IMG/VR virus record: IMGVR_UViG_3300033076_000838
Location: 47,836-111,835 of that record
From: a virus
Lineage: Duplodnaviria; Heunggongvirae; Uroviricota; Caudoviricetes
Length of the DNA stretch: 64,000 nt
Direction: 5' to 3' (one strand)
A program made the position numbers and the translations under genes. Positions 1 to 64,000 of the stretch are shown here, in pieces (the stretch's first letter is position 1; each line of letters opens with the position of its first letter). The notes under the pieces are model-generated. The model was given only the letters and a program-made list of their open reading frames with translations. It searched no databases and was not told the origin of the DNA.

Positions 1-1347
1 ATGATTAATATAGTATCAAGAGAACCACAATTATTTTCTCTTTTTGGTAAATCTAAATTTAAACAAATAGAAGTTACTAAGGAGTATAAAATACTAACTC
101 TTACACATGAGGGGAAAGAATATCAAATTAAGTTATTTACTGAATTTGACGAGAATATCATAAATTGGAGTGTAAAAAATAAATTCAATAGTGATATTGC
201 AAATTACGATTTCTTCAATACAAATCAACATTCTATTTTTATTAACCCACCTGAAAATACAACTTTCATTTTAGATAGATGGCAGTTTGTAGGAGTGTGG
301 GTTAAGATATTTAGGGTATATGGTATTGGATTTCTTAAACAACTTGAAAAAATTTATAAAGAACGTAATTGTAGAATTGCGTTTGGTTTAGCATATTTTG
401 AACCTTTGGATTATGAGGTCGACCATTACACTGCGTGTATTCATGATTATGATTTTGATTACATTAAATTGGCAGATTATCCATTATTTGAAGGATTAAA
501 GAATACTAAGGTAAATACATTTTATCAACTTTGGAATTACATTTACGATATTCTTGCTTTTGAAGTTTCACCAAATAACTGGAATCAAATTCTTAATGGT
601 CAAGAAACATTTTATGATTGGTTAGATGGATTGGTTAAACCAGATGAGAATAGAAAAAATGTGTTTGGTATGTTAGGTGGTAAACCTCGTTATCATAGAT
701 TGTATTTTATCAACAAAATAATCGAAACTGGTTTAATTGATAAGGGATATGTAACGATGAATAAATTTTTCTTTGAAGAGTATTCTCAGCAAATAAAAAA
801 TAATAATCCAAATACCGATGGAACTAATTTATTAAAACAAGAAGTTTTTGATTATTGGCATACGGATTTTTACAAACCATTTGAATATTATAATAAAATT
901 CACGACCCATTAGGAGAACACAAACGTTTTGAATACACAACCGAAAATATTGTAAATAAAGAATACAATAATAGTTACATCGAAATTGTAGGTGAAACAC
1001 ATATTCTATTTAATAAATTATTTGATTTTTGGTCTGAAAAAACTTATCACGGATTATTCTTTGAAAAGTTATACATTTCAGTTGGTGCAAATAAATTTTA
1101 TAGAGAGTTTGAAAAAATTGGTGGTCATACATTTATTAAGGAATTAGGAATAAACCCTTTATTTTTAGAAACGGAAGACCCAATTAAACAAATGGATTAT
1201 GTTATTGAAGCATTAGAAAAAATATCTTTGGAAGATGCTAAAACAATTTATTTGGAAAACTTACCAAAAATTAAAGAGAACAAACAAATAATATTGGATT
1301 GGATTTATAATGAAATGGATTATTTCAGAAACTTCATTTTGAATTAA
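1..1347 (+). CDS. Hypothetical protein, TEK-motif (GT10-like C-terminal) family; may be 5'-truncated
   Basis: 448 aa ORF; C-terminal 'YIEIVGETH...SEKTYHGLF' segment resembles the ORFs at 45033 and 49893. Confidence 0.5.
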   Translation: MINIVSREPQLFSLFGKSKFKQIEVTKEYKILTLTHEGKEYQIKLFTEFDENIINWSVKNKFNSDIANYDFFNTNQHSIFINPPENTTFILDRWQFVGVWVKIFRVYGIGFLKQLEKIYKERNCRIAFGLAYFEPLDYEVDHYTACIHDYDFDYIKLADYPLFEGLKNTKVNTFYQLWNYIYDILAFEVSPNNWNQILNGQETFYDWLDGLVKPDENRKNVFGMLGGKPRYHRLYFINKIIETGLIDKGYVTMNKFFFEEYSQQIKNNNPNTDGTNLLKQEVFDYWHTDFYKPFEYYNKIHDPLGEHKRFEYTTENIVNKEYNNSYIEIVGETHILFNKLFDFWSEKTYHGLFFEKLYISVGANKFYREFEKIGGHTFIKELGINPLFLETEDPIKQMDYVIEALEKISLEDAKTIYLENLPKIKENKQIILDWIYNEMDYFRNFILN

Positions 1348-1401
1348 TATTCTTAACAATTTGGTAATATACTTTTAGAATATATACAATATTTATCTAT
1401 A

Positions 1402-1656
1402 ATGACATCAAACGAATTTATATTTTGGTTGAGAGGTTTTACAAAAGGAGTGAATGGTTCTAATATCACTCCAACTCAATGGTCACATATTACGAATATG
1501 TTAGACACAGTCGAATCTGGTACTGAATGGAAACCAGAGTACGGAACAAATTCCCCAAAACATACAAATTATCCTAATCCACCTTACACAACTGGTGGAG
1601 CAGATGATTTCATGCCTACAAGGGAATTATTGAATTCCAATTTTACGAATAAATAG
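1402..1656 (+). CDS. Hypothetical protein
   Basis: 84 aa ORF, ATG 4 nt after a TATTTATC motif. Confidence 0.6.
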   Translation: MTSNEFIFWLRGFTKGVNGSNITPTQWSHITNMLDTVESGTEWKPEYGTNSPKHTNYPNPPYTTGGADDFMPTRELLNSNFTNK

Positions 1657-1733
1657 GGGAAACCCTTTTATTATAAGTTTGAGAAAATCTCAAATGGTTT
1701 ATTATTTTTTTTAACAACAAAAAAAGGACAATT

Positions 1734-4700
1734 ATGAAAAAACTGATTTTATCGTTAATTTTCGCAATGACCTCGTTTTTAGGATTTAGTCAGATTACTA
1801 CTTCCTCTATTTCGGGTGTTGTGAAGAACGAGAAAAATGAAGTGTTGGTAGGTGCTACGATTCACGCAGTACATACCCCAACTGGTACGCAGTACAACGC
1901 TGTGACCAACAAAAATGGTGCATATGTTTTACCTGCGATTAGAGTAGGTGGACCATATACATTACACACTACTTATGTAGGGTACAAAAAAGATGAAATT
2001 AAAGATGTAAATACTCAATTGGGTATTACTACAAACGTTGATTTTATCTTAGTTGATGAAACTACTACATTAAAAGAAGTGGTGGTAAGTGCCGGTAGAA
2101 ATAACATTATATCAAGGGAAAGAACCGGAGCATCACAACAATTCAGTAGAAGAGATTTACAAAATATCCCTATTACTGGTGCAAGAACAATCGATGGTAT
2201 TACAAAATACAATCCAAACGGAAACGGAAACTCATTCGGAGCACAAGATTCTCGTTTGAATAACTTTACAATTGATGGTTCACAATTCAATAATGGATTT
2301 GGTTTAGGTTCATCTGCACAAGCGGGTGGTAGAACCGGAGCATCTGCTATTTCATTAGATGCAATCGAACAACTTCAAGTTAATATTGCTCCATTTGATA
2401 TTCGTCAATCAGGATTTACTGGTGCTGGTATCAACGCAGTAACAAGAAGTGGTACAAACGAAATCGAAGGTTCGGTATATCAAACACAAAGAGATAATTC
2501 ATCTACATATGTGGGTGATAATGCTAGAGGAACGAAAGTAACCGCAGCTAAATTTGATGAAAAAGTACAAGGATTCAGATTAGGTGCACCAATCATTAAG
2601 AACAAATTGTTTATCTTTGGAAACTACGAACAAATTGAAAAAACTGAACCAGGTACAACATGGATTTCAACAGGTTCTCCATTAACAGGTTCTCAAGTTA
2701 GTAGACCAACTTATACACAACTATCAGACTTATCTAAATTTATGCAAGATAAGTTTAATTACACAACTGGTCCATTTGAAGGATATTCTAACACAAACGC
2801 TTCTAAGAAATTCTTAGTTCGTATGGATTGGAACATTAACGATAAACATAAATTAACAGCTCGTTATGTACAACATGATTCTGAAGCAGAGATTAATATT
2901 TCAAACTCTACATCAGCAGGTTTCGGTAATAGAACAACTTCTGCATTGGCAATGAGTTTCCAAAATAGTGGTTATATCATTATGGATAATACTCGTTCTT
3001 ATGTATTAGAATTGAACTCTAAATTATCAAACACTTTACATAATAACTTAATTGTTGGTTATGATAAACAAATTGAGGATAGAGCATATCGTTCTCAAAT
3101 GTTCCCAACGATTGATATTAAGGATGGTGCAACAACTCTTACATCAGTAGGATTTGACCCATTCACACCGGGAAATAAATTAGATTACAATACTTTCCAT
3201 ATTACAAACAACTTAACAAAGTATGCAAACAAACACACTTTGACATTTGGTTTTAACTATGAGAAATACCAATCTAATAACTTATTCTTCCCAGCATCTA
3301 ATGGTGTTTACATTTTCAATAGTTTAGCAGATTTCTACACTGCAGCTAATCAATCATTAGCAAATGGTGGAGCACCTTCAACATTAGTTCCTGCTCGTTT
3401 CCAATTCCGTTATTCGGCATTACCGGGAGCGGTTGACCCAATGCAAACTTTGAAAACTGATAGATTAGATATTTACGGACAAGATGAGTATCAGGCAACT
3501 GAAAACTTAAAATTCACATTAGGTTTAAGAGCAGCAATTGTTTCATTCGAACAAACTGCATTAGAAAATCCTGCAGTAACAGCAATGACATTTGCAGGCG
3601 GATTGAAATTTAACACAGGTGTATTACCAAAAACACAAACTTTGTTAGAACCTCGTTTTGGATTTAACTATGATGTATTTGGTGATAGAAAAACTCAATT
3701 AAGAGGTGGTAGTGGTGTATTTACCGGCAGACCTCCATATGTGTTTATTTCTAACCAAGTGGGTAATAATGGTGTGTTGACAGGATATATTGATGTGAGT
3801 GGTTCAGCTGCAACTAAATATGGTTTTACTGCTGACCCTAACAAATACTTTATCCCATCAACTCCAACTTTACCATCAACATTTGATTTAGCATTTACGG
3901 AAGAGAATTATAAGTTCCCACAAGTTTGGAAAACAAATATCGCAATTGACCAAAAATTACCATTCGGATTTATTGGTACTGCTGAATTTATTACAAACAA
4001 AAACTTAAATGCGGTTCATTATTACAACGCAAACTTTGGTGTACCAACTGGTATTTTCGCAGGTGTTGATACAAGAGCAAAGTATGCAGGAACTGATGCA
4101 GGTGTTAGAGTAAATGGTAACGTTTCAAACGCTATTGTATTAGCAAATTCAAATGATACTTACTTCAACTCATTAACTTTGAAATTAGAATATCCGTATC
4201 AAAAGGGTGTATTTGGTTCATTTGCATGGACAACATCAACTGCACAAGATTATTTAAGTGCAGGTTCAATTGCTAGTGGTTCTTGGACTGGTGCAAGAAG
4301 TGTAAATGGTAATAATAGTTTATCTCTTTCTAATTCAGATTTCTTATCTCCAAATCGTTTAGTAGGTTTGTTAGGATATAGATTAGAATATGGTAAAGGA
4401 TATGGTGGGGCGACTTCATTCACATTAGGTTATGTAGGAAATCAGGGTAATCCGTTCTCTTACACAATCGGTGGTGATATGAATGGTGATAGAATTTCAA
4501 ATAACGATTTAATCTTCGTACCAAACAAAGGTTCTGATATTAAATTCGCACCATTAGTAGTAGGTACAAGAACTTACACACAAGAAGAACAACAAGCAGC
4601 ATTTGATGCTTACATCGGACAAGATGAGTACTTATCTACTCGTAGAGGTCAATACGCTGAAAGAAATGGTTCATTTTTACCTTACTTACATAGATTTGAT

Positions 4701-5003
4701 TTATCGGTAGTACAAGACATTTATGTAAATGTTAAAGGTAAAAAGAATACAATTCAAATCAGAGCTGATATTTTGAACTTCGGTAATTTATTAAATAATG
4801 AGTGGGGAGTTTCTCAAAGAGCAACTATTCCAACTATCTTAAACTATTCAACTACAACAAATGGTGAACCAGTTTATAAGTTAGCAACTCAAAAATTAGC
4901 AGATGGTTCTACTATCTTAGCTAAAGATACTTACCAATACAATTCATCAGTATTTGATGTATGGAGTGCTCAATTGGGTATTCGTTATATCTTTGGTAGA
5001 TAA
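1734..5003 (+). CDS. TonB-dependent receptor, Oar-like (carboxypeptidase-regulatory N-domain + plug + beta-barrel)
   Basis: Signal peptide ending GFS-Q; 'ISGVVKNEKNEVLVGATIHAVH' N-domain; 'TLKEVVVSA' TonB-box region; plug 'NNFTIDG...AISLDAIEQLQVNIAPFD...INAVTRSGTN'; C-terminal 'LGIRYIF'. Confidence 0.9.
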   Translation: MKKLILSLIFAMTSFLGFSQITTSSISGVVKNEKNEVLVGATIHAVHTPTGTQYNAVTNKNGAYVLPAIRVGGPYTLHTTYVGYKKDEIKDVNTQLGITTNVDFILVDETTTLKEVVVSAGRNNIISRERTGASQQFSRRDLQNIPITGARTIDGITKYNPNGNGNSFGAQDSRLNNFTIDGSQFNNGFGLGSSAQAGGRTGASAISLDAIEQLQVNIAPFDIRQSGFTGAGINAVTRSGTNEIEGSVYQTQRDNSSTYVGDNARGTKVTAAKFDEKVQGFRLGAPIIKNKLFIFGNYEQIEKTEPGTTWISTGSPLTGSQVSRPTYTQLSDLSKFMQDKFNYTTGPFEGYSNTNASKKFLVRMDWNINDKHKLTARYVQHDSEAEINISNSTSAGFGNRTTSALAMSFQNSGYIIMDNTRSYVLELNSKLSNTLHNNLIVGYDKQIEDRAYRSQMFPTIDIKDGATTLTSVGFDPFTPGNKLDYNTFHITNNLTKYANKHTLTFGFNYEKYQSNNLFFPASNGVYIFNSLADFYTAANQSLANGGAPSTLVPARFQFRYSALPGAVDPMQTLKTDRLDIYGQDEYQATENLKFTLGLRAAIVSFEQTALENPAVTAMTFAGGLKFNTGVLPKTQTLLEPRFGFNYDVFGDRKTQLRGGSGVFTGRPPYVFISNQVGNNGVLTGYIDVSGSAATKYGFTADPNKYFIPSTPTLPSTFDLAFTEENYKFPQVWKTNIAIDQKLPFGFIGTAEFITNKNLNAVHYYNANFGVPTGIFAGVDTRAKYAGTDAGVRVNGNVSNAIVLANSNDTYFNSLTLKLEYPYQKGVFGSFAWTTSTAQDYLSAGSIASGSWTGARSVNGNNSLSLSNSDFLSPNRLVGLLGYRLEYGKGYGGATSFTLGYVGNQGNPFSYTIGGDMNGDRISNNDLIFVPNKGSDIKFAPLVVGTRTYTQEEQQAAFDAYIGQDEYLSTRRGQYAERNGSFLPYLHRFDLSVVQDIYVNVKGKKNTIQIRADILNFGNLLNNEWGVSQRATIPTILNYSTTTNGEPVYKLATQKLADGSTILAKDTYQYNSSVFDVWSAQLGIRYIFGR

Positions 5004-5024
5004 TACTAAAATAAAACTAAACTT

Positions 5025-5052
5025 AAATGGGAGAAAAATTCTCCCATTTTTG
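5025..5052 (+). terminator. Intrinsic terminator after TBDR
   Basis: AAATGGGAGA-AAAAT-TCTCCCATTT stem-loop running into a T tract. Confidence 0.85.
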
Positions 5053-5084
5053 TTTGGTAATTTCAAAAATATTTTGTATCTTTG
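5053..5084 (+). promoter_or_regulatory. Bacteroidetes-type housekeeping promoter upstream of groL
   Basis: TTTG (5053-5056), 20 nt spacer, TATCTTTG (5077-5084). Confidence 0.8.
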
Positions 5085-5100
5085 TAAAAATAAAAAATAA

Positions 5101-6723
<1,623 letters not shown>

Positions 6724-6745
6724 TTAAAAATAAAAAATAAATAAT

Positions 6746-7693
6746 ATGGCATTTTTTGAAGAAGTAGCAAAAGAAGAAACTAACAATACACTTTGGGTAG
6801 AAAAATATAGACCTAAGAAGTTGCAAGATTATGTGGGTAATGACCACCTAAAACAAAAGATTAGTGATTATATTCAGACAGGTGATGTTCCTCATTTACT
6901 ATTATTTGGTAAAGCAGGTACTGGTAAAACTACACTTGCAAAATTGATAGTAAATTCTATTAATTGTGATTTTATGATTATTAACGCATCAGATGAAAAT
7001 AATGTAGATACTGTCCGTAATAAAGTAAAATCATTTGCTTCTACTATTGGTTTCAAAGATACAAAAATTATCATTTTGGATGAGTTTGATTATATGACTC
7101 CAAACGCACAGGCAATCTTGCGTAACTTAATGGAAACTTTTTCAAAACATTGCCGATTTATTTTGACTTGTAATTATGTTGAAAAAGTAATTGACCCGAT
7201 TCAATCTCGTTGTCAAACCTTCCAAATTGTACCACCTACGAAAAGAGATGTTGCAATTCAGATTAGTAAAATTCTAAATGCAGAAAAAATACAATTTGAA
7301 CCAAAGGAAATTGTTCCAATTGTAGATGCATCATATCCAGATATTCGTAAAATTATCAACACTTGTCAATTAAATTCATCTAAGGGTGTATTGAAAGTTG
7401 ATACAAGTTCAATTTTAGATTCGGATATTAAAGTTAAGGTTGTAGATATTCTTAAATCAAAAGATGATAAACGAAATCGTTATGTAAATTTAAGACAAGC
7501 AGTTGCAGATTCGCGTGTACAAGATTTTACTGAATTATATTCTTATTTATATGAAAAAGTAGATGAGTATGCACAAGGGAATACATCGGCAGTTATTTTA
7601 GAGTTGGCACAAGGACAACATAAAGATGCATTGGTAGTTGATAAGGAAATTTGTTTTATGGCAACCTTAATTGGTATAAACTCAATTTTATAA
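6746..7693 (+). CDS. Sliding-clamp loader AAA+ subunit (T4 gp44 / RFC small subunit-like)
   Basis: 'LWVEKYRP', Walker A GKAGTGKT, Walker B 'IILDEFD', 'QSRC' SRC motif. Confidence 0.92.
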   Translation: MAFFEEVAKEETNNTLWVEKYRPKKLQDYVGNDHLKQKISDYIQTGDVPHLLLFGKAGTGKTTLAKLIVNSINCDFMIINASDENNVDTVRNKVKSFASTIGFKDTKIIILDEFDYMTPNAQAILRNLMETFSKHCRFILTCNYVEKVIDPIQSRCQTFQIVPPTKRDVAIQISKILNAEKIQFEPKEIVPIVDASYPDIRKIINTCQLNSSKGVLKVDTSSILDSDIKVKVVDILKSKDDKRNRYVNLRQAVADSRVQDFTELYSYLYEKVDEYAQGNTSAVILELAQGQHKDALVVDKEICFMATLIGINSIL

Positions 7694-8238
7694 TGAGTAA
7701 AATCATAAATCTATTCGGTGGGCCGGGCATTGGAAAATCTTCAATCGCTTCCGGCCTCACTTATAAACTTAAAAAGAAACACATAACTTGTGATAATCCG
7801 TATGAGTTCCCTAAACAATTAGCATGGGATGAGAACCACCAAGCAATCAAAGACCAATTATATGTTCTTGCTAATCAACATAGAGGTATCGTAAAAAGTT
7901 TTGGTAAAGTAGATTATATTATCTTAGATTCACCAATTCTATTATCATTAGTTTATCGTTCAGCATATACTGGTTTAGAGTATCCAGCAACCTTATATGG
8001 AGAGTCTTTTGATAAAATGGTATTAGATATACATAATCAGTATGATTCCCTAAATATCGTTTTAAAACGAACGGAAGGTGGGTATAATGAGAAAGAGCGA
8101 TACCAATCATTAGATGAATCAAAAGAATTGGATAAACGTATTGAAGATATATTAGTAAAAAATAATATATCATACAATATAGTATCGGTTGGTGATAAGA
8201 CAGTAGATGATATATTAAAATTATTAAATATATCTTAA
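7693..8238 (+). CDS. P-loop NTPase/kinase (AAA_28/NadR-like)
   Basis: 'LFGGPGIGKS' Walker A and 'IILDSPILLS'; start reassigned to ATG 7693. Confidence 0.75.
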   Translation: MSKIINLFGGPGIGKSSIASGLTYKLKKKHITCDNPYEFPKQLAWDENHQAIKDQLYVLANQHRGIVKSFGKVDYIILDSPILLSLVYRSAYTGLEYPATLYGESFDKMVLDIHNQYDSLNIVLKRTEGGYNEKERYQSLDESKELDKRIEDILVKNNISYNIVSVGDKTVDDILKLLNIS

Positions 8239-8244
8239 ATAAGA

Positions 8245-8276
8245 TTTGGTAATATGGAATATATTTCGTATATTTG
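8245..8276 (+). promoter_or_regulatory. Bacteroidetes-type promoter
   Basis: TTTG 8245-8248, 20 nt spacer, TATATTTG 8269-8276. Confidence 0.75.
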
Positions 8277-8294
8277 GGTATAAAACTAAATGAT

Positions 8295-8504
8295 ATGATA
8301 GTATATGACCCCAAAAACCCCTTAACTGATGATGATTTAAAAGGATTATCAGAAGAAGACCTTTTCTCTTACTTAGACCAATTAGCATTACATAAACGTA
8401 AAGATACTAAGGTGGTAGGTGAGTGGAAAAAGAAAGGCCACGATATTCTTAGAAAAAGTGGTGTAAAAAATGTAAAAACGAACCGAAGACAATGGTTCGA
8501 CTAA
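8295..8504 (+). CDS. Hypothetical protein
   Basis: ORF downstream of the promoter; first in-frame ATG after the -7 box is 8295. Confidence 0.6.
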   Translation: MIVYDPKNPLTDDDLKGLSEEDLFSYLDQLALHKRKDTKVVGEWKKKGHDILRKSGVKNVKTNRRQWFD

Positions 8505-8521
8505 AATCAAAAATAAAACAT

Positions 8522-8827
8522 ATGTCAAACGAACAATTAGCAAAACCATTAGGAGATAGAGTCCTAATCGAAGTAGAAGTAAAAGAAAAGACCGTTGGTG
8601 GAATTATTATACCAGATACTGTCAGAGATGGTGAAAATCAAATTGGAGTAGTAGTTTCAGTTGGTAATGGTATTTATACACAATCAGGTACAAGAATTCC
8701 TATGGAAGTAGAAGTAGGTGATAAGGTAATGTTACCTGCAGGTGGTATGAGTTTGCGTAAAATTAAATTAGGTGATAAGGAATATTATCTATGTAGAGAG
8801 ATGGATTTAGAAATGATTATAAAATAA
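8522..8827 (+). CDS. groS: Co-chaperonin GroES
   Basis: 'KPLGDRVLIE', mobile loop 'EKTVGGIIIPD', 'VVSVGNG', 'VEVGDKV'. Confidence 0.92.
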   Translation: MSNEQLAKPLGDRVLIEVEVKEKTVGGIIIPDTVRDGENQIGVVVSVGNGIYTQSGTRIPMEVEVGDKVMLPAGGMSLRKIKLGDKEYYLCREMDLEMIIK

Positions 8828-8833
8828 TAAAAT

Positions 8834-9109
8834 ATGGCAAATATATTAGGTCAACCACAACCAAAACAAAAAGTAGATATTTCAAATTCAGTTCCAATGA
8901 CATGTCCTAATTGTGGATATGATGTTTTCATTAGTGGAACGAAATTTAGAAAATTATCTAAATTAGCATTCGGTGGTGAGCAAGATATGGTTATTCCATT
9001 TGAAGTATTAGTATGTGGAGAATGTGGCGAAGTAAATAATGAAATGTCTGCAATAGAACTACAAGCATTAGAACATAAAGATAAATTAAGTAAAGAACAA
9101 AATGGGTAA
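8834..9109 (+). CDS. Zinc-ribbon protein
   Basis: CPNCG ... CGECG cysteine pairs. Confidence 0.65.
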   Translation: MANILGQPQPKQKVDISNSVPMTCPNCGYDVFISGTKFRKLSKLAFGGEQDMVIPFEVLVCGECGEVNNEMSAIELQALEHKDKLSKEQNG

Positions 9110-9551
9110 ATCTCTTTTTGACCATATCAAAGCAATTACATCTGAACAAGACCCAAAATATTGGGATAAGTTAGATGAAGCAGATAAAAAAACCTGGTCT
9201 AACTATATGGTACATAGATTTCTTTCTATGAACCCAGATTGGATACAATTTCTTTCAGAATTACAACCTTATACACAAACATTAGAGCCAAAACAATTGT
9301 ATTTGGCTCTAATTGGTATTTTACCAAAAGGAAAATATTACTTACGTTATGTTAAGGGTAAAAAAGAAGATGCATACGAAAAATGGTTAGTGGAATTGAT
9401 AATAAAAGATTACCAATGTTCTAAATTTCAGGCAGAAGAATACTTAGAAATTTTATACGCAACAAAAGAAGGTAAAGAACATATAAAATACATATGTGAA
9501 AAATATGGTATAGAAACCAAAGAAATAACTAAATTAAAACTCAAAGTTTAA
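9102..9551 (+). CDS. Clamp loader A subunit (T4 gp62-like)
   Basis: 'WSNYMVHRFLS...ILPKGKYYLRYVK...A.EY..IL' pattern recalls gp62; near the gp44-like gene. Confidence 0.6.
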   Translation: MGKSLFDHIKAITSEQDPKYWDKLDEADKKTWSNYMVHRFLSMNPDWIQFLSELQPYTQTLEPKQLYLALIGILPKGKYYLRYVKGKKEDAYEKWLVELIIKDYQCSKFQAEEYLEILYATKEGKEHIKYICEKYGIETKEITKLKLKV

Positions 9552-9583
9552 TTTGGAAATATCAGATATTTTTCGTATATTTG
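9552..9583 (+). promoter_or_regulatory. Bacteroidetes-type promoter
   Basis: TTTG 9552-9555, 20 nt spacer, TATATTTG 9576-9583. Confidence 0.75.
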
Positions 9584-9602
9584 ATATATAAAAAGATAAT
9601 AA

Positions 9603-10460
9603 ATGGCAAGAGTAAGTTATAGTCAGTATGGAATGTGGACAAGTTGTCAACAACAATTCAAACTAAGTTATATTGATAAGTTAGGTGAATCATCTGCAAA
9701 TATCCATACAATATTTGGTTCGGCAATGCATGAAACCATTCAACATTTTCTATCCGTAATGTATGGAGTTACAAAAAAACAAGCATTGGAATTAGACCTT
9801 GAACTTATGTTAAAAGATAAGTTGGTAGAACATTTTACTACTGAAAAGGCTAAAATGACAGAAGGAACTCCATGTGAGAAAGAAGAGTTAGAAGAATTCT
9901 TTGGGGATGGTAGACAAATCTTACAATACTTTAAATCTAAATTAGATAAACTTTACACTAAAAGTGGGTTTGAATTAGTATCAATCGAATTACCCCTAAA
10001 CGCAGAGGTTAGACCTGGCGTTAATTTTGTTGGGTTTATTGATATTGTATTAAAAGATATTTCATCTGGTGATATTATTATTATTGACCTTAAAACATCT
10101 ACACGAGGTTGGAGTGATTCACAAAAATCCGATAAGGTTAAAACTTCACAAATGTTGTTGTATAAAAAGTTCTATTCAGAAAAATACAACGTTCCCTTAG
10201 ATAAAATCAAAGTAGAATATCAAATTCTAAAACGTAAAATTAGTGAGAAAGCTGATTTTGTAATCCCACGTATTTCTAAGTTTGTTCCACCAAATGGTAA
10301 ACCATCGGTAAATAACGCTTGGAAGGGATTTATGGAGTTTGTTGATTCGGTATATGATGAAGAGGGTAAAGTAAAACAAACGGATTTCCCCACAAATAAA
10401 TCCAAATCATGTGATTGGTGTGAATTCAAAGCACGAAAAATATGTCCTATTTGGCAATAA
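9603..10460 (+). CDS. PD-(D/E)XK nuclease (RecB/Cas4-like exonuclease)
   Basis: 'GFID...IIDLKTS' catalytic motif, 'QMLLY', N-terminal C and C-terminal 'CDWCEFK..C'. Confidence 0.85.
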   Translation: MARVSYSQYGMWTSCQQQFKLSYIDKLGESSANIHTIFGSAMHETIQHFLSVMYGVTKKQALELDLELMLKDKLVEHFTTEKAKMTEGTPCEKEELEEFFGDGRQILQYFKSKLDKLYTKSGFELVSIELPLNAEVRPGVNFVGFIDIVLKDISSGDIIIIDLKTSTRGWSDSQKSDKVKTSQMLLYKKFYSEKYNVPLDKIKVEYQILKRKISEKADFVIPRISKFVPPNGKPSVNNAWKGFMEFVDSVYDEEGKVKQTDFPTNKSKSCDWCEFKARKICPIWQ

Positions 10461-10517
10461 TTTTTTCTTTTTTATATATTTGTATATATTTATACATAAA
10501 CATAAAAGGAGAGAGTT

Positions 10518-10712
10518 ATGACCCACACAAAACTAACGACAGTAAAAATCGTAAAAGATGTTTACTCAAAATTCAAACAACTTTCGTTTGATTCTAACAT
10601 TACACTACAAAAATTAGTGAATCGTTCCATCAACAAATATATAGAGGACGAAACTTTTAGAACTGAAATCAACGAATATTCCGAACTACACACTAGTGGT
10701 TCACAATTTTAA
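10518..10712 (+). CDS. Small DNA-binding protein (ribbon-helix-helix-like)
   Basis: 'LTTVKIVKDVYSKFKQLS...LQKLVNRSINKY' beta-alpha-alpha pattern. Confidence 0.55.
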   Translation: MTHTKLTTVKIVKDVYSKFKQLSFDSNITLQKLVNRSINKYIEDETFRTEINEYSELHTSGSQF

Positions 10713-10722
10713 TTTTATTTAA

Positions 10723-12114
10723 ATGGCAGAACAACAAAAGAAAAAGATTCTTTTATTATCAGATGATTTTAGAATGTCATCTGGTATCGCGACCGTTTCA
10801 AAGGAACTTATCTTTGGAACATTAGACAAATATCATTGGGTCCAATTAGGAGCAGCAGTTCAACACCCAGAAAGTGGTAAAGAAATTGATTTAGGTGATG
10901 ATGCTAGAAAAATGACTGGTATTGCAGATGCATCAGTTAAAATCATTCCGTGGAGTGGTTATGGTGATGCTAATATTCTTCGTGAATTAATTATGAGACA
11001 TCAGCCCGATGCTATTTTACACTTTACTGACCCTCGTTATTGGAGATGGTTGTATGAGATGGAAGCAGAGGTTAGACAAAATGTTCCAATTTTCTTTTAT
11101 CACATTTGGGATGATTTACCAGACCCACAATATAATAGAGATTATTATGAATCATGTGATTGGTTAGGGTGTATTTCTAAACAAACTTATGGTATTGTAA
11201 AAAGAGTAGGACAACGTAGTGATAAACCAACATTCAAACCCCTTGAAGATTGGCAGGTTTCATATGTTCCACATGGTATAAATCCACAAACTTATTTCCC
11301 AACCGAAGTACCTGAAGGATTCCGTAAAGCTATTTTAGGTGAAAAGGATTACAAATTTGTTTTATTTTGGACAAATCGTAATATCAAACGTAAACAACCA
11401 TCAGATGTCATTTGGGCATACAAACGTTTCGTAGATGGATTACCAAACGAAGATAGAGATAAAGTTTTATTATTGATGCATACCGCACCGATAGATGAAA
11501 ACGGAACGGATTTGTTCGCAGTTAAAGAAACTATTTGTCCAGATTACGATGTAAGATTTTCACAATCTCGTATTTCACAGCAAGAGTTAAATTTCCTTCA
11601 CAATTTAGCTGATGTTACACTCAATATCGCAGGTAATGAGGGATTTGGATTAGTAACTGCAGAATCAGTAATGACAGGAACTCCAATTATCGTAAACGTA
11701 ACTGGTGGATTGCAAGACCAATGTGCGTTTAGTTTAAATGGTAAAGAATTAACAGCAGAAGATTATGTAAAGATTGGTTCGTTGCATGATGTTAGAGAAT
11801 GGAAAGATAAAGTTCAACATGGAGAATGGGTTAAACCAGTATTCAGTAAAGTTCAAACATTAGTAGGTTCAGTCCCAACTCCATATATTATCGATGATAA
11901 AGTGGATATTTACGAAGTAGCAGATGCAATTCGTTATTGGTATGATAAAACACCAGAACAACGAAAAGAAGCGGGTTTAAAAGGTAGAGAATGGATGTTA
12001 AAAGAAGATGGATTAAATACTAAGTATATGTGTAAAACACTTGTAGATGGTATGGAAACTGCTTTACAAAATTGGAAACCAAAGGAAAGATATAATCTTT
12101 ATAAATTAGTATAA
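10723..12114 (+). CDS. Glycosyltransferase, GT4 (GT-B) family
   Basis: 'YVPHGI', 'NRNIKRKQP', 'NEGFGLVTAE' Ex7E motif. Confidence 0.85.
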   Translation: MAEQQKKKILLLSDDFRMSSGIATVSKELIFGTLDKYHWVQLGAAVQHPESGKEIDLGDDARKMTGIADASVKIIPWSGYGDANILRELIMRHQPDAILHFTDPRYWRWLYEMEAEVRQNVPIFFYHIWDDLPDPQYNRDYYESCDWLGCISKQTYGIVKRVGQRSDKPTFKPLEDWQVSYVPHGINPQTYFPTEVPEGFRKAILGEKDYKFVLFWTNRNIKRKQPSDVIWAYKRFVDGLPNEDRDKVLLLMHTAPIDENGTDLFAVKETICPDYDVRFSQSRISQQELNFLHNLADVTLNIAGNEGFGLVTAESVMTGTPIIVNVTGGLQDQCAFSLNGKELTAEDYVKIGSLHDVREWKDKVQHGEWVKPVFSKVQTLVGSVPTPYIIDDKVDIYEVADAIRYWYDKTPEQRKEAGLKGREWMLKEDGLNTKYMCKTLVDGMETALQNWKPKERYNLYKLV

Positions 12115-12115
12115 A

Positions 12116-12541
12116 ATGAAAGTAAAAATAAAAAAGTTACACCCCGATGCAATTATTCCTAAATATGCAAAAGAAAGTGATGCTGGATTGGATTTAGTTG
12201 CTACATCAATTATATCAGAAACTCCAACACAAATTACATATGGATTGGGTATTGCATTAGAAATACCAGAAGGATTTGTAGGTTTGGTGTTTCCACGTTC
12301 ATCAATTAGAAAAACCGAATTAATTTTAAGTAATTCAGTCGGAGTAATTGATGCCGGATATAGAGGAGAATTACAAGCAACATTTAATAAATTGCATGGT
12401 GGAGATTCTGAATCTTACAAAGTAGGAGAAAGAGTTTGCCAAATTATCATAATTCCACATCCACAAGTAGAATTATTAGAGGTAGATGAATTATCTGATT
12501 CTGATAGAGGAACTGGTGGGTTTGGTTCAACCGGTAAGTAA
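12116..12541 (+). CDS. dut: Trimeric dUTPase
   Basis: 'DAGLDL', 'PRSS', 'GVIDAGYRGE', 'RGTGGFGSTG' motifs. Confidence 0.97.
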   Translation: MKVKIKKLHPDAIIPKYAKESDAGLDLVATSIISETPTQITYGLGIALEIPEGFVGLVFPRSSIRKTELILSNSVGVIDAGYRGELQATFNKLHGGDSESYKVGERVCQIIIIPHPQVELLEVDELSDSDRGTGGFGSTGK

Positions 12542-12542
12542 G

Positions 12543-12815
12543 ATGAGTAAACCGATATTCATAATAAGACTTCCTAGTGATTGGGGACAAGAACGAATAG
12601 AAAAAGTTCGTGAAAGTATCTATAAAACACAAGGATTAGTAGATGATTATTTTATATTTGTATTGGGGGATTCGGAAGTAGAGAACGTAAAGTTTGAAAT
12701 GTTTAATTCACCACATACATCAGATACATTACAAAACATCACAAAATTAGCAGAAATGTCAATCGAACGATGTATAAAACAAGAAGAACAACGAAAAAGA
12801 TTAAGAAATGAGTAA
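12543..12815 (+). CDS. Hypothetical protein
   Basis: ORF; start reassigned to ATG 12543, just after the dut stop. Confidence 0.6.
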   Translation: MSKPIFIIRLPSDWGQERIEKVRESIYKTQGLVDDYFIFVLGDSEVENVKFEMFNSPHTSDTLQNITKLAEMSIERCIKQEEQRKRLRNE

Positions 12816-14067
12816 ACCATTATTAGTATTTCAAGCACCTGTTGCTACAAGAAGTGGATATGGTGACCACGCTAGAGATTTATTACAAAGCCTTTTTGAT
12901 TTGGATAAATACGATGTAAAAATTATTCCAACACGATGGGGTAATACACCACAAAACCAAATTGATGCAACTACCGAATTTGGACAAAAGGTTTTAAATA
13001 ACATCATAACAAATTTAGATAAACAACCAGATGTATATGTTCAAGTGACAGTTGCAAATGAATTCCAAGCAATCGGTAAATACAATATTGGTATAACTGC
13101 AGGTGTTGAAACTACAATTGCACCAAAAGAATTCATAGATGGTTGTAATAAGATGGATTTAATTTTAGTTCCATCTGAATTTACTAAAAAAGTATTAGAA
13201 TCAACATCATTTAGTGAGGTAGATAAAAGAACTAACCAAAAAATTAGAGATATACAAATTACAAAACCGATTGAGGTTCTTTTTGAAGGTGTAGATTTAG
13301 ATATTTTTGGAAAGAAAGCAGAATTAGATGTATTGAAAGAAATCCAAACTGATTTTAATTTCTTATTCGTAGGACATTGGTTAAGTGGAGATTTGGGAGA
13401 AGATAGAAAGGATGTAGGTATGTTAATTAAAACATTCTGCACAATCTTTAAAAATACACCAAAGGATAAACAACCTGGTTTGATTCTAAAAACATCAACT
13501 GCAGGATTTAGTGTGATGGATAGGGAACAAATTTCAAAAAAGATTACCGATTTAACATACGAATATGGAAAACAATGTCCTCCTATATATTTATTATTTG
13601 GAGATATGACACCATCTGAAATTGCTAATTTATACCAACATCCAAAAGTGAAAGCAATGGTTTCATTTACAAAAGGTGAGGGGTATGGTAGACCACTTGC
13701 AGAATTTGCAACAACAGGTAAACCAATTATAGTTTCAAAGTGGAGTGGACATGTTGATTTCTTACCAGAAGCAAATACGTTATATTTAGATGGACAATTA
13801 ACAAAAGTTCATCCATCTGCAACTAATCAGTTTTTATTAGGAGAATCTAGTTGGTTCACTGTCAATTACTCCAATGCAGCACAAAAGATGTTAGATGTAT
13901 TTAAGAATTATTCAAAAAATTTAGAAACATCTAAAGGTTTAAAAACAAATATTGAAACCAAGTTCTCGTTAAGTAAAATGACCGAAGAAATGGGTAAAAT
14001 TTTTGGTAAATATGTAAAGACAACCGAACATATTCCATTAAAATTGCCTGAAATTAAGAAATTATAA
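12808..14067 (+). CDS. Glycosyltransferase, GT4 (GT-B) family
   Basis: 'SGYGDHAR', 'FLFVGHW', 'GEGYGRPLAE' Ex7E motif. Confidence 0.85.
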   Translation: MSKPLLVFQAPVATRSGYGDHARDLLQSLFDLDKYDVKIIPTRWGNTPQNQIDATTEFGQKVLNNIITNLDKQPDVYVQVTVANEFQAIGKYNIGITAGVETTIAPKEFIDGCNKMDLILVPSEFTKKVLESTSFSEVDKRTNQKIRDIQITKPIEVLFEGVDLDIFGKKAELDVLKEIQTDFNFLFVGHWLSGDLGEDRKDVGMLIKTFCTIFKNTPKDKQPGLILKTSTAGFSVMDREQISKKITDLTYEYGKQCPPIYLLFGDMTPSEIANLYQHPKVKAMVSFTKGEGYGRPLAEFATTGKPIIVSKWSGHVDFLPEANTLYLDGQLTKVHPSATNQFLLGESSWFTVNYSNAAQKMLDVFKNYSKNLETSKGLKTNIETKFSLSKMTEEMGKIFGKYVKTTEHIPLKLPEIKKL

Positions 14068-14588
14068 TGAGAAATTTCACAGCACAATACAAAGAAATTT
14101 TAACACCAGAAGTGAGGGTTGGTAAAAATCAAATTTTACCAAGAAACATCTATCGTATATCAACATACAAAGATGGTGTTCCTCCTACAAAAGTTGGTTT
14201 AGAATCTCGTTATGTGTTTGTGTTAGGTAAAGTTGCAGGTAAGATACATTGTCTATTATTGACACATATCTTACCTGATAATTTTATATCTCTATTGAAT
14301 AAGTTAAGAAATAAATCAAAACCTATTCAACCAAATCAACCATTAGATGAGTTATTAAAATTACTCCCACGTGATGGTAGACAACTTTTTGAAAGTTATA
14401 TTAAAAACAACCCAAAAGTATATTCATCAGCATTAGATAATTACCGAACATATTTTATTGATAAGATTCAAAATGTTTGGGAAATTCGTTTTGAAGAAGG
14501 ATTCTTGCAAGATTTATTTAAAGAAGGAAACACTACATCAACAAGACGTGCTGAGATTAAAAAAGAAATAAACGAAAACGATGGCTAG
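14067..14588 (+). CDS. Hypothetical protein
   Basis: 173 aa ORF translationally coupled on both sides. Confidence 0.6.
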   Translation: MRNFTAQYKEILTPEVRVGKNQILPRNIYRISTYKDGVPPTKVGLESRYVFVLGKVAGKIHCLLLTHILPDNFISLLNKLRNKSKPIQPNQPLDELLKLLPRDGRQLFESYIKNNPKVYSSALDNYRTYFIDKIQNVWEIRFEEGFLQDLFKEGNTTSTRRAEIKKEINENDG

Positions 14589-15213
14589 TATTAGTTACGC
14601 AATTACTGTCTGCAATGAGTTAGAAGAAATAACTACGTTGTTGAATTTTTTACAATTACACATAAGACCCGAAGATGAAATTGTAATTCAATATGATGAA
14701 ACATCTGCTACACAAGAAGTTAAAGAATATTTGAATGTAATGGATATGATACAAGATAATCATAAGGTTATATCATTTCCATTAAATAATGATTTTGCAT
14801 CATTCAAAAATAATTTAAAATCACACTGCAGTAAAGATTATATCTTTCAAATTGATGCAGATGAAGTTCCCCACGAATACTTAATCGAAATTTTAGGAGA
14901 TGTATTAGAAACAAATGCAGTTGATATTGTATTTGTTCCTCGTGTAAATACTGTCAAAGGTTTAACACAAGACCATATTCAAAAATGGAGATGGAGTGTA
15001 AACGAAAAAGGATGGGTTAATTTTCCAGATTATCAAACAAGAATTTATAAAAATACCGATGATGTAGTTTGGATGAATAAAGTTCACGAACAAATTACAG
15101 GTTATAATACATTCTCAAATTTCCCAGCAGAAGAACAATTCTCTCTATATCACCACAAAGATATTGTAAGACAAGAAAAACAAAATAATTATTATTCTGA
15201 ATTACAAAAATAA
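14581..15213 (+). CDS. Glycosyltransferase family 2
   Basis: 'ISYAITVCNE', 'IDADE' DxD, 'PDYQTRI', 'VHE'. Confidence 0.85.
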   Translation: MASISYAITVCNELEEITTLLNFLQLHIRPEDEIVIQYDETSATQEVKEYLNVMDMIQDNHKVISFPLNNDFASFKNNLKSHCSKDYIFQIDADEVPHEYLIEILGDVLETNAVDIVFVPRVNTVKGLTQDHIQKWRWSVNEKGWVNFPDYQTRIYKNTDDVVWMNKVHEQITGYNTFSNFPAEEQFSLYHHKDIVRQEKQNNYYSELQK

Positions 15214-15965
15214 TGAGTAAAAATTTAATATTCATACCGGCGTATAATGGGTTTGATACTGAATGGCCGGAAGGTATTGAAAGTTGGAAATACTATTGTA
15301 AAAAATGGGATATTCAATTAATTATTGCTAATGAAAAAAAAGAATATGATTTCGAGCCGTGGGGTAATGGATGTTATGAGCCCTGGTATGATGAGAGATT
15401 GGTTGAGTTAGATTACGATAAGGTTATTTTGGTTGATTCTGATACGATGATACGATTTGATGCACCGAATATATTTGAGGTTGCAAAGGATTACGAGATG
15501 GCAATGGTTAGAGATGCTGGAGGCCCCAATACTGGTAAATATCATTTAGACCAATGGGTTGGATTAAATCCAAATATAAAAACACCAGCAATGAATTATT
15601 GTAATACTGGTTTTGTATTTATGACAAAAGAAAAGTATTTAGCAATTAGAAAAGAAATGCCGAAATACCATGAGTATTGGGCATCATTCTATAAAGTAGG
15701 TCCTACTGGTCCAAATGCATGTGAACAAACACCTGTAAACATTATTATGTATGATTTGTATTGTAATGATGAAGGGTATTTAGATAACGGGATTAAATTC
15801 TTAGGATGGGAATGGAACAATATGGTAATGAGTAAATACGATGATGGTTCATTCATAAATGATTCATATGTATGGCACTTTACTGGTCCTAAAATGGGTG
15901 GGCATATTAATAAGAAAAATATTATAAAACAAATTTGGGAACATGTCAAACAACACTACAAATAA
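15213..15965 (+). CDS. GT-A fold glycosyltransferase (GT8-like)
   Basis: 'VDSDTM' DxD, 'NTGFV', 'EQTPVN', 'HFTG'. Confidence 0.7.
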   Translation: MSKNLIFIPAYNGFDTEWPEGIESWKYYCKKWDIQLIIANEKKEYDFEPWGNGCYEPWYDERLVELDYDKVILVDSDTMIRFDAPNIFEVAKDYEMAMVRDAGGPNTGKYHLDQWVGLNPNIKTPAMNYCNTGFVFMTKEKYLAIRKEMPKYHEYWASFYKVGPTGPNACEQTPVNIIMYDLYCNDEGYLDNGIKFLGWEWNNMVMSKYDDGSFINDSYVWHFTGPKMGGHINKKNIIKQIWEHVKQHYK

Positions 15966-16698
15966 ATTACCAATTTCAATAGGAATACTTGCATGGCATT
16001 CAGGTCAGGTACTGGTAGACACTTTGACAACTTATTATCAAAATGGGTTGTTGGATATGGTAAACGATGTTACTATTCTTTTTCAAGAAGTAACGGAAGA
16101 AGATGTTAAAATCGCATCACATTTTGGAATTGATTGCATTGGATTACAACAAAATATTGGTATTGGTAAAGCATTCAAACGTTTAACTGAAAATGCACAA
16201 ACTGATTATGTTTTAATTTTAGAGCATGATTGGAATTTGATTGAAGATAGAGAAACTACTTATAAAACATTAAGTCAAAGTATTTCGGCAATAGAAATGG
16301 GATTGGATGTAGTAAGATTAAGACATAGAAAAGACCCAGGTCATCCACATTTTTCATTTCAATATAAAGGTAGAGAATTGACTTATTATGATGATTGGCA
16401 TGAGGTTACATCACCACATCTTTTAGATTCGGTGCATTGGTGTGAACCTGATATTGAATTTCCAGAACAAATTCAAAAAATAGCAGATATGTTTTATACC
16501 ACATCTCGTTATGGTAATTGGACAAATAATCCATGTCTTTATAGAAAAGAATTTTATTTAAATACTATTGAACCATTTATGGGCGAGGGTATTGATTTAG
16601 AAAGAAAGATTGCTTATTGGTGGCCAAGACAGAATTTTAAAGTTGGACATAATGAGGGATTATTTAAACATAACGATTGGGTAAAATACGGCAAATGA
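15943..16698 (+). CDS. GT2-like glycosyltransferase
   Basis: 'NIGIG', 'YVLILEHDW' motif. Confidence 0.6.
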   Translation: MSNNTTNKLPISIGILAWHSGQVLVDTLTTYYQNGLLDMVNDVTILFQEVTEEDVKIASHFGIDCIGLQQNIGIGKAFKRLTENAQTDYVLILEHDWNLIEDRETTYKTLSQSISAIEMGLDVVRLRHRKDPGHPHFSFQYKGRELTYYDDWHEVTSPHLLDSVHWCEPDIEFPEQIQKIADMFYTTSRYGNWTNNPCLYRKEFYLNTIEPFMGEGIDLERKIAYWWPRQNFKVGHNEGLFKHNDWVKYGK

Positions 16699-18062
16699 CA
16701 AAATTAATTATATTTGATTTAGATGGTGTTTTAGTAGAAGCAAAGAAAATACACTTTGATACTTTTAATCAAGCTCTTAGAGAAGTTGCTAAAAGTGAAA
16801 AATATGTCATATCAGAAGCAGAACATCTTTCAATTTACGATGGTTTAAAAACCAATCAAAAATTAGAACTACTAACTAAAAACAAAGGATTACAAAGCGA
16901 TACTTACGATTGGGTATGGAATAGAAAACAACAACTTACAATTGAAGCAATTTCAGAATTACAATCCGATATAGATAAGATTGAATTGTTTAAAGAACTT
17001 CGTAATAGAGGTTATAAATTAGCAGTTGCATCTAACTCAATCAGACGTTCGGTATTAGTAATGTTAGCAAAGATAGGGATTATTGAGTATATGGATTTAA
17101 TCATCTCTAATGAGGATGTAAAGAATTCTAAACCACATCCTGAAATGTATTGGAAGGCAATGAGTATGATGGGATGTTTACCAGAAGAAACCCTTATCGT
17201 AGAAGATTCACCACATGGATTATTGGCTGCAAGTAGAAGTAGAGCAAATATTTTGAGAGTGGATAATCCATCTGATTTAACATTAGAAAAAATAGAAAAC
17301 AAATTAAACGAAAATAAAACTATGAGTATTCCAAAATGGCAAGGCGGTAAAATGAATGTTCTTATACCAATGGCAGGAGCAGGAAGTAGATTCCAACAGG
17401 CAGGATATACATTTCCAAAACCTTTAATTGAGGTTGAAGGAAAACCTATGATACAAGTTGTAGTTGATAATCTTAATATCGATGCAACGTTTATTTATGT
17501 GGTTCAAAAAGAACATAGAGAAAAATACAATTTAGATACTCTTTTAAATTTAATCACTCCAAATTGTAAAATTGTGGAGGTAGATGGTTTAACGGAAGGT
17601 GCAGCATGTACAACACTTTTAGCAAAAGAATTCATTAATTCTGATGCTCCATTAGTTATGGCAAATTCTGACCAATTCTTAGAATGGGATTCGAATGAGT
17701 TTATGTACAAAATGATTGAACAAGAAGTTGATGGTGGTATCGTAACATTTCACGCAACACATCCTAAGTGGTCATTCGCTAAAGTGGATGAATATGGATA
17801 TGTAACGGAAGTTGCTGAAAAGAACCCAATTTCTGATATTGCAACTGTCGGTGTTTATTATTGGGCAAAGGGGTCTGATTATGTAAAATATGCAGAACAA
17901 ATGATTGAAAAAAATATCAGAACCAATAACGAATTTTATACTTGTCCAGTATTTAATGAAGCAATTGGTGATGATAAAAAGATAAAAACATTCAATATCG
18001 ATAAGATGTGGGGATTGGGAACACCAGAAGATTTAAAATATTATTTGGAAAATCATAAATAA
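16695..18062 (+). CDS. Fusion of HAD-IA phosphatase and sugar-phosphate nucleotidyltransferase
   Basis: N-half 'IFDLDGVL', 'KPHP', 'VEDS'; C-half 'LIPMAGAGSRF', 'PKPLI', 'WGLGTPEDL'. Confidence 0.85.
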   Translation: MTKLIIFDLDGVLVEAKKIHFDTFNQALREVAKSEKYVISEAEHLSIYDGLKTNQKLELLTKNKGLQSDTYDWVWNRKQQLTIEAISELQSDIDKIELFKELRNRGYKLAVASNSIRRSVLVMLAKIGIIEYMDLIISNEDVKNSKPHPEMYWKAMSMMGCLPEETLIVEDSPHGLLAASRSRANILRVDNPSDLTLEKIENKLNENKTMSIPKWQGGKMNVLIPMAGAGSRFQQAGYTFPKPLIEVEGKPMIQVVVDNLNIDATFIYVVQKEHREKYNLDTLLNLITPNCKIVEVDGLTEGAACTTLLAKEFINSDAPLVMANSDQFLEWDSNEFMYKMIEQEVDGGIVTFHATHPKWSFAKVDEYGYVTEVAEKNPISDIATVGVYYWAKGSDYVKYAEQMIEKNIRTNNEFYTCPVFNEAIGDDKKIKTFNIDKMWGLGTPEDLKYYLENHK

Positions 18063-18075
18063 TTTCGTATATTTG
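18044..18075 (+). promoter_or_regulatory. Bacteroidetes-type promoter
   Basis: TTTG 18044-18047, 20 nt spacer, TATATTTG 18068-18075. Confidence 0.75.
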
Positions 18076-18079
18076 TATA

Positions 18080-18769
18080 ATGAAAGTAGCATTATTATTA
18101 AGTGGATTGCCAAGAAGAGTTAGTGAAGGTTATGAACACACTTGGAAACATATTATAGAAAACTATGATACTGATGTCTATTTACATGCGTGGAAAGATG
18201 AAGAATGGGAAAAGGTAAGTGAAATATACCCCAATGCCAAATCTATACAAATACAACAACCATTTAAATTTACAAAATACAAAGAAGGTATAAAATTACC
18301 ACATTCGGATAAATCAAGACCATTACCACAATATGATGTGATGAGTTGTTTCAGACAATTACCCATGTTTTATAGTTGGCAGATGGGATATAAACCCATA
18401 TACGATTCTACGATTGATTATGATGTGGTTATTCGTAGTAGATATGATTTGGGAGTAAAACATTCAATTAATTTAGAATCATATGGGATGGATGTGATTA
18501 ATCATGCAGATATTACCGGTGGATTTTTTGATGATAATTTATGTATTACTAATAAAGAAAATGCAGATAAATTATTTAAAAATATTTTTGATGATGTAAT
18601 TTCAAATGGTAAAGAAACCGGTGTATTGAATAGTGCAGAAAGTAGTTGGACAACTATGTTAGAAAAATATGAACTAAAACATTTAGCAATAAGGCATCAA
18701 ACATTAAATTTTCATTTATTAAGAGAAAATAAACTTTGGTGGGGGGATGAAAACGGAAATATATTATGA
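18080..18769 (+). CDS. Putative glycosyltransferase-like protein (capsule-cluster type, RxD motif)
   Basis: 'KVALLLSGLPR', 'DVYLHAW', 'VIRSRYDL'; paralogue-like to the ORF at 20801. Confidence 0.5.
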   Translation: MKVALLLSGLPRRVSEGYEHTWKHIIENYDTDVYLHAWKDEEWEKVSEIYPNAKSIQIQQPFKFTKYKEGIKLPHSDKSRPLPQYDVMSCFRQLPMFYSWQMGYKPIYDSTIDYDVVIRSRYDLGVKHSINLESYGMDVINHADITGGFFDDNLCITNKENADKLFKNIFDDVISNGKETGVLNSAESSWTTMLEKYELKHLAIRHQTLNFHLLRENKLWWGDENGNIL

Positions 18770-19203
18770 AACTAATATCACATAGAGGAAACTTAAATGG
18801 TAAATTACCACAAAACGAAAATCATCCAGATTATATCGATGAAGCAATTCATGCAGGATATGATGTGGAAATTGATGTTTGGTTAAACGATGGTGTTTTA
18901 TATTTAGGTCATGATTCAATTCAATATGAAATAACTCCACTTTGGTTAAATCAAAGAGTTGGTAAATTATGGATTCATTGCAAAAATACTGATGCAATTG
19001 AATATTTTCATAAGATTGGAGGATTTAATTATTTTTGGCATCAAGAAGATACACTAACACTTACATCTCGTGGACATCTTTGGGTATATCCCGGCAAACA
19101 ACCTGTTAAAGGTAGTATCGCAGTAATGCCAGAATTGTTTAATGATGATGTATCTAAATGTTATGGAGTGTGTTCTGATTATATAGCAAATTACAAAAAA
19201 TAA
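18766..19203 (+). CDS. Glycerophosphodiester phosphodiesterase-like protein
   Basis: 'ISHRGN', 'DVEIDVW', 'LGHD', 'WIHCKN'. Confidence 0.75.
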   Translation: MKLISHRGNLNGKLPQNENHPDYIDEAIHAGYDVEIDVWLNDGVLYLGHDSIQYEITPLWLNQRVGKLWIHCKNTDAIEYFHKIGGFNYFWHQEDTLTLTSRGHLWVYPGKQPVKGSIAVMPELFNDDVSKCYGVCSDYIANYKK

Positions 19204-19207
19204 AGAT

Positions 19208-20398
19208 ATGAAAAAAATAAATACACCGATTCAATTGTTTAAAGTGCATATGAATCCCAACGCAAAAATTGAGGTTGGTAAAGTATTAGATAGTGGTTAC
19301 ATAGGACAAGGACCAAAGGTAGATGAATTTGAAGAAAAGTTAAATGAATATTTTAATTCAGATAGAGTTGTAACACTTAATTCAGGTACATCAGGTCTTC
19401 ATCTTGCATTACACTTATTAAAAAAACCATCAAATATAGCAATTGCAGACGGATATTCGGTGTATGAAAGAAACTGGCCGGGAATTCAAGATGGTGATGA
19501 AGTTTTAGCAACTGCTTTAACTTGTACTGCATCAAACTGGCCTATCCTTGCAAACGGATTGAAAATCAAATGGGTAGATATTGATGAGAAAACTCTTAAT
19601 ATGGATTTGGATGATTTGGAAAGAAAAATCACACCAAAAACAAAAGCAATCATTGCAGTGCATTGGGGTGGGTATCCGTTGGATTTAGATAGATTAAAAC
19701 AAATTCAAAATAAATCATTTGAATTATACGGATTCAGACCAGCCATTATCGAAGATGGTGCACATTCATTCGGTTCTGAATATAAAGGAAAGAAATTAGG
19801 TAATCATGGTAATATGGTTATGTATTCTTTACAGGCAATTAAACACATTACTGCAATCGATGGTGGATTGTTAGTATTACCACATCAAGAACTTTACAAT
19901 AGAGCAAAGTTGATTCGTTGGTATGGTATTGATAGAGGTGGTAATAGAAAAGATTTCCGTTGTGAAGCAGATATTGTTGAGTGGGGATTCAAATTCCATA
20001 TGAATGATGTTTGTGCAACTGTCGGTATTGAGAATTTAAAAGATGCAGATACTATTATTGGTAAACATAGAGAGAATGCCAAATTCTACGATGAGAACTT
20101 AAAAGGTGTAAATGGGGTAACTCTTTTAGAAAGAAACCCAGACCATAATTCTGCATTTTGGATTTATAGTTTGTTAGTTGAAAATAGAGATGGATTCTAT
20201 AAACATATGAAAGATTGTGGTATTGTAGTATCACAAGTGCATGAAAGAAACGATAAACATACTGCGGTAAAAGAATTCAGAAGTCCTCTACCAACATTAG
20301 ATAGAGTATTACCAAAAGTGGTTTCAATACCAGTAGGTTGGTGGGTAACTCCGGAAGAAAGACAATATATCGTTGATTGTATCAAAAAAGGTTGGTAA
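19208..20398 (+). CDS. DegT/DnrJ/EryC1/StrS PLP-dependent sugar aminotransferase
   Basis: 'NSGTSGLHLAL', 'IIEDGAHSFG', 'YSLQAIKHITAIDGG' with PLP lysine. Confidence 0.92.
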   Translation: MKKINTPIQLFKVHMNPNAKIEVGKVLDSGYIGQGPKVDEFEEKLNEYFNSDRVVTLNSGTSGLHLALHLLKKPSNIAIADGYSVYERNWPGIQDGDEVLATALTCTASNWPILANGLKIKWVDIDEKTLNMDLDDLERKITPKTKAIIAVHWGGYPLDLDRLKQIQNKSFELYGFRPAIIEDGAHSFGSEYKGKKLGNHGNMVMYSLQAIKHITAIDGGLLVLPHQELYNRAKLIRWYGIDRGGNRKDFRCEADIVEWGFKFHMNDVCATVGIENLKDADTIIGKHRENAKFYDENLKGVNGVTLLERNPDHNSAFWIYSLLVENRDGFYKHMKDCGIVVSQVHERNDKHTAVKEFRSPLPTLDRVLPKVVSIPVGWWVTPEERQYIVDCIKKGW

Positions 20399-20817
20399 TG
20401 AATTTAAGACAATTATCCATATTGGATTTACCATTTTTGTTAGAAGTTAGAAATGATGAAACAACAAGAGTAAATTTAGAAAACGATTCGGTATTTACGT
20501 TAGCACAATGTGAAGAATGGTTTTTGATTAGGAAACCAAAATGGTTTATAATTGAAATTGATGGTAATAGGGTTGGATATATCAGAACAAATGGTGTTGA
20601 GGTTGGCATAGATATTCATCCAAATTATAGAAGAAATGGATATGCAAGAGAGGCATATAAACTTTATTTAAAAGATAAAGAATACGCAACACTTTGGGTA
20701 TTTGTTGATAATTTTGCTAAAATCCTTTATACTGAATTGGGATTTGTAGAAAACGGAAACGTAAAAACTATCAGAGGTAGAGATTACATACAAATGGTTT
20801 ATGAAAATAGGAATTAA
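20398..20817 (+). CDS. GNAT N-acetyltransferase
   Basis: 'IDIHPNYRRNGYA' acetyl-CoA motif A; 'LYTELGF'. Confidence 0.85.
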   Translation: MNLRQLSILDLPFLLEVRNDETTRVNLENDSVFTLAQCEEWFLIRKPKWFIIEIDGNRVGYIRTNGVEVGIDIHPNYRRNGYAREAYKLYLKDKEYATLWVFVDNFAKILYTELGFVENGNVKTIRGRDYIQMVYENRN

Positions 20818-21472
20818 TTTAGTTGGGGTTTCATATAATGATGGAACATATGGTAGATACCGAAACTATGAAGATGCCATTGAAGGGTTTATGACTAATG
20901 TTATAACTCCTTTAAAAGAAGATGGACATGAAATTAAGTTTTACATTTATAGTTACGATAATATTAAACGATATGAAATTCTACGAGCATATGAACCTGT
21001 AGCTAAATTTGAATTTACACATCCTGCATATAATGGAATGGGTGGTGGTGATAAATTACCAAATGGTATGAAAACAATTTCAGAAGCATATATCAGTAGT
21101 TTATTTCAATTATTATACGAAGATTTGGATTTGGTAATATCGACTAGGTTTGATATAAATTTTCTAAAAAATCCATTCAAAGAATATCAATTTGATTTTA
21201 ATAAATTTAATTTCTTATGGAGAGAACCAGAATATACTCATTTACCAATCGTAAATGATACGTTTGTAGTATTCCCATATTCTATGTTAGATAATGTAAT
21301 TGATTCTATTAAAGAAATGGAATTCAATCCACCACATGGTGTAAATGTTGCAATGCATAATTGGTATTTACCGATGGTGAATGAGGTTGGTGAGGATAAT
21401 GTGCAATGGGTATGTGATGATTTTGTAAACGCAATTAGTAATGATTTATATAAATTAATGAGACATGGGTAA
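20801..21472 (+). CDS. Putative glycosyltransferase-like protein (RxD motif)
   Basis: 'DLVISTRFDI', 'VNDTF'; resembles the ORF at 18080. Confidence 0.45.
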   Translation: MKIGINLVGVSYNDGTYGRYRNYEDAIEGFMTNVITPLKEDGHEIKFYIYSYDNIKRYEILRAYEPVAKFEFTHPAYNGMGGGDKLPNGMKTISEAYISSLFQLLYEDLDLVISTRFDINFLKNPFKEYQFDFNKFNFLWREPEYTHLPIVNDTFVVFPYSMLDNVIDSIKEMEFNPPHGVNVAMHNWYLPMVNEVGEDNVQWVCDDFVNAISNDLYKLMRHG

Positions 21473-22232
21473 ATTGGTAAGTGGATATTTGTGGGCGTGG
21501 ACAAAAATAGATGCAGGATTAAAATCGGTAAATAGTTTAAAGAAATTTTATTCTGATAGTGATATTTTCATCAACGTAGATTACGATGGTGATGCTGATG
21601 GATATAAAAAAATATGTGATGAAAATGCATTTACATTCAGTAGAAATAATTTCCAATTGGGGTATTGTGGAAACTTTACAGGTCAAAATGTTGGCAGAGA
21701 ATGTTGGCCAAAAGAATATACATTTGAATGGGTGAGAGGTATTTATGAAGCCTGTTTAAAAACTGATTCAAAGTATATGTTATTATTGGAGGAGGATGAT
21801 TTTTTATTAAAACCATCTACTATTCTTACCGAAGATTTTTCAATGGCAATCCATCCAACTGACCCATCACCAATTGGTATTAGAAGACCGAATGGTATTC
21901 CAAATGCATTTACAAATTATATAATGAATAATGGTGGTCAACCTGCATCACCGGGATATGCAGCAGGAGGTGGAACATTTTTTAATAGAGAGGAATTCAT
22001 TACTGCATGGGAAACTCATAAAGATAAAATTTGGAGTGATTATGATGATTTAATGAGTCATAGTAAAATTATTGGTTGGGCAGATTATATTCTACAATTT
22101 ATTATGCAATTGGGTGGATATGAAATTATTCAAAACAACAAATTGGCAGAGCATTGGGAAGTGGGCGATAGATGGAATGAATTTGAAATCATCACAGGCA
22201 TGAAAGATAAAGAAATAATTAAATCGTTATAG
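21465..22232 (+). CDS. GT2-like glycosyltransferase
   Basis: 'YMLLLEEDD' motif, 'GGGTFF'. Confidence 0.55.
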   Translation: MGKLVSGYLWAWTKIDAGLKSVNSLKKFYSDSDIFINVDYDGDADGYKKICDENAFTFSRNNFQLGYCGNFTGQNVGRECWPKEYTFEWVRGIYEACLKTDSKYMLLLEEDDFLLKPSTILTEDFSMAIHPTDPSPIGIRRPNGIPNAFTNYIMNNGGQPASPGYAAGGGTFFNREEFITAWETHKDKIWSDYDDLMSHSKIIGWADYILQFIMQLGGYEIIQNNKLAEHWEVGDRWNEFEIITGMKDKEIIKSL

Positions 22233-22233
22233 A

Positions 22234-23043
22234 ATGAGTTACACAATAATGGGGTGTATAACCCAATACGGAGTAGATGATATTAGACCATATGTTGAAT
22301 CGATTAAGAAAAGTGGATTCGATGGTGGGAAGATAATGTTGGTTTATGATGTATCTGATGATGTTATAGAATATCTTAAAAGTAATGGTTGGGAAATATT
22401 CCAATCAGTTTTAACCGAGCATATCATATTACAAAGATTCAGAGATGCATATATAATTTTAACTCATTACAAACCCGAATCTAAATACGAATGGATTATT
22501 TGGACTGATGTTAAAGATGTGATATTCCAAAAGAATCCTATTGAGTGGATTGAAAACAATAAGAAATATGCACCAAGATTATTTGTATTTTCAGAATCAG
22601 TAAAATTGAAAGATGACCCGTGGGCTGTAGTGAATACTGGTACATCATTTCCATTACAATGGCAAATGGGATTGAGTGAAGAAATTAGTTATTGTGCAGG
22701 AACGATAGTTGGTGACAAACTATACATAAGAGATTTATTCTTACAAATTTATCATTGGGCTAAGACAACGGCTAATACAGGTCAACTATCTGACCAGGCA
22801 GCATTTAATGTTCTAATTCATTTAGAACAATTCATTTCTACAAAATTTGTTAAGCAAGAAGAAGGATTCGTAACACAATTAGGGACAGTTTGGGTAAAGA
22901 AGGATGAACTACCAATATTAGAACCAACTCCAATTTATAAAGATGGTAAATTTTATACACAAAGTGGGGAAGAATTTGTAATAGTTCATCAGTATGATAG
23001 AGACCCTCAAATTAAAAACGAAATAATCCAATTATATAAATGA
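22234..23043 (+). CDS. GT-A fold glycosyltransferase-like protein
   Basis: 'IIWTDVKDVIFQ', 'AGTIVG', 'DQAAFN', 'HQYDR'. Confidence 0.6.
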   Translation: MSYTIMGCITQYGVDDIRPYVESIKKSGFDGGKIMLVYDVSDDVIEYLKSNGWEIFQSVLTEHIILQRFRDAYIILTHYKPESKYEWIIWTDVKDVIFQKNPIEWIENNKKYAPRLFVFSESVKLKDDPWAVVNTGTSFPLQWQMGLSEEISYCAGTIVGDKLYIRDLFLQIYHWAKTTANTGQLSDQAAFNVLIHLEQFISTKFVKQEEGFVTQLGTVWVKKDELPILEPTPIYKDGKFYTQSGEEFVIVHQYDRDPQIKNEIIQLYK

Positions 23044-23933
23044 GAATCGTAATATCAATATTTACACTACCGCATGAAATTGATGAGTTAGAAAATACCC
23101 TAACACAACTTAGAAGAGCATCATATTATTTAGGTAATACGAATGAATGGGTGTTGGATGTAACAATGTGTCTTGCTGATGATATGGTAGATTGGAAACA
23201 ATCATCACTACCAAAACAATTCTTTATAGATAAAATGTTAAAATTATCTAACGGAGTAGATTGGTGTGCAAAATATTTTAAAGTAGAAGATTCAATTAAA
23301 GGTTGTGTATCACAAAGAAAACAAACATTAGAAACACATGACACTGCTGATTTTTACATTTGGTTAGATACTGATATTATATTTGATGAAAGAACTTTGG
23401 TGTATTTTGAAAATGTTTTACCAATAGTTTCACAACAAACTAATTATTCAATCGTAACACCGGAAATTGTAAAGATATGGGATACGACTTGGGATTGTTT
23501 GGTAAATGAAAATTATATTACCAAATCGTTAAATTATCATAAATCAAACGACCCATATAAAGATTCAGGTATTAAGGGTGATATTAGTTTAGAACCTATC
23601 AGTAACTCATTTCCAAATCAACCACGTTTTAAATTTGCAGGTGGTTGGTTTACTTGTATAAGTGGTGATTTATTACGAAGGGTAGGTATTCCACAATCAT
23701 TCAGTCATTATGGATATGAAGATACATTCGTAATGTGGGGTGCTGAGAAACTAATGAAAACAACTGATATAAACATTCAACAATATAAAATTAAAAACTT
23801 AGTTGTTTGTGAAAATTATAGATATAGAAACAACACACATTATATAAGTAATTTAAGTATAATGGATAGACGAGAAGAATTTAAGAAGATAGCAGAAGAA
23901 AACTTCAACGAAGAACTACAAAACCTCACTTAA
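23040..23933 (+). CDS. GT-A fold glycosyltransferase-like protein
   Basis: 'IWLDTDII' DxD, 'YGYEDTF'. Confidence 0.6.
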   Translation: MRIVISIFTLPHEIDELENTLTQLRRASYYLGNTNEWVLDVTMCLADDMVDWKQSSLPKQFFIDKMLKLSNGVDWCAKYFKVEDSIKGCVSQRKQTLETHDTADFYIWLDTDIIFDERTLVYFENVLPIVSQQTNYSIVTPEIVKIWDTTWDCLVNENYITKSLNYHKSNDPYKDSGIKGDISLEPISNSFPNQPRFKFAGGWFTCISGDLLRRVGIPQSFSHYGYEDTFVMWGAEKLMKTTDINIQQYKIKNLVVCENYRYRNNTHYISNLSIMDRREEFKKIAEENFNEELQNLT

Positions 23934-23950
23934 TAGTGGGGTTTTTTTAT
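23921..23950 (+). terminator. Intrinsic terminator ending the sugar island
   Basis: AAACCTCAC-TTAATA-GTGGGGTTT then T tract. Confidence 0.8.
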
Positions 23951-24017
23951 GTCCATTCATACTTATTATTGACTTTCGTCACAATTCGGTTTTAGAAATC
24001 ACGTTATTTTAATGAAG

Positions 24018-24046
24018 GTTACGCCTAAACTCACTTAGGAGGTAAC
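24018..24046 (+). promoter_or_regulatory. 5' leader hairpin containing a Shine-Dalgarno-like AGGAGG next to the ATG
   Basis: GTTAC/GTAAC and CCTAA/TTAGG stems with loop ACTCAC; ends 1 nt before ATG 24047. Confidence 0.5.
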
Positions 24047-24547
24047 ATGAAAATTGGTTTAAAATTTGCTAAAATTTTATTAGCGGGATTTTTTGCATTC
24101 ACAACTATGTCATTAAAGGCACAAGATTTACCACAAATTAGTGTGGGTGAAGTTGCAAACGATATTAAATTAGGAAGTTTAGCAGGAAATAAAAATCTTG
24201 CATTTGGTGTGAAAAACATCATAGAAGAAAGTTTGATGGATTTAGGCTATCCATTAGTAGAAGATTCTAAATTAAAAATCAAAGTTAGGTTATTGTTTTT
24301 TGATGTAACAAATGTGGGAACAAACATTAGTGTGTTTCATAAAGGTGTTGCAACAACTCAAATCATTGCATCTGCAGAATTGTGGGATGGTGATAAGCGT
24401 ATTAAGAAGACCGTTCAAAAAGGAGAGAGTGAAGAAATTTCAACCTCTACTTTGGTGATTGGAACTGATGGTAAGTTTAATCAACAAGCTACAAGTAATG
24501 CACTTAAAAAAGTATGTGAAAATATAATAAAGGATTTAACAAAATGA
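24047..24547 (+). CDS. Secreted CsgG/HfaB/TolB-N-like protein
   Basis: Signal peptide ending LKA-Q; alpha/beta pattern and 'KFNQ...ALKK' C-terminus shared with the ORF at 30621. Confidence 0.5.
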   Translation: MKIGLKFAKILLAGFFAFTTMSLKAQDLPQISVGEVANDIKLGSLAGNKNLAFGVKNIIEESLMDLGYPLVEDSKLKIKVRLLFFDVTNVGTNISVFHKGVATTQIIASAELWDGDKRIKKTVQKGESEEISTSTLVIGTDGKFNQQATSNALKKVCENIIKDLTK

Positions 24548-26196
24548 AAAAACTAATTTTATTTTTAGGGATATTTTTAATATCTCTTTCATCGTTTGGA
24601 CAATTGACAATCAGTCAATCCCTATCACCGAACTCTAATTTGAAAGTTGGTGATACTATTACTGTCTCTTACAATTTAACAAAAGGACAAGTAATCAAAA
24701 ACCCTCGTTATTTATGGTTTAGATACCAATATAACAACAAAGCATTAGCGTATGTATCCACTACATTTAATCAAGGAGCATCTGCACAAACATTCTACAC
24801 AGGTTGGAATAACTACAAATTCAACTTTAATGGTGGTGCAAGTGATAATGATTTGAATGTACAATATGGTTTAACCCCTTGGAATTATGTAGTGAATGCA
24901 GATTGGAACGTTGGACAATTGACAGTTCAAAGAGCCGATGCATCCATTAGCGGAACAATTGCTACACAAAAATATATTCTTAAAGACCAAAACACTTATA
25001 ATAATATTTTCAAATTAGATTTGGCAACTGGTACTGATACTGCTGGTGCAAATGTTGGAACTATTTATGGTGGTGGCTGGACATCTCTTTCAAGTGTAAC
25101 AGGTAACACATCTCAATTTAAGGTAAAAGTATTATTCCCACAAGGATATACAATTACCGACCATAGTGTTCAACTGATGAGATTACAATCAAATGGTAGC
25201 GGTATGATTGATTGGTCACAACAACCTATTGCACAATTACCATTAGATGCTAGTGGTGAAGCTCTTTTCACAACGCAAGTTAAGGTGGGTGATTCAGTTG
25301 GTGTATTTGTTGGACCAGCAATGCAAAAAGCATGGATGAATAATATAGTGACTGTGTCAGATGCATATAAAGCATTTTTAGGTCACTCACAAACTGATAT
25401 TAGTGGAACTGCGAATTTCTTTACTTTACCTACATTAGAAAAGAAAGTTGGTAAAGTAACTAATAATGCAAATCCATTTGGTGAAGGGGATTCATACGCT
25501 TTATTTGCACACGTGATGGGACAAAATATGGATTCAAACGCAATGATTCCTACAAACACCTCAACATCGGTAAGATGGTATAGTGGTTTATTGAATCAAA
25601 GTTGGTTAGATGGAGTTGTTAAGAATAGAGTTCTAATTACACAACCTATACAAGAAGTTTACGCAGTATTCGCATGGGGTGGTGACTTAAACTGGTCACA
25701 TTCATCAGACCCTGCTGTAATTGCTACTAAAATAACTGCTGGACAATATACAAATGCAGTTAGTGAAATAACAACAAATTCAGTAAAATCGATGAGTAGT
25801 GCTCCAATGGCATATCAAACCCTTGCAACTGAAATTGCCAAATTAGGTATTACATCTACATTAGAAGGTGGTAAAGTTGTATTAACTACTACTTTAACAA
25901 AAGAAGGTTTAGCAGGTTTACAGGTGATTATGAATTATGATGAATCTAAATTAACATTAGATAATATAATATTTGACTCGGGAGCAACTATAACTAATTT
26001 TTCAACTCATAAAGATGGTAGATTGACATTTGGTTCAATTGACCAATTAAAAACTGCGAGAATTAAAGCCGGAACACCATATAAGTTGATATTTACTCCT
26101 AAGACAACTTTAACAAATACTGCAGGATTATTCTATTTTGTTCTTTCGGATGCGGTAGATGCAAGTGGAAATAAAGTTGATTTAATAATTGAATAA
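24544..26196 (+). CDS. Secreted protein with cohesin-like domains and degenerate dockerin-like segment
   Basis: Signal peptide SFG-Q; C-terminal 'LAGLQVIMNYDESKL...SDAVDASG' cohesin pattern; 'IVTVSDAYKAF'; 'WGGDLNWSHS' shared with 26189. Confidence 0.65.
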   Translation: MKKLILFLGIFLISLSSFGQLTISQSLSPNSNLKVGDTITVSYNLTKGQVIKNPRYLWFRYQYNNKALAYVSTTFNQGASAQTFYTGWNNYKFNFNGGASDNDLNVQYGLTPWNYVVNADWNVGQLTVQRADASISGTIATQKYILKDQNTYNNIFKLDLATGTDTAGANVGTIYGGGWTSLSSVTGNTSQFKVKVLFPQGYTITDHSVQLMRLQSNGSGMIDWSQQPIAQLPLDASGEALFTTQVKVGDSVGVFVGPAMQKAWMNNIVTVSDAYKAFLGHSQTDISGTANFFTLPTLEKKVGKVTNNANPFGEGDSYALFAHVMGQNMDSNAMIPTNTSTSVRWYSGLLNQSWLDGVVKNRVLITQPIQEVYAVFAWGGDLNWSHSSDPAVIATKITAGQYTNAVSEITTNSVKSMSSAPMAYQTLATEIAKLGITSTLEGGKVVLTTTLTKEGLAGLQVIMNYDESKLTLDNIIFDSGATITNFSTHKDGRLTFGSIDQLKTARIKAGTPYKLIFTPKTTLTNTAGLFYFVLSDAVDASGNKVDLIIE

Positions 26197-28483
26197 TATG
26201 AAACGATTAATAGTTACATTCTTATTTATACTAACATCATTTTTAGGGTTCGGACAGAGTGTATCTGCTCCGGACTCTAAATCATTTATACCATCCACAA
26301 ATGGACAAGATGCAAGTGGATTTTCGGTAAATGGTTTTAGTTCAACCGATATATTACTAACATCAATCAGTTTAATAAATCCACCATCTGGTACAACATT
26401 TTATTTGAATACAACAACTGGTTTAACTCCAGCAAGTGGATTTACTTTAACGGGAAACAAAACTCGTTTAGTTGTAACAGGTACAATGTCAAATATCAAT
26501 ACTGCATTACAATCTCTAAAAATAAACACAGGTTCGGTAGTTGGAAATATACAATTATCGGTTGCTACCACAATTAATCCAGCAGGTTATTATTATAATG
26601 GTGTAAACGGCCACTTTTATAAACCCGTAACAACTGGAAACACTTATACAGGTGCAAGAGCTGCATCTTTATTAACAACATTCAAAGGTCAAACGGGATA
26701 TTTGGTAACAATCACATCATCTGATGAAGATGTGTTTATTTATAATAATGTTCCTCAATCACAAATATGGTTTGCATTAACTGATGAGGTAGTAGAAGGA
26801 CAATGGAGAATTGATGCCGGACCTGAAAAAGGAACTCTAATCAAAACATCAAACGGACAAACCGCTGGAAACATAGTGGGACAATATAATAACTGGGCAG
26901 GTGGTGAACCAAACAATAGTGGTAATGAAGATTATGCGGTAACAAAATGGAATGGTACGCAATGGAATGATTTACCTAATCAATATTATTGTCCTTATGT
27001 AATTGAATATGGAACTTGGAGTAATCCGGATGACCAAACTTTTACTGAATTTTATACCAATAGTGTTTCTCACTCAAATGGAGAAGTACTAAGTGCAAAA
27101 TTCAATGTTGATTTTGGCGGTAATGTAGATGAAACTAAATTTTCAGCAAGAGGATATACATACACAAACAATATGTGGAATTTAGTAAATCCAACTAATA
27201 AACAATTAAGTGGTTTAGGTAAAGTAGATTTGACAAGTGGATTAGATACAACTAAAATATCAAATGGAACATATAAAGCAGTAACAACTGTCGGACAAAC
27301 GGAATGGTGTGTTATATATTCATATGATGTAACAAACCAACGATATAGAATTGGTATAGATAGTAGAGAAGTGAATGGTATATTATCAGACCCAACTAAA
27401 ATTAGTAGTTTACAACTATTTGATTTATGGAATGGACCAGTAACATTTAATTCTTATGACCCAAATGGTTGGACAGAAGTTTATGTTTATACCCAAACTC
27501 AATTTAATTTCGCAGGTTCATCTTATACATCAAATATAAGAAATGGTGGTTCGTATTATGCACTAACTGCTGAATTTGGATTTACCCCAATTTCATCATA
27601 CAAACCACATGGAATTGAATTAGCATATGTAAACCAAACGGAATTAAACACTTTATATAGTAACATAGTTGGTGTATCCGATGTTTATTTGGCATTTAAG
27701 GAGTTGGCGGATGGTGGTATATTCGGAAATCAGAGTGGAATGGGATTGACAAAGGGTATTCAGTATATGAACGCAGATGTTGATAGAAATGGTGTATTCA
27801 ACGAAACTGATACATACAAATTATTACAACATTTGACAGGAATACAACCATTACCACAATATACTGCATTAGCTTATTTGATAAAATTATATAACAAAAC
27901 TGATTACGATAATATAACAACATCTAATTGGGGAACGCAATTTAATTATACTCGTGATTTGATGCCGTTTACATTAAGTGGATTAAATAACACATATAAT
28001 TTAAGTGTTAGTTGGTTAGGAGATGTAAATCTTTCACATTCAGCACAACCTTTGGTGAATGGTGTAGCAAGTAATTCAATTAGAACTATGAGTTTAACTA
28101 CTAACACAATTTCAAATCAAATTGATGCAACACTTATGAGTGAAAATGTTGGTGGTAATTTGATTGTAACAATTTCAGTAGACCCATTACAACAAGAATT
28201 AGTTGGAACACAATTTCAATTGAACTATGATAATACTGCATTACAATTTCAAAAAGTAGAATTTGTAACAAAAGGTAATCCAACTAATTTCGGAACGGAT
28301 AAAGGAACTTATATAAAATTAGGTTCGTTACTTACCGATGGAACAACTTTGGATAAAACAACTGAATATAAAATAACATTCGCACCTCTAATGGGATTAA
28401 GTAGTGTATTGGGTTTAACATCAATTTCAGCAACCGATGCAGTAAATAAGAATGGTACACAATTAAAAGTAAAGGTAAACTAA
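26189..28483 (+). CDS. Secreted protein: C-type lectin + dockerin-like + C-terminal cohesin-like domain
   Basis: Signal peptide GFG-Q; CTLD 'GYLVTITS...WAGGEPNN...QWNDL'; dockerin 'ADVDRNGVFNETDTYKLL'; cohesin 'LVGTQFQLNYDNTAL'. Confidence 0.8.
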   Translation: MNNMKRLIVTFLFILTSFLGFGQSVSAPDSKSFIPSTNGQDASGFSVNGFSSTDILLTSISLINPPSGTTFYLNTTTGLTPASGFTLTGNKTRLVVTGTMSNINTALQSLKINTGSVVGNIQLSVATTINPAGYYYNGVNGHFYKPVTTGNTYTGARAASLLTTFKGQTGYLVTITSSDEDVFIYNNVPQSQIWFALTDEVVEGQWRIDAGPEKGTLIKTSNGQTAGNIVGQYNNWAGGEPNNSGNEDYAVTKWNGTQWNDLPNQYYCPYVIEYGTWSNPDDQTFTEFYTNSVSHSNGEVLSAKFNVDFGGNVDETKFSARGYTYTNNMWNLVNPTNKQLSGLGKVDLTSGLDTTKISNGTYKAVTTVGQTEWCVIYSYDVTNQRYRIGIDSREVNGILSDPTKISSLQLFDLWNGPVTFNSYDPNGWTEVYVYTQTQFNFAGSSYTSNIRNGGSYYALTAEFGFTPISSYKPHGIELAYVNQTELNTLYSNIVGVSDVYLAFKELADGGIFGNQSGMGLTKGIQYMNADVDRNGVFNETDTYKLLQHLTGIQPLPQYTALAYLIKLYNKTDYDNITTSNWGTQFNYTRDLMPFTLSGLNNTYNLSVSWLGDVNLSHSAQPLVNGVASNSIRTMSLTTNTISNQIDATLMSENVGGNLIVTISVDPLQQELVGTQFQLNYDNTALQFQKVEFVTKGNPTNFGTDKGTYIKLGSLLTDGTTLDKTTEYKITFAPLMGLSSVLGLTSISATDAVNKNGTQLKVKVN

Positions 28484-28824
28484 TGAAAAAGATATTATTC
28501 ATATTTGTGATTTTACTATGGGGATGTACTAAACCAGATTTACCACTACCAAATCCACCTGTTGAAAAAATATTTAATGTTGGTGAAAGTAGTGTTACAA
28601 ATGGACAATCCATACACTTTGATTTACCATCTGCAGGAGTTTACACTTTAACTTTAATTGATAAAGAAAGTGGAAATGTTGTAAGTAGAGAAAGATTTAC
28701 TGGTCAATATGGTGAAAATGTAAAGAAAATATACACTAAATCAATATCAGTTAAATACTTATATTTGTTATTGGAAGATGTTACTAAAAAAGAAATAAGT
28801 AAAACAACAATAATAATCAATTAG
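28483..28824 (+). CDS. Lipoprotein with T9SS C-terminal-domain-like fold
   Basis: Lipobox LWGC; 'FDLPSAGVYTLTLIDKESGNVV...GENVKKI'. Confidence 0.55.
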   Translation: MKKILFIFVILLWGCTKPDLPLPNPPVEKIFNVGESSVTNGQSIHFDLPSAGVYTLTLIDKESGNVVSRERFTGQYGENVKKIYTKSISVKYLYLLLEDVTKKEISKTTIIIN

Positions 28825-28832
28825 GAGAACGA

Positions 28833-29204
28833 ATGAAAAAATTATTTGTATTGATATTTGCTACTACATTTTTAGTAGGATGTTATAAAGATGACATTTT
28901 ACCAGAACCACAAGCAGTATCCGAAGATTTGAAGATAGCAAATTCGGTAGGTATTAAATTACAAACACCATTTGTAACATCAGAAGTTGCAATGAACGTA
29001 AAAACTGAAACAGCAGGTTCGGTAACAATTAAGATATTTGATATTGCTAATAGAGTAGTATCAAAGGAAACTATGAATGTAGTAGCAGGAGATAATGTAC
29101 TTAAAGTATATACATCTGCATTACCATCATCTGCATATAGAATAGGATTATTCGATGCAAATGGTAGACAATTAGGAATAACTGATTTTAACAAAATACA
29201 ATAA
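28833..29204 (+). CDS. Lipoprotein with T9SS C-terminal-domain-like (Por secretion tail) fold
   Basis: Lipobox LVGC; 'VTIKIFDIANRVV...GDNVLKVYTSALPSSAYRIGL...FNKI'. Confidence 0.7.
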   Translation: MKKLFVLIFATTFLVGCYKDDILPEPQAVSEDLKIANSVGIKLQTPFVTSEVAMNVKTETAGSVTIKIFDIANRVVSKETMNVVAGDNVLKVYTSALPSSAYRIGLFDANGRQLGITDFNKIQ

Positions 29205-29223
29205 CAAAACGGAGAAAAATAAA

Positions 29224-29544
29224 ATGGCAGAAGAACAAGAACAAAGTACAGGTGGTTCATTAAAAAATGTAATCATCGGATTCGTATCAACAATTACGTT
29301 AGGATTGGGTACTTGGGTTACTACACAATTAACTGGTGGTGACAAAGAAGAAACACCAGTTCAACAAGCAGCACCGGTAATCAACATTCAAAATACACAA
29401 ACACAACAACAAAGTGCAGGTGGTAAGACAGTGATTATCAAAGAAAAAGCAGTTGGTGGTGGAAACACACAACCTGCACAAGCTCAACCTAAACCTAAGA
29501 AAAAAGAAGGTGATGAGTTCAAAGAAGAAGCACCAAAATGGTAA
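29224..29544 (+). CDS. Single-pass membrane protein with Gln/Thr-rich tail
   Basis: Hydrophobic 'VIIGFVSTITLGLGTWV' then low-complexity tail. Confidence 0.65.
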   Translation: MAEEQEQSTGGSLKNVIIGFVSTITLGLGTWVTTQLTGGDKEETPVQQAAPVINIQNTQTQQQSAGGKTVIIKEKAVGGGNTQPAQAQPKPKKKEGDEFKEEAPKW

Positions 29545-29635
29545 TATATGATTTGGTATAAAATAGGGGTTACAACATTTTTTATATTGTTTTTTATGTG
29601 GGCAATGAACCACGCATACAAAGAGGGAAAAAAAT

Positions 29636-30253
29636 ATGGCAGAAAATAATCAACCGCCAAGTGGTTTTAAAGAATTATTAAACGCAATGATGAAACGTAG
29701 ATGGTATATCACTGCGTTGGTATTGGGTTCGTTTATATTAATCATCGGAGGTATATTCGGTGCAATTACATCTAACACTTCAGCATCAGCAGAATGGAAA
29801 GAACTTTTATTATTGATGTTAGGTGCTTTCATCGGTTCTTATGGTAAGATTATTGATTACTGGTTTAGTGATACTGATAAAGATAAAATGTTAGTACAAA
29901 AAATGGATGAGGAAGATGGAGTATCATTAAGTAATACTGCGGATATGCCAGATACTCCAATAGTACCAACGAATGTTTCACCATTAGTATTACCAACAAC
30001 CGACCAAGTTACCGATGTAGTTACCGACCAAGTTGAAATTGTAGAAGCAAAGGTAGAAAAGAAAGGTACTGAAATCGATGAAGATGGGGATGGTGTAATG
30101 GATGGTTTAGACTTTGATGGTGATGGTAAGATTGATGAATACTTTGCACATAGACAATGTGAACACGTTTGGGGAGATTTAGATGGTGATGGTGTAGAAG
30201 AGTGTTTGAAATGTGGTAAGATTAAAGATGAAGATGCCGAACAGGTAGGATAA
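29636..30253 (+). CDS. Two-TM membrane protein with DxDxDG Ca-binding repeats and Cys/His motif
   Basis: Two hydrophobic helices; 'DEDGDG', 'DFDGDG', 'DLDGDG'; 'CEH...CLKC'. Confidence 0.7.
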   Translation: MAENNQPPSGFKELLNAMMKRRWYITALVLGSFILIIGGIFGAITSNTSASAEWKELLLLMLGAFIGSYGKIIDYWFSDTDKDKMLVQKMDEEDGVSLSNTADMPDTPIVPTNVSPLVLPTTDQVTDVVTDQVEIVEAKVEKKGTEIDEDGDGVMDGLDFDGDGKIDEYFAHRQCEHVWGDLDGDGVEECLKCGKIKDEDAEQVG

Positions 30254-30298
30254 TAATAAAGGTTACATAGTTTTAATTAAAAAAAAGGAAAAAAGACT

Positions 30299-30553
30299 AT
30301 GGCTAAATTTACTGATATTTTCAAAGATTCAAATGATTTGAATGAGAAAACAATCGTAGGGTTTGCATCATTTGTAGTAATGACAGCATTTGCAGTTACC
30401 GATTTGGTGACTGGATATATGGGAAAAGAATTACTTGTTAATGAATTTATTTACAACTCATTTATGTATATAACGTTAGGAGCGTTTGGTATCGCTGAGG
30501 TTGGTAAAATATTCAATAAAAAAGATGAACCAAAAGAAGAAGAATTAGGATAA
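30299..30553 (+). CDS. Small two-TM membrane protein (holin-like)
   Basis: Two hydrophobic segments, charged C-terminus. Confidence 0.5.
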   Translation: MAKFTDIFKDSNDLNEKTIVGFASFVVMTAFAVTDLVTGYMGKELLVNEFIYNSFMYITLGAFGIAEVGKIFNKKDEPKEEELG

Positions 30554-30557
30554 TTTG

Positions 30558-30585
30558 AAAGGAGAACGAAAGTTCTCCTTTTTTT
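30558..30585 (+). terminator. Intrinsic terminator
   Basis: AAAGGAGAAC-GAAA-GTTCTCCTTT with GNRA loop and T tract. Confidence 0.88.
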
Positions 30586-30620
30586 ATATTTATATACGAA
30601 CAAAAATATGAAAAACGTAT

Positions 30621-31340
30621 ATGAAAAAATTATTAGTATTCTTACTTGGTGTTTTACTAAGCAATGCTGCCATTGCCCAAACTGTCGGAACAACAAAGAC
30701 AGAAAATTACAAAGCATCATTCGAAACAAAAGTAGACATTAGTCAATTTTTAGATTATGAAGGTAAACAAATTCCAATCCAAATTCTCAAATGTGGTATT
30801 GGTGATGAAGTTTATGAGCAATATCCAGAACTCAAGGAAAAGAAAGTGGGTTTGGGTGTGGCTAACATCACGATGGAATATTTGGAGAATCTTAATAGAT
30901 TTACGTTTACGGAAGACAAAACTGAAATTAAGAACCGAATGGTTAAGCAATTTCAGGCTTCTCAAGCAGGTATATCACAAGATAAGTTAGATGGTAGAGG
31001 TAAAATCCGTCTAGCACATTACTTTGTAGAAATCGAAGTATATGATTTTTCCGTTTCCGAAGATGAGACAGTAAACTTAAAAGATGGAGTGAAGAATATG
31101 GTAGTAACTCGTTTAGGTTTACAAGTTCGTTTTACAAATGCAGAAACCGGAGAGATTATCGCAGCATCTGGTTTAGGTGAAGCAAAAACCACAAGAGAAT
31201 TATCATTCCTTTCAGATGCTACAGTCGATGAGGTAAAATTCAATCAATCAACAATAGGAACATCTACCAAAAAAGCATTAGATATTGCATGTGCAAGAAT
31301 CTTAGTTAGAATGGTTAAAAAAGGTGTATTTGAAAAGTAA
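30621..31340 (+). CDS. CsgG/HfaB family protein
   Basis: Signal peptide AIA-Q; 'LENLNRFTFTE', 'LGLQVRFTNAETGEIIAASGLGEA' typical of the CsgG/HfaB fold. Confidence 0.7.
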   Translation: MKKLLVFLLGVLLSNAAIAQTVGTTKTENYKASFETKVDISQFLDYEGKQIPIQILKCGIGDEVYEQYPELKEKKVGLGVANITMEYLENLNRFTFTEDKTEIKNRMVKQFQASQAGISQDKLDGRGKIRLAHYFVEIEVYDFSVSEDETVNLKDGVKNMVVTRLGLQVRFTNAETGEIIAASGLGEAKTTRELSFLSDATVDEVKFNQSTIGTSTKKALDIACARILVRMVKKGVFEK

Positions 31341-31360
31341 TTAATAATTTGATAATATTG

Positions 31361-31389
31361 AAACCCTCCATTTTTATGGGGGGTTTTTA
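31361..31389 (+). terminator. Intrinsic terminator
   Basis: AAACCCTCCAT-TTTT-ATGGGGGGTTT plus T tract. Confidence 0.8.
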
Positions 31390-31398
31390 TTTATAGGT

Positions 31399-32094
31399 AT
31401 GAAAGAAAAACTAACTATTGTAATTCCTTCTAAAAATGAAAAGGATACTATATACGAATGTGTTTCATTTATCGCTAAACAAAGTGGTATTGCAGGAACA
31501 AAAGTTATTATAGCAGATATATCAGATGATACTGAAAGTTTGAATTGGCTATCGTATATTAAAAGAGATTATAAATATTCATTAGATATTGAAATTATAA
31601 AAGGAGGATTTCCTGCTAAGGGAAGATTGGAAGGTAGTAAATTAGTAAAAACTCCTTATGTTTTATTTTTAGATGCAGATATAATGTTAAGAGATAGATT
31701 ATTATTGAGTGAATGTTTGTTTTATAATACCGATTTAGTAACTGTCCCATTCCAAACTGAAAAAGGATTTAATTGGATATTTCGTTTATTTGATATTCAA
31801 CAACGAATGAGTAATTGGTTAGGAACTCCATTTGCTATCGGAGGATTCCAATTATTTAAAACCGAAGCATATTGGAAGACAGGTGGATATGATGAAACAC
31901 ATTTATTTGCAGAAGATTATTGGGTTTCACAAAAGGTAGATAAAATGATTATTCACAATACAAAAGGAGTATGGACATCGGCGAGAAGATTTAAAAACAA
32001 AGGATTCTTCTATATGTTTTGGTTAAGTATTAAATGTTATTTCAATCGTAACAATTCAAATTTTTTTAAACAACATCATAACTATTGGAATTAA
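31399..32094 (+). CDS. Glycosyltransferase family 2
   Basis: 'IVIPSKNE', 'LFLDAD', 'GGFDE'-like 'GGYDE', 'AED', 'SARRF'. Confidence 0.88.
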   Translation: MKEKLTIVIPSKNEKDTIYECVSFIAKQSGIAGTKVIIADISDDTESLNWLSYIKRDYKYSLDIEIIKGGFPAKGRLEGSKLVKTPYVLFLDADIMLRDRLLLSECLFYNTDLVTVPFQTEKGFNWIFRLFDIQQRMSNWLGTPFAIGGFQLFKTEAYWKTGGYDETHLFAEDYWVSQKVDKMIIHNTKGVWTSARRFKNKGFFYMFWLSIKCYFNRNNSNFFKQHHNYWN

Positions 32095-32096
32095 AT

Positions 32097-32192
32097 ATGA
32101 GCACAATATTCCCTTGGATTTTTTCATTTAGTATTATAGTTGGGCTTGGTATAATTAGTATGATAATAGACCATATAACTAAAAAACGATAA
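32097..32192 (+). CDS. 31 aa single-TM micro-protein (not in ORF track)
   Basis: MSTIFPWIFSFSIIVGLGIISMIIDHITKKR; fills the gap between two genes. Confidence 0.5.
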   Translation: MSTIFPWIFSFSIIVGLGIISMIIDHITKKR

Positions 32193-32193
32193 T

Positions 32194-32910
32194 ATGAATT
32201 ATAAAGCAATAATAGTATCCGATTTACATTTGGGTATAAAAGATAGTAAAGTAGATGAATTTTTAGAATTCATAGAAACCCACCCAACGGATTTACTAAT
32301 TCTTAACGGAGATATAATAGATGGTTGGGCGTTGAATAGGGGTTCAAAGTGGAAAAAGAAACATACCAAAGTCGTATCTAAATTATTGAAACTTTCAAAT
32401 AAAACAAAAATCATTTGGATTAGAGGAAATCATGATGAATTTGTGCAAGAATTTATCGGTAGTAATTTAGGTGGAATTGAAATTAGAGAGGATTATGTAT
32501 TGGAATTAAAAACCCAAAAATACTACATATTTCATGGTGATGTGATAGATGTATTTATTACAAAATATAAATGGTTATCAAAGATAGGTTCAATAGGTTA
32601 TGATTTTGCACTTTGGTTAAATAGAGTTTACAATTCATATCGTAAATGGAGAAAATTACCATACATTTCAATCTCACAAAAAATTAAAAACAAAGTAAAG
32701 ATTGCAACTAATTACATAAATGATTTTGAAACATCTGCACTTTCTATGGGTAAACTAAAAGGATGTGATGGTGTAATGGTAGGACATATACATCAACCAG
32801 CAGATGTAACGATTGAAGGTAAGAGATACTTAAATAGTGGTGATTGGATAGAAAATATGAGTGCTATTTGTGTGAAAGATGATGGAAAGATATATTTATA
32901 CCAAAGATAA
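32194..32910 (+). CDS. Metallophosphoesterase, LpxH (UDP-2,3-diacylglucosamine hydrolase)-like
   Basis: 'SDLHLG', 'LNGDIID', 'RGNHD', 'FHGD', 'GHIH', 'NSGDW'. Confidence 0.88.
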   Translation: MNYKAIIVSDLHLGIKDSKVDEFLEFIETHPTDLLILNGDIIDGWALNRGSKWKKKHTKVVSKLLKLSNKTKIIWIRGNHDEFVQEFIGSNLGGIEIREDYVLELKTQKYYIFHGDVIDVFITKYKWLSKIGSIGYDFALWLNRVYNSYRKWRKLPYISISQKIKNKVKIATNYINDFETSALSMGKLKGCDGVMVGHIHQPADVTIEGKRYLNSGDWIENMSAICVKDDGKIYLYQR

Positions 32911-32913
32911 GGT

Positions 32914-33129
32914 ATGAAAAGTATATTAGCATTATTGGTTTTAATTTTATTAGTAGGTTGTGTCCCTGTCAAAGTTCTAAATCCAGAACGCACACACAAT
33001 TATTATCAAAGACATAGAGCAACTACATACACCACACCAATATGGATACCAGGACATGGTATAGTTTTACAAACACATAGAATCAGATTATCAAAATCTC
33101 GTCCTTATGTGAAAAGAGGTAGAAAATAA
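32914..33129 (+). CDS. Small lipoprotein
   Basis: Lipobox LVGC after a hydrophobic stretch. Confidence 0.6.
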   Translation: MKSILALLVLILLVGCVPVKVLNPERTHNYYQRHRATTYTTPIWIPGHGIVLQTHRIRLSKSRPYVKRGRK

Positions 33130-33131
33130 TA

Positions 33132-34640
33132 ATGAAAAAATGGTTAGTAAGTTTAATAATAATCATCTTTGTTTCGTTTACACAAAAAGTAAATGGTCAA
33201 ACTTACACCCAAACATTTGTAGATAAATGTTCTGGTCAAATTAAAACTGCAACAACTACTATGGTAAATGGTAATGCAGTTGTTTCTTTTTATGACCAAG
33301 TTAAAGTATTCACTCCATTCGAAGTTCAAAGTGGTGCAGTTAAACTTTGGTTGAATTCCGTATATCTTGCGTATTCAACTATGGGATGCCCTACTAATAT
33401 TGTAGTTCAACAAACTGTCCAACAAGCAGTAACCCAAGCAGCATCAACTGCAGCAACTGCAGCAGCAACCCAAGCAGCATCATCTGCAGCAAGTTCCGCA
33501 GCATCATCGGCAGCGAGTAGTGCAGCATCTTCATCTGCTAGTACCGCAGCTAGTTCATCTGCTTCATCTGCAGCATCATCTTCTGCCTCAACTGCAGCAA
33601 GTTCAACCGCAAGTTCTACCCCACCACCAACATCAACTCCACCACCTGCTAATAATAGTAGTTCAACTCCACCACCTGCTAATAATAGTAGTTCATCATC
33701 TAATAATAGTAGTTCAAGCAACTCATCTTCATCATCTTCATCACAAAGTGAGGGTAGTTCTTCTTCAAGTAGTTCATCAACTGAAACTAAATCAGAAACT
33801 AAAACGGAAACAAAGAGTGAATCTAAATCCGAAACTAAATCTGAATCTAAATCAGAGGAAAAGAAATCCGAAAGTAAATCCGAAGAAAAAAAGGAAGAAA
33901 AGAAAGAAGAAACAAAAGAAGAGAAAAAAGAGGAAAAGAAGGAAGAGAAAAAAGAAGAAAAGAAAGAAAAGAAGAAAGCAGTAAATACCAATCCTATGTT
34001 ATTATCATCGGATTTAGCAGGCACAGAAGGTGCAGATGGTAGATATTCTGCAATGTTATCGTTGGGTGTATCTAAATCATCTTTAATGGGAGATAAATCG
34101 TATTCTGCATCAACTTTGATATGGAGTACCTTAGACCAATTTGCATTAAGTGGTGGTATGACACAAATGAAGATAGAAGATGGTAAATTACATTCTTTAC
34201 ATAGTTACTCTTTAACCACTGCATATCTTAAAGGAACTTATATGGGGATGGTTGGTTATACATTTATCAAACCACATCCTAAATTGGGAACGTATGGGGC
34301 AAACATTGGACTTATTACGTTATTAATGCCTGATGCAAATCAAACCCTACAATCATCATTTTCAACATCGGTGGTATTATTTTGGATGAAACCATATAAT
34401 GTATCGAGAAAGTTAGCGGTATCACCACAAGTATTTGTAATGAATTCACCAATTGCGTATAATTCAGTAACCGGTGGTACATTAGTAACTAGAACTCCAT
34501 CTGCTATGATAGGTTCATCATTCGATTATAAAATCAGTAAAAGATTTGGGTTTAACTTTGCGTATAAAGCTAATATGTCATTTGAACCTGAATTTACTAT
34601 GTTAAGTAACTTTCAAATTGGTTCAAAAGTTTCGTTTTAA
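33132..34640 (+). CDS. Outer-membrane beta-barrel protein with long Ser/Ala-, Pro- and Glu/Lys-rich linker
   Basis: Signal peptide VNG-Q; about 200 aa low-complexity linker; C-terminal alternating beta-strands ending in F ('GSKVSF'). Confidence 0.65.
   Translation: MKKWLVSLIIIIFVSFTQKVNGQTYTQTFVDKCSGQIKTATTTMVNGNAVVSFYDQVKVFTPFEVQSGAVKLWLNSVYLAYSTMGCPTNIVVQQTVQQAVTQAASTAATAAATQAASSAASSAASSAASSAASSSASTAASSSASSAASSSASTAASSTASSTPPPTSTPPPANNSSSTPPPANNSSSSSNNSSSSNSSSSSSSQSEGSSSSSSSSTETKSETKTETKSESKSETKSESKSEEKKSESKSEEKKEEKKEETKEEKKEEKKEEKKEEKKEKKKAVNTNPMLLSSDLAGTEGADGRYSAMLSLGVSKSSLMGDKSYSASTLIWSTLDQFALSGGMTQMKIEDGKLHSLHSYSLTTAYLKGTYMGMVGYTFIKPHPKLGTYGANIGLITLLMPDANQTLQSSFSTSVVLFWMKPYNVSRKLAVSPQVFVMNSPIAYNSVTGGTLVTRTPSAMIGSSFDYKISKRFGFNFAYKANMSFEPEFTMLSNFQIGSKVSF
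33633..33692 (+). repeat. Perfect 30-nt tandem repeat x2 (STPPPANNSS)
   Basis: TCAACTCCACCACCTGCTAATAATAGTAGT at 33633 and 33663. Confidence 0.9.
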
Positions 34641-34671
34641 ATACTTATATTAATAGAAAAAGAAAATAAAA

Positions 34672-35052
34672 ATGAATTATATAAAAAATATCATACTGGT
34701 AATTCTTATTGTTTTAGTTGGTTATAATTTATTTACCAACAATGACATCAAAACTGATGTTGAAGCTTACAATCGTAAAATTGATTCTTTACAACATGAA
34801 ATAGATTCGGTTGAAAACAACAACAAAGTAATTGATGGACAAATTGCAAAAGTAGATGATGAAATCAACGTAGTAGAAACTAGAATTACAACAATCAACA
34901 AAAATATAACTGAAATAAAAACCCATACAAATGAAAAAGTTAATGCTGTTAGTGATTATACTACTCACGACCTTCTCAAGTTTTTCGCAGACCGTTATGA
35001 AAACGGACTCGATAGTACCTTTAAAAGTACCAACGGCCAAATTAGTCATTAA
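34672..35052 (+). CDS. N-anchored coiled-coil protein (i-spanin-like)
   Basis: N-terminal TM then heptad-rich periplasmic coil; overlaps the next gene by 122 nt. Confidence 0.55.
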   Translation: MNYIKNIILVILIVLVGYNLFTNNDIKTDVEAYNRKIDSLQHEIDSVENNNKVIDGQIAKVDDEINVVETRITTINKNITEIKTHTNEKVNAVSDYTTHDLLKFFADRYENGLDSTFKSTNGQISH

Positions 35053-35341
35053 GGATATTCTTAGTGGTGATGGTGCAAAAGCTGAATTAAAGGAAGTGTA
35101 TAAAGTGTTGGATGAAAAAAATCTACAAATTAATCTATATAAACAAAAGGATACTTTGAAAGATGAAAAAATCAACAACCTAAATACTATTATAGATAAG
35201 AAAGACCAACAATTTGCATTGGAGAGAGAAAAATCTGATAAGTTGTTAAAAGAATTAAAAGTTCAGAAATTCAAAACCGCTGTTTATAAAGCAGGTTCTG
35301 GTATTGCTTTGATAATGACCGTATTATTCTTAATTAAATAA
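34931..35341 (+). CDS. Secreted coiled-coil protein with C-terminal hydrophobic tail (spanin partner-like)
   Basis: Signal peptide SFS-Q starting inside the upstream ORF in another frame; C-terminal 'GIALIMTVLFLIK'. Confidence 0.55.
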   Translation: MKKLMLLVIILLTTFSSFSQTVMKTDSIVPLKVPTAKLVIKDILSGDGAKAELKEVYKVLDEKNLQINLYKQKDTLKDEKINNLNTIIDKKDQQFALEREKSDKLLKELKVQKFKTAVYKAGSGIALIMTVLFLIK

Positions 35342-35991
35342 TGAAAAAATATTTAGAAATAAAGAATATTATTATTTTGGTATTAGTGATTTCATTATCA
35401 TTAGTATCATTTGACCCGTTTGGTATAATGCCCAATAGAACTAAGACCGTTGAAAAAATAGTTAAAGTTGATGGTCAATCTTTACATCCAATTCATGACA
35501 CAATTGAATTAGAAGTTCCATATGAAGTTGAAGTTCCATACGAAGTTGAAAAACCAATACCATACGCAGTTCATGATACAATTGAAGCAAAGGTAGATAC
35601 AAACTTTATTGTGAATCAATATTTGAATACTAAAAACGTATTCACAAACACATATAAGTTTGATAAACAACAAGGTTCGATTACAATTACTGATACAATT
35701 AGTAAAAACAAATTAGTAGGTAGAAAATACACAACTAAAATTACACCTAGAGTAGATACACTTAAAATACCAGAACCATTTAAAAGAAAAATTTATGCTG
35801 GAGTTGAAGGTGGATACAATTCAGCCGATTATATAAATTTCATCGGTGTGGGTGTGATGGTAAATTCTAAATCAAATAAAATATATAATTTAGGAATTGG
35901 TTTCAATAACAAAACAACTGATGGTACAAATGGTTATTTTACACCATATATTAGAGGTGGAGTGTATTGGAAAATATCATTAAAGAAATAA
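35341..35991 (+). CDS. Envelope protein, N-terminal TM and C-terminal beta-strands (possible unimolecular spanin-like)
   Basis: 'HDTI' repeats; C-terminal amphipathic strands ending 'GGVYWKISLKK'. Confidence 0.5.
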   Translation: MKKYLEIKNIIILVLVISLSLVSFDPFGIMPNRTKTVEKIVKVDGQSLHPIHDTIELEVPYEVEVPYEVEKPIPYAVHDTIEAKVDTNFIVNQYLNTKNVFTNTYKFDKQQGSITITDTISKNKLVGRKYTTKITPRVDTLKIPEPFKRKIYAGVEGGYNSADYINFIGVGVMVNSKSNKIYNLGIGFNNKTTDGTNGYFTPYIRGGVYWKISLKK

Positions 35992-36028
35992 TAATATATT
36001 TATACATAATATAAAAACAAATACAAAG

Positions 36029-37081
36029 ATGAACGAAGTACAAGTAAAAGAAATAGTAAGAGGAATTGTTAGAGAAGAATTTAAACAATCTCTTTCAGAA
36101 GCAAGAGGTATTCCTAAATTGTTCTTAAAAATTGAGGCAGTTAAAAAAGAAATCGATAGATTAACAGCTGAAAGAAAATCTAAGTTTGGTGGTGAGTATG
36201 CAAGAAAATTAAATGCAGAAACTGACCCTAAAAAAAGAGAAAAATTAAAAGAACCTATTTTAGCTATTTCAAAAAAAATATCTTCATATCAAAAGAATTT
36301 AGCAGATTTATATGAAAAAGAAGAGCAATACATTCAAAATTTAGATAAAGATGCTGAATTAGAATTAACTGAAATGGGTGTTAATGATACTCATTTCAAA
36401 AACATTTTAAGAGTATATGACCACGGAGGTTCATTCACTAAAAAAAAAGTAGCAGTAGCAGTTTGTAAAAATCCAAATGCTAATCGTACTAAAATAATCG
36501 ATTATCTTAAAGATATGGATTATGAAGAAATTTTAGATGTTGAAGATGAATTGAATATCGGTGAATCAGTAAGTGAAGGTAAAAAAGCATTCAAAGTAAA
36601 TCCTGGTATTGGTAAAGCAAAATATAGTATCAGTTCTCATGATGGCCATAAGAAGCACAACGATGGTAGTGATTTTTGGGATATTAAAATCTATAAAAAT
36701 AAAGTAGATTTAGAAAAAGGAATCAAAGATTATAAAAGTAAGGGATTCGTTGAAGAATCAGTAAACGAATTAAAATTAATACCAAAAGGGAATGGAATTC
36801 CGGGTAATTTTTTCAAAATAAAAGCAAAATATAATACTTTTGCAGAATATGAACCACATGCAAAGATAGGTGATACTATTTTAAAATATAGTAAGAAATC
36901 ACCATCAATGAGAGCTTGGTTAGAAACTGGTAATTTAGATGACCGTGCAAAACAATATTTAAGTAAAGTGCATAGTATTGGAACTGATGGTGTAAACTTA
37001 ACTTTATTTGGTAAACAAACTCCAGCTAGTGTTCATCCATCTGATAAAAAAGAACTTGCGGTAGTAGTATTACAAAATTAA
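36029..37081 (+). CDS. Putative head-internal polyprotein
   Basis: Modules separated by 'SLSE', 'ELTE', 'ESVSE', 'ESVNE' motifs. Confidence 0.55.
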   Translation: MNEVQVKEIVRGIVREEFKQSLSEARGIPKLFLKIEAVKKEIDRLTAERKSKFGGEYARKLNAETDPKKREKLKEPILAISKKISSYQKNLADLYEKEEQYIQNLDKDAELELTEMGVNDTHFKNILRVYDHGGSFTKKKVAVAVCKNPNANRTKIIDYLKDMDYEEILDVEDELNIGESVSEGKKAFKVNPGIGKAKYSISSHDGHKKHNDGSDFWDIKIYKNKVDLEKGIKDYKSKGFVEESVNELKLIPKGNGIPGNFFKIKAKYNTFAEYEPHAKIGDTILKYSKKSPSMRAWLETGNLDDRAKQYLSKVHSIGTDGVNLTLFGKQTPASVHPSDKKELAVVVLQN

Positions 37082-37091
37082 CAATATAAAA

Positions 37092-37712
37092 ATGAAACTA
37101 CAAAATCTACTTAACGAAGACCTTAGAAAATGGTTTGGAAAAGGTAAGACTGGTTCTACTACTGGGGGTGGATGGGATAGATATGATTCTAATGGTAAGA
37201 AAGTAGGTAAGTGTGGTGATAGTAAAGAAGGTGATTCTTATGCTGCATGTTTATCAAAAGAGAAAGCAGCAAAGTTAGGACCGGATGGTAGGGCATCATT
37301 TGTAAAGAGAAAAAGAGCAGCACAATCTAAAGCAGGAGATGCAAAAAAAGGTGGAGAACAAAAGAAAGGTCAAAAACCTACATTTGTAAAGACAGGTGCT
37401 AGTGAAGGGTTGGAAGAAAAATGGTCTCAAAAATATAAAAAATCTATAAATTGTAGTAATCCAAAAGGATTCTCACAAAAAGCACATTGTGCTGGTAGAC
37501 AGAAAAACGAAGATATGAAACCTAAATTAACGTTAGAAGAAAAAATGAATCTTTTTTTAGAAAGAAATTGCCCAACTGACCCTTCTAAATGGTCTGCATC
37601 AAAAGCAGCAGCAAAAAAGAAATTTGATGTTTATCCATCTGCATATGCTAATGGATGGGCAGCAAAAAATTATAAATCAAAAGGTGGTGGTTGGAAAACT
37701 TGTAAAGATTAA
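37092..37712 (+). CDS. Putative virion protein (DUF5872-like C-terminus)
   Basis: N-terminal 'MKLQNLLNE'; 'LRKWF', 'YPSAYANGWAAKNYKSKGGGWK'. Confidence 0.55.
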   Translation: MKLQNLLNEDLRKWFGKGKTGSTTGGGWDRYDSNGKKVGKCGDSKEGDSYAACLSKEKAAKLGPDGRASFVKRKRAAQSKAGDAKKGGEQKKGQKPTFVKTGASEGLEEKWSQKYKKSINCSNPKGFSQKAHCAGRQKNEDMKPKLTLEEKMNLFLERNCPTDPSKWSASKAAAKKKFDVYPSAYANGWAAKNYKSKGGGWKTCKD

Positions 37713-38116
37713 TGAATATACTATTCAACATATTGAAAGAAAAGTTAGATAATAACGAATATCAGATGGTTGATGGTATAATTGATATACTTAATCAAGT
37801 GAAAGATATGAGTAATCGTAAAGAGATTGCTGATAATATGGTTCAACAATTCAAAGATGAAAATATCGTTTTTGATTATAATAAATTTTATAAAGCAATT
37901 GGTTGTGAAGATGGAGTAAACGAATATAATAAACAAACTCCTAATGAACGTATAAAGGGTTATACGGAACGAATTAAGAGGATTAAAGATAAAATGAATA
38001 GTATGGAAGATAAAACATCTGATACGTTCAAATTACAACAAGGAAAGTTGAAAGCAGTTACTCAAACTCTTTTGAATTATAAAAAACAACAAAGCATTAA
38101 AAGGGCGGAAAAATGA
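37712..38116 (+). CDS. Putative head-internal protein
   Basis: 'MNILFNILKE' N-terminus; internal 'DGVNE'. Confidence 0.5.
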   Translation: MNILFNILKEKLDNNEYQMVDGIIDILNQVKDMSNRKEIADNMVQQFKDENIVFDYNKFYKAIGCEDGVNEYNKQTPNERIKGYTERIKRIKDKMNSMEDKTSDTFKLQQGKLKAVTQTLLNYKKQQSIKRAEK

Positions 38117-38805
38117 TAAGTTTAAAGAATGTAATGAAAACTATGGATTGGAATGGTAGACAAGTCGAATTAGGCAAAGTTTATTCAAATCCATATGCTA
38201 ATGCTTTCAAACCTATGAACGAAGGTGAAAGTGAAGACCACGAAGTATCAATGGCTCAGAATCAATTAGATTCCATCATTAAAGCAGCAACTGAATTAAA
38301 ATCAAAGATTGGTGAAAACGAAAAGGATATTCCTGCTTGGATACAAGACCACATCACTAATTCAGAAAACTACATTTCACAAGCAGCATCAAATTACCAT
38401 GAGTATAAAGAGGGTGTTAATGAAGCACCTGCACAAAATACTGGTGAAAAAATTCAAAGATTAAACGATAGAATTAGAGTTTTAAGAGCTAAGATTTCTG
38501 CACAGAAAGATGCGGTAAAAAGAAATGAATTACAACAAACTCTTAAAAACGCACTACAATCTTTATCCAACATTAAAAGTAGTCATGGAATTAAAACCGA
38601 AGCTAAGAAATATGATATTGGTGCAGGATATATGGGAAATGGTTTAACTATTTGGAATAGAGCCGAAGAACAACATGGTGATTACCGAATTATTGCACAC
38701 ATAGACCCACATGGTAAAATTAGTATTAGAGATAAGGAAATCCCATCAAACGTTATGAAGACGATTGAAGATTGGGCATCCGCAATGAAAAAAGGAAATA
38801 AGTAA
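38113..38805 (+). CDS. Putative head-internal polyprotein
   Basis: 'KPMNE', 'EGVNE', 'IKTE' motifs; 'DHEVSMA..QL...AWIQDHIT' module. Confidence 0.5.
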   Translation: MISLKNVMKTMDWNGRQVELGKVYSNPYANAFKPMNEGESEDHEVSMAQNQLDSIIKAATELKSKIGENEKDIPAWIQDHITNSENYISQAASNYHEYKEGVNEAPAQNTGEKIQRLNDRIRVLRAKISAQKDAVKRNELQQTLKNALQSLSNIKSSHGIKTEAKKYDIGAGYMGNGLTIWNRAEEQHGDYRIIAHIDPHGKISIRDKEIPSNVMKTIEDWASAMKKGNK

Positions 38806-39119
38806 TGGAAAACATTTATTCAGTTTTAATAACTGCAGTGACGGTATTAGGTGGAACAGGTGCTTGGAGATACTATGAGAAAAGAGCAGACCACAAAGAG
38901 AGAGATGAAGATTTCATCAGACACGATTGTAAAGACCGTATATCTAAATTAGAAGCCCTTTTAGAACAATCATCAAAGGAAAAGGATGACCTTCGTAATA
39001 TGGTATTAGCCCTTACAAAAGAGGTTGCAGCCCTATCCGTTAAGGTAGAATATCTTACCAAAGAAAACGAAGAATTAAATAAGAAAAGTAGAACAAAAAA
39101 ACCTCTAATTAACGGGTAA
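38805..39119 (+). CDS. Single-TM coiled-coil protein (holin/antiholin-like)
   Basis: 'VLITAVTVLGGTGAW' TM then leucine-zipper-like coil. Confidence 0.5.
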   Translation: MENIYSVLITAVTVLGGTGAWRYYEKRADHKERDEDFIRHDCKDRISKLEALLEQSSKEKDDLRNMVLALTKEVAALSVKVEYLTKENEELNKKSRTKKPLING

Positions 39120-39123
39120 AAAA

Positions 39124-39157
39124 TTTGGTAATATCGATAATTTATCGTATATTAGCT
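39124..39157 (+). promoter_or_regulatory. Variant promoter TTTG-N20-TAnnTTAG(CT)
   Basis: TTTG 39124-39127, TATATTAG 39148-39155. Confidence 0.65.
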
Positions 39158-39177
39158 GTATAAAAATAGGAGATATT

Positions 39178-39504
39178 ATGATTACATTAAAATCCATTAT
39201 TGAAGAAGCCAAATTGAATCCGATAGTAAAAGAGGCTAATGATACTTATTTCAACTCATTTACCGATGCAGTAACTTATGCTAGAAAGGCAGCAGAAAAA
39301 AGAGGATTTGAAATCAACGAAGATGATTGGCAAACTCAAATTGCATTAGGTGGTAGATATTCTCGTTCTCGTCCAAGTGTTGGTAAAACTAATTCATTTA
39401 GTGTTGGATTATTAAAAGGGGGTAAACCACAAAGAAAGAACCTTAACATTTCAGTATATGGAATGGAGAGTGGTAAGTTTGAATTGACCCACTATATAAA
39501 CTAA
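39178..39504 (+). CDS. Putative head-internal protein
   Basis: 'MITLKSIIEE...IVKE' N-terminal motif. Confidence 0.5.
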   Translation: MITLKSIIEEAKLNPIVKEANDTYFNSFTDAVTYARKAAEKRGFEINEDDWQTQIALGGRYSRSRPSVGKTNSFSVGLLKGGKPQRKNLNISVYGMESGKFELTHYIN

Positions 39505-39518
39505 TTAAAATTTAAACA

Positions 39519-40046
39519 ATGATAAGTAGGAGTTTATTTACCGAAAGTAAGAATTTAAGGATTTTCGATTTTGATGATACAATTGTCAAAACTACATCTT
39601 TTATTTACATTACACATAAAGATGGTAAAAAAAGTAAACTAACACCCGCACAATACGCAGTATATAATGAAAGACCTGGAGATGTATTTGATTTCTCTGA
39701 TTTCGAACAAGTGAAACAACCTCAAGAAATCAAACGTATTACATCAGTTTTAAGAAAAGTGGTTCAATCTTCAAAAGAACCAGTATATATTCTAACTGCT
39801 CGTTCAGCAGCAGACCCAATCAGACGATACCTAAGAGATATAGGTATTAATTCCAATAAAATCAACGTAATTGCCCTAGCATCAAACAATCCAAAAGATA
39901 AAGCAGATTGGATTGAAGATATGATAGATAATAAGGGTTACGATGATGTCTATTTCGCAGATGATTCACAAAAGAACGTAGATGCAGCAAAACAAATGTT
40001 GCGTTCTAAGAATGTTAAATGGCGAGTTCAACATGTTAAACATTAG
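39519..40046 (+). CDS. HAD-superfamily phosphatase (RNA-repair/PNKP-like) with capsid-targeting-like N-terminus
   Basis: 'IFDFDDT' motif I, 'LTARS' motif II, 'K', 'FADDS' motif IV; leader 'MISRSLFTE'. Confidence 0.75.
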   Translation: MISRSLFTESKNLRIFDFDDTIVKTTSFIYITHKDGKKSKLTPAQYAVYNERPGDVFDFSDFEQVKQPQEIKRITSVLRKVVQSSKEPVYILTARSAADPIRRYLRDIGINSNKINVIALASNNPKDKADWIEDMIDNKGYDDVYFADDSQKNVDAAKQMLRSKNVKWRVQHVKH

Positions 40047-40104
40047 TAGTTTTTTACTAATCTCTAAAAACTCTATATTTATATAAAGTAAAAAAGGAGA
40101 TTAC

Positions 40105-40326
40105 GTGAAAAGTTTACAAGAAAAAATCGGTGACATATTTGTCAAAGGATTAGTTTATTTTACTTGCGGATGGTGTGTAATTGCATTATCTATGCAGGTA
40201 TTTTTTTTAGTTTTACATTTTAGTGGTAATGATGAAACTGCCGGTAAAATAGCAAACGAAATGACAGTTAGATTAGATGGTAATTACTCAAATGACCCAA
40301 AAAACATTTGGTATAAAAGTAAATAA
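40105..40326 (+). CDS. Small membrane protein (GTG start)
   Basis: Hydrophobic 'GLVYFTCGWCVIALSMQVFFLVLHF'. Confidence 0.5.
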   Translation: MKSLQEKIGDIFVKGLVYFTCGWCVIALSMQVFFLVLHFSGNDETAGKIANEMTVRLDGNYSNDPKNIWYKSK

Positions 40327-40327
40327 T

Positions 40328-40555
40328 ATGAAATTAAGAGATTTATTAAATGAAGTCAATTATACTCCAAAAGCTGCTAAGTTTTTAGATGCAATTCAAC
40401 TTCATGATAGAGATATTAAAGATTTAAAAAATATAACTGTCGATGCAACACCACAAGGTAACTGGTCGGTTTACTATAAAGGTAAAAGATTAGGTACGAT
40501 TAATGGTAAGTTGTTAGATGATGATACAATTAGAAAATACGGATTAGAACATTAA
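40328..40555 (+). CDS. Putative head-internal protein
   Basis: Start reassigned to ATG 40328: 'MKLRDLLNE'. Confidence 0.55.
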   Translation: MKLRDLLNEVNYTPKAAKFLDAIQLHDRDIKDLKNITVDATPQGNWSVYYKGKRLGTINGKLLDDDTIRKYGLEH

Positions 40556-40575
40556 TAAACAAAAAAGGAAATAAA

Positions 40576-40764
40576 ATGGCAACAACTTACAAAATTACAT
40601 TAGCAGGAAGTTTAGATTCGGTAGAAGGTACTGAACATTTAAATACCTATGAATTATGTGAAGCATGGTTAGCAGAAAACCAAGTGTATTATCATGATGA
40701 ACATCCTGATAAACCAGCAACTGATTCAGTAAAATATATTTTATATACAACCGAAGAAGAATAA
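40576..40764 (+). CDS. Hypothetical protein
   Basis: 62 aa ORF after an A-rich leader. Confidence 0.55.
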   Translation: MATTYKITLAGSLDSVEGTEHLNTYELCEAWLAENQVYYHDEHPDKPATDSVKYILYTTEEE

Positions 40765-40768
40765 TACA

Positions 40769-41992
40769 ATGCCAGCACAAAGTAAAGCCCAACAAAGATT
40801 TATGGGTATGGTTCATGCAGCCCAAAAAGGTGAATTGGATAATCCATCACCTGAAGTTGCAAAAGTAGCAAAAGATATGTCCGATAAGGATGCTAAAGAT
40901 TATGCATCAACATCTCATAAAGGATTACCAAATCATGTTAAAAAAGAAATTCTTAATCGTTTGAAAAAAGAGTATGGATTAATGCTACCTGGCCATAATA
41001 TTAAACCTGCAGCACCTGCACAATCATTAGAAGATTTGGAAGGTGTTAATGAGGGTGTGATTAGTGAAAAACAATTTAAAGGTTTAGATGGTATTCCATC
41101 AAACGTTTCATTAGAAAAAATCAGTAAAGACCAAAAATTAAAAATCATCAAAGCACCAGGTAATATAATTGATTTTATTGTACCAAAAGGTGTTAGTAGA
41201 AATTTCTGGCAAGTAATCGGTACTGGTAAAGTGAAGAAAAATTTAGCAGGTGAATTTTATTTAGAAGGTAAGGTAATTAATTCACCGATGTTTAAATCAT
41301 TAGATGCATTGATTGATGGGGTGAAGTGGAAATCTATGGAAGAGAGAAGAAGATTTAACGAAGGTGTTAATGAAAGTTGGAGTGTTAAAGATGGTAGTGT
41401 ATTATCAAACGGCAAACTTATAGGATACTACGATTTCGATAGAGATTCTGATTCATTTTGGGTAGATGATGTGAAAAAAGGAAAAGGTCAATTATCATTT
41501 GATACGAAAAAAGAAGTTGAAGATTACTTTAAGAAAAACGAAAAAGATGCTATCAAACATTTAGGAAAATTAAGAGAAGGAAAAGAACTTAAATGGCAAG
41601 ATGTTGAAGTTGGTGATGCAGCAAATGTTAAAGCAATAAACAAAACTGGTCTTATTATTAAAACATATGGTAGAAAGTTTCATTTAAAATTCCCTAATGG
41701 TTCAACTAAAACATACGATGCAAATGAATTAACGTTTGTAAAGAATGAATCGGTAAACGAATCTACGAATCCAAGAGAAGAAGCTTTATTAAAAACATTT
41801 AAGAATATTGTAGATACACATTCATCATTAAAAGTAAAAGATGGTGGTAAGACAACATTAGTAGATGTTCAATCTGCAAATGCGGTTTTAAAAATATATG
41901 ATAATCTATCGGATACAAATAAAAAATCTTTACTTAAAATGCCGTTAGATAAAATAATAAAAACTGCTTGGCACATTTTAGGAAAATTATAA
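40769..41992 (+). CDS. Putative head-internal polyprotein with DUF3008-like N-terminus
   Basis: 'MPAQSKAQQRFMG...STSHKGLP'; 'EGVNE' x2, 'KLRE', 'NESVNE' separators. Confidence 0.6.
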   Translation: MPAQSKAQQRFMGMVHAAQKGELDNPSPEVAKVAKDMSDKDAKDYASTSHKGLPNHVKKEILNRLKKEYGLMLPGHNIKPAAPAQSLEDLEGVNEGVISEKQFKGLDGIPSNVSLEKISKDQKLKIIKAPGNIIDFIVPKGVSRNFWQVIGTGKVKKNLAGEFYLEGKVINSPMFKSLDALIDGVKWKSMEERRRFNEGVNESWSVKDGSVLSNGKLIGYYDFDRDSDSFWVDDVKKGKGQLSFDTKKEVEDYFKKNEKDAIKHLGKLREGKELKWQDVEVGDAANVKAINKTGLIIKTYGRKFHLKFPNGSTKTYDANELTFVKNESVNESTNPREEALLKTFKNIVDTHSSLKVKDGGKTTLVDVQSANAVLKIYDNLSDTNKKSLLKMPLDKIIKTAWHILGKL

Positions 41993-42009
41993 AAGAATAG
42001 GAGATATGT

Positions 42010-42852
42010 ATGTTATTGAAAAAAGGTGATAATAACGATAACGTTAAATTATTACAAACTAAATTGGGAATAGAACCAATTGGTAATTTCGGTCCTAAAA
42101 CCGAAGAAGCAGTAAAAGCTTTTCAATTAAAAAACGGATTAACACCCGATGGTATTGTGGGTGATGGAACTTGGGCAAAGATTATGGGTAGTGATACACA
42201 AACTGCTCCAACTCCACAACCAGTATCAACACCAACTCCACAAGTAGCAGGATTAAAATTAGATAAATTAAAAGGACATGTTCCTCAAATAGTAATAGAT
42301 TCAATTCCAGAAGTTGCTTCTAAATTTGGAATCAATACTCCATTAAGAGTTGCACACTTTTTAGCACAATGTGGACATGAGAGTGGTGGTTTCCGATTAA
42401 CACAAGAGAACTTAAATTATTCAGCAAAAGGTTTAATGGGTATATTCAAAAAGTATTTCCCAACCGAAGCAATTGCAAACGCATATGCTAGAAATCCACA
42501 AAAAATTGCTAACAAAGTTTACTCTAATAGAATGGGTAATGGTAGTGAAGCAAGTGGTGAAGGTTATAAATTCCGCGGAAGAGGATATATCCAATTGACT
42601 GGAAAAGAAAACTATACTGCATTTGGTAAATCAATCGGTGTAGATATTCCATCAAACCCTGATTCAGTTGCATCACAATATGCATTGGCATCAGCAGCAT
42701 GGTTCTTCTCTAAAAACGGATTACATAGAATTGCAGATGAAGGAGCTAGTGATATTGTAGTAACTAAAATTACAAAAAGAGTAAATGGTGGTACAATTGG
42801 GTTAGCAGACCGTATCAAACATTTTAAAGAATATTATCATTTATTGGCTTAA
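42010..42852 (+). CDS. Endolysin: peptidoglycan-binding domain + GH19 catalytic domain
   Basis: 'DGIVGDGTW' PG-binding motif; 'FLAQCGHESGGF', 'FRGRGYIQLTGKENY', 'RVNGG'. Confidence 0.92.
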   Translation: MLLKKGDNNDNVKLLQTKLGIEPIGNFGPKTEEAVKAFQLKNGLTPDGIVGDGTWAKIMGSDTQTAPTPQPVSTPTPQVAGLKLDKLKGHVPQIVIDSIPEVASKFGINTPLRVAHFLAQCGHESGGFRLTQENLNYSAKGLMGIFKKYFPTEAIANAYARNPQKIANKVYSNRMGNGSEASGEGYKFRGRGYIQLTGKENYTAFGKSIGVDIPSNPDSVASQYALASAAWFFSKNGLHRIADEGASDIVVTKITKRVNGGTIGLADRIKHFKEYYHLLA

Positions 42853-42855
42853 TGT

Positions 42856-42883
42856 AAAAAGGGAACAAAGTTTCCCTTTTTTT
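42856..42883 (+). terminator. Intrinsic terminator
   Basis: AAAAAGGGAA...TTCCCTTTTT stem-loop with T tract. Confidence 0.8.
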
Positions 42884-42940
42884 ATGAATTTTTGAATTCC
42901 ATATATATAATATTATACAAAAAGAGGGAAAAAATAAGTT

Positions 42941-43411
42941 ATGATATATTGGTTTACAGGACAACCAGGTGCAGGAAAAACGGTCTTAGGCACTAAACTA
43001 CATAAGTTTTTACAAACTGAAAAACGTAATTGGAGAAAATCAGTATTCCATGTCGATGGAGACCATTTACGAGAAATTTACCAAAACAAAGATTATTCGG
43101 AACAAGGTAGACGAACTAATATTAAGAATGCTCAGGCATTAGTAGAATATCTACATATATCAGATTGCGATGTTGTAGTATCATTAGTTGCACCTTACTT
43201 AGATTTAAGAGAAGAATTCAAAGATAAAATCGGTAAGAGTATAGTTGAAATATATGTTCATACAACTGAACCACGTGAGAGAGACCATTTTCATGTTTCC
43301 AACTACGAACAACCACAAGTAAATTTTATTGATATTGACACTACAAAAGATTCAATAGAAACATCATTTTCAAAATTGATTAACAATCTAAATAAAATAA
43401 ATAAGTTATAA
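42941..43411 (+). CDS. cysC: Adenylyl-sulfate (APS) kinase
   Basis: 'IYWFTGQPGAGKT', 'VDGDHLR', 'VSLVAPY', 'YEQP'. Confidence 0.85.
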   Translation: MIYWFTGQPGAGKTVLGTKLHKFLQTEKRNWRKSVFHVDGDHLREIYQNKDYSEQGRRTNIKNAQALVEYLHISDCDVVVSLVAPYLDLREEFKDKIGKSIVEIYVHTTEPRERDHFHVSNYEQPQVNFIDIDTTKDSIETSFSKLINNLNKINKL

Positions 43412-43788
43412 TGAAAAAGTACGCACTTTACATCGGAAGATGGCAAAACTGGCACAAAGGACATCAATGGTTAATCGACCAACAATTAAATCAAAATAAA
43501 AATGTTTGGTTAGCAATTAGAAACGTAGAAGTTGATGAAAACAATCCAAAAACAGCACAACAAGTATTTGATGAATTAAAAGTAGAATTGAATGATTTAT
43601 TACAAAGTGGTAGATTGTTTATTTCAGTAATACCAGATATTGAAAGTGTAAATTATGGTAGGGGTGTAGGTTATGATGTAATCTATCACGAACCACCAAC
43701 CGAAATAGCAACAATTAGTGGAACTGCAATCAGAACCGGTCATATGAAACCAGATGGAACTATGACTTACGATGAAAATAAAGGATAA
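43411..43788 (+). CDS. HIGH-class nucleotidyltransferase (cytidylyltransferase-like / minimal ATP sulfurylase candidate)
   Basis: 'IGRWQNWHKGH' HxGH motif; 'ISGTAIR'. Confidence 0.7.
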   Translation: MKKYALYIGRWQNWHKGHQWLIDQQLNQNKNVWLAIRNVEVDENNPKTAQQVFDELKVELNDLLQSGRLFISVIPDIESVNYGRGVGYDVIYHEPPTEIATISGTAIRTGHMKPDGTMTYDENKG

Positions 43789-44003
43789 TGTTAGTAGAAC
43801 GTAAAAGACATATTGCTAAAACCATCTCATATCGTATTTTAAGTACGCTTATTGGGTTTTTATTGATGTGGTGGATAAGTGGTTCAATTAAAATTGGAAC
43901 TGCATTTGGAGTGGCAGAATTAGTTTATAAACCTATTCAATATTACATTCACGAACGTATATGGTATAAGTGGATTAAATTTGGATTAAAAGGAAAAAAA
44001 TAA
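43788..44003 (+). CDS. DUF2061-like small membrane protein
   Basis: 'RHIAKTISYRIL...YYIHERIW'. Confidence 0.75.
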   Translation: MLVERKRHIAKTISYRILSTLIGFLLMWWISGSIKIGTAFGVAELVYKPIQYYIHERIWYKWIKFGLKGKK

Positions 44004-44004
44004 T

Positions 44005-45033
44005 ATGATTATACCTAACGTAAAAAGTGAGTATGGTAAATTAAAAGAAATAATAGTGGGAACTGCAAAAAATGCACAAATTCCAACTATTACTGATAAA
44101 GCATTACATTGCATTGATTATGCCCATTTATCAGATGAAGAATTTACTAAGATTCCAACAGGTAAATATCCAGAACGATTAATAGCTGAAACCGAAGAGG
44201 ATTTGAATAACATTGCAAAAACCTTAGAGGATATGGGTGTAGTAGTTCATAGACCAATCGATAGAGATTTTTCTGAAAAAAGAGGAAATGATTTATGGCA
44301 GGTAGATGGTTATTATAACTATTGTCCAAGAGATTCGATGTTGGTAGTTGAAGATAAAGTATTAGCAACACCGATGACATTACGTCAAAGACAATTTGAA
44401 TCAGAAACTTGTAAACCTCTAATACATCCAGACCATTGGATTGACTTACCTAAACCAAATTTAGGTGATGAAATGTATAATCGTAATGATTTAAGTAGAC
44501 CTACTTTAATGGATGGACCAGAACCAGTATTTGATGCAGCTAACATTATTAAAAGTGGTTATGATATTTTATATTTAGTTAGTAATACCGGTAACAAAGC
44601 AGGTGCTACATTTTTAGGAAATTATCTAAGAGAAAACTTTGACTCAAAATATAAAGTTCATACTGCTGAAAATGTTTATGCATATATTCATATAGATACT
44701 ACATTCGTATTTTTAAGAGAAGGATTGGTGTTATTAAACCCATCTCGTGTGAACGATAAAAATATGCCTGAATTTTTAAAAGGTTGGGATAAAATTTGGG
44801 CTCCCGAACCATATCCTACTCAAGTATTAGAAGATTGGTGTCCTGCATCACCTTGGCTTGGTATGAATATACTTTCTATTGATGAAAAGACAGTTATGGT
44901 AGAAGAACACCAAACTTTACTTATGCGAACATTAGCGAAGTACGGAATCGATTCTATACCCGTTAAAATGAGACATAGTAGAACATTTAGTGGTGGTCCA
45001 CATTGTGTCACACTTGATTTAATAAGAGAGTAA
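44005..45033 (+). CDS. Amidinotransferase (glycine/inosamine-phosphate amidinotransferase family)
   Basis: 'CPRD', 'FDAAN', 'IHIDTTF', 'LGMNILS', 'GGPHCVTLD' giving an Asp-His-Cys triad. Confidence 0.88.
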   Translation: MIIPNVKSEYGKLKEIIVGTAKNAQIPTITDKALHCIDYAHLSDEEFTKIPTGKYPERLIAETEEDLNNIAKTLEDMGVVVHRPIDRDFSEKRGNDLWQVDGYYNYCPRDSMLVVEDKVLATPMTLRQRQFESETCKPLIHPDHWIDLPKPNLGDEMYNRNDLSRPTLMDGPEPVFDAANIIKSGYDILYLVSNTGNKAGATFLGNYLRENFDSKYKVHTAENVYAYIHIDTTFVFLREGLVLLNPSRVNDKNMPEFLKGWDKIWAPEPYPTQVLEDWCPASPWLGMNILSIDEKTVMVEEHQTLLMRTLAKYGIDSIPVKMRHSRTFSGGPHCVTLDLIRE

Positions 45034-46181
45034 TGAAACCAATTTTAGAATACACTCCAAACTCTACACGTTTAATAAATTTTTTTTATAAAAATTTAAT
45101 AACATCAATTAATGATGTAAAATCTAATGAAAAATTTGATATAATTTTTATTGGTTCAAACAATTTAAATGATTGTAATGATATTTTAAATTATACAACT
45201 GATAATACTATATTTTATATAGATTCAGTAACCGAATCTTCTGGATTTTATGGTGTATATGAAAACACTTTGAATTTTAAAAATAAATTTAATTTAAAAT
45301 CAGATAAAATTGTTTTAATTTGTGATGTTATAAGTGATAATGATTTTGACTTGATAACCGAATTTAAAATTTTTAATTCAAAATATTTTTCATTTTACGC
45401 GTATCTTACATTTACATGTGATTCATTCTCCATATTCAACGGAAATCAACTCCAAATAATGGAAAATTTACCCATACGAACAAGTAGACAAAATCTATTT
45501 GTTTCAAGAAATGGCAGATTTAATGAATTTAGAGCATATACTATTTATCAATTATTTAAATTAGATTTAATAAAAAATGGTATTGTTTCTATTTCATTTT
45601 ATGGTGATAATAAAACAATTCATAAAGATTTTAATGATATAGTATATTTTAATCAATATATGGATAAGGAATATTGGGATAATGAGGTTTCATCGAAATT
45701 CCCAATAAAAATAGATAATTTCTTTTTAGGTTGGTATGATAATGAATCTGCTAATGTATCCGGCGAATTACATCATCATGATGTATTTAGTAATGCATAT
45801 ATAGATTTAGTAACCGAAAATATAAATTACAGTCCTAAAACATTCGATTATAACACTTTAACTGAAAAATCATTAAAACCATTTTTGTTTTATCAAATAC
45901 CATTATTTGTAACATATTCAAATAATTTAAAATGTTTACGAGATATTGGATTTGATTTATTTGATGATATTTTAGATAATAGTTATGATTTAATTGAAGA
46001 CCCAAAAGAACGAATTGATTCTATTATTTCAAATTTAATAAAGTTAAAAAATATTGATTTAGAATCATATTTTGAAATTAACAAAATAAGATTTATTAAT
46101 AATAGAAATTTGGTATTTAAGTTGGCTTTCTCAAATGGTATTAATGACATATTTAGGTTTACTAATTTTTTGAATATTTAA
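45033..46181 (+). CDS. Hypothetical protein, TEK-motif (GT10-like) family
   Basis: 'YIDLVTE...LTEKSLKPFLFYQIPLF...LRDIGFDLFDDILDNSYD'. Confidence 0.5.
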   Translation: MKPILEYTPNSTRLINFFYKNLITSINDVKSNEKFDIIFIGSNNLNDCNDILNYTTDNTIFYIDSVTESSGFYGVYENTLNFKNKFNLKSDKIVLICDVISDNDFDLITEFKIFNSKYFSFYAYLTFTCDSFSIFNGNQLQIMENLPIRTSRQNLFVSRNGRFNEFRAYTIYQLFKLDLIKNGIVSISFYGDNKTIHKDFNDIVYFNQYMDKEYWDNEVSSKFPIKIDNFFLGWYDNESANVSGELHHHDVFSNAYIDLVTENINYSPKTFDYNTLTEKSLKPFLFYQIPLFVTYSNNLKCLRDIGFDLFDDILDNSYDLIEDPKERIDSIISNLIKLKNIDLESYFEINKIRFINNRNLVFKLAFSNGINDIFRFTNFLNI

Positions 46182-46204
46182 ATATACTATACTTATATAA
46201 AAAT

Positions 46205-46777
46205 ATGATTAGTATGGAAAATAACGAAGAAAAAATATTCCCTAATTTTGACCCTACCAAAGATTTAACTTTAGCAGGTAAAAATAGGAGAATGAAAAGG
46301 GGGTTGGGAGCCAAACCAATCTTAGAATCAGAAATCAGAGATGCACAAAAGAAAGCTCGTTCAGCAATGGAGGCGGCAAGATTATTGGGTATATCTTATA
46401 ACACATATAAGAAATATGCTAGACAATACAATATCTTTGAAGATTTAAAGAACCCAGATGGTAAGGGAATTCGTAAAGGTTACAATATCAAACGAGGTAA
46501 GTTTTCATTAGATGATATACTTGCAGGAAAGTATCCAGATTATCCAATTTGGAAATTAAAACAAAGATTATTATTGAATGGTTACATGCTTGAAAAATGT
46601 AACAATTGTGGATTTGAAGAGAAACGAATCACCGATGGAAAAGTGCCATTGATATTGGATTTTAATGATGGTAATAGATGTAACCACAAATACGAAAATT
46701 TAAGAATGCTATGTTTTAATTGTTCATTTTTATTAAATGGTAATTTAACTGGTCCCAAAAAAGAATACGAATATTAA
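46205..46777 (+). CDS. HTH + degenerate HNH-fold protein
   Basis: HTH-like 'AMEAARLLGISYNTYKKY'; CNNC...'LDFNDGNRCNHKYENLRMLCFNC'. Confidence 0.7.
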   Translation: MISMENNEEKIFPNFDPTKDLTLAGKNRRMKRGLGAKPILESEIRDAQKKARSAMEAARLLGISYNTYKKYARQYNIFEDLKNPDGKGIRKGYNIKRGKFSLDDILAGKYPDYPIWKLKQRLLLNGYMLEKCNNCGFEEKRITDGKVPLILDFNDGNRCNHKYENLRMLCFNCSFLLNGNLTGPKKEYEY

Positions 46778-47094
46778 TGAGTTTTATTATAGGTAAATCT
46801 TGTGTAGAGTGTGTAGATACATCATGTGTGACGGTTTGTCCAGTAGATTGTATAAATGGTCCAATATACATAGACCAATTAGGTTATGAAGTTAAAACTA
46901 TGACATTGGAAGAATTGAAGGGTAAGCAATTATATATTGACCCATCGATGTGTATTAATTGTGGAGCATGTATACCAGAATGTCCAGTTGATGCAATTTA
47001 TAGAGATGAAAATGAAGCTATTGCTATGAATGATGAGGAATCGATTCATAAAAATTATGAATTTTATGGTTTAAAATTTACAAAAAATGGATAA
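46777..47094 (+). CDS. Fe-S dicluster ferredoxin (FdxA-like)
   Basis: 'CVECVDTSCVTVCPVDC' and 'CINCGACIPECPVDAI'. Confidence 0.9.
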   Translation: MSFIIGKSCVECVDTSCVTVCPVDCINGPIYIDQLGYEVKTMTLEELKGKQLYIDPSMCINCGACIPECPVDAIYRDENEAIAMNDEESIHKNYEFYGLKFTKNG

Positions 47095-47968
47095 ATACTT
47101 AGTTGCAAGTGGTTGTTCATATACCGGAGGTGGTGGTATGAATAATCTACAAATATTTAGTTTAGAATTTCCAGATATTAATCCAAATGTATTTGATTTA
47201 AATGGTGAAATTGTATGGGAAGATGAAAATTTTAAAAAATTTTTAAAACCACATCTTTGGCCATATAAGTTAGGAAAACTTTTAAATTATAAAGAATCAT
47301 TTAATTTTGGGTCAGGTGGAAAGGGTGTTGAAACTAGTACAAATTCCATATATCATTTTATTTTTGATTGGCAACGTAAAGGTAAAGATGTAACTGAATT
47401 GGAAATCTGGTATCAAATGCCAAGCCCGAATAGATTAGAATCATATGTTAATGCTGAAGATAAGCATAAATGTATAATTACTGATATGCCAGATACAAGT
47501 AGTGTTAAAAAAAATTTTATAACTAATTTTTTTGATGAAGATTATAATTTACTTTCATCATTACATCAAATGTATAAATTAAAAAAATATTGTGATTCAT
47601 TAGGAATTACTATTTATTTTATCCCGTGGGAAGACCAATCATATCATCACATCGGAGTTTATTATCTTAAATTAAAAGAACGAATAGCAGGTTATTTAAA
47701 TGATAATAATAAAATACATTTTTCAAAACCATTTACAAATATAGATTCAATTTTATATTATGATATTGATTTGATACTTAGTGAACTGAATTGTGTTTTT
47801 ATAGAAAATACATCACTTAACAATTATTTGGAACGTACCTTTGATGGGTTTTATTTTCAATCCAAATATCCAAATGTAACTGATGATAGACATATGTCAC
47901 GTGAAGGTCATACCGAATTTGCTAAATTGTTGAAAAAAATAGTTAAAAAAGATTTGGAAAATTCATAA
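47087..47968 (+). CDS. SGNH/GDSL-hydrolase-like protein
   Basis: 'GCSYT' block I, 'NFGSGG', C-terminal 'DDRHMSREGH' DxxH. Confidence 0.55.
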   Translation: MDKYLVASGCSYTGGGGMNNLQIFSLEFPDINPNVFDLNGEIVWEDENFKKFLKPHLWPYKLGKLLNYKESFNFGSGGKGVETSTNSIYHFIFDWQRKGKDVTELEIWYQMPSPNRLESYVNAEDKHKCIITDMPDTSSVKKNFITNFFDEDYNLLSSLHQMYKLKKYCDSLGITIYFIPWEDQSYHHIGVYYLKLKERIAGYLNDNNKIHFSKPFTNIDSILYYDIDLILSELNCVFIENTSLNNYLERTFDGFYFQSKYPNVTDDRHMSREGHTEFAKLLKKIVKKDLENS

Positions 47969-47984
47969 AAGTTTCGTATATTTG
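47953..47984 (+). promoter_or_regulatory. Bacteroidetes-type promoter
   Basis: TTTG 47953-47956, 20 nt spacer, TATATTTG 47977-47984. Confidence 0.75.
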
Positions 47985-48016
47985 TATCTATATTTAATAA
48001 TTTAAACAAAAACGTT

Positions 48017-48229
48017 ATGAACAAGTATTTTGAAGTGACCGTTGAGGTCGTAGTTGCAACCCAAAAAAATGGTAAAGACAAGAAAGCAAAAGAAATCTAT
48101 TTAGTAGATGCACAATCAGTAACCGAAGCAGAAGCAAGAGTTGTAAAAGATTTTGAAGAAGCAGGAGTACAAATTGATTACAAAGTAAGTGGTGCAAAAG
48201 AAAGTAGAGTAATTAGAGTAATCGAATAA
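48017..48229 (+). CDS. DUF4494-like protein
   Basis: 'YFEV...KK.KE.YLVDAQSVTEAEARV' pattern of a Bacteroidota-typical domain. Confidence 0.7.
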   Translation: MNKYFEVTVEVVVATQKNGKDKKAKEIYLVDAQSVTEAEARVVKDFEEAGVQIDYKVSGAKESRVIRVIE

Positions 48230-48231
48230 CT

Positions 48232-48498
48232 ATGAGTAAAGAACCGGAAATCGTAAAAGAAGAGGTTAAGATAGAAGTTGCCAAACGTGTTCCACCAGGA
48301 GATAAGTGGACACCTTTGGACAACCCTACTATTATATTACAATCCCTTACCGAAGTGTTGGAATATGTGTATCAGAAAAATGGGAAAACTCAATTTTATA
48401 TGGATGCGAGAAAGGGTATTACTTATATAGTAGATACCGAAGAAAAGATAATTCAACCAGAACCAGAGAAAAAATGGTCATTATATGGTGAAGATTAA
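48232..48498 (+). CDS. Hypothetical protein
   Basis: 88 aa ORF in tandem. Confidence 0.6.
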   Translation: MSKEPEIVKEEVKIEVAKRVPPGDKWTPLDNPTIILQSLTEVLEYVYQKNGKTQFYMDARKGITYIVDTEEKIIQPEPEKKWSLYGED

Positions 48499-48549
48499 TT
48501 TTTAATTTTTTTTATATATATTTATTAACAAACACAAAACAAAACAATT

Positions 48550-48864
48550 ATGGGTACATTAGTATTAGTAGTGGTAGCATTAGCAGCAGTTGGTGGAATC
48601 ACTTATTTCTTACAAAAAGGTGGGAAAATTGAAGACAAAAACAACAACAATATTCCAGACGTAGTTGAAGAAAAAATCGAAGAAATCAAAGAACAAACAA
48701 AAGTAGTAAAAGCTAAGGCTAAAAAACTTACTGATGATGTTACTAAGGCTGTTAAAGTTGTTGAGAAAACGACTAAAAAAGTTGCAGTAGAAGCAGAGAA
48801 AATTTCTGCAAAACCAAAAACTAAAAAACCAACAACAGCTGCAAAGAAAACAGCTAAGAAGTAA
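48550..48864 (+). CDS. N-anchored membrane protein with Lys-rich tail
   Basis: N-terminal TM; 'DKNNNNIPD'; 'KPKTKKPTTAAKKTAKK'. Confidence 0.65.
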   Translation: MGTLVLVVVALAAVGGITYFLQKGGKIEDKNNNNIPDVVEEKIEEIKEQTKVVKAKAKKLTDDVTKAVKVVEKTTKKVAVEAEKISAKPKTKKPTTAAKKTAKK

Positions 48865-48873
48865 GGAGAATTA

Positions 48874-49752
48874 ATGAGTTTAAAATCCATTATTACGGAA
48901 GCAATATTAGTTGATAATATGTTTGATATTGAATCAGAAATGATGTCAATAAAAGAATCTATTATGGAACAATTAGTATTAGAAGGTGTTGATGACCCCG
49001 GTGTCCTAAAATGTGTATTTATGGCAGGAGGACCAGGTAGTGGTAAATCTTACATAGCAAAAGAAATTTTTGGTGTAAGTTCCAAAACCTTAGCATCAGT
49101 TTCTGCAGGTGGATTAAAATTAGTAAATTCAGATTCTGCGTTTGAAGCTCAATTAAAAAAGAATGGTATTAATCCAAAGGATTTGGCTAAAATTGAAAAA
49201 GAAGACCCAGCCCTTTGGAAAGCAATTACCGAAGACCCTAACGGAATCCGTAATACCGCAAAAGCTATAACTAATCAACAACAATCATTTTATGAGGCAG
49301 GTAGATTAGGTATGATTATTGATGGTACTGGTGATGAGGTTTCCAAAATTAAAAAGAAAAAAGACCATGCTGAGGATTTAGGATACGATTGTTATATGGT
49401 ATTCGTAAATACTTCGTTGGAAGTTGCGTTAAAAAGAAATGCAGAAAGAGATAGAACATTACCTGATGATTTGGTAAAACAAATTTGGAAGGATTGTCAA
49501 AATAACTTAGGTGCATTTCAAGGTATGTTTGGAGCAAATTTCATTATTGTTGATAATAGTAGTTACAACAAAAATGTTTACACGTTTACGAATAAGAAAA
49601 CCGGTAAGGTTTCTACATCTGATAAACCAATTGCATCCAATATTCAAAAATCTATTGACCAATTTCTACGAAAACCTATTTACAACCCAATAGGAAAAAA
49701 GTGGATGTTGAATGCGAGAGCATTGAAATCCGCAGGGTTAGTTAAAAAATAA
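48874..49752 (+). CDS. P-loop kinase (zeta-toxin/PNK-like) with capsid-targeting-like N-terminus
   Basis: 'FMAGGPGSGKS', 'VNSD', 'IIDGTG', 'ALKRNAERDR' lid; leader 'MSLKSIITE...LVLE'. Confidence 0.75.
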   Translation: MSLKSIITEAILVDNMFDIESEMMSIKESIMEQLVLEGVDDPGVLKCVFMAGGPGSGKSYIAKEIFGVSSKTLASVSAGGLKLVNSDSAFEAQLKKNGINPKDLAKIEKEDPALWKAITEDPNGIRNTAKAITNQQQSFYEAGRLGMIIDGTGDEVSKIKKKKDHAEDLGYDCYMVFVNTSLEVALKRNAERDRTLPDDLVKQIWKDCQNNLGAFQGMFGANFIIVDNSSYNKNVYTFTNKKTGKVSTSDKPIASNIQKSIDQFLRKPIYNPIGKKWMLNARALKSAGLVKK

Positions 49753-49880
49753 TGGCAAAAGCAAAAGGTTCAGCACAATCACAAAAAGTAACATTTGGAA
49801 AACGTAAGGGTGGTAAACACGCTAAAACTACTAACAAACATGATAGAAAAGAAAAGAACTATCGTGGGCAAGGTAGATAA
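49752..49880 (+). CDS. 42 aa basic peptide ending YRGQGR (not in ORF track)
   Basis: MAKAKGSAQSQKVTFGKRKGGKHAKTTNKHDRKEKNYRGQGR; ATG overlaps the upstream stop. Confidence 0.7.
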   Translation: MAKAKGSAQSQKVTFGKRKGGKHAKTTNKHDRKEKNYRGQGR

Positions 49881-49892
49881 ATTTGATTAATT

Positions 49893-51098
49893 TTGGTTAC
49901 AACTATTGTAGTAGAAAATAGACTTGATTTTTTATTTGTATATAGGTTATTAAAACCATATGTAAGTAAAATATTTGTAGATAGTTTACAACATTCAGAA
50001 CCTTATAGGTTTTTTGCATGTGTTGATTCTATTACATTTGATGTGTATATAACAAACGAAATAAATCATTTTGTAGAAACGAATCCATTAAAATTACCAA
50101 CATTAGAATCTACAATATTTATTACATATATAGATGGTTCAATTGATGGATGGGATAAATTCAATCGTCTAAAACAACAAGGATTCGGTAAAATAATATC
50201 ATTAGAAAGTGATGGTGAAATATACCATCATTCTAAATCCAAAGTAAAATGTATGGATTTAGGATTACAAATTCTAACATCCAATTTAGATTCAATAACT
50301 CATTCACCTGAATTAATTAAAGAACAATTTAATACGAATATCGATATTGAAACTCGTTCTCATCCAAATTTTATTAAAAACGCATATTCAGGGTTTCTCC
50401 GCTATCAATCATTAATTCATTTAGAAGAACGTTGGTATTCTAAGAAAGATAAAATAGCACATAACTTTGATATAACATTTTATCATAGAGATGGTTATAA
50501 GGGTTGGCGAGATATAGTTTCCAAATATCTATTAGCAAATTCAGAACATCTTAATGTAAAAAAAATAAGTGATTTAAAACATCTAAGTGTATTGGAATAT
50601 GATATAACTGAATCGGATACATTAGATAGTAATGATAGAATTTTTTTGAATCTAAATAAAGTAAATTTACACAACACTTATTTTAATGATATGTATGATT
50701 CCAAATTACATATCACTTTTGAAACCTGTTTAGAAGAACCAGAAGTATTCATAACCGAAAAAACGTTTAAAGAATATTATTATGGGTTTCCATTTTATAA
50801 TTGTTGCTCATATACTATGACAAAGGAATTGGAACGTTTGGGATTCTTTTCATATGATATGTTACAACAAAGTAATTTAGAGAATTTTGAAAAAAACCAC
50901 AATCTTATTTATGAATTACAACAAGATTGTATTACACGTTTTAAACAATTTGTAGATACATATATTGTAACATCTAAGATAGATGAATTGTGGGAAACAC
51001 ATAGAGATAAATTTCAAAACAATATCAGTAATTTATATCATTTAATTAGTGAAAAAAACGAACATAGAATGGAACTGATAAATAAATTATTTATATGA
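49893..51098 (+). CDS. Hypothetical protein, TEK-motif family (TTG start uncertain)
   Basis: 'LHITFET...ITEKTFKEYYYGFPF...LERLGF'. Confidence 0.5.
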   Translation: MVTTIVVENRLDFLFVYRLLKPYVSKIFVDSLQHSEPYRFFACVDSITFDVYITNEINHFVETNPLKLPTLESTIFITYIDGSIDGWDKFNRLKQQGFGKIISLESDGEIYHHSKSKVKCMDLGLQILTSNLDSITHSPELIKEQFNTNIDIETRSHPNFIKNAYSGFLRYQSLIHLEERWYSKKDKIAHNFDITFYHRDGYKGWRDIVSKYLLANSEHLNVKKISDLKHLSVLEYDITESDTLDSNDRIFLNLNKVNLHNTYFNDMYDSKLHITFETCLEEPEVFITEKTFKEYYYGFPFYNCCSYTMTKELERLGFFSYDMLQQSNLENFEKNHNLIYELQQDCITRFKQFVDTYIVTSKIDELWETHRDKFQNNISNLYHLISEKNEHRMELINKLFI

Positions 51099-51973
51099 GA
51101 GGTATAATATTTGCAGGGTGTTCTTTCACATGGGGAGAGGGTTTAGAATTATATTCTAACTATCCCACAATCCGCTATGAATACTATAAACAAGAACATA
51201 AAGGATATTATTTTCCAGAAGCTGTGATGTATCAAAAACCCGGCCACGTTAAGTTTATAGAAGCAAATAGATTCTCTAGAAAAGTTGCACAACATTTTAA
51301 TACTTTTGATTTAGTATATCATAAAAATGGTGGTAGTTTATCTACAATGCGTAAATTTATAGCATCATCACTCCTTGAATATGATGGAGATATTGAATAT
51401 ATTGTATTACAATTTACGGAGGTTTTAAGAGATGTATATATTCATGACAATTGTTTAGATTCTTGTTGTAATATTTCCGTTAGAGAAATTTTAAATGACA
51501 GAGTTAGTTATGAATGTAAAGAAATTTCATTAAATGAATATTCTAAATATAAATCATATGAATTGTATAATAAATTCTTTGGTGATAAAACTCCATTAGA
51601 TATTGATGCAGAATATTCTACAAAAGAAATAATAAAAACTTTAAAATATTTAAAAAATATTAGTGAAACTACTGATATTAAAATAAAATTATTAGGTAGT
51701 TGGGTAGGTGATATTCAAAAATATGAAAATATAAAGAATATAGATTTGGAATTATACAATTTCTATAAACAAAATATAATCCCAATAGAAACAAAAAATA
51801 AAACATACGAAACTATATTTTCAGCATATAATTCAGAATCAGAATATAGAATAGCAACTGATTTACCTTGGTCCAATAATGACCATCCAAGTTTATCATT
51901 TCATAGAGTATTAACTAATTCTATAATTAAAAGTATAGAAAATGATACTAAAATAAAAAATAATTATATTTAA
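51095..51973 (+). CDS. SGNH/GDSL-hydrolase-like protein
   Basis: 'AGCSFTWGEG', C-terminal 'NDHPSLSFH'. Confidence 0.55.
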   Translation: MRGIIFAGCSFTWGEGLELYSNYPTIRYEYYKQEHKGYYFPEAVMYQKPGHVKFIEANRFSRKVAQHFNTFDLVYHKNGGSLSTMRKFIASSLLEYDGDIEYIVLQFTEVLRDVYIHDNCLDSCCNISVREILNDRVSYECKEISLNEYSKYKSYELYNKFFGDKTPLDIDAEYSTKEIIKTLKYLKNISETTDIKIKLLGSWVGDIQKYENIKNIDLELYNFYKQNIIPIETKNKTYETIFSAYNSESEYRIATDLPWSNNDHPSLSFHRVLTNSIIKSIENDTKIKNNYI

Positions 51974-52005
51974 CTTTAAAATAAAAAAAGAGAGAATATT
52001 TTATT

Positions 52006-52167
52006 ATGGATGATTTAACAACATTAATAGGAAAATTTTGTAATATTTTAGAAGATGCAATTGAAGAAGAAAATTGGCGTGATGTCAAAATTGTATTGAA
52101 AGAAATGGATGCATTATATGAGGATTTAGAAAGAAGGTCAAGTGGTTTTGACACCGATGATTATTAA
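52006..52167 (+). CDS. 53 aa acidic hypothetical protein (not in ORF track)
   Basis: MDDLTTLIGKFCNILEDAIEEENW...DTDDY. Confidence 0.55.
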   Translation: MDDLTTLIGKFCNILEDAIEEENWRDVKIVLKEMDALYEDLERRSSGFDTDDY

Positions 52168-52177
52168 AAAATAAGTT

Positions 52178-52354
52178 ATGACTTATATTACAAAACATCT
52201 CCCAACACTTGAGGAGTTGAAAAAGGAGTTAGAACAAACTCCAAACAATATTCAATTATATGCAAAATATGAAGGCTTTGATGGTTCATCGGAAGCAATA
52301 GATTATATTGATATAAAACTACAAGAATATTATAAATCCAAAAAGAATGATTAA
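52178..52354 (+). CDS. 58 aa hypothetical protein (not in ORF track)
   Basis: MTYITKHLPTLEELKKELE...KKND; overlaps the MTase start. Confidence 0.55.
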   Translation: MTYITKHLPTLEELKKELEQTPNNIQLYAKYEGFDGSSEAIDYIDIKLQEYYKSKKND

Positions 52355-53672
52355 ACCTTTCTCTATTTTAGATACTCGTACAAAAGAGTGGCAAGATAGA
52401 AAGAGATGGTGGATTAATACCTACGGAATAAAATCCGAATTAGGTAGGGAACAAACTATTTCTAAAAGTAAATTTTGGGATACGGAAGAAACTGTCTCCA
52501 TATTTGATGCAACGTTATGTGAAACGATGTACGATTGGTTTTGTCCAAAGGGTGGTAAAGTATTAGACCCATTTGCAGGTGGTAGTGTTAGAGGTATTGT
52601 TGCTGAGGAAATGGGATACAACTATACTGGTATTGATATATCCAAAAAACAAATAGAAGCAAACCGATTACAATCTCAAAAACCTAATTGGATAGTTGGT
52701 GATAGTAGTGAGGTATTGGAAACCTTAGAGGATGAATCATATGATTTTATATTCACCTGCCCACCTTATTATGATTTAGAGGTATATTCAAATGATAAAG
52801 GTGATTTATCCAATATGAATGATGAAGAGTTTGATTATAACTACGCAAACATATTAACCGATTGTTATGATAAACTAAAAGATAATCGTTTCTTTTGCAT
52901 AGTTTTATCAGAGGTAAGGGAGGTTTCTAAAACTGGTCATTACAAAATTGGTAAATATAGAAATCTAATTGCAAAAACTATATTAGGTTGCGAGGAAATT
53001 GGGTTTGAATTCTATAATGATATGATTCTATTCAATTCACAACATCAAGCATCTCGTATATCTAAAACATACTTTGAACGTAATAGAAAGATTGCATCAG
53101 TACATCAGAATGTATTAGTCTTTGTAAAGGGAAACCCTGATATTGCAACGGAAGATATAATGTGGAATGGCGAGTATAAATGTGTAGTGGATGGAATTCG
53201 ATATAAATCATTTAGAGAAGCAGCAATATCCATTGACCCGAATGAGTTAGTTGCAACGGAGGTGGAACGTAGATGTAAATCCACTAAATCAAAATATAAA
53301 GATTGGCAAATAGTAGGAGCGGAAACTAAACCACAAATTAAGTATGAGATAGATGGTATTCCATTTGAAACTCCTAAACAAATAGCAGAATTAATTGGTG
53401 GAGATTTTACTGAAAATCGTGCACGTAATTTTATAGAATCTAATAATCCTAAATATCGTCATTGGAAACGAGTAGAGGGTATTGATATTACTTATGATGA
53501 AATGGAATCGATGTGGGGAAATAATATTAGAATAGAAATACCAGTAATCAAATGTGATGGAGTGGAATTCTATTCTATATTAGATGCTGCTAACTATTTT
53601 GGTTGTTCTGATGAACGAATTCGTCAGAAATTGAAATCTGATAAATACCCAGAGTTTAGGTATTTAGATTAA
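52347..53672 (+). CDS. Amino-DNA methyltransferase (N4C/N6A) fused to three NUMOD1-like DNA-binding repeats
   Basis: Motif I 'LDPFAGG', motif IV 'TCPPYY'; C-terminal 'DGIRYKSFREAA', 'DGIPFETPKQIAE', 'DGVEFYSILDAANYFG'. Confidence 0.8.
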   Translation: MIKPFSILDTRTKEWQDRKRWWINTYGIKSELGREQTISKSKFWDTEETVSIFDATLCETMYDWFCPKGGKVLDPFAGGSVRGIVAEEMGYNYTGIDISKKQIEANRLQSQKPNWIVGDSSEVLETLEDESYDFIFTCPPYYDLEVYSNDKGDLSNMNDEEFDYNYANILTDCYDKLKDNRFFCIVLSEVREVSKTGHYKIGKYRNLIAKTILGCEEIGFEFYNDMILFNSQHQASRISKTYFERNRKIASVHQNVLVFVKGNPDIATEDIMWNGEYKCVVDGIRYKSFREAAISIDPNELVATEVERRCKSTKSKYKDWQIVGAETKPQIKYEIDGIPFETPKQIAELIGGDFTENRARNFIESNNPKYRHWKRVEGIDITYDEMESMWGNNIRIEIPVIKCDGVEFYSILDAANYFGCSDERIRQKLKSDKYPEFRYLD

Positions 53673-53794
53673 TCTAACTTTAATGGTTCTTTGTGTTCTC
53701 TTTGCTTTCTAAAACCATAATCTTTTGTAGTTTTAGAAAGTGTGGCTCCAAATGAGCCACACACTAATAAGATTGCTATAAATAAATTTAACAT
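53669..53794 (-). CDS. 41 aa signal/TM-bearing micro-protein (not in ORF track)
   Basis: MLNLFIAILLVCGSFGATLSKTTKDYGFRKQREHKEPLKLD; begins 11 nt after the upstream minus-strand stop. Confidence 0.5.
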   Translation of the reverse strand: MLNLFIAILLVCGSFGATLSKTTKDYGFRKQREHKEPLKLD

Positions 53795-53805
53795 ATTTTT
53801 GTTGA

Positions 53806-54120
53806 TTAAAGACTAACTAATTCTCTTTTAATTTCAGTAAAAATTTTGAATGTTTTTGTAGAAACTACTTCTCTTTTTTCGTTTTTCACTTCAATACGAT
53901 ATTCTCCATCTGCTAAACCATCTAATGTAAATAATTTTTTAGATACGAAATATTCCGTATGAATCAACTCCCCATTTGAATTATAAATGTTTGTTGTCAA
54001 TTTTGTATTTGGTGATTCTACGATAAACTTAAACTTTCCAACTGAATGGATTGAAACAGGCGATGCAGCGTTTACATTTAGGGCTGCCACTAACAAAATT
54101 GATGTGATAATTGTTTTCAT
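53806..54120 (-). CDS. Secreted T9SS-CTD-like / Ig-like small protein
   Basis: Signal peptide; 'TNIYNSNGELI...LDGLADGEYRIEV...KTFKI'. Confidence 0.65.
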   Translation of the reverse strand: MKTIITSILLVAALNVNAASPVSIHSVGKFKFIVESPNTKLTTNIYNSNGELIHTEYFVSKKLFTLDGLADGEYRIEVKNEKREVVSTKTFKIFTEIKRELVSL

Positions 54121-54284
54121 ACGTTTGATAAAATTGTATTTTTTTGTTTAATATATAACTTTTTTATTATATATATCGGAAAAATCCCAAAAAACTAATA
54201 AAAATAGGATTTTCCTAATAAGTTGATGAAAGTTCTTTTTTTTGTCCTATTATCTAATTGTTAAGAAAAATAATGGGTAAAATA

Positions 54285-54318
54285 TTTGGTAGTTTCAATA
54301 ATTATTCGTATATTAGCT
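54285..54318 (+). promoter_or_regulatory. Variant promoter TTTG-N20-TAnnTTAG(CT)
   Basis: TTTG 54285-54288, TATATTAG 54309-54316. Confidence 0.7.
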
Positions 54319-54334
54319 GTATAAAATGAGAGAT

Positions 54335-54472
54335 ATGAAAAAACAACCCCTTCCCAAGCACAGACAGTTAATGATTGAATCTTTAGAACTACTTTTTAGT
54401 GGTAAAAAATCAGAATCCAAAAAGGTCCTTAAAAAAGCCAAAAAAGAAACTGATAAATTTTATTCAAAATAA
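54335..54472 (+). CDS. 45 aa basic micro-protein (not in ORF track)
   Basis: MKKQPLPKHRQLMIESLELLFSGKKSESKKVLKKAKKETDKFYSK, between tandem promoters. Confidence 0.55.
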   Translation: MKKQPLPKHRQLMIESLELLFSGKKSESKKVLKKAKKETDKFYSK

Positions 54473-54483
54473 TGGGTAAAATA

Positions 54484-54517
54484 TTTGGTAATATCGGAAA
54501 GTATTCGTATATTAGCT
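54484..54517 (+). promoter_or_regulatory. Variant promoter TTTG-N20-TAnnTTAG(CT)
   Basis: TTTG 54484-54487, TATATTAG 54508-54515. Confidence 0.7.
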
Positions 54518-54550
54518 ATGTAATAATTGATAATGATAAACTCTAAAAAT

Positions 54551-56653
54551 ATGACAAAAACACACTCCTCTTATTGGATGACAGATTGGGATGATACATC
54601 GGTCGTTTTTAATACTATGAACGATTCTGAACGTAAATCCTATGACGTTTATAAACTGGCTGCTTCTAAAAGAGCTATTTCAAACTTTGTGAATATAGTA
54701 ACCAACTCACAAATTCCGGTTCGATTCTCTGAAAAAGGTAATTCTTACACCGATGGTGAAAATGTGGTTATTGGTTCTAACATTACCGAACCCAAAGATT
54801 TTGACATCGCAGTAGGTTTGGCACTTCACGAAGGTTCTCACATCAAATTATCTGATTTCAAATTACTACATAAATTAGATACTTTAATTCCACAATATCT
54901 TAAAGATTCAGCGATTAAGAAAGGTATTCTTAATCCGATTTCTACAATCAAAGATATTTGGAACTATGTAGAGGACAGACGAATTGACTGGTACATATTC
55001 AGTCAGGCACCCGGTTATCGTGAATATTACCGAGCAATGTACGATAAGTACTTTAATGACCCTTTAATTGATAAGGGCTTGAAATCAGATGAATATACTG
55101 ATGAGACAATCGAAGCTTATATGTTTCGTATCATCAACTTACACAACTCCAATACTGATTTAACTAAGTTAGGTGGTCTTCGTAAGATTTATTCACTTAT
55201 TGGATTGGGTAATATCGCTCGATTACAAAACACACAAGATACATTAGACATCGCAATGTTAGTGTTTGAAGAAATTCTTAACCACTTACCTCCTGCTCCA
55301 CAAGGACAACCACAACAATCACAAAATGGGCAAGGTCAATCCTCTGATGGTGAAGAAGGTGATAATGGTGGTTCTGGTTCACAAGGTAATTCTGAAATGG
55401 GTGAAGATGAAGGTGATAATGGTAATGATGGCGATGGTGAATCGGATGAAGATGGTGAATCAGAAATGACAGGTGATATGGAAGAGGATTCTATGGGTGG
55501 TTCTTCGATGAGTATGAGTAATCCAGCAGATGGTGGTAAACCTTCTACTGATGATGGTAAAACTAAGAAGAGTTCATCAGGTACGATGTCAGACACTCAA
55601 AAGAAATTGTTAGATAAGAAAATCGAAAAACAAAAAGATTTCGTACGAGGTAAGATTAATAAGAAAGGTATGAGTAAACGAGAGTTACAAGACCTTAACG
55701 CAGTTGAAGAATCTGGTACTGAAATGGAATCCGTAGGTGGTGATGTTCCAACTGGTTGGGGGAATCCTCAACGTGGTACGGAATGTATCGTTGTTAAGAA
55801 ATTGACAGATTCACTTATGAATTCAGATTTATTCCCACTTACTTACATCGATTACAAATCTAAACAATTTATCCCACATTATTCAAAGGAAATCACTGAT
55901 GGTATTCGAATCGGTACTTTGTTAGGTAAGAAATTACAGGTACGTGGTGAATCGAGAACTACAATCTTCAATCGCCAAAAGAATGGTCGAATTGACAAAC
56001 GTATGATTTCTTCATTAGGTTTTGGTAACGAAAACGTGTTCCAATATTTAGAAACCGATTCTTACTCAAAAGCCAACCTACACGTTTCATTAGATGCATC
56101 TGGTTCGATGAGTGGTATTAAATGGAAACAAACTCTAACAAACGTAACAGCGTTGTGTAAAGCGGTTGATATGATTTCCAATTTATCAATTCAGGTTTCA
56201 ATCAGAACTACTGACAATAATGGTAAACCTTACGTGGTGATTGCTTACGATTCTCGTACTGATAAGTTTAGTAAAGTTAAGAAATTTTTCCCTGGTCTTA
56301 ACGCTAGTGGTACTACACCGGAAGGTTTATGTTTCGAAGCGATTATGAAGACCTTAGTTCCTTCAACAAATGATACGGATTCTTATTTCTTAAACATCTC
56401 CGATGGTGAACCTTATTTCTCTGGTAGAAACTTTCAGTATCAAGGTGAACCTGCTTTCAACCACACTGCTAAGATGGTTAAACAAATTGAGGGTATGGGA
56501 ATTAAGACACTTTCTTACTTTGTTGAAGAGTATGGTAGAGGTGAGGTAAGTCGTGGATTTCGCAAGATGTATGGTAAAGGTGCCCATGCAATCGATGTGA
56601 CAAACGTTTCCCAAATCACTAAGACAATGAATAATTTATTCCTTTCAAAATAA
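54551..56653 (+). CDS. CobT-like VWA-domain protein with N-terminal HExxH
   Basis: 'LALHEGSH'; acidic Gly/Asp/Glu linker; MIDAS 'LDASGSM', 'GTTPE', 'ISDGEP'; start reassigned to ATG 54551. Confidence 0.85.
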   Translation: MTKTHSSYWMTDWDDTSVVFNTMNDSERKSYDVYKLAASKRAISNFVNIVTNSQIPVRFSEKGNSYTDGENVVIGSNITEPKDFDIAVGLALHEGSHIKLSDFKLLHKLDTLIPQYLKDSAIKKGILNPISTIKDIWNYVEDRRIDWYIFSQAPGYREYYRAMYDKYFNDPLIDKGLKSDEYTDETIEAYMFRIINLHNSNTDLTKLGGLRKIYSLIGLGNIARLQNTQDTLDIAMLVFEEILNHLPPAPQGQPQQSQNGQGQSSDGEEGDNGGSGSQGNSEMGEDEGDNGNDGDGESDEDGESEMTGDMEEDSMGGSSMSMSNPADGGKPSTDDGKTKKSSSGTMSDTQKKLLDKKIEKQKDFVRGKINKKGMSKRELQDLNAVEESGTEMESVGGDVPTGWGNPQRGTECIVVKKLTDSLMNSDLFPLTYIDYKSKQFIPHYSKEITDGIRIGTLLGKKLQVRGESRTTIFNRQKNGRIDKRMISSLGFGNENVFQYLETDSYSKANLHVSLDASGSMSGIKWKQTLTNVTALCKAVDMISNLSIQVSIRTTDNNGKPYVVIAYDSRTDKFSKVKKFFPGLNASGTTPEGLCFEAIMKTLVPSTNDTDSYFLNISDGEPYFSGRNFQYQGEPAFNHTAKMVKQIEGMGIKTLSYFVEEYGRGEVSRGFRKMYGKGAHAIDVTNVSQITKTMNNLFLSK

Positions 56654-56658
56654 ATCAT

Positions 56659-56686
56659 AAGCCGTTGAAAATCAACGGCTTTTTTA
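56659..56686 (+). terminator. Intrinsic terminator
   Basis: AAGCCGTTGA-AAA-TCAACGGCTT then T tract. Confidence 0.9.
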
Positions 56687-56707
56687 TTGAAAAAAAGTGA
56701 TAAAATA

Positions 56708-56741
56708 TTTGGATATATCAGCAAAAATGTGTAGTTTAGCT
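56708..56741 (+). promoter_or_regulatory. Variant promoter TTTG-N20-TAnnTTAG(CT)
   Basis: TTTG 56708-56711, TAGTTTAG 56732-56739. Confidence 0.65.
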
Positions 56742-56758
56742 GTATAAGATTGAGAGAT

Positions 56759-56824
56759 ATGAAATATATGATTTTTGATTCCCTGATGTTAGTTTTTCGA
56801 GTTCTAAAAATGTTAGGATATTAG
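56759..56824 (+). CDS. 21 aa hydrophobic micro-ORF (not in ORF track)
   Basis: MKYMIFDSLMLVFRVLKMLGY; same leader GAGAGATATGAAA as the ORF at 54335. Confidence 0.4.
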   Translation: MKYMIFDSLMLVFRVLKMLGY

Positions 56825-56843
56825 AAAAAAAACATCAAAAATA

Positions 56844-56877
56844 TTTGGAAATGTGAAATAAATTTCCTAGATTAGCT
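56844..56877 (+). promoter_or_regulatory. Variant promoter TTTG-N20-TAnnTTAG(CT)
   Basis: TTTG 56844-56847, TAGATTAG 56868-56875. Confidence 0.65.
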
Positions 56878-56913
56878 AAGTAATAATTGATAACAATAAA
56901 ACATAAAAAAATT

Positions 56914-58125
56914 ATGAGAAATTCTGAAATTGTGGTTGGTTTAGTTCCCAACGAGGTTTACAAGGTTGAAAAGTTTGGTTCAACATTTAAGATGATTGAC
57001 ACCAACGGAAATAAGGTTGGTACATTAGGTACATCTTTAACCCGTAAACAAGCCTTTGAAGAAGGTAAGGCAGTTCAAGCCTATGTAGATAAAAGTGGTA
57101 AAAAAACTTACCGCAAGGTTGCTATGGATGTGTATAACAATTTGGTCGTTCCTATGAATACTCAAAATGGTGGGGTTCAACACGAGGAATCAACTGACCA
57201 TTCAGCCGTTAAAGATTTTATCCACAAAAGTTCGGTTTCATTAAAACCTCGTGAGATGGTAATGACCGACCTTAAATGGAAATATTTAATTCGTTCAGCA
57301 GTTCGTGCTAAGAACATTATGATGACAGGTCCTGCTGGATGTGGTAAAACTATGGCAGCAAAGGCATTGGTTAAATCACTTTCTCGTCCTGATTTCTACT
57401 TTAACTTAGGTGCTACACAAGACCCCCGTGCTACCTTAATCGGTAATACGCACTTTGACCAAAAGAAGGGAACGTTCTTCTCTGAATCGGCATTCGTTAA
57501 AGCGATTAAGACTCCAAACGCAGTAATCTTATTAGATGAGTTGAGCCGTGCTCACCCTGATGCTTGGAACATCTTAATGACGGTGTTAGACCAAGGCCAA
57601 CGTTATTTACGTTTGGATGAAGCGGAAGGTTCACCGATTGTGAATGTTGCCGAAGGTGTTACCTTTATCGCAACTGCCAATATTGGTTCGGAATATACAT
57701 CAACTCGTGTGATTGACCGAGCTATCTTAGACCGTTTCGTAACGATTGAGATGGATGTGTTGAATGAAGAACAAGAATATGGGTTGTTAAAGTTTATGTT
57801 CCCAGATGTTGATGACTTCGAATTAAAAGCAATTTCAGAAATTGCACATCACACAAGAACTCAATCGATGAGCGAAAACGGCAAGTTGACCTCGATGATT
57901 TCGACTCGTGCTTCGGTTGAGATGGCTGGATTGATTTACGATGGTTTCAATTTGTTTGAAGCCGCAGAGATTTCAATCTTCCCATTCTTCTCTCCGGATG
58001 GTGGTGTGGATTCTGAACGTACTTATGTGAAACAATTGGTTCAAAAGTATGAGAAAGATGAAACTGGTAAACCTCTTTTCAATGAGGTTGTAGAAGATAA
58101 TGTGGATGAAATTCCGCAGTTTTAG
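56914..58125 (+). CDS. MoxR/CbbQ/NirQ-family AAA+ ATPase (CobS-like)
   Basis: 'GPAGCGKT', 'LLDELSRA', 'FIATAN', 'DRAILDRF'; start reassigned to ATG 56914. Confidence 0.9.
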   Translation: MRNSEIVVGLVPNEVYKVEKFGSTFKMIDTNGNKVGTLGTSLTRKQAFEEGKAVQAYVDKSGKKTYRKVAMDVYNNLVVPMNTQNGGVQHEESTDHSAVKDFIHKSSVSLKPREMVMTDLKWKYLIRSAVRAKNIMMTGPAGCGKTMAAKALVKSLSRPDFYFNLGATQDPRATLIGNTHFDQKKGTFFSESAFVKAIKTPNAVILLDELSRAHPDAWNILMTVLDQGQRYLRLDEAEGSPIVNVAEGVTFIATANIGSEYTSTRVIDRAILDRFVTIEMDVLNEEQEYGLLKFMFPDVDDFELKAISEIAHHTRTQSMSENGKLTSMISTRASVEMAGLIYDGFNLFEAAEISIFPFFSPDGGVDSERTYVKQLVQKYEKDETGKPLFNEVVEDNVDEIPQF

Positions 58126-58145
58126 GGTTAATCAATTATTACAAC

Positions 58146-58176
58146 TGAGCGGGGGGAGTTTCTCCCCTCACTCTTT
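58146..58176 (+). terminator. Probable terminator hairpin
   Basis: TGAG.GGGG...CCCCTCA GC-rich stem followed by CTCTTT. Confidence 0.55.
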
Positions 58177-58190
58177 AACCTTTAAGAAAG

Positions 58191-58472
58191 ATGAGCCTAA
58201 AAACATTAAATTTCGCTAATTCATTTGAATTCTTAGATGACCATAAACGATTCTTTGTTAAGTTTATGAAATGGTATTGGGAATGTAAATCAATTGAAGA
58301 TTCTCAATTCATATTTGAATTCAACACAATTGTGACATTATCCGATTATGAATTCATTTACTCGCTTTGGAAAAATGGCGTTAGTAGATATGATGATAAA
58401 ATGCAAGAACGATTGAATATCCTACGAGATATATACATTAATAACAATACAATAGTAAATGAAAGCAAATAG
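58191..58472 (+). CDS. Hypothetical protein
   Basis: 93 aa ORF. Confidence 0.6.
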   Translation: MSLKTLNFANSFEFLDDHKRFFVKFMKWYWECKSIEDSQFIFEFNTIVTLSDYEFIYSLWKNGVSRYDDKMQERLNILRDIYINNNTIVNESK

Positions 58473-58662
58473 TGAAGCATTAATATATCGAAGACAAATG
58501 ATTGAGTTTGCAGAACAATCAAAATTATCAATCACAATTCCAGCAAACATCATAGAGAATGAAACATCTGATTCCGTATTGGGTAAGATTGTTCGCGTGA
58601 TGTATGAAGAGAAATTAAAAGATGCAGAACAACGTATTGCATATTTAAAAAAACAAGAATAA
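58459..58662 (+). CDS. Hypothetical protein
   Basis: 67 aa ORF. Confidence 0.6.
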   Translation: MKANSEALIYRRQMIEFAEQSKLSITIPANIIENETSDSVLGKIVRVMYEEKLKDAEQRIAYLKKQE

Positions 58663-58665
58663 ATT

Positions 58666-58821
58666 ATGAGTAAACCTATAAATGAAGGTTGGTTAGAAAA
58701 GTTAGTAAAGAATTACAAAATACCAACAGCAACCGATACTCCAAAATCAAACAAAATTCTGACGGAATCACAATTAAAAATTATTCAAAATGGGAAAGAC
58801 AAAAAGCGAGATGATAGATAA
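58666..58821 (+). CDS. 51 aa hypothetical protein (not in ORF track)
   Basis: MSKPINEGWLEKLVKNY...KILTESQL...RDDR. Confidence 0.5.
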   Translation: MSKPINEGWLEKLVKNYKIPTATDTPKSNKILTESQLKIIQNGKDKKRDDR

Positions 58822-59104
58822 TTTATCTCAGCAAGAATTAGATGAATTATTTCGTAAACAAATCGAAGATGATGCCTATAATTATCAACAATGGCTTGAA
58901 TCTGATGATTATATCAATTATGTCAATGACCAATTAGAATTGACAACTCCAATATATTCACAAGATGATATTAGGAACGCATTAGATTGGGCAAAATCAG
59001 CAGTGAATACTGAACCAACTGAAATTGGTAAAGATGTGTATGATATTTTATTTATTGAAAAAGTTGAAGAACATTTAAACAAAATCCGTTATGATAGATT
59101 TTAA
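58790..59104 (+). CDS. Acidic hypothetical protein (true start may be ATG 58811)
   Basis: 104 aa ORF. Confidence 0.55.
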   Translation: MGKTKSEMIDNLSQQELDELFRKQIEDDAYNYQQWLESDDYINYVNDQLELTTPIYSQDDIRNALDWAKSAVNTEPTEIGKDVYDILFIEKVEEHLNKIRYDRF

Positions 59105-59591
59105 GCAGTATATTGATAATATTCCAAATTTTCCAAAAGAAGGAATTCTTTATCGAGATATTCAACCATTATTAAAAGACCAACGAGTTTTTAAAGAGGC
59201 AATCAAACGTATGGGTTCTATGGTAGAAAAACCTGATTATTGGGTTGCAGTAGAATCTCGTGGATTTTTATTTGCATCTGCATTATCCTATAAATTCGGT
59301 GGTGGTATTAAGATTATTCGTAAGAAAGGTAAATTACCAAATAATCATATCCTTTCAGTAGATTATGGATTAGAATATGGCACTGATACATTAGAGATGA
59401 CAGATGATGAAAATGATGGTGCAAAAGTGGTAATCGTAGATGATGTATTTGCAACAGGTGGAACTATGGATGCTGCAGAGGAATTATGTGAATTGGCTGG
59501 ATATAAAGTGATTGACCGATTATGTTTGGTCGATATTGGAATAAGTGATAGGACAGATGTAAAAAGTTTAATATATTATGCAAAAGATTAA
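59091..59591 (+). CDS. apt: Adenine phosphoribosyltransferase
   Basis: 'PNFPKEGILYRDI', 'VESRGF', 'RKKGKLP', 'LEYGTD', PRPP motif 'VVIVDDVFATGGT'. Confidence 0.93.
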   Translation: MIDFKQYIDNIPNFPKEGILYRDIQPLLKDQRVFKEAIKRMGSMVEKPDYWVAVESRGFLFASALSYKFGGGIKIIRKKGKLPNNHILSVDYGLEYGTDTLEMTDDENDGAKVVIVDDVFATGGTMDAAEELCELAGYKVIDRLCLVDIGISDRTDVKSLIYYAKD

Positions 59592-60144
59592 GTTATTCGT
59601 TGCGTTAGAAACGGAACTACCAAAGGAACTAATCCCAGCCGGAGTAGATGTATATTACACCGGTGTTGGTAAAATCAATGCTGCAATCAAAGCAACGGAA
59701 ATCCTTGCACCTGCCTATCAAATGTATAATACCAATACAATCGTTTTAAACTATGGTTCTGCCGGCTCAAAATCCGTAGAAACCCATTCTTTGGTAGAGT
59801 GTAAGGTCTTTGTACAAGAGGATATGGATGGGAGACCATTTGCACCTCAAAAAACCACACCATTTGATACCGAAATGTATCCACAATTGGGAGAGGAGCC
59901 GGTCTATTTTGGGGTTGGTGGGTATGTCTGCCATACACAAGACAGGTTCGAACAAAACCCGAAAAATGGGGTGTTTGATATGGAAGCATACGCTTTAGCA
60001 AAGGTTTGTAAGATATATGGGTATGATTTTAGGGCTTATAAGTTCATTTCAGATGACGGGAACGCAGATGATTGGGAAGAAAATCACCATTTAGGGGTAG
60101 AAAAATTCTTAAAAAAACTGGCAGAATATTTGGAAAATTCGTAA
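59578..60144 (+). CDS. MTA/SAH nucleosidase-like (PNP/UDP family 1) protein
   Basis: 'TGVGKINAA', 'NYGSAG', 'DMEAYALAKVC', 'FISD'. Confidence 0.8.
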   Translation: MQKIKLFVALETELPKELIPAGVDVYYTGVGKINAAIKATEILAPAYQMYNTNTIVLNYGSAGSKSVETHSLVECKVFVQEDMDGRPFAPQKTTPFDTEMYPQLGEEPVYFGVGGYVCHTQDRFEQNPKNGVFDMEAYALAKVCKIYGYDFRAYKFISDDGNADDWEENHHLGVEKFLKKLAEYLENS

Positions 60145-60162
60145 AAAGGTTGTATATTAGCT
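60129..60162 (+). promoter_or_regulatory. Variant promoter TTTG-N20-TAnnTTAG(CT)
   Basis: TTTG 60129-60132, TATATTAG 60153-60160. Confidence 0.65.
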
Positions 60163-60180
60163 TTGTAATAAGAGATAGAT

Positions 60181-60987
60181 ATGATACGATTAAAAGATTT
60201 ATTGAGTGAGGGTGAAATTAAAAACCCACTAATCAACCGATTATTGACAGAGTTAAAACCTCTAATCGCCGATATTATCGAAGATACTAAACAAAGGTAT
60301 AAAAAAGATGATAAAGTGTTTAGTGAGTATGATGCGTATTACACCGAAATAACCTTAAAATATGATATGGTTAAGGCTTTGGAAAAATACACACAACCTA
60401 CTGATAAAATGAGTGATGTTGTGGTAAAAAATTCATCCAAAGGTTCATTTGAAATCAGATGTATGATTGAAAGGGATGGTAATAAATACCCATTTAACAC
60501 CGAAGTAATTTATGCGGGTGGGTATAACATTCAAAAATTACACTTTCGTTATTTAACCAAAACAACCTTACCATATACAGGTCAAACTGCTGAAACTCAA
60601 AAGTTGAAAGCTGAATTGGCTAAGTTATCCAAAGGAGAGAAATTACAAAAAGAGATTGAAAATAACAAAAAAGTTATTGAATATAATCAAAAATTGATTG
60701 ATGTCAATTCTAAATTTAGTGATAAAGAAATTTTAGCTAAATATTACGCAGGTGATAATGTAACCGGTAAACCATACAAATGGCCAACGTGGGATGAATT
60801 AGTTAAGAATGGTGCTGCTCAGAATTATAAGAATGATGAAAAGTATTTCAATCAACAAAAGGCAGAATCCGAAGCAGATAGTATAGAATTTTGGAAAAAG
60901 AAAAATATAGTTTGGAAAAAAGAAGCTATTAAAACTGCTGAACAAAACATAGTAAAGGCACAAAAGAAATTAGATGCTTTAGTATAA
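60181..60987 (+). CDS. Putative head-internal protein
   Basis: 'MIRLKDLLSE' N-terminal motif. Confidence 0.55.
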   Translation: MIRLKDLLSEGEIKNPLINRLLTELKPLIADIIEDTKQRYKKDDKVFSEYDAYYTEITLKYDMVKALEKYTQPTDKMSDVVVKNSSKGSFEIRCMIERDGNKYPFNTEVIYAGGYNIQKLHFRYLTKTTLPYTGQTAETQKLKAELAKLSKGEKLQKEIENNKKVIEYNQKLIDVNSKFSDKEILAKYYAGDNVTGKPYKWPTWDELVKNGAAQNYKNDEKYFNQQKAESEADSIEFWKKKNIVWKKEAIKTAEQNIVKAQKKLDALV

Positions 60988-61014
60988 TAAATTTAAAACT
61001 TAAAACTTAAAATT

Positions 61015-61473
61015 ATGGGATTAGACATGTATTTGTACAAGAAAACTTACATTAGAACGGATGAATTTTACAAACCGGAAGTTCGTAATGAAGTAATCGT
61101 TAAAACTGGTGGTGAAATCGATACAAAGATTGACCCCAAAAAGATAAAGTATATAGTAGAAGAAGCCGGATACTGGCGTAAGGCAAATCAAATTCATAAA
61201 TGGTTTGTTGATAATATTCAACGTGGTGAGGATAATTGTGGTTCGTATTGGGTAAGTAGAGAAAAATTAGAAGAGTTATTAGAGTTATGTAAAAGGGTTA
61301 ATGAAGATAATTCTTTGGCAGAAGAGTTATTACCATCCGCAAGTGGATTCTTTTTCGGTGGAACTGAATACGATGAGTGGTATTACAAAGATATTGAAAA
61401 TACCATTAAAATCATAGAAGAGTGTTTATCAGATGAATCAGCAGATGATTTTGAATATTCTTCAAGTTGGTAA
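61015..61473 (+). CDS. Conserved phage hypothetical protein
   Basis: 'MGLDMYL...YWRKANQIHKWF...GFFFG...Y.SSW' pattern. Confidence 0.7.
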   Translation: MGLDMYLYKKTYIRTDEFYKPEVRNEVIVKTGGEIDTKIDPKKIKYIVEEAGYWRKANQIHKWFVDNIQRGEDNCGSYWVSREKLEELLELCKRVNEDNSLAEELLPSASGFFFGGTEYDEWYYKDIENTIKIIEECLSDESADDFEYSSSW

Positions 61474-61481
61474 AAAATAAA

Positions 61482-61513
61482 TTTGGAAAATTGAAATAAT
61501 TGTTGTATCTTTG
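61482..61513 (+). promoter_or_regulatory. Bacteroidetes-type promoter
   Basis: TTTG 61482-61485, 20 nt spacer, TATCTTTG 61506-61513. Confidence 0.75.
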
Positions 61514-61538
61514 ATATAACACAAAAATACAAAAGAAG

Positions 61539-61591
61539 TGTGGTAAAAGTCCCACCACATGGATTTTGATTGATTAATCATTAAGAGGACT
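61539..61591 (+). ncRNA. Structured 5' leader (hairpin, possible pseudoknot)
   Basis: TGTGGT/ACCACA stem; loop AGTCC complementary to GGACT at 61587-61591. Confidence 0.35.
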
Positions 61592-61605
61592 AAAAAAACA
61601 ATTTT

Positions 61606-61932
61606 ATGGCAAAAGCTATTAAGACAAAAGTTGATTACCAAGTAAGTGAATTAGTAAGCAACTTAAACGAAGCAGCAACAACTACTTCTGAGCAAAAACG
61701 TGATTTCTACACAACACGTGCATTGTACAACGCAAAAAGATTATCTACAATCTTAGGTAAAGCTAAGGTAGGTGCTATGGCATTAATCGTAGCGGTAGGT
61801 ATGACAGCATGTGGTTCAGCTACATCAGAAAACACAGCAGATTCAACTGCAGTTAAGGCTGATTCAACTGCAACAATCACAACTGATTCAACTACTGCAC
61901 CAGTTGCAGATACTACATCAGTAGTGAAGTAA
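61606..61932 (+). CDS. Lipoprotein-like protein with internal signal, Thr/Asp/Ser-rich tail
   Basis: About 55 aa N-terminal extension, then 'AMALIVAVGMTAC' lipobox and 'ADST' repeats. Confidence 0.65.
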   Translation: MAKAIKTKVDYQVSELVSNLNEAATTTSEQKRDFYTTRALYNAKRLSTILGKAKVGAMALIVAVGMTACGSATSENTADSTAVKADSTATITTDSTTAPVADTTSVVK

Positions 61933-61935
61933 TTA

Positions 61936-61978
61936 AGTGGAGCTTAAGGAGTGTAGGGTTCGAATCCCTACTCCACTC
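61936..61978 (+). ncRNA. tRNA-like minihelix (acceptor stem + T-arm, no D/anticodon arms)
   Basis: AGTGGAG/CTCCACT 7 bp stem; TAGGG-TTCGAAT-CCCTA T-arm; 11 nt linker. Confidence 0.6.
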
Positions 61979-62011
61979 AAATTTTTTTAAACTAATTAAA
62001 CATAAACTATA

Positions 62012-62278
62012 ATGAAAACTTTTAACGATTTAGAATTTAATAAATTGGATTCATTTTATAATGGAGTTCAAGCACGAGTAATCTTTGAAAATGGATATGG
62101 TGCATCAGTAGTGAAACATGATTTTTCTTATGGGGGTAAAGATGGGTTGTATGAACTTGCAGTAATAAAAGATGATGATTTGTGTTACACAACACCTGTT
62201 ACTAATGATGTTGAAGGGTATTTATCAGAAGACGAAGTAACCGAATTGTTAAAACAAATTCAAGAATTAAAATCATAA
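62012..62278 (+). CDS. Conserved phage hypothetical protein
   Basis: 'FENGYGASVV...SYGG..GLYELAV' pattern. Confidence 0.7.
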   Translation: MKTFNDLEFNKLDSFYNGVQARVIFENGYGASVVKHDFSYGGKDGLYELAVIKDDDLCYTTPVTNDVEGYLSEDEVTELLKQIQELKS

Positions 62279-62300
62279 TCACCTGAAAGGGTGATTTTTA
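62277..62300 (+). terminator. Intrinsic terminator
   Basis: AATCACCT-GAAA-GGGTGATT plus T tract. Confidence 0.75.
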
Positions 62301-62306
62301 ATTAGT

Positions 62307-62798
62307 ATGGGATACAACAAATATAGATGGTACACAAAAGGTAGACCTAATAAACCACTACCTGCAGATGCTCCACTCTTATTAAAAATACGGAATGGTG
62401 ACTTTGATTACTCTTATATGTTTAGTGAAGCTAGGATTGTTAAAGAATCCGCCAAGTTGGCTAGTGAGAATGCTTATAAGAATTATGGGGGTACGGATGA
62501 GCAAAATCGTATTGAGGCTTCTATGGAGGCAGGTAGAATGAAACGCATCAAAGCAATCAAATTAGAATTAGAAGCATTTTCAGATGAGAATAGAATTCTT
62601 TGGAGATTACAAACGGAATTACGAAAAGAGTTTGGTAAAGACCTTTGGGAAAAAGCAATGGAAAGACAGAGAGGTAATGGTACATTAGAAGACCTTTATA
62701 TGTGGTATAAAAAACAATGCAAAGAAAGTACTACCAAATCTGAAATGGATATTATATACAAACGTTCTAATACTAAGGGGTTAGACCATTTATTTTAA
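62307..62798 (+). CDS. Hypothetical protein
   Basis: 163 aa ORF. Confidence 0.65.
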   Translation: MGYNKYRWYTKGRPNKPLPADAPLLLKIRNGDFDYSYMFSEARIVKESAKLASENAYKNYGGTDEQNRIEASMEAGRMKRIKAIKLELEAFSDENRILWRLQTELRKEFGKDLWEKAMERQRGNGTLEDLYMWYKKQCKESTTKSEMDIIYKRSNTKGLDHLF

Positions 62799-62817
62799 CT
62801 TTAATATATTTATGTAT

Positions 62818-63027
62818 ATGAAAGAGTTTAGTATAAAACTCATAGAGGGTCTTATAAAAATAATGGGAACTGATTATAAAAAACTTATCGCAGTTATTCG
62901 TTCTATGAGTAATACTATTCATATTAAGACCGTACGCAATTATATCAATCTTTATTATAAGAAAAATGGAATAAAACACAAAGATATGATTGAGTATTAT
63001 TTCAAAGTAAAATGTAGAAATTTATAA
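62818..63027 (+). CDS. Hypothetical protein
   Basis: ORF after a TATTTATG motif; ATG 62818. Confidence 0.55.
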   Translation: MKEFSIKLIEGLIKIMGTDYKKLIAVIRSMSNTIHIKTVRNYINLYYKKNGIKHKDMIEYYFKVKCRNL

Positions 63028-63360
63028 ATGGATGAACCTAAAAAAATTCTAACTGTCTATATAGGAAGTAACGATATTTTTGAATGGGCAACGAATCTCG
63101 GTAAATCAGTTCTAATGCCAGAATTATTGATTGGATGTGAAGAACTACTTTACAACGATTTACTACAAGTTAAATGTCTAAGGGTTGAATCTTTTGTAAG
63201 AGGAGAACATAAGGCATTTGATTTTTCTATTTATAGAGATGGATGTGAGGATACTCTAAATAAAATTATGGAGTGGGCGTTGGAGGTTGAAGAATATGAA
63301 TATTGTCAGAGAGTAAAAAATTTATTAGAATATATAGAAGAAAGGGAAAATACGTTTTGA
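63028..63360 (+). CDS. Hypothetical protein (UvrB/C-like C-terminal helix pair)
   Basis: 'ALEVEEYEYCQRVKNLL' motif. Confidence 0.55.
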   Translation: MDEPKKILTVYIGSNDIFEWATNLGKSVLMPELLIGCEELLYNDLLQVKCLRVESFVRGEHKAFDFSIYRDGCEDTLNKIMEWALEVEEYEYCQRVKNLLEYIEERENTF

Positions 63361-64000
63361 AAATTTTAGTTATAGGTGATAATTGTACTGATGTTTTTAT
63401 ATATGGTAGGTGTCAAAGGTTGAGTCCTGAAGCACCTATACCTGTTTTTGAGCCATCCAAAACAATTACAAATGATGGTATGGCTGGAAACGTAGTTGCA
63501 AACTTACGCAAGTTAGGTGTAGAAAAAGTAGAATTGGTATGTAATCACGAACAAATTACAAAGACACGATATGTTGAAGAAAAATCAAATCAAATGTTAT
63601 TGCGTGTAGATTCTAATGATAAAGTTAGAAACACATTTGATTTAAAGAAAGTTGATTTTGATTCATACGATGCAGTAGTAGTTGCAGATTACGATAAAGG
63701 ATTCCTAACACTATCAGATGTTGAAGAAATATCAAAACTTGCAAAATTATCATTTATTGATACTAAAAAGGTAATAGAGCACAATTATTTTAAAAACTAT
63801 ACATTCGTTAAAATGAATGAGGTTGAGTGGGAAAATTGTGTTAAACATGGTGCAAAATATGATGAGTGGGAAGAAAAACTAATTGTAACGATGTCCGAAA
63901 GAGGATGTATGTATCAACGTAAAAGATATTCAGTTGATAATTCAATAGAGGTTAGGGATTTAAGTGGAGCAGGAGATACTTGGATGGCATCGTTTGTAGT
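63357..64000 (+). CDS. PfkB-family sugar kinase, HldE/RfaE domain I-like (3'-truncated by window; not in ORF track)
   Basis: TTG start; 'KILVIGDNCTDVFIYG...RLSPEAPIPV', 'GMAGNV', 'DLSGAGDT'. Confidence 0.85.
   Translation, partial: MKILVIGDNCTDVFIYGRCQRLSPEAPIPVFEPSKTITNDGMAGNVVANLRKLGVEKVELVCNHEQITKTRYVEEKSNQMLLRVDSNDKVRNTFDLKKVDFDSYDAVVVADYDKGFLTLSDVEEISKLAKLSFIDTKKVIEHNYFKNYTFVKMNEVEWENCVKHGAKYDEWEEKLIVTMSERGCMYQRKRYSVDNSIEVRDLSGAGDTWMASFV

Follow-up and report, generated by a model that had tools for sequence, protein, structure and literature searches.

Plant mitochondrial t-elements are tRNA-derived mimics of the acceptor/T-arm stack that have a conserved T-loop and no encoded CCA, lie at an mRNA boundary, may also lack the anticodon or D arm, and have been proposed to act as RNase P or RNase Z signals (PMC1920247; PMC11658184; PMC5499578). 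Elements of such shape were shown to define mRNA ends (PMC1920247) and to receive CCA without being charged (PMC11658184). An acceptor stem joined to a T stem-loop is also the classical minimal substrate of RNase P, with full activity in vitro (PMC11143913). This construct, with an NCCA-like tail, is found in RNase P model substrates (McClain et al., 1987, as cited in PMC11143913) and in synthetic minihelices, among them one of tRNA-Gly (10.1101/2024.07.05.602228). In phages, hairpin-like RNAs have been shown to be cut by bacterial RNase P; the P1/P7 C4, P4 CI and phi80 M3 RNAs are examples of host RNase P acting on non-tRNA phage RNA (PMC5499578).

A natural element of comparable design is encoded by a giant freshwater phage known from a 287,455-bp virus record. 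The window analysed here is a whole stretch of 64,000 nucleotides from that record, and positions 61936 to 61980 of its + strand hold a tRNA-Gly-derived minihelix made up of A-1, a 6-bp acceptor stem, an 11-nt linker, a 5-bp T-stem with its T-loop, U73 and C74-A-A. The 5' acceptor strand (61937-61942) pairs with 61971-61976. A linker (61943-61953, with a GG at 61948-49) replaces the D, anticodon and variable arms, and the T-arm (61954-61970) pairs TAGGG (61954-58) with CCCTA (61966-70) around the canonical loop TTCGAAT (61959-65). The discriminator U73 and a degenerate CCA occupy 61977-61980 by homology, CAA being 61978-80, and a tract of seven T (61982-61988) begins 3 nt after C61978. On inspection, AGTGGAG (61936-61942) pairs with CTCCACT (61971-61977), and A61936 can pair with U61977; the acceptor/T arm thus spans 11 bp when numbered by homology, or 12 bp if A(-1):U73 is included. 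The tRNA-Gly and tRNA-Gln genes of this genome also end in CAA, and nearly all of the genome's tRNA genes encode C74 while few encode CCA. An earlier note on this DNA had described the acceptor-like stem, the T-arm, the linker with its GG, the lack of CCA and the T tract that follows, and the sequence is as it claimed.

The element is real, and it is the only occurrence of a short-linker acceptor plus T-arm motif in the 287-kb genome; when the window was simulated 150 times with an order-3 Markov model, looser rules gave a match in 2 cases. The folding energy by itself does not stand out (z -1.7), and the proof of the minihelix is comparative. In the context of the transcript, T-arm pairs were predicted with a probability of 0.82-0.99 and acceptor pairs with 0.43-0.48 at 37 C and 0.61-0.65 at 15 C. 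With default thresholds, neither ARAGORN, which the earlier note had named as a check, nor Rfam returned a match to the element in the window; Rfam searches with gathering and E-value cut-offs were likewise empty for the element, for the 5' UTR and for the downstream stem-loop of relatives described below. The element does not belong to RF00005, as it has no D or anticodon arm and no covariance-model match over threshold. A relaxed ARAGORN call of tRNA-Ser was rejected as spurious because it takes in ORF sequence. No second copy was found in the genome by regular expression or covariance model, and a scan with the exact sequence gave 0 matches among viral contigs, a set from which close genomes may be missing. 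A loose pattern returned 120 stretches, and the 80 inspected were ordinary tRNA/tmRNA ends or unrelated.

The ancestry of the element was read from related jumbo phages. Homologs of the 108-aa ORF that precedes it were taken from viral and metagenome contigs, and a tRNA-like element was found behind almost every complete copy. Four forms occur at this site and make up a graded series of one tRNA-Gly-derived element: an expanded form of 85-100 nt with an insert within the D arm, a cloverleaf form of 71-74 nt, a linker minihelix of 40-45 nt that includes the element of the window, and a bare hairpin of 32-33 nt. Several cloverleafs were called tRNA-Gly by ARAGORN, and the long orthologues score 29.5-53.7 bits with RF00005. 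All long forms begin GCG and end CGC-U-C-N-N. These shared ends, together with the GCGGAG start of relatives, set the register of the window's element, with G1 at 61937, U73 at 61977 and CAA in place of CCA; the stem proposed in the earlier note stands, and its position 1 moves from 61936 to G61937. In a parse that leaves the end positions free, U73 and C74 were found in 67 of 67 distinct variants (32-100 nt) and A76 in 66, and all 67 have the acceptor/T-arm helix of 11-12 bp. The D and anticodon arms are variously expanded, kept or lost, and the T-loop is degenerate in some short forms. Taken together, the orthologues indicate that the element descends from a tRNA-Gly-like gene. An origin from the variable arm of tRNA-Leu was rejected, since the orthologues are Gly-type, and independent origins of the linker forms were considered and dropped. 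An AU test on the ORF tree rejected a single linker-form clade (p 0.0007), but this result says little, given the linker sequence in common and probable recombination. Separately, the expanded forms at L002:3370-3475 and similar loci carry a conserved 25-nt insert in the D-loop.

Members of the window's clade (bootstrap 100) share 44 of the 45 positions of the element, the sole variable one being 61946 (A/T) in the linker. The four-fold sites of the flanking genes are 13-25% and 35-60% different in more distant clade members, and the spacer has been rearranged, T tract included. By parsimony, the 45 nt of the element have undergone 1 change; the flanking genes have undergone 15 at 26 silent sites and 44 at 22, or 0.6-2 per site. 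At these rates 26-90 changes would be expected in the element (P ~1e-10 or lower, ~1e-10 being the value at the slower silent-site rate). Two more distant phages keep 44 of the 45 bases, while their next protein is 51% identical and their lipoprotein lacks its N-terminal part. Among eight linker variants, which represent four lineages so that covariation counts are not independent, 100% of cells were paired and both partners have changed in 5 of the 11 pairs; a control with the partners slid gave 38-60% paired. The element is under strong purifying selection as judged from these comparisons. Relatives do have a full-length tRNA-like gene at this site, which the earlier note had named as a sign of recent decay, but the short form is old and selected. 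The deletion of the arms, whose conservation in related phages that note had asked about, is shared by the window's clade and by the two more distant phages. The tRNA mimicry that it had suggested is likewise upheld by the conserved helix, T-loop, U73 and C74, by the compensatory changes and by the Gly-type ancestry.

The element is always found directly behind the lipoprotein gene, within a predicted transcript and distant from the tRNA genes. A tmRNA and some 25 tRNA genes, including an intact tRNA-Gly(UCC), are clustered some 48 kb further on. That cluster also holds three degenerate tRNA-like sequences with intact T-arms that were missed by ARAGORN (genome G000, ~160390-160485, 163580-163675 and 164000-164095, outside the window). 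The transcript is predicted to start from a match to the Bacteroidota promoter consensus (TTG ... TAnnTTTG) at 61483-61513 (+) that is kept in the clade. A conserved H-type pseudoknot in the 5' UTR (61535-61590, +) pairs 61539-44 with 61554-59 and GTCC (61549-52) with GGAC (61587-90), and ends ~15 nt before the start codon. It shows compensatory changes, with GGAAGCC/GGCAACC, GCGACCC/GGGAAGC and GACCC/GGGTC in relatives, and is absent from a few of them; it is a candidate cis-regulatory element. A possible base pairing between the 5' UTR and the acceptor strand was rejected because it fails across the forms.

The first cistron is the lipoprotein-like ORF of 108 aa (61606-61932, +), which has a helical N-terminal part, a lipobox-like Cys69 and a disordered tail rich in D and S/T. 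The motifs of the tail resemble Bacteroidota O-glycosylation sites. A conserved helical extension of 55 aa lies ahead of the lipobox segment, Met58 and Cys69 are invariant, and homologs L372 and L373 lack the extension. A Pfam lipid-attachment match was obtained for a shorter homolog, with likeness to the PG1828 family below cut-off, and a structure prediction for the lipoprotein (pLDDT 63) gave nothing on mechanism. No lipoprotein homolog was found in named phages or bacterial genomes, and for this reason the host, probably a member of the Bacteroidota, is put forward from promoter type and lipoprotein signs. The minihelix starts 3 nt past the stop codon of this ORF, with G1 4 nt past it, and lies 31 nt upstream of the start codon of the second cistron, an 88-aa ORF of phrog_4074 (62012-62278, +) with no assigned function. 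A hairpin followed by a T tract (62277-62304, +; hairpin 62277-96) resembles an intrinsic terminator and would end the two-gene transcript. Elsewhere in the window, adjacent large ORFs at 54527-58125 look like a MoxR/vWA-type pair; one is an AAA ATPase by phage matches, and the other, of 708 aa, has an acidic linker and by eye a vWA-like end.

In relatives, the element has a partner. In 92 of the 93 variants outside the window's type, it is followed by a conserved stem-loop with a nearly invariant loop and then by a terminator. The stem-loop (for example at L010:3433-3520) is found between the tRNA-like element and the terminator at most related loci, with the loop GGTTATTCTCCGATTTACTTTAC. The motif lay behind the lipoprotein gene in 45 of 45 inspected viral matches with enough flank, no copy was found in bacterial genomes, and it had no Rfam match; it is likely a small RNA or a protein-binding site. 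The stem-loop is present in 0 of 14 window-type variants, which suggests that the minihelix was kept in this lineage after the loss of its partner. At L347:1501-1850 the stem-loop is present with no tRNA-like part, and the lipoprotein gene has an in-frame TGA just ahead of the lipobox segment. Many expanded-form loci also carry an upstream hairpin with a twice-repeated GTTGTAAAG, complementary to CTTTACAA of the downstream loop.

A covariance model of the linker forms identified a second minihelix in a related genome. This class was found behind an SPFH/Band-7 gene in three relatives (L362:1504-1552, L376:1523-1571 and L380:1523-1570); it recurs in 2 of 8 homologous loci checked, and at two other loci the slot is occupied by a plain terminator. 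It shares A(-1), U73, C74 and the linker GG, shows compensatory changes, and has A1-U72/G2-C71 and no glycine identity; its stem begins inside the stop codon. The design is thus reused at gene ends whatever the amino-acid identity.

Among described systems the element is most like the t-elements. Its tRNA-gene origin is apparent from the tRNA-Gly-like cloverleafs with the same ends at the orthologous site, it has the GGTTCRANYCC motif, missing arms and no encoded CCA, and it sits at an mRNA boundary, this being a boundary of ORFs rather than of mapped transcripts. It differs from t-elements in being smaller (41 nt, with relatives down to 32 nt), in belonging to a bacterial phage (a 287-kb virus record and not a plant mitochondrion), in its strong sequence conservation and in the visibility of the whole reduction series; its cleavage is a prediction. 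At most, the element may work like a t-element. The bare hairpins of relatives are the RNase P model construct itself, whereas the window's element is natural, embedded in an mRNA, and has an 11-nt linker and CAA for CCA. As with P1/P7 C4, P4 CI and phi80 M3, a cut in relatives would free a structured RNA; those RNAs, however, have no T-loop, are themselves regulatory and are not derived from tRNA.

Other tRNA mimics are less similar. The tRNA-like domain of tmRNA has an acceptor and T arm with a stemless, D-loop-like GG and no anticodon. The window's element has G3-C70 in place of G3-U70, no CCA and no mRNA-like domain with a tag reading frame, and ARAGORN places the genome's tmRNA elsewhere. 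In mascRNA and menRNA, RNase P and Z cut out a small tRNA-like module that lies at the 3' boundary of an RNA. These RNAs are eukaryotic, have reduced D and anticodon arms and an upstream triple helix, and found no Rfam match here. The bacterial Y RNA YrlA is a tRNA mimic without an anticodon arm that is also found in phages, and some are cut by RNase P and given CCA (PMC4201824). YrlA has a D arm, a Ro60-binding module and an adjoining Ro60 gene, none of which is present here; the element has no Rfam match and the genome no TROVE gene. With the non-proteinogenic tRNA-Gly of Staphylococcus (PMC9976931), the relatives' long forms share Gly identity and features unfit for decoding, but the window form lacks an anticodon and has U2-A71, and no FemAB-type enzyme was found in the genome.

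With a probability of roughly 0.55, the element acts in the manner of a t-element, as a processing signal read by RNase P and by the enzymes that trim 3' ends and add CCA, a tRNA-Gly gene having been kept purely for this purpose. The host-type promoter would give a transcript of the lipoprotein gene, the minihelix, the 88-aa gene and the terminator. The minihelix would fold into the acceptor/T-arm stack and be recognised by tRNA-maturation enzymes, which would be those of the host, since no gene for a CCA enzyme or an RNase Z-like protein was found in the phage genome. Cleavage on the 3' side with trimming back to U73/C74 and repair of the CCA, cleavage by RNase P at G61937 (or A61936), or both, would split the two cistrons and fix the 3' end, and hence the life-time, of the lipoprotein message. 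An RNA of 41-44 nt may come free, and in most relatives the same cut would release the conserved downstream stem-loop RNA.

Several observations favour the processing signal. The persistent core of the family (the 11-12 bp stack, U73 and C74) is the part read by tRNA-processing enzymes, and the N73-C74 end is like that of the phage's own tRNA genes. Strong selection at a constant site behind the same gene, within the transcript and far from the tRNA cluster, also counts for it, as does the non-Gly minihelix of the same design in a terminator slot elsewhere. The location ahead of a conserved stem-loop in 92 of 93 variants outside the window's type and the precedent of the plant t-elements (PMC1920247) point the same way. 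Of the roles listed in the earlier note, RNase P/Z processing fits best. Other observations count against it. The cut site is ambiguous, because the arm is of 11 bp and U73 is able to pair with A-1. With 4 nt from stop to G1, a terminating ribosome would probably melt the stem, and because the stem of the SPFH class starts inside the stop codon, 5' cleavage there would produce a non-stop message. These constraints would favour a 3'-side cut that leaves a tRNA-like mRNA end or, alternatively, a 5' cut acting only on untranslated messages. The stem-loop without a tRNA-like part at L347 and the degenerate T-loops of short forms also weigh against it. Processing alone leaves unexplained the fixation of 44 of 45 bases, linker included, and the C35-C36-A37 and full GlyRS identity of the long forms.

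Glycine identity leads to a possible, if unlikely, alternative, in which the released RNA would be a CCA-ended, glycine-type acceptor mimic, charged by GlyRS for non-ribosomal use or acting as a decoy. The decoy would soak up toxins that read the acceptor stem (toxSAS and GNAT toxins) early in infection, and the host-type promoter suggests early expression. The identity set for glycine is G1-C72, C2-G71, U73 and C35-C36 (PMC9976931), and the long forms retain all of these along with G3-C70. Their position 33 is about 32 U, 8 C, 6 G and 4 A (n=50), against U33 in 25 of 25 tRNAs of the genome, and because this position varies they are probably unfit for decoding. Retained Gly identity with a free position 33 points to reading by a synthetase-like factor and not by ribosomes. 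The short forms have U73 in 17 of 17 cases, and G1-C72 and C2-G71 in 15 of 17 each. The toxin FaRel2 was shown to modify a tRNA-Gly minihelix efficiently, as a good substrate (10.1101/2024.07.05.602228), and phage Mu Mom uses Gly-tRNA-Gly (PMC13219725).

The form in the window fits this alternative less well. It has G1-C72 (G61937-C61976) and U73 (U61977), but C2-G71 and the anticodon C35-C36, both present in the long orthologues, are gone. With the U2-A71 of this lineage, a determinant of GlyRS, TacT (G71) and FaRel2 is lost, and L235 and L246 have A1-U72. The genome carries an intact tRNA-Gly, U73 occurs without Gly identity in the SPFH-class minihelix, and plant t-elements gain CCA and stay uncharged (PMC11658184). 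A search of the genome's genes found no Mom, FemAB, class II synthetase or Ro60 (TROVE), and its one GNAT match adjoins a sugar aminotransferase. A natural CCA-ended minihelix of glycine type, with an acceptor end that is charged or bound, serving as a non-ribosomal glycine donor or toxin decoy in a family formed by stepwise tRNA reduction, is a doubtful account. The docking of the linker GG on the T-loop, proposed earlier by analogy with tmRNA, is plausible: AGG is kept in 3 of 4 linker lineages, and five of five long variants with U56 have A for G19, a hint that the elbow contact matters in long forms. Such docking is not required, as several C56 variants lack the GG and the bare hairpins have neither D-loop nor linker.

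Slightly less probable still is that the RNA stays uncut, as a stable hairpin or a dock for a tRNA-elbow protein that blocks 3' exonucleases or attenuates read-through to the second gene. Other phages fill the slot with terminators or plain hairpins, the window's lineage has lost the downstream terminator, and nearness to the stop codon argues against efficient access by RNase P. The T tract adjoins the element in this genome but lies 3 nt off the stem, and sister genomes that carry the same element lack it or have it interrupted. The element was not called as a terminator, no conserved U tract directly follows the hairpin, other lineages have their true terminator further downstream, and a mere hairpin would leave the T-loop, U73 and C74 unfixed. 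A functionless relic, whether left by the recent collapse of a tRNA gene or by an attP site, is very improbable even with full-length tRNA-like genes at this site in relatives, given 1 change per 45 nt against 26-90 expected, the compensatory changes, the 44 of 45 bases kept in phages whose neighbouring protein is 51% identical, the retention of both acceptor strands with a covarying 5' strand, and the lack of an integrase gene in a genome search for tyrosine integrases. Given the unconserved T tract, the lack of a tyrosine integrase and the purifying selection, the terminator, attP relic and recent decay raised in the earlier note fail.

No Rfam family was found, and a literature search, which was incomplete, gave no publication on such phage elements and no description of a phage minihelix or decoy. 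If the element is indeed a processing signal, tRNA punctuation, known from mitochondria, would also be used by phages of bacteria on their mRNAs, and such elements escape tRNA finders and Rfam. From cloverleaf down to 32-nt hairpin, the family forms a natural series of deletions that would reveal the parts of a tRNA on which host enzymes depend in vivo, and it offers ready substrates for RNase P, RNase Z, the CCA-adding enzyme and GlyRS. Should the RNA instead be charged or act as a decoy, it would provide a working minihelix from nature, where such constructs have so far come mainly from the laboratory, and may represent a new route of counter-defence.
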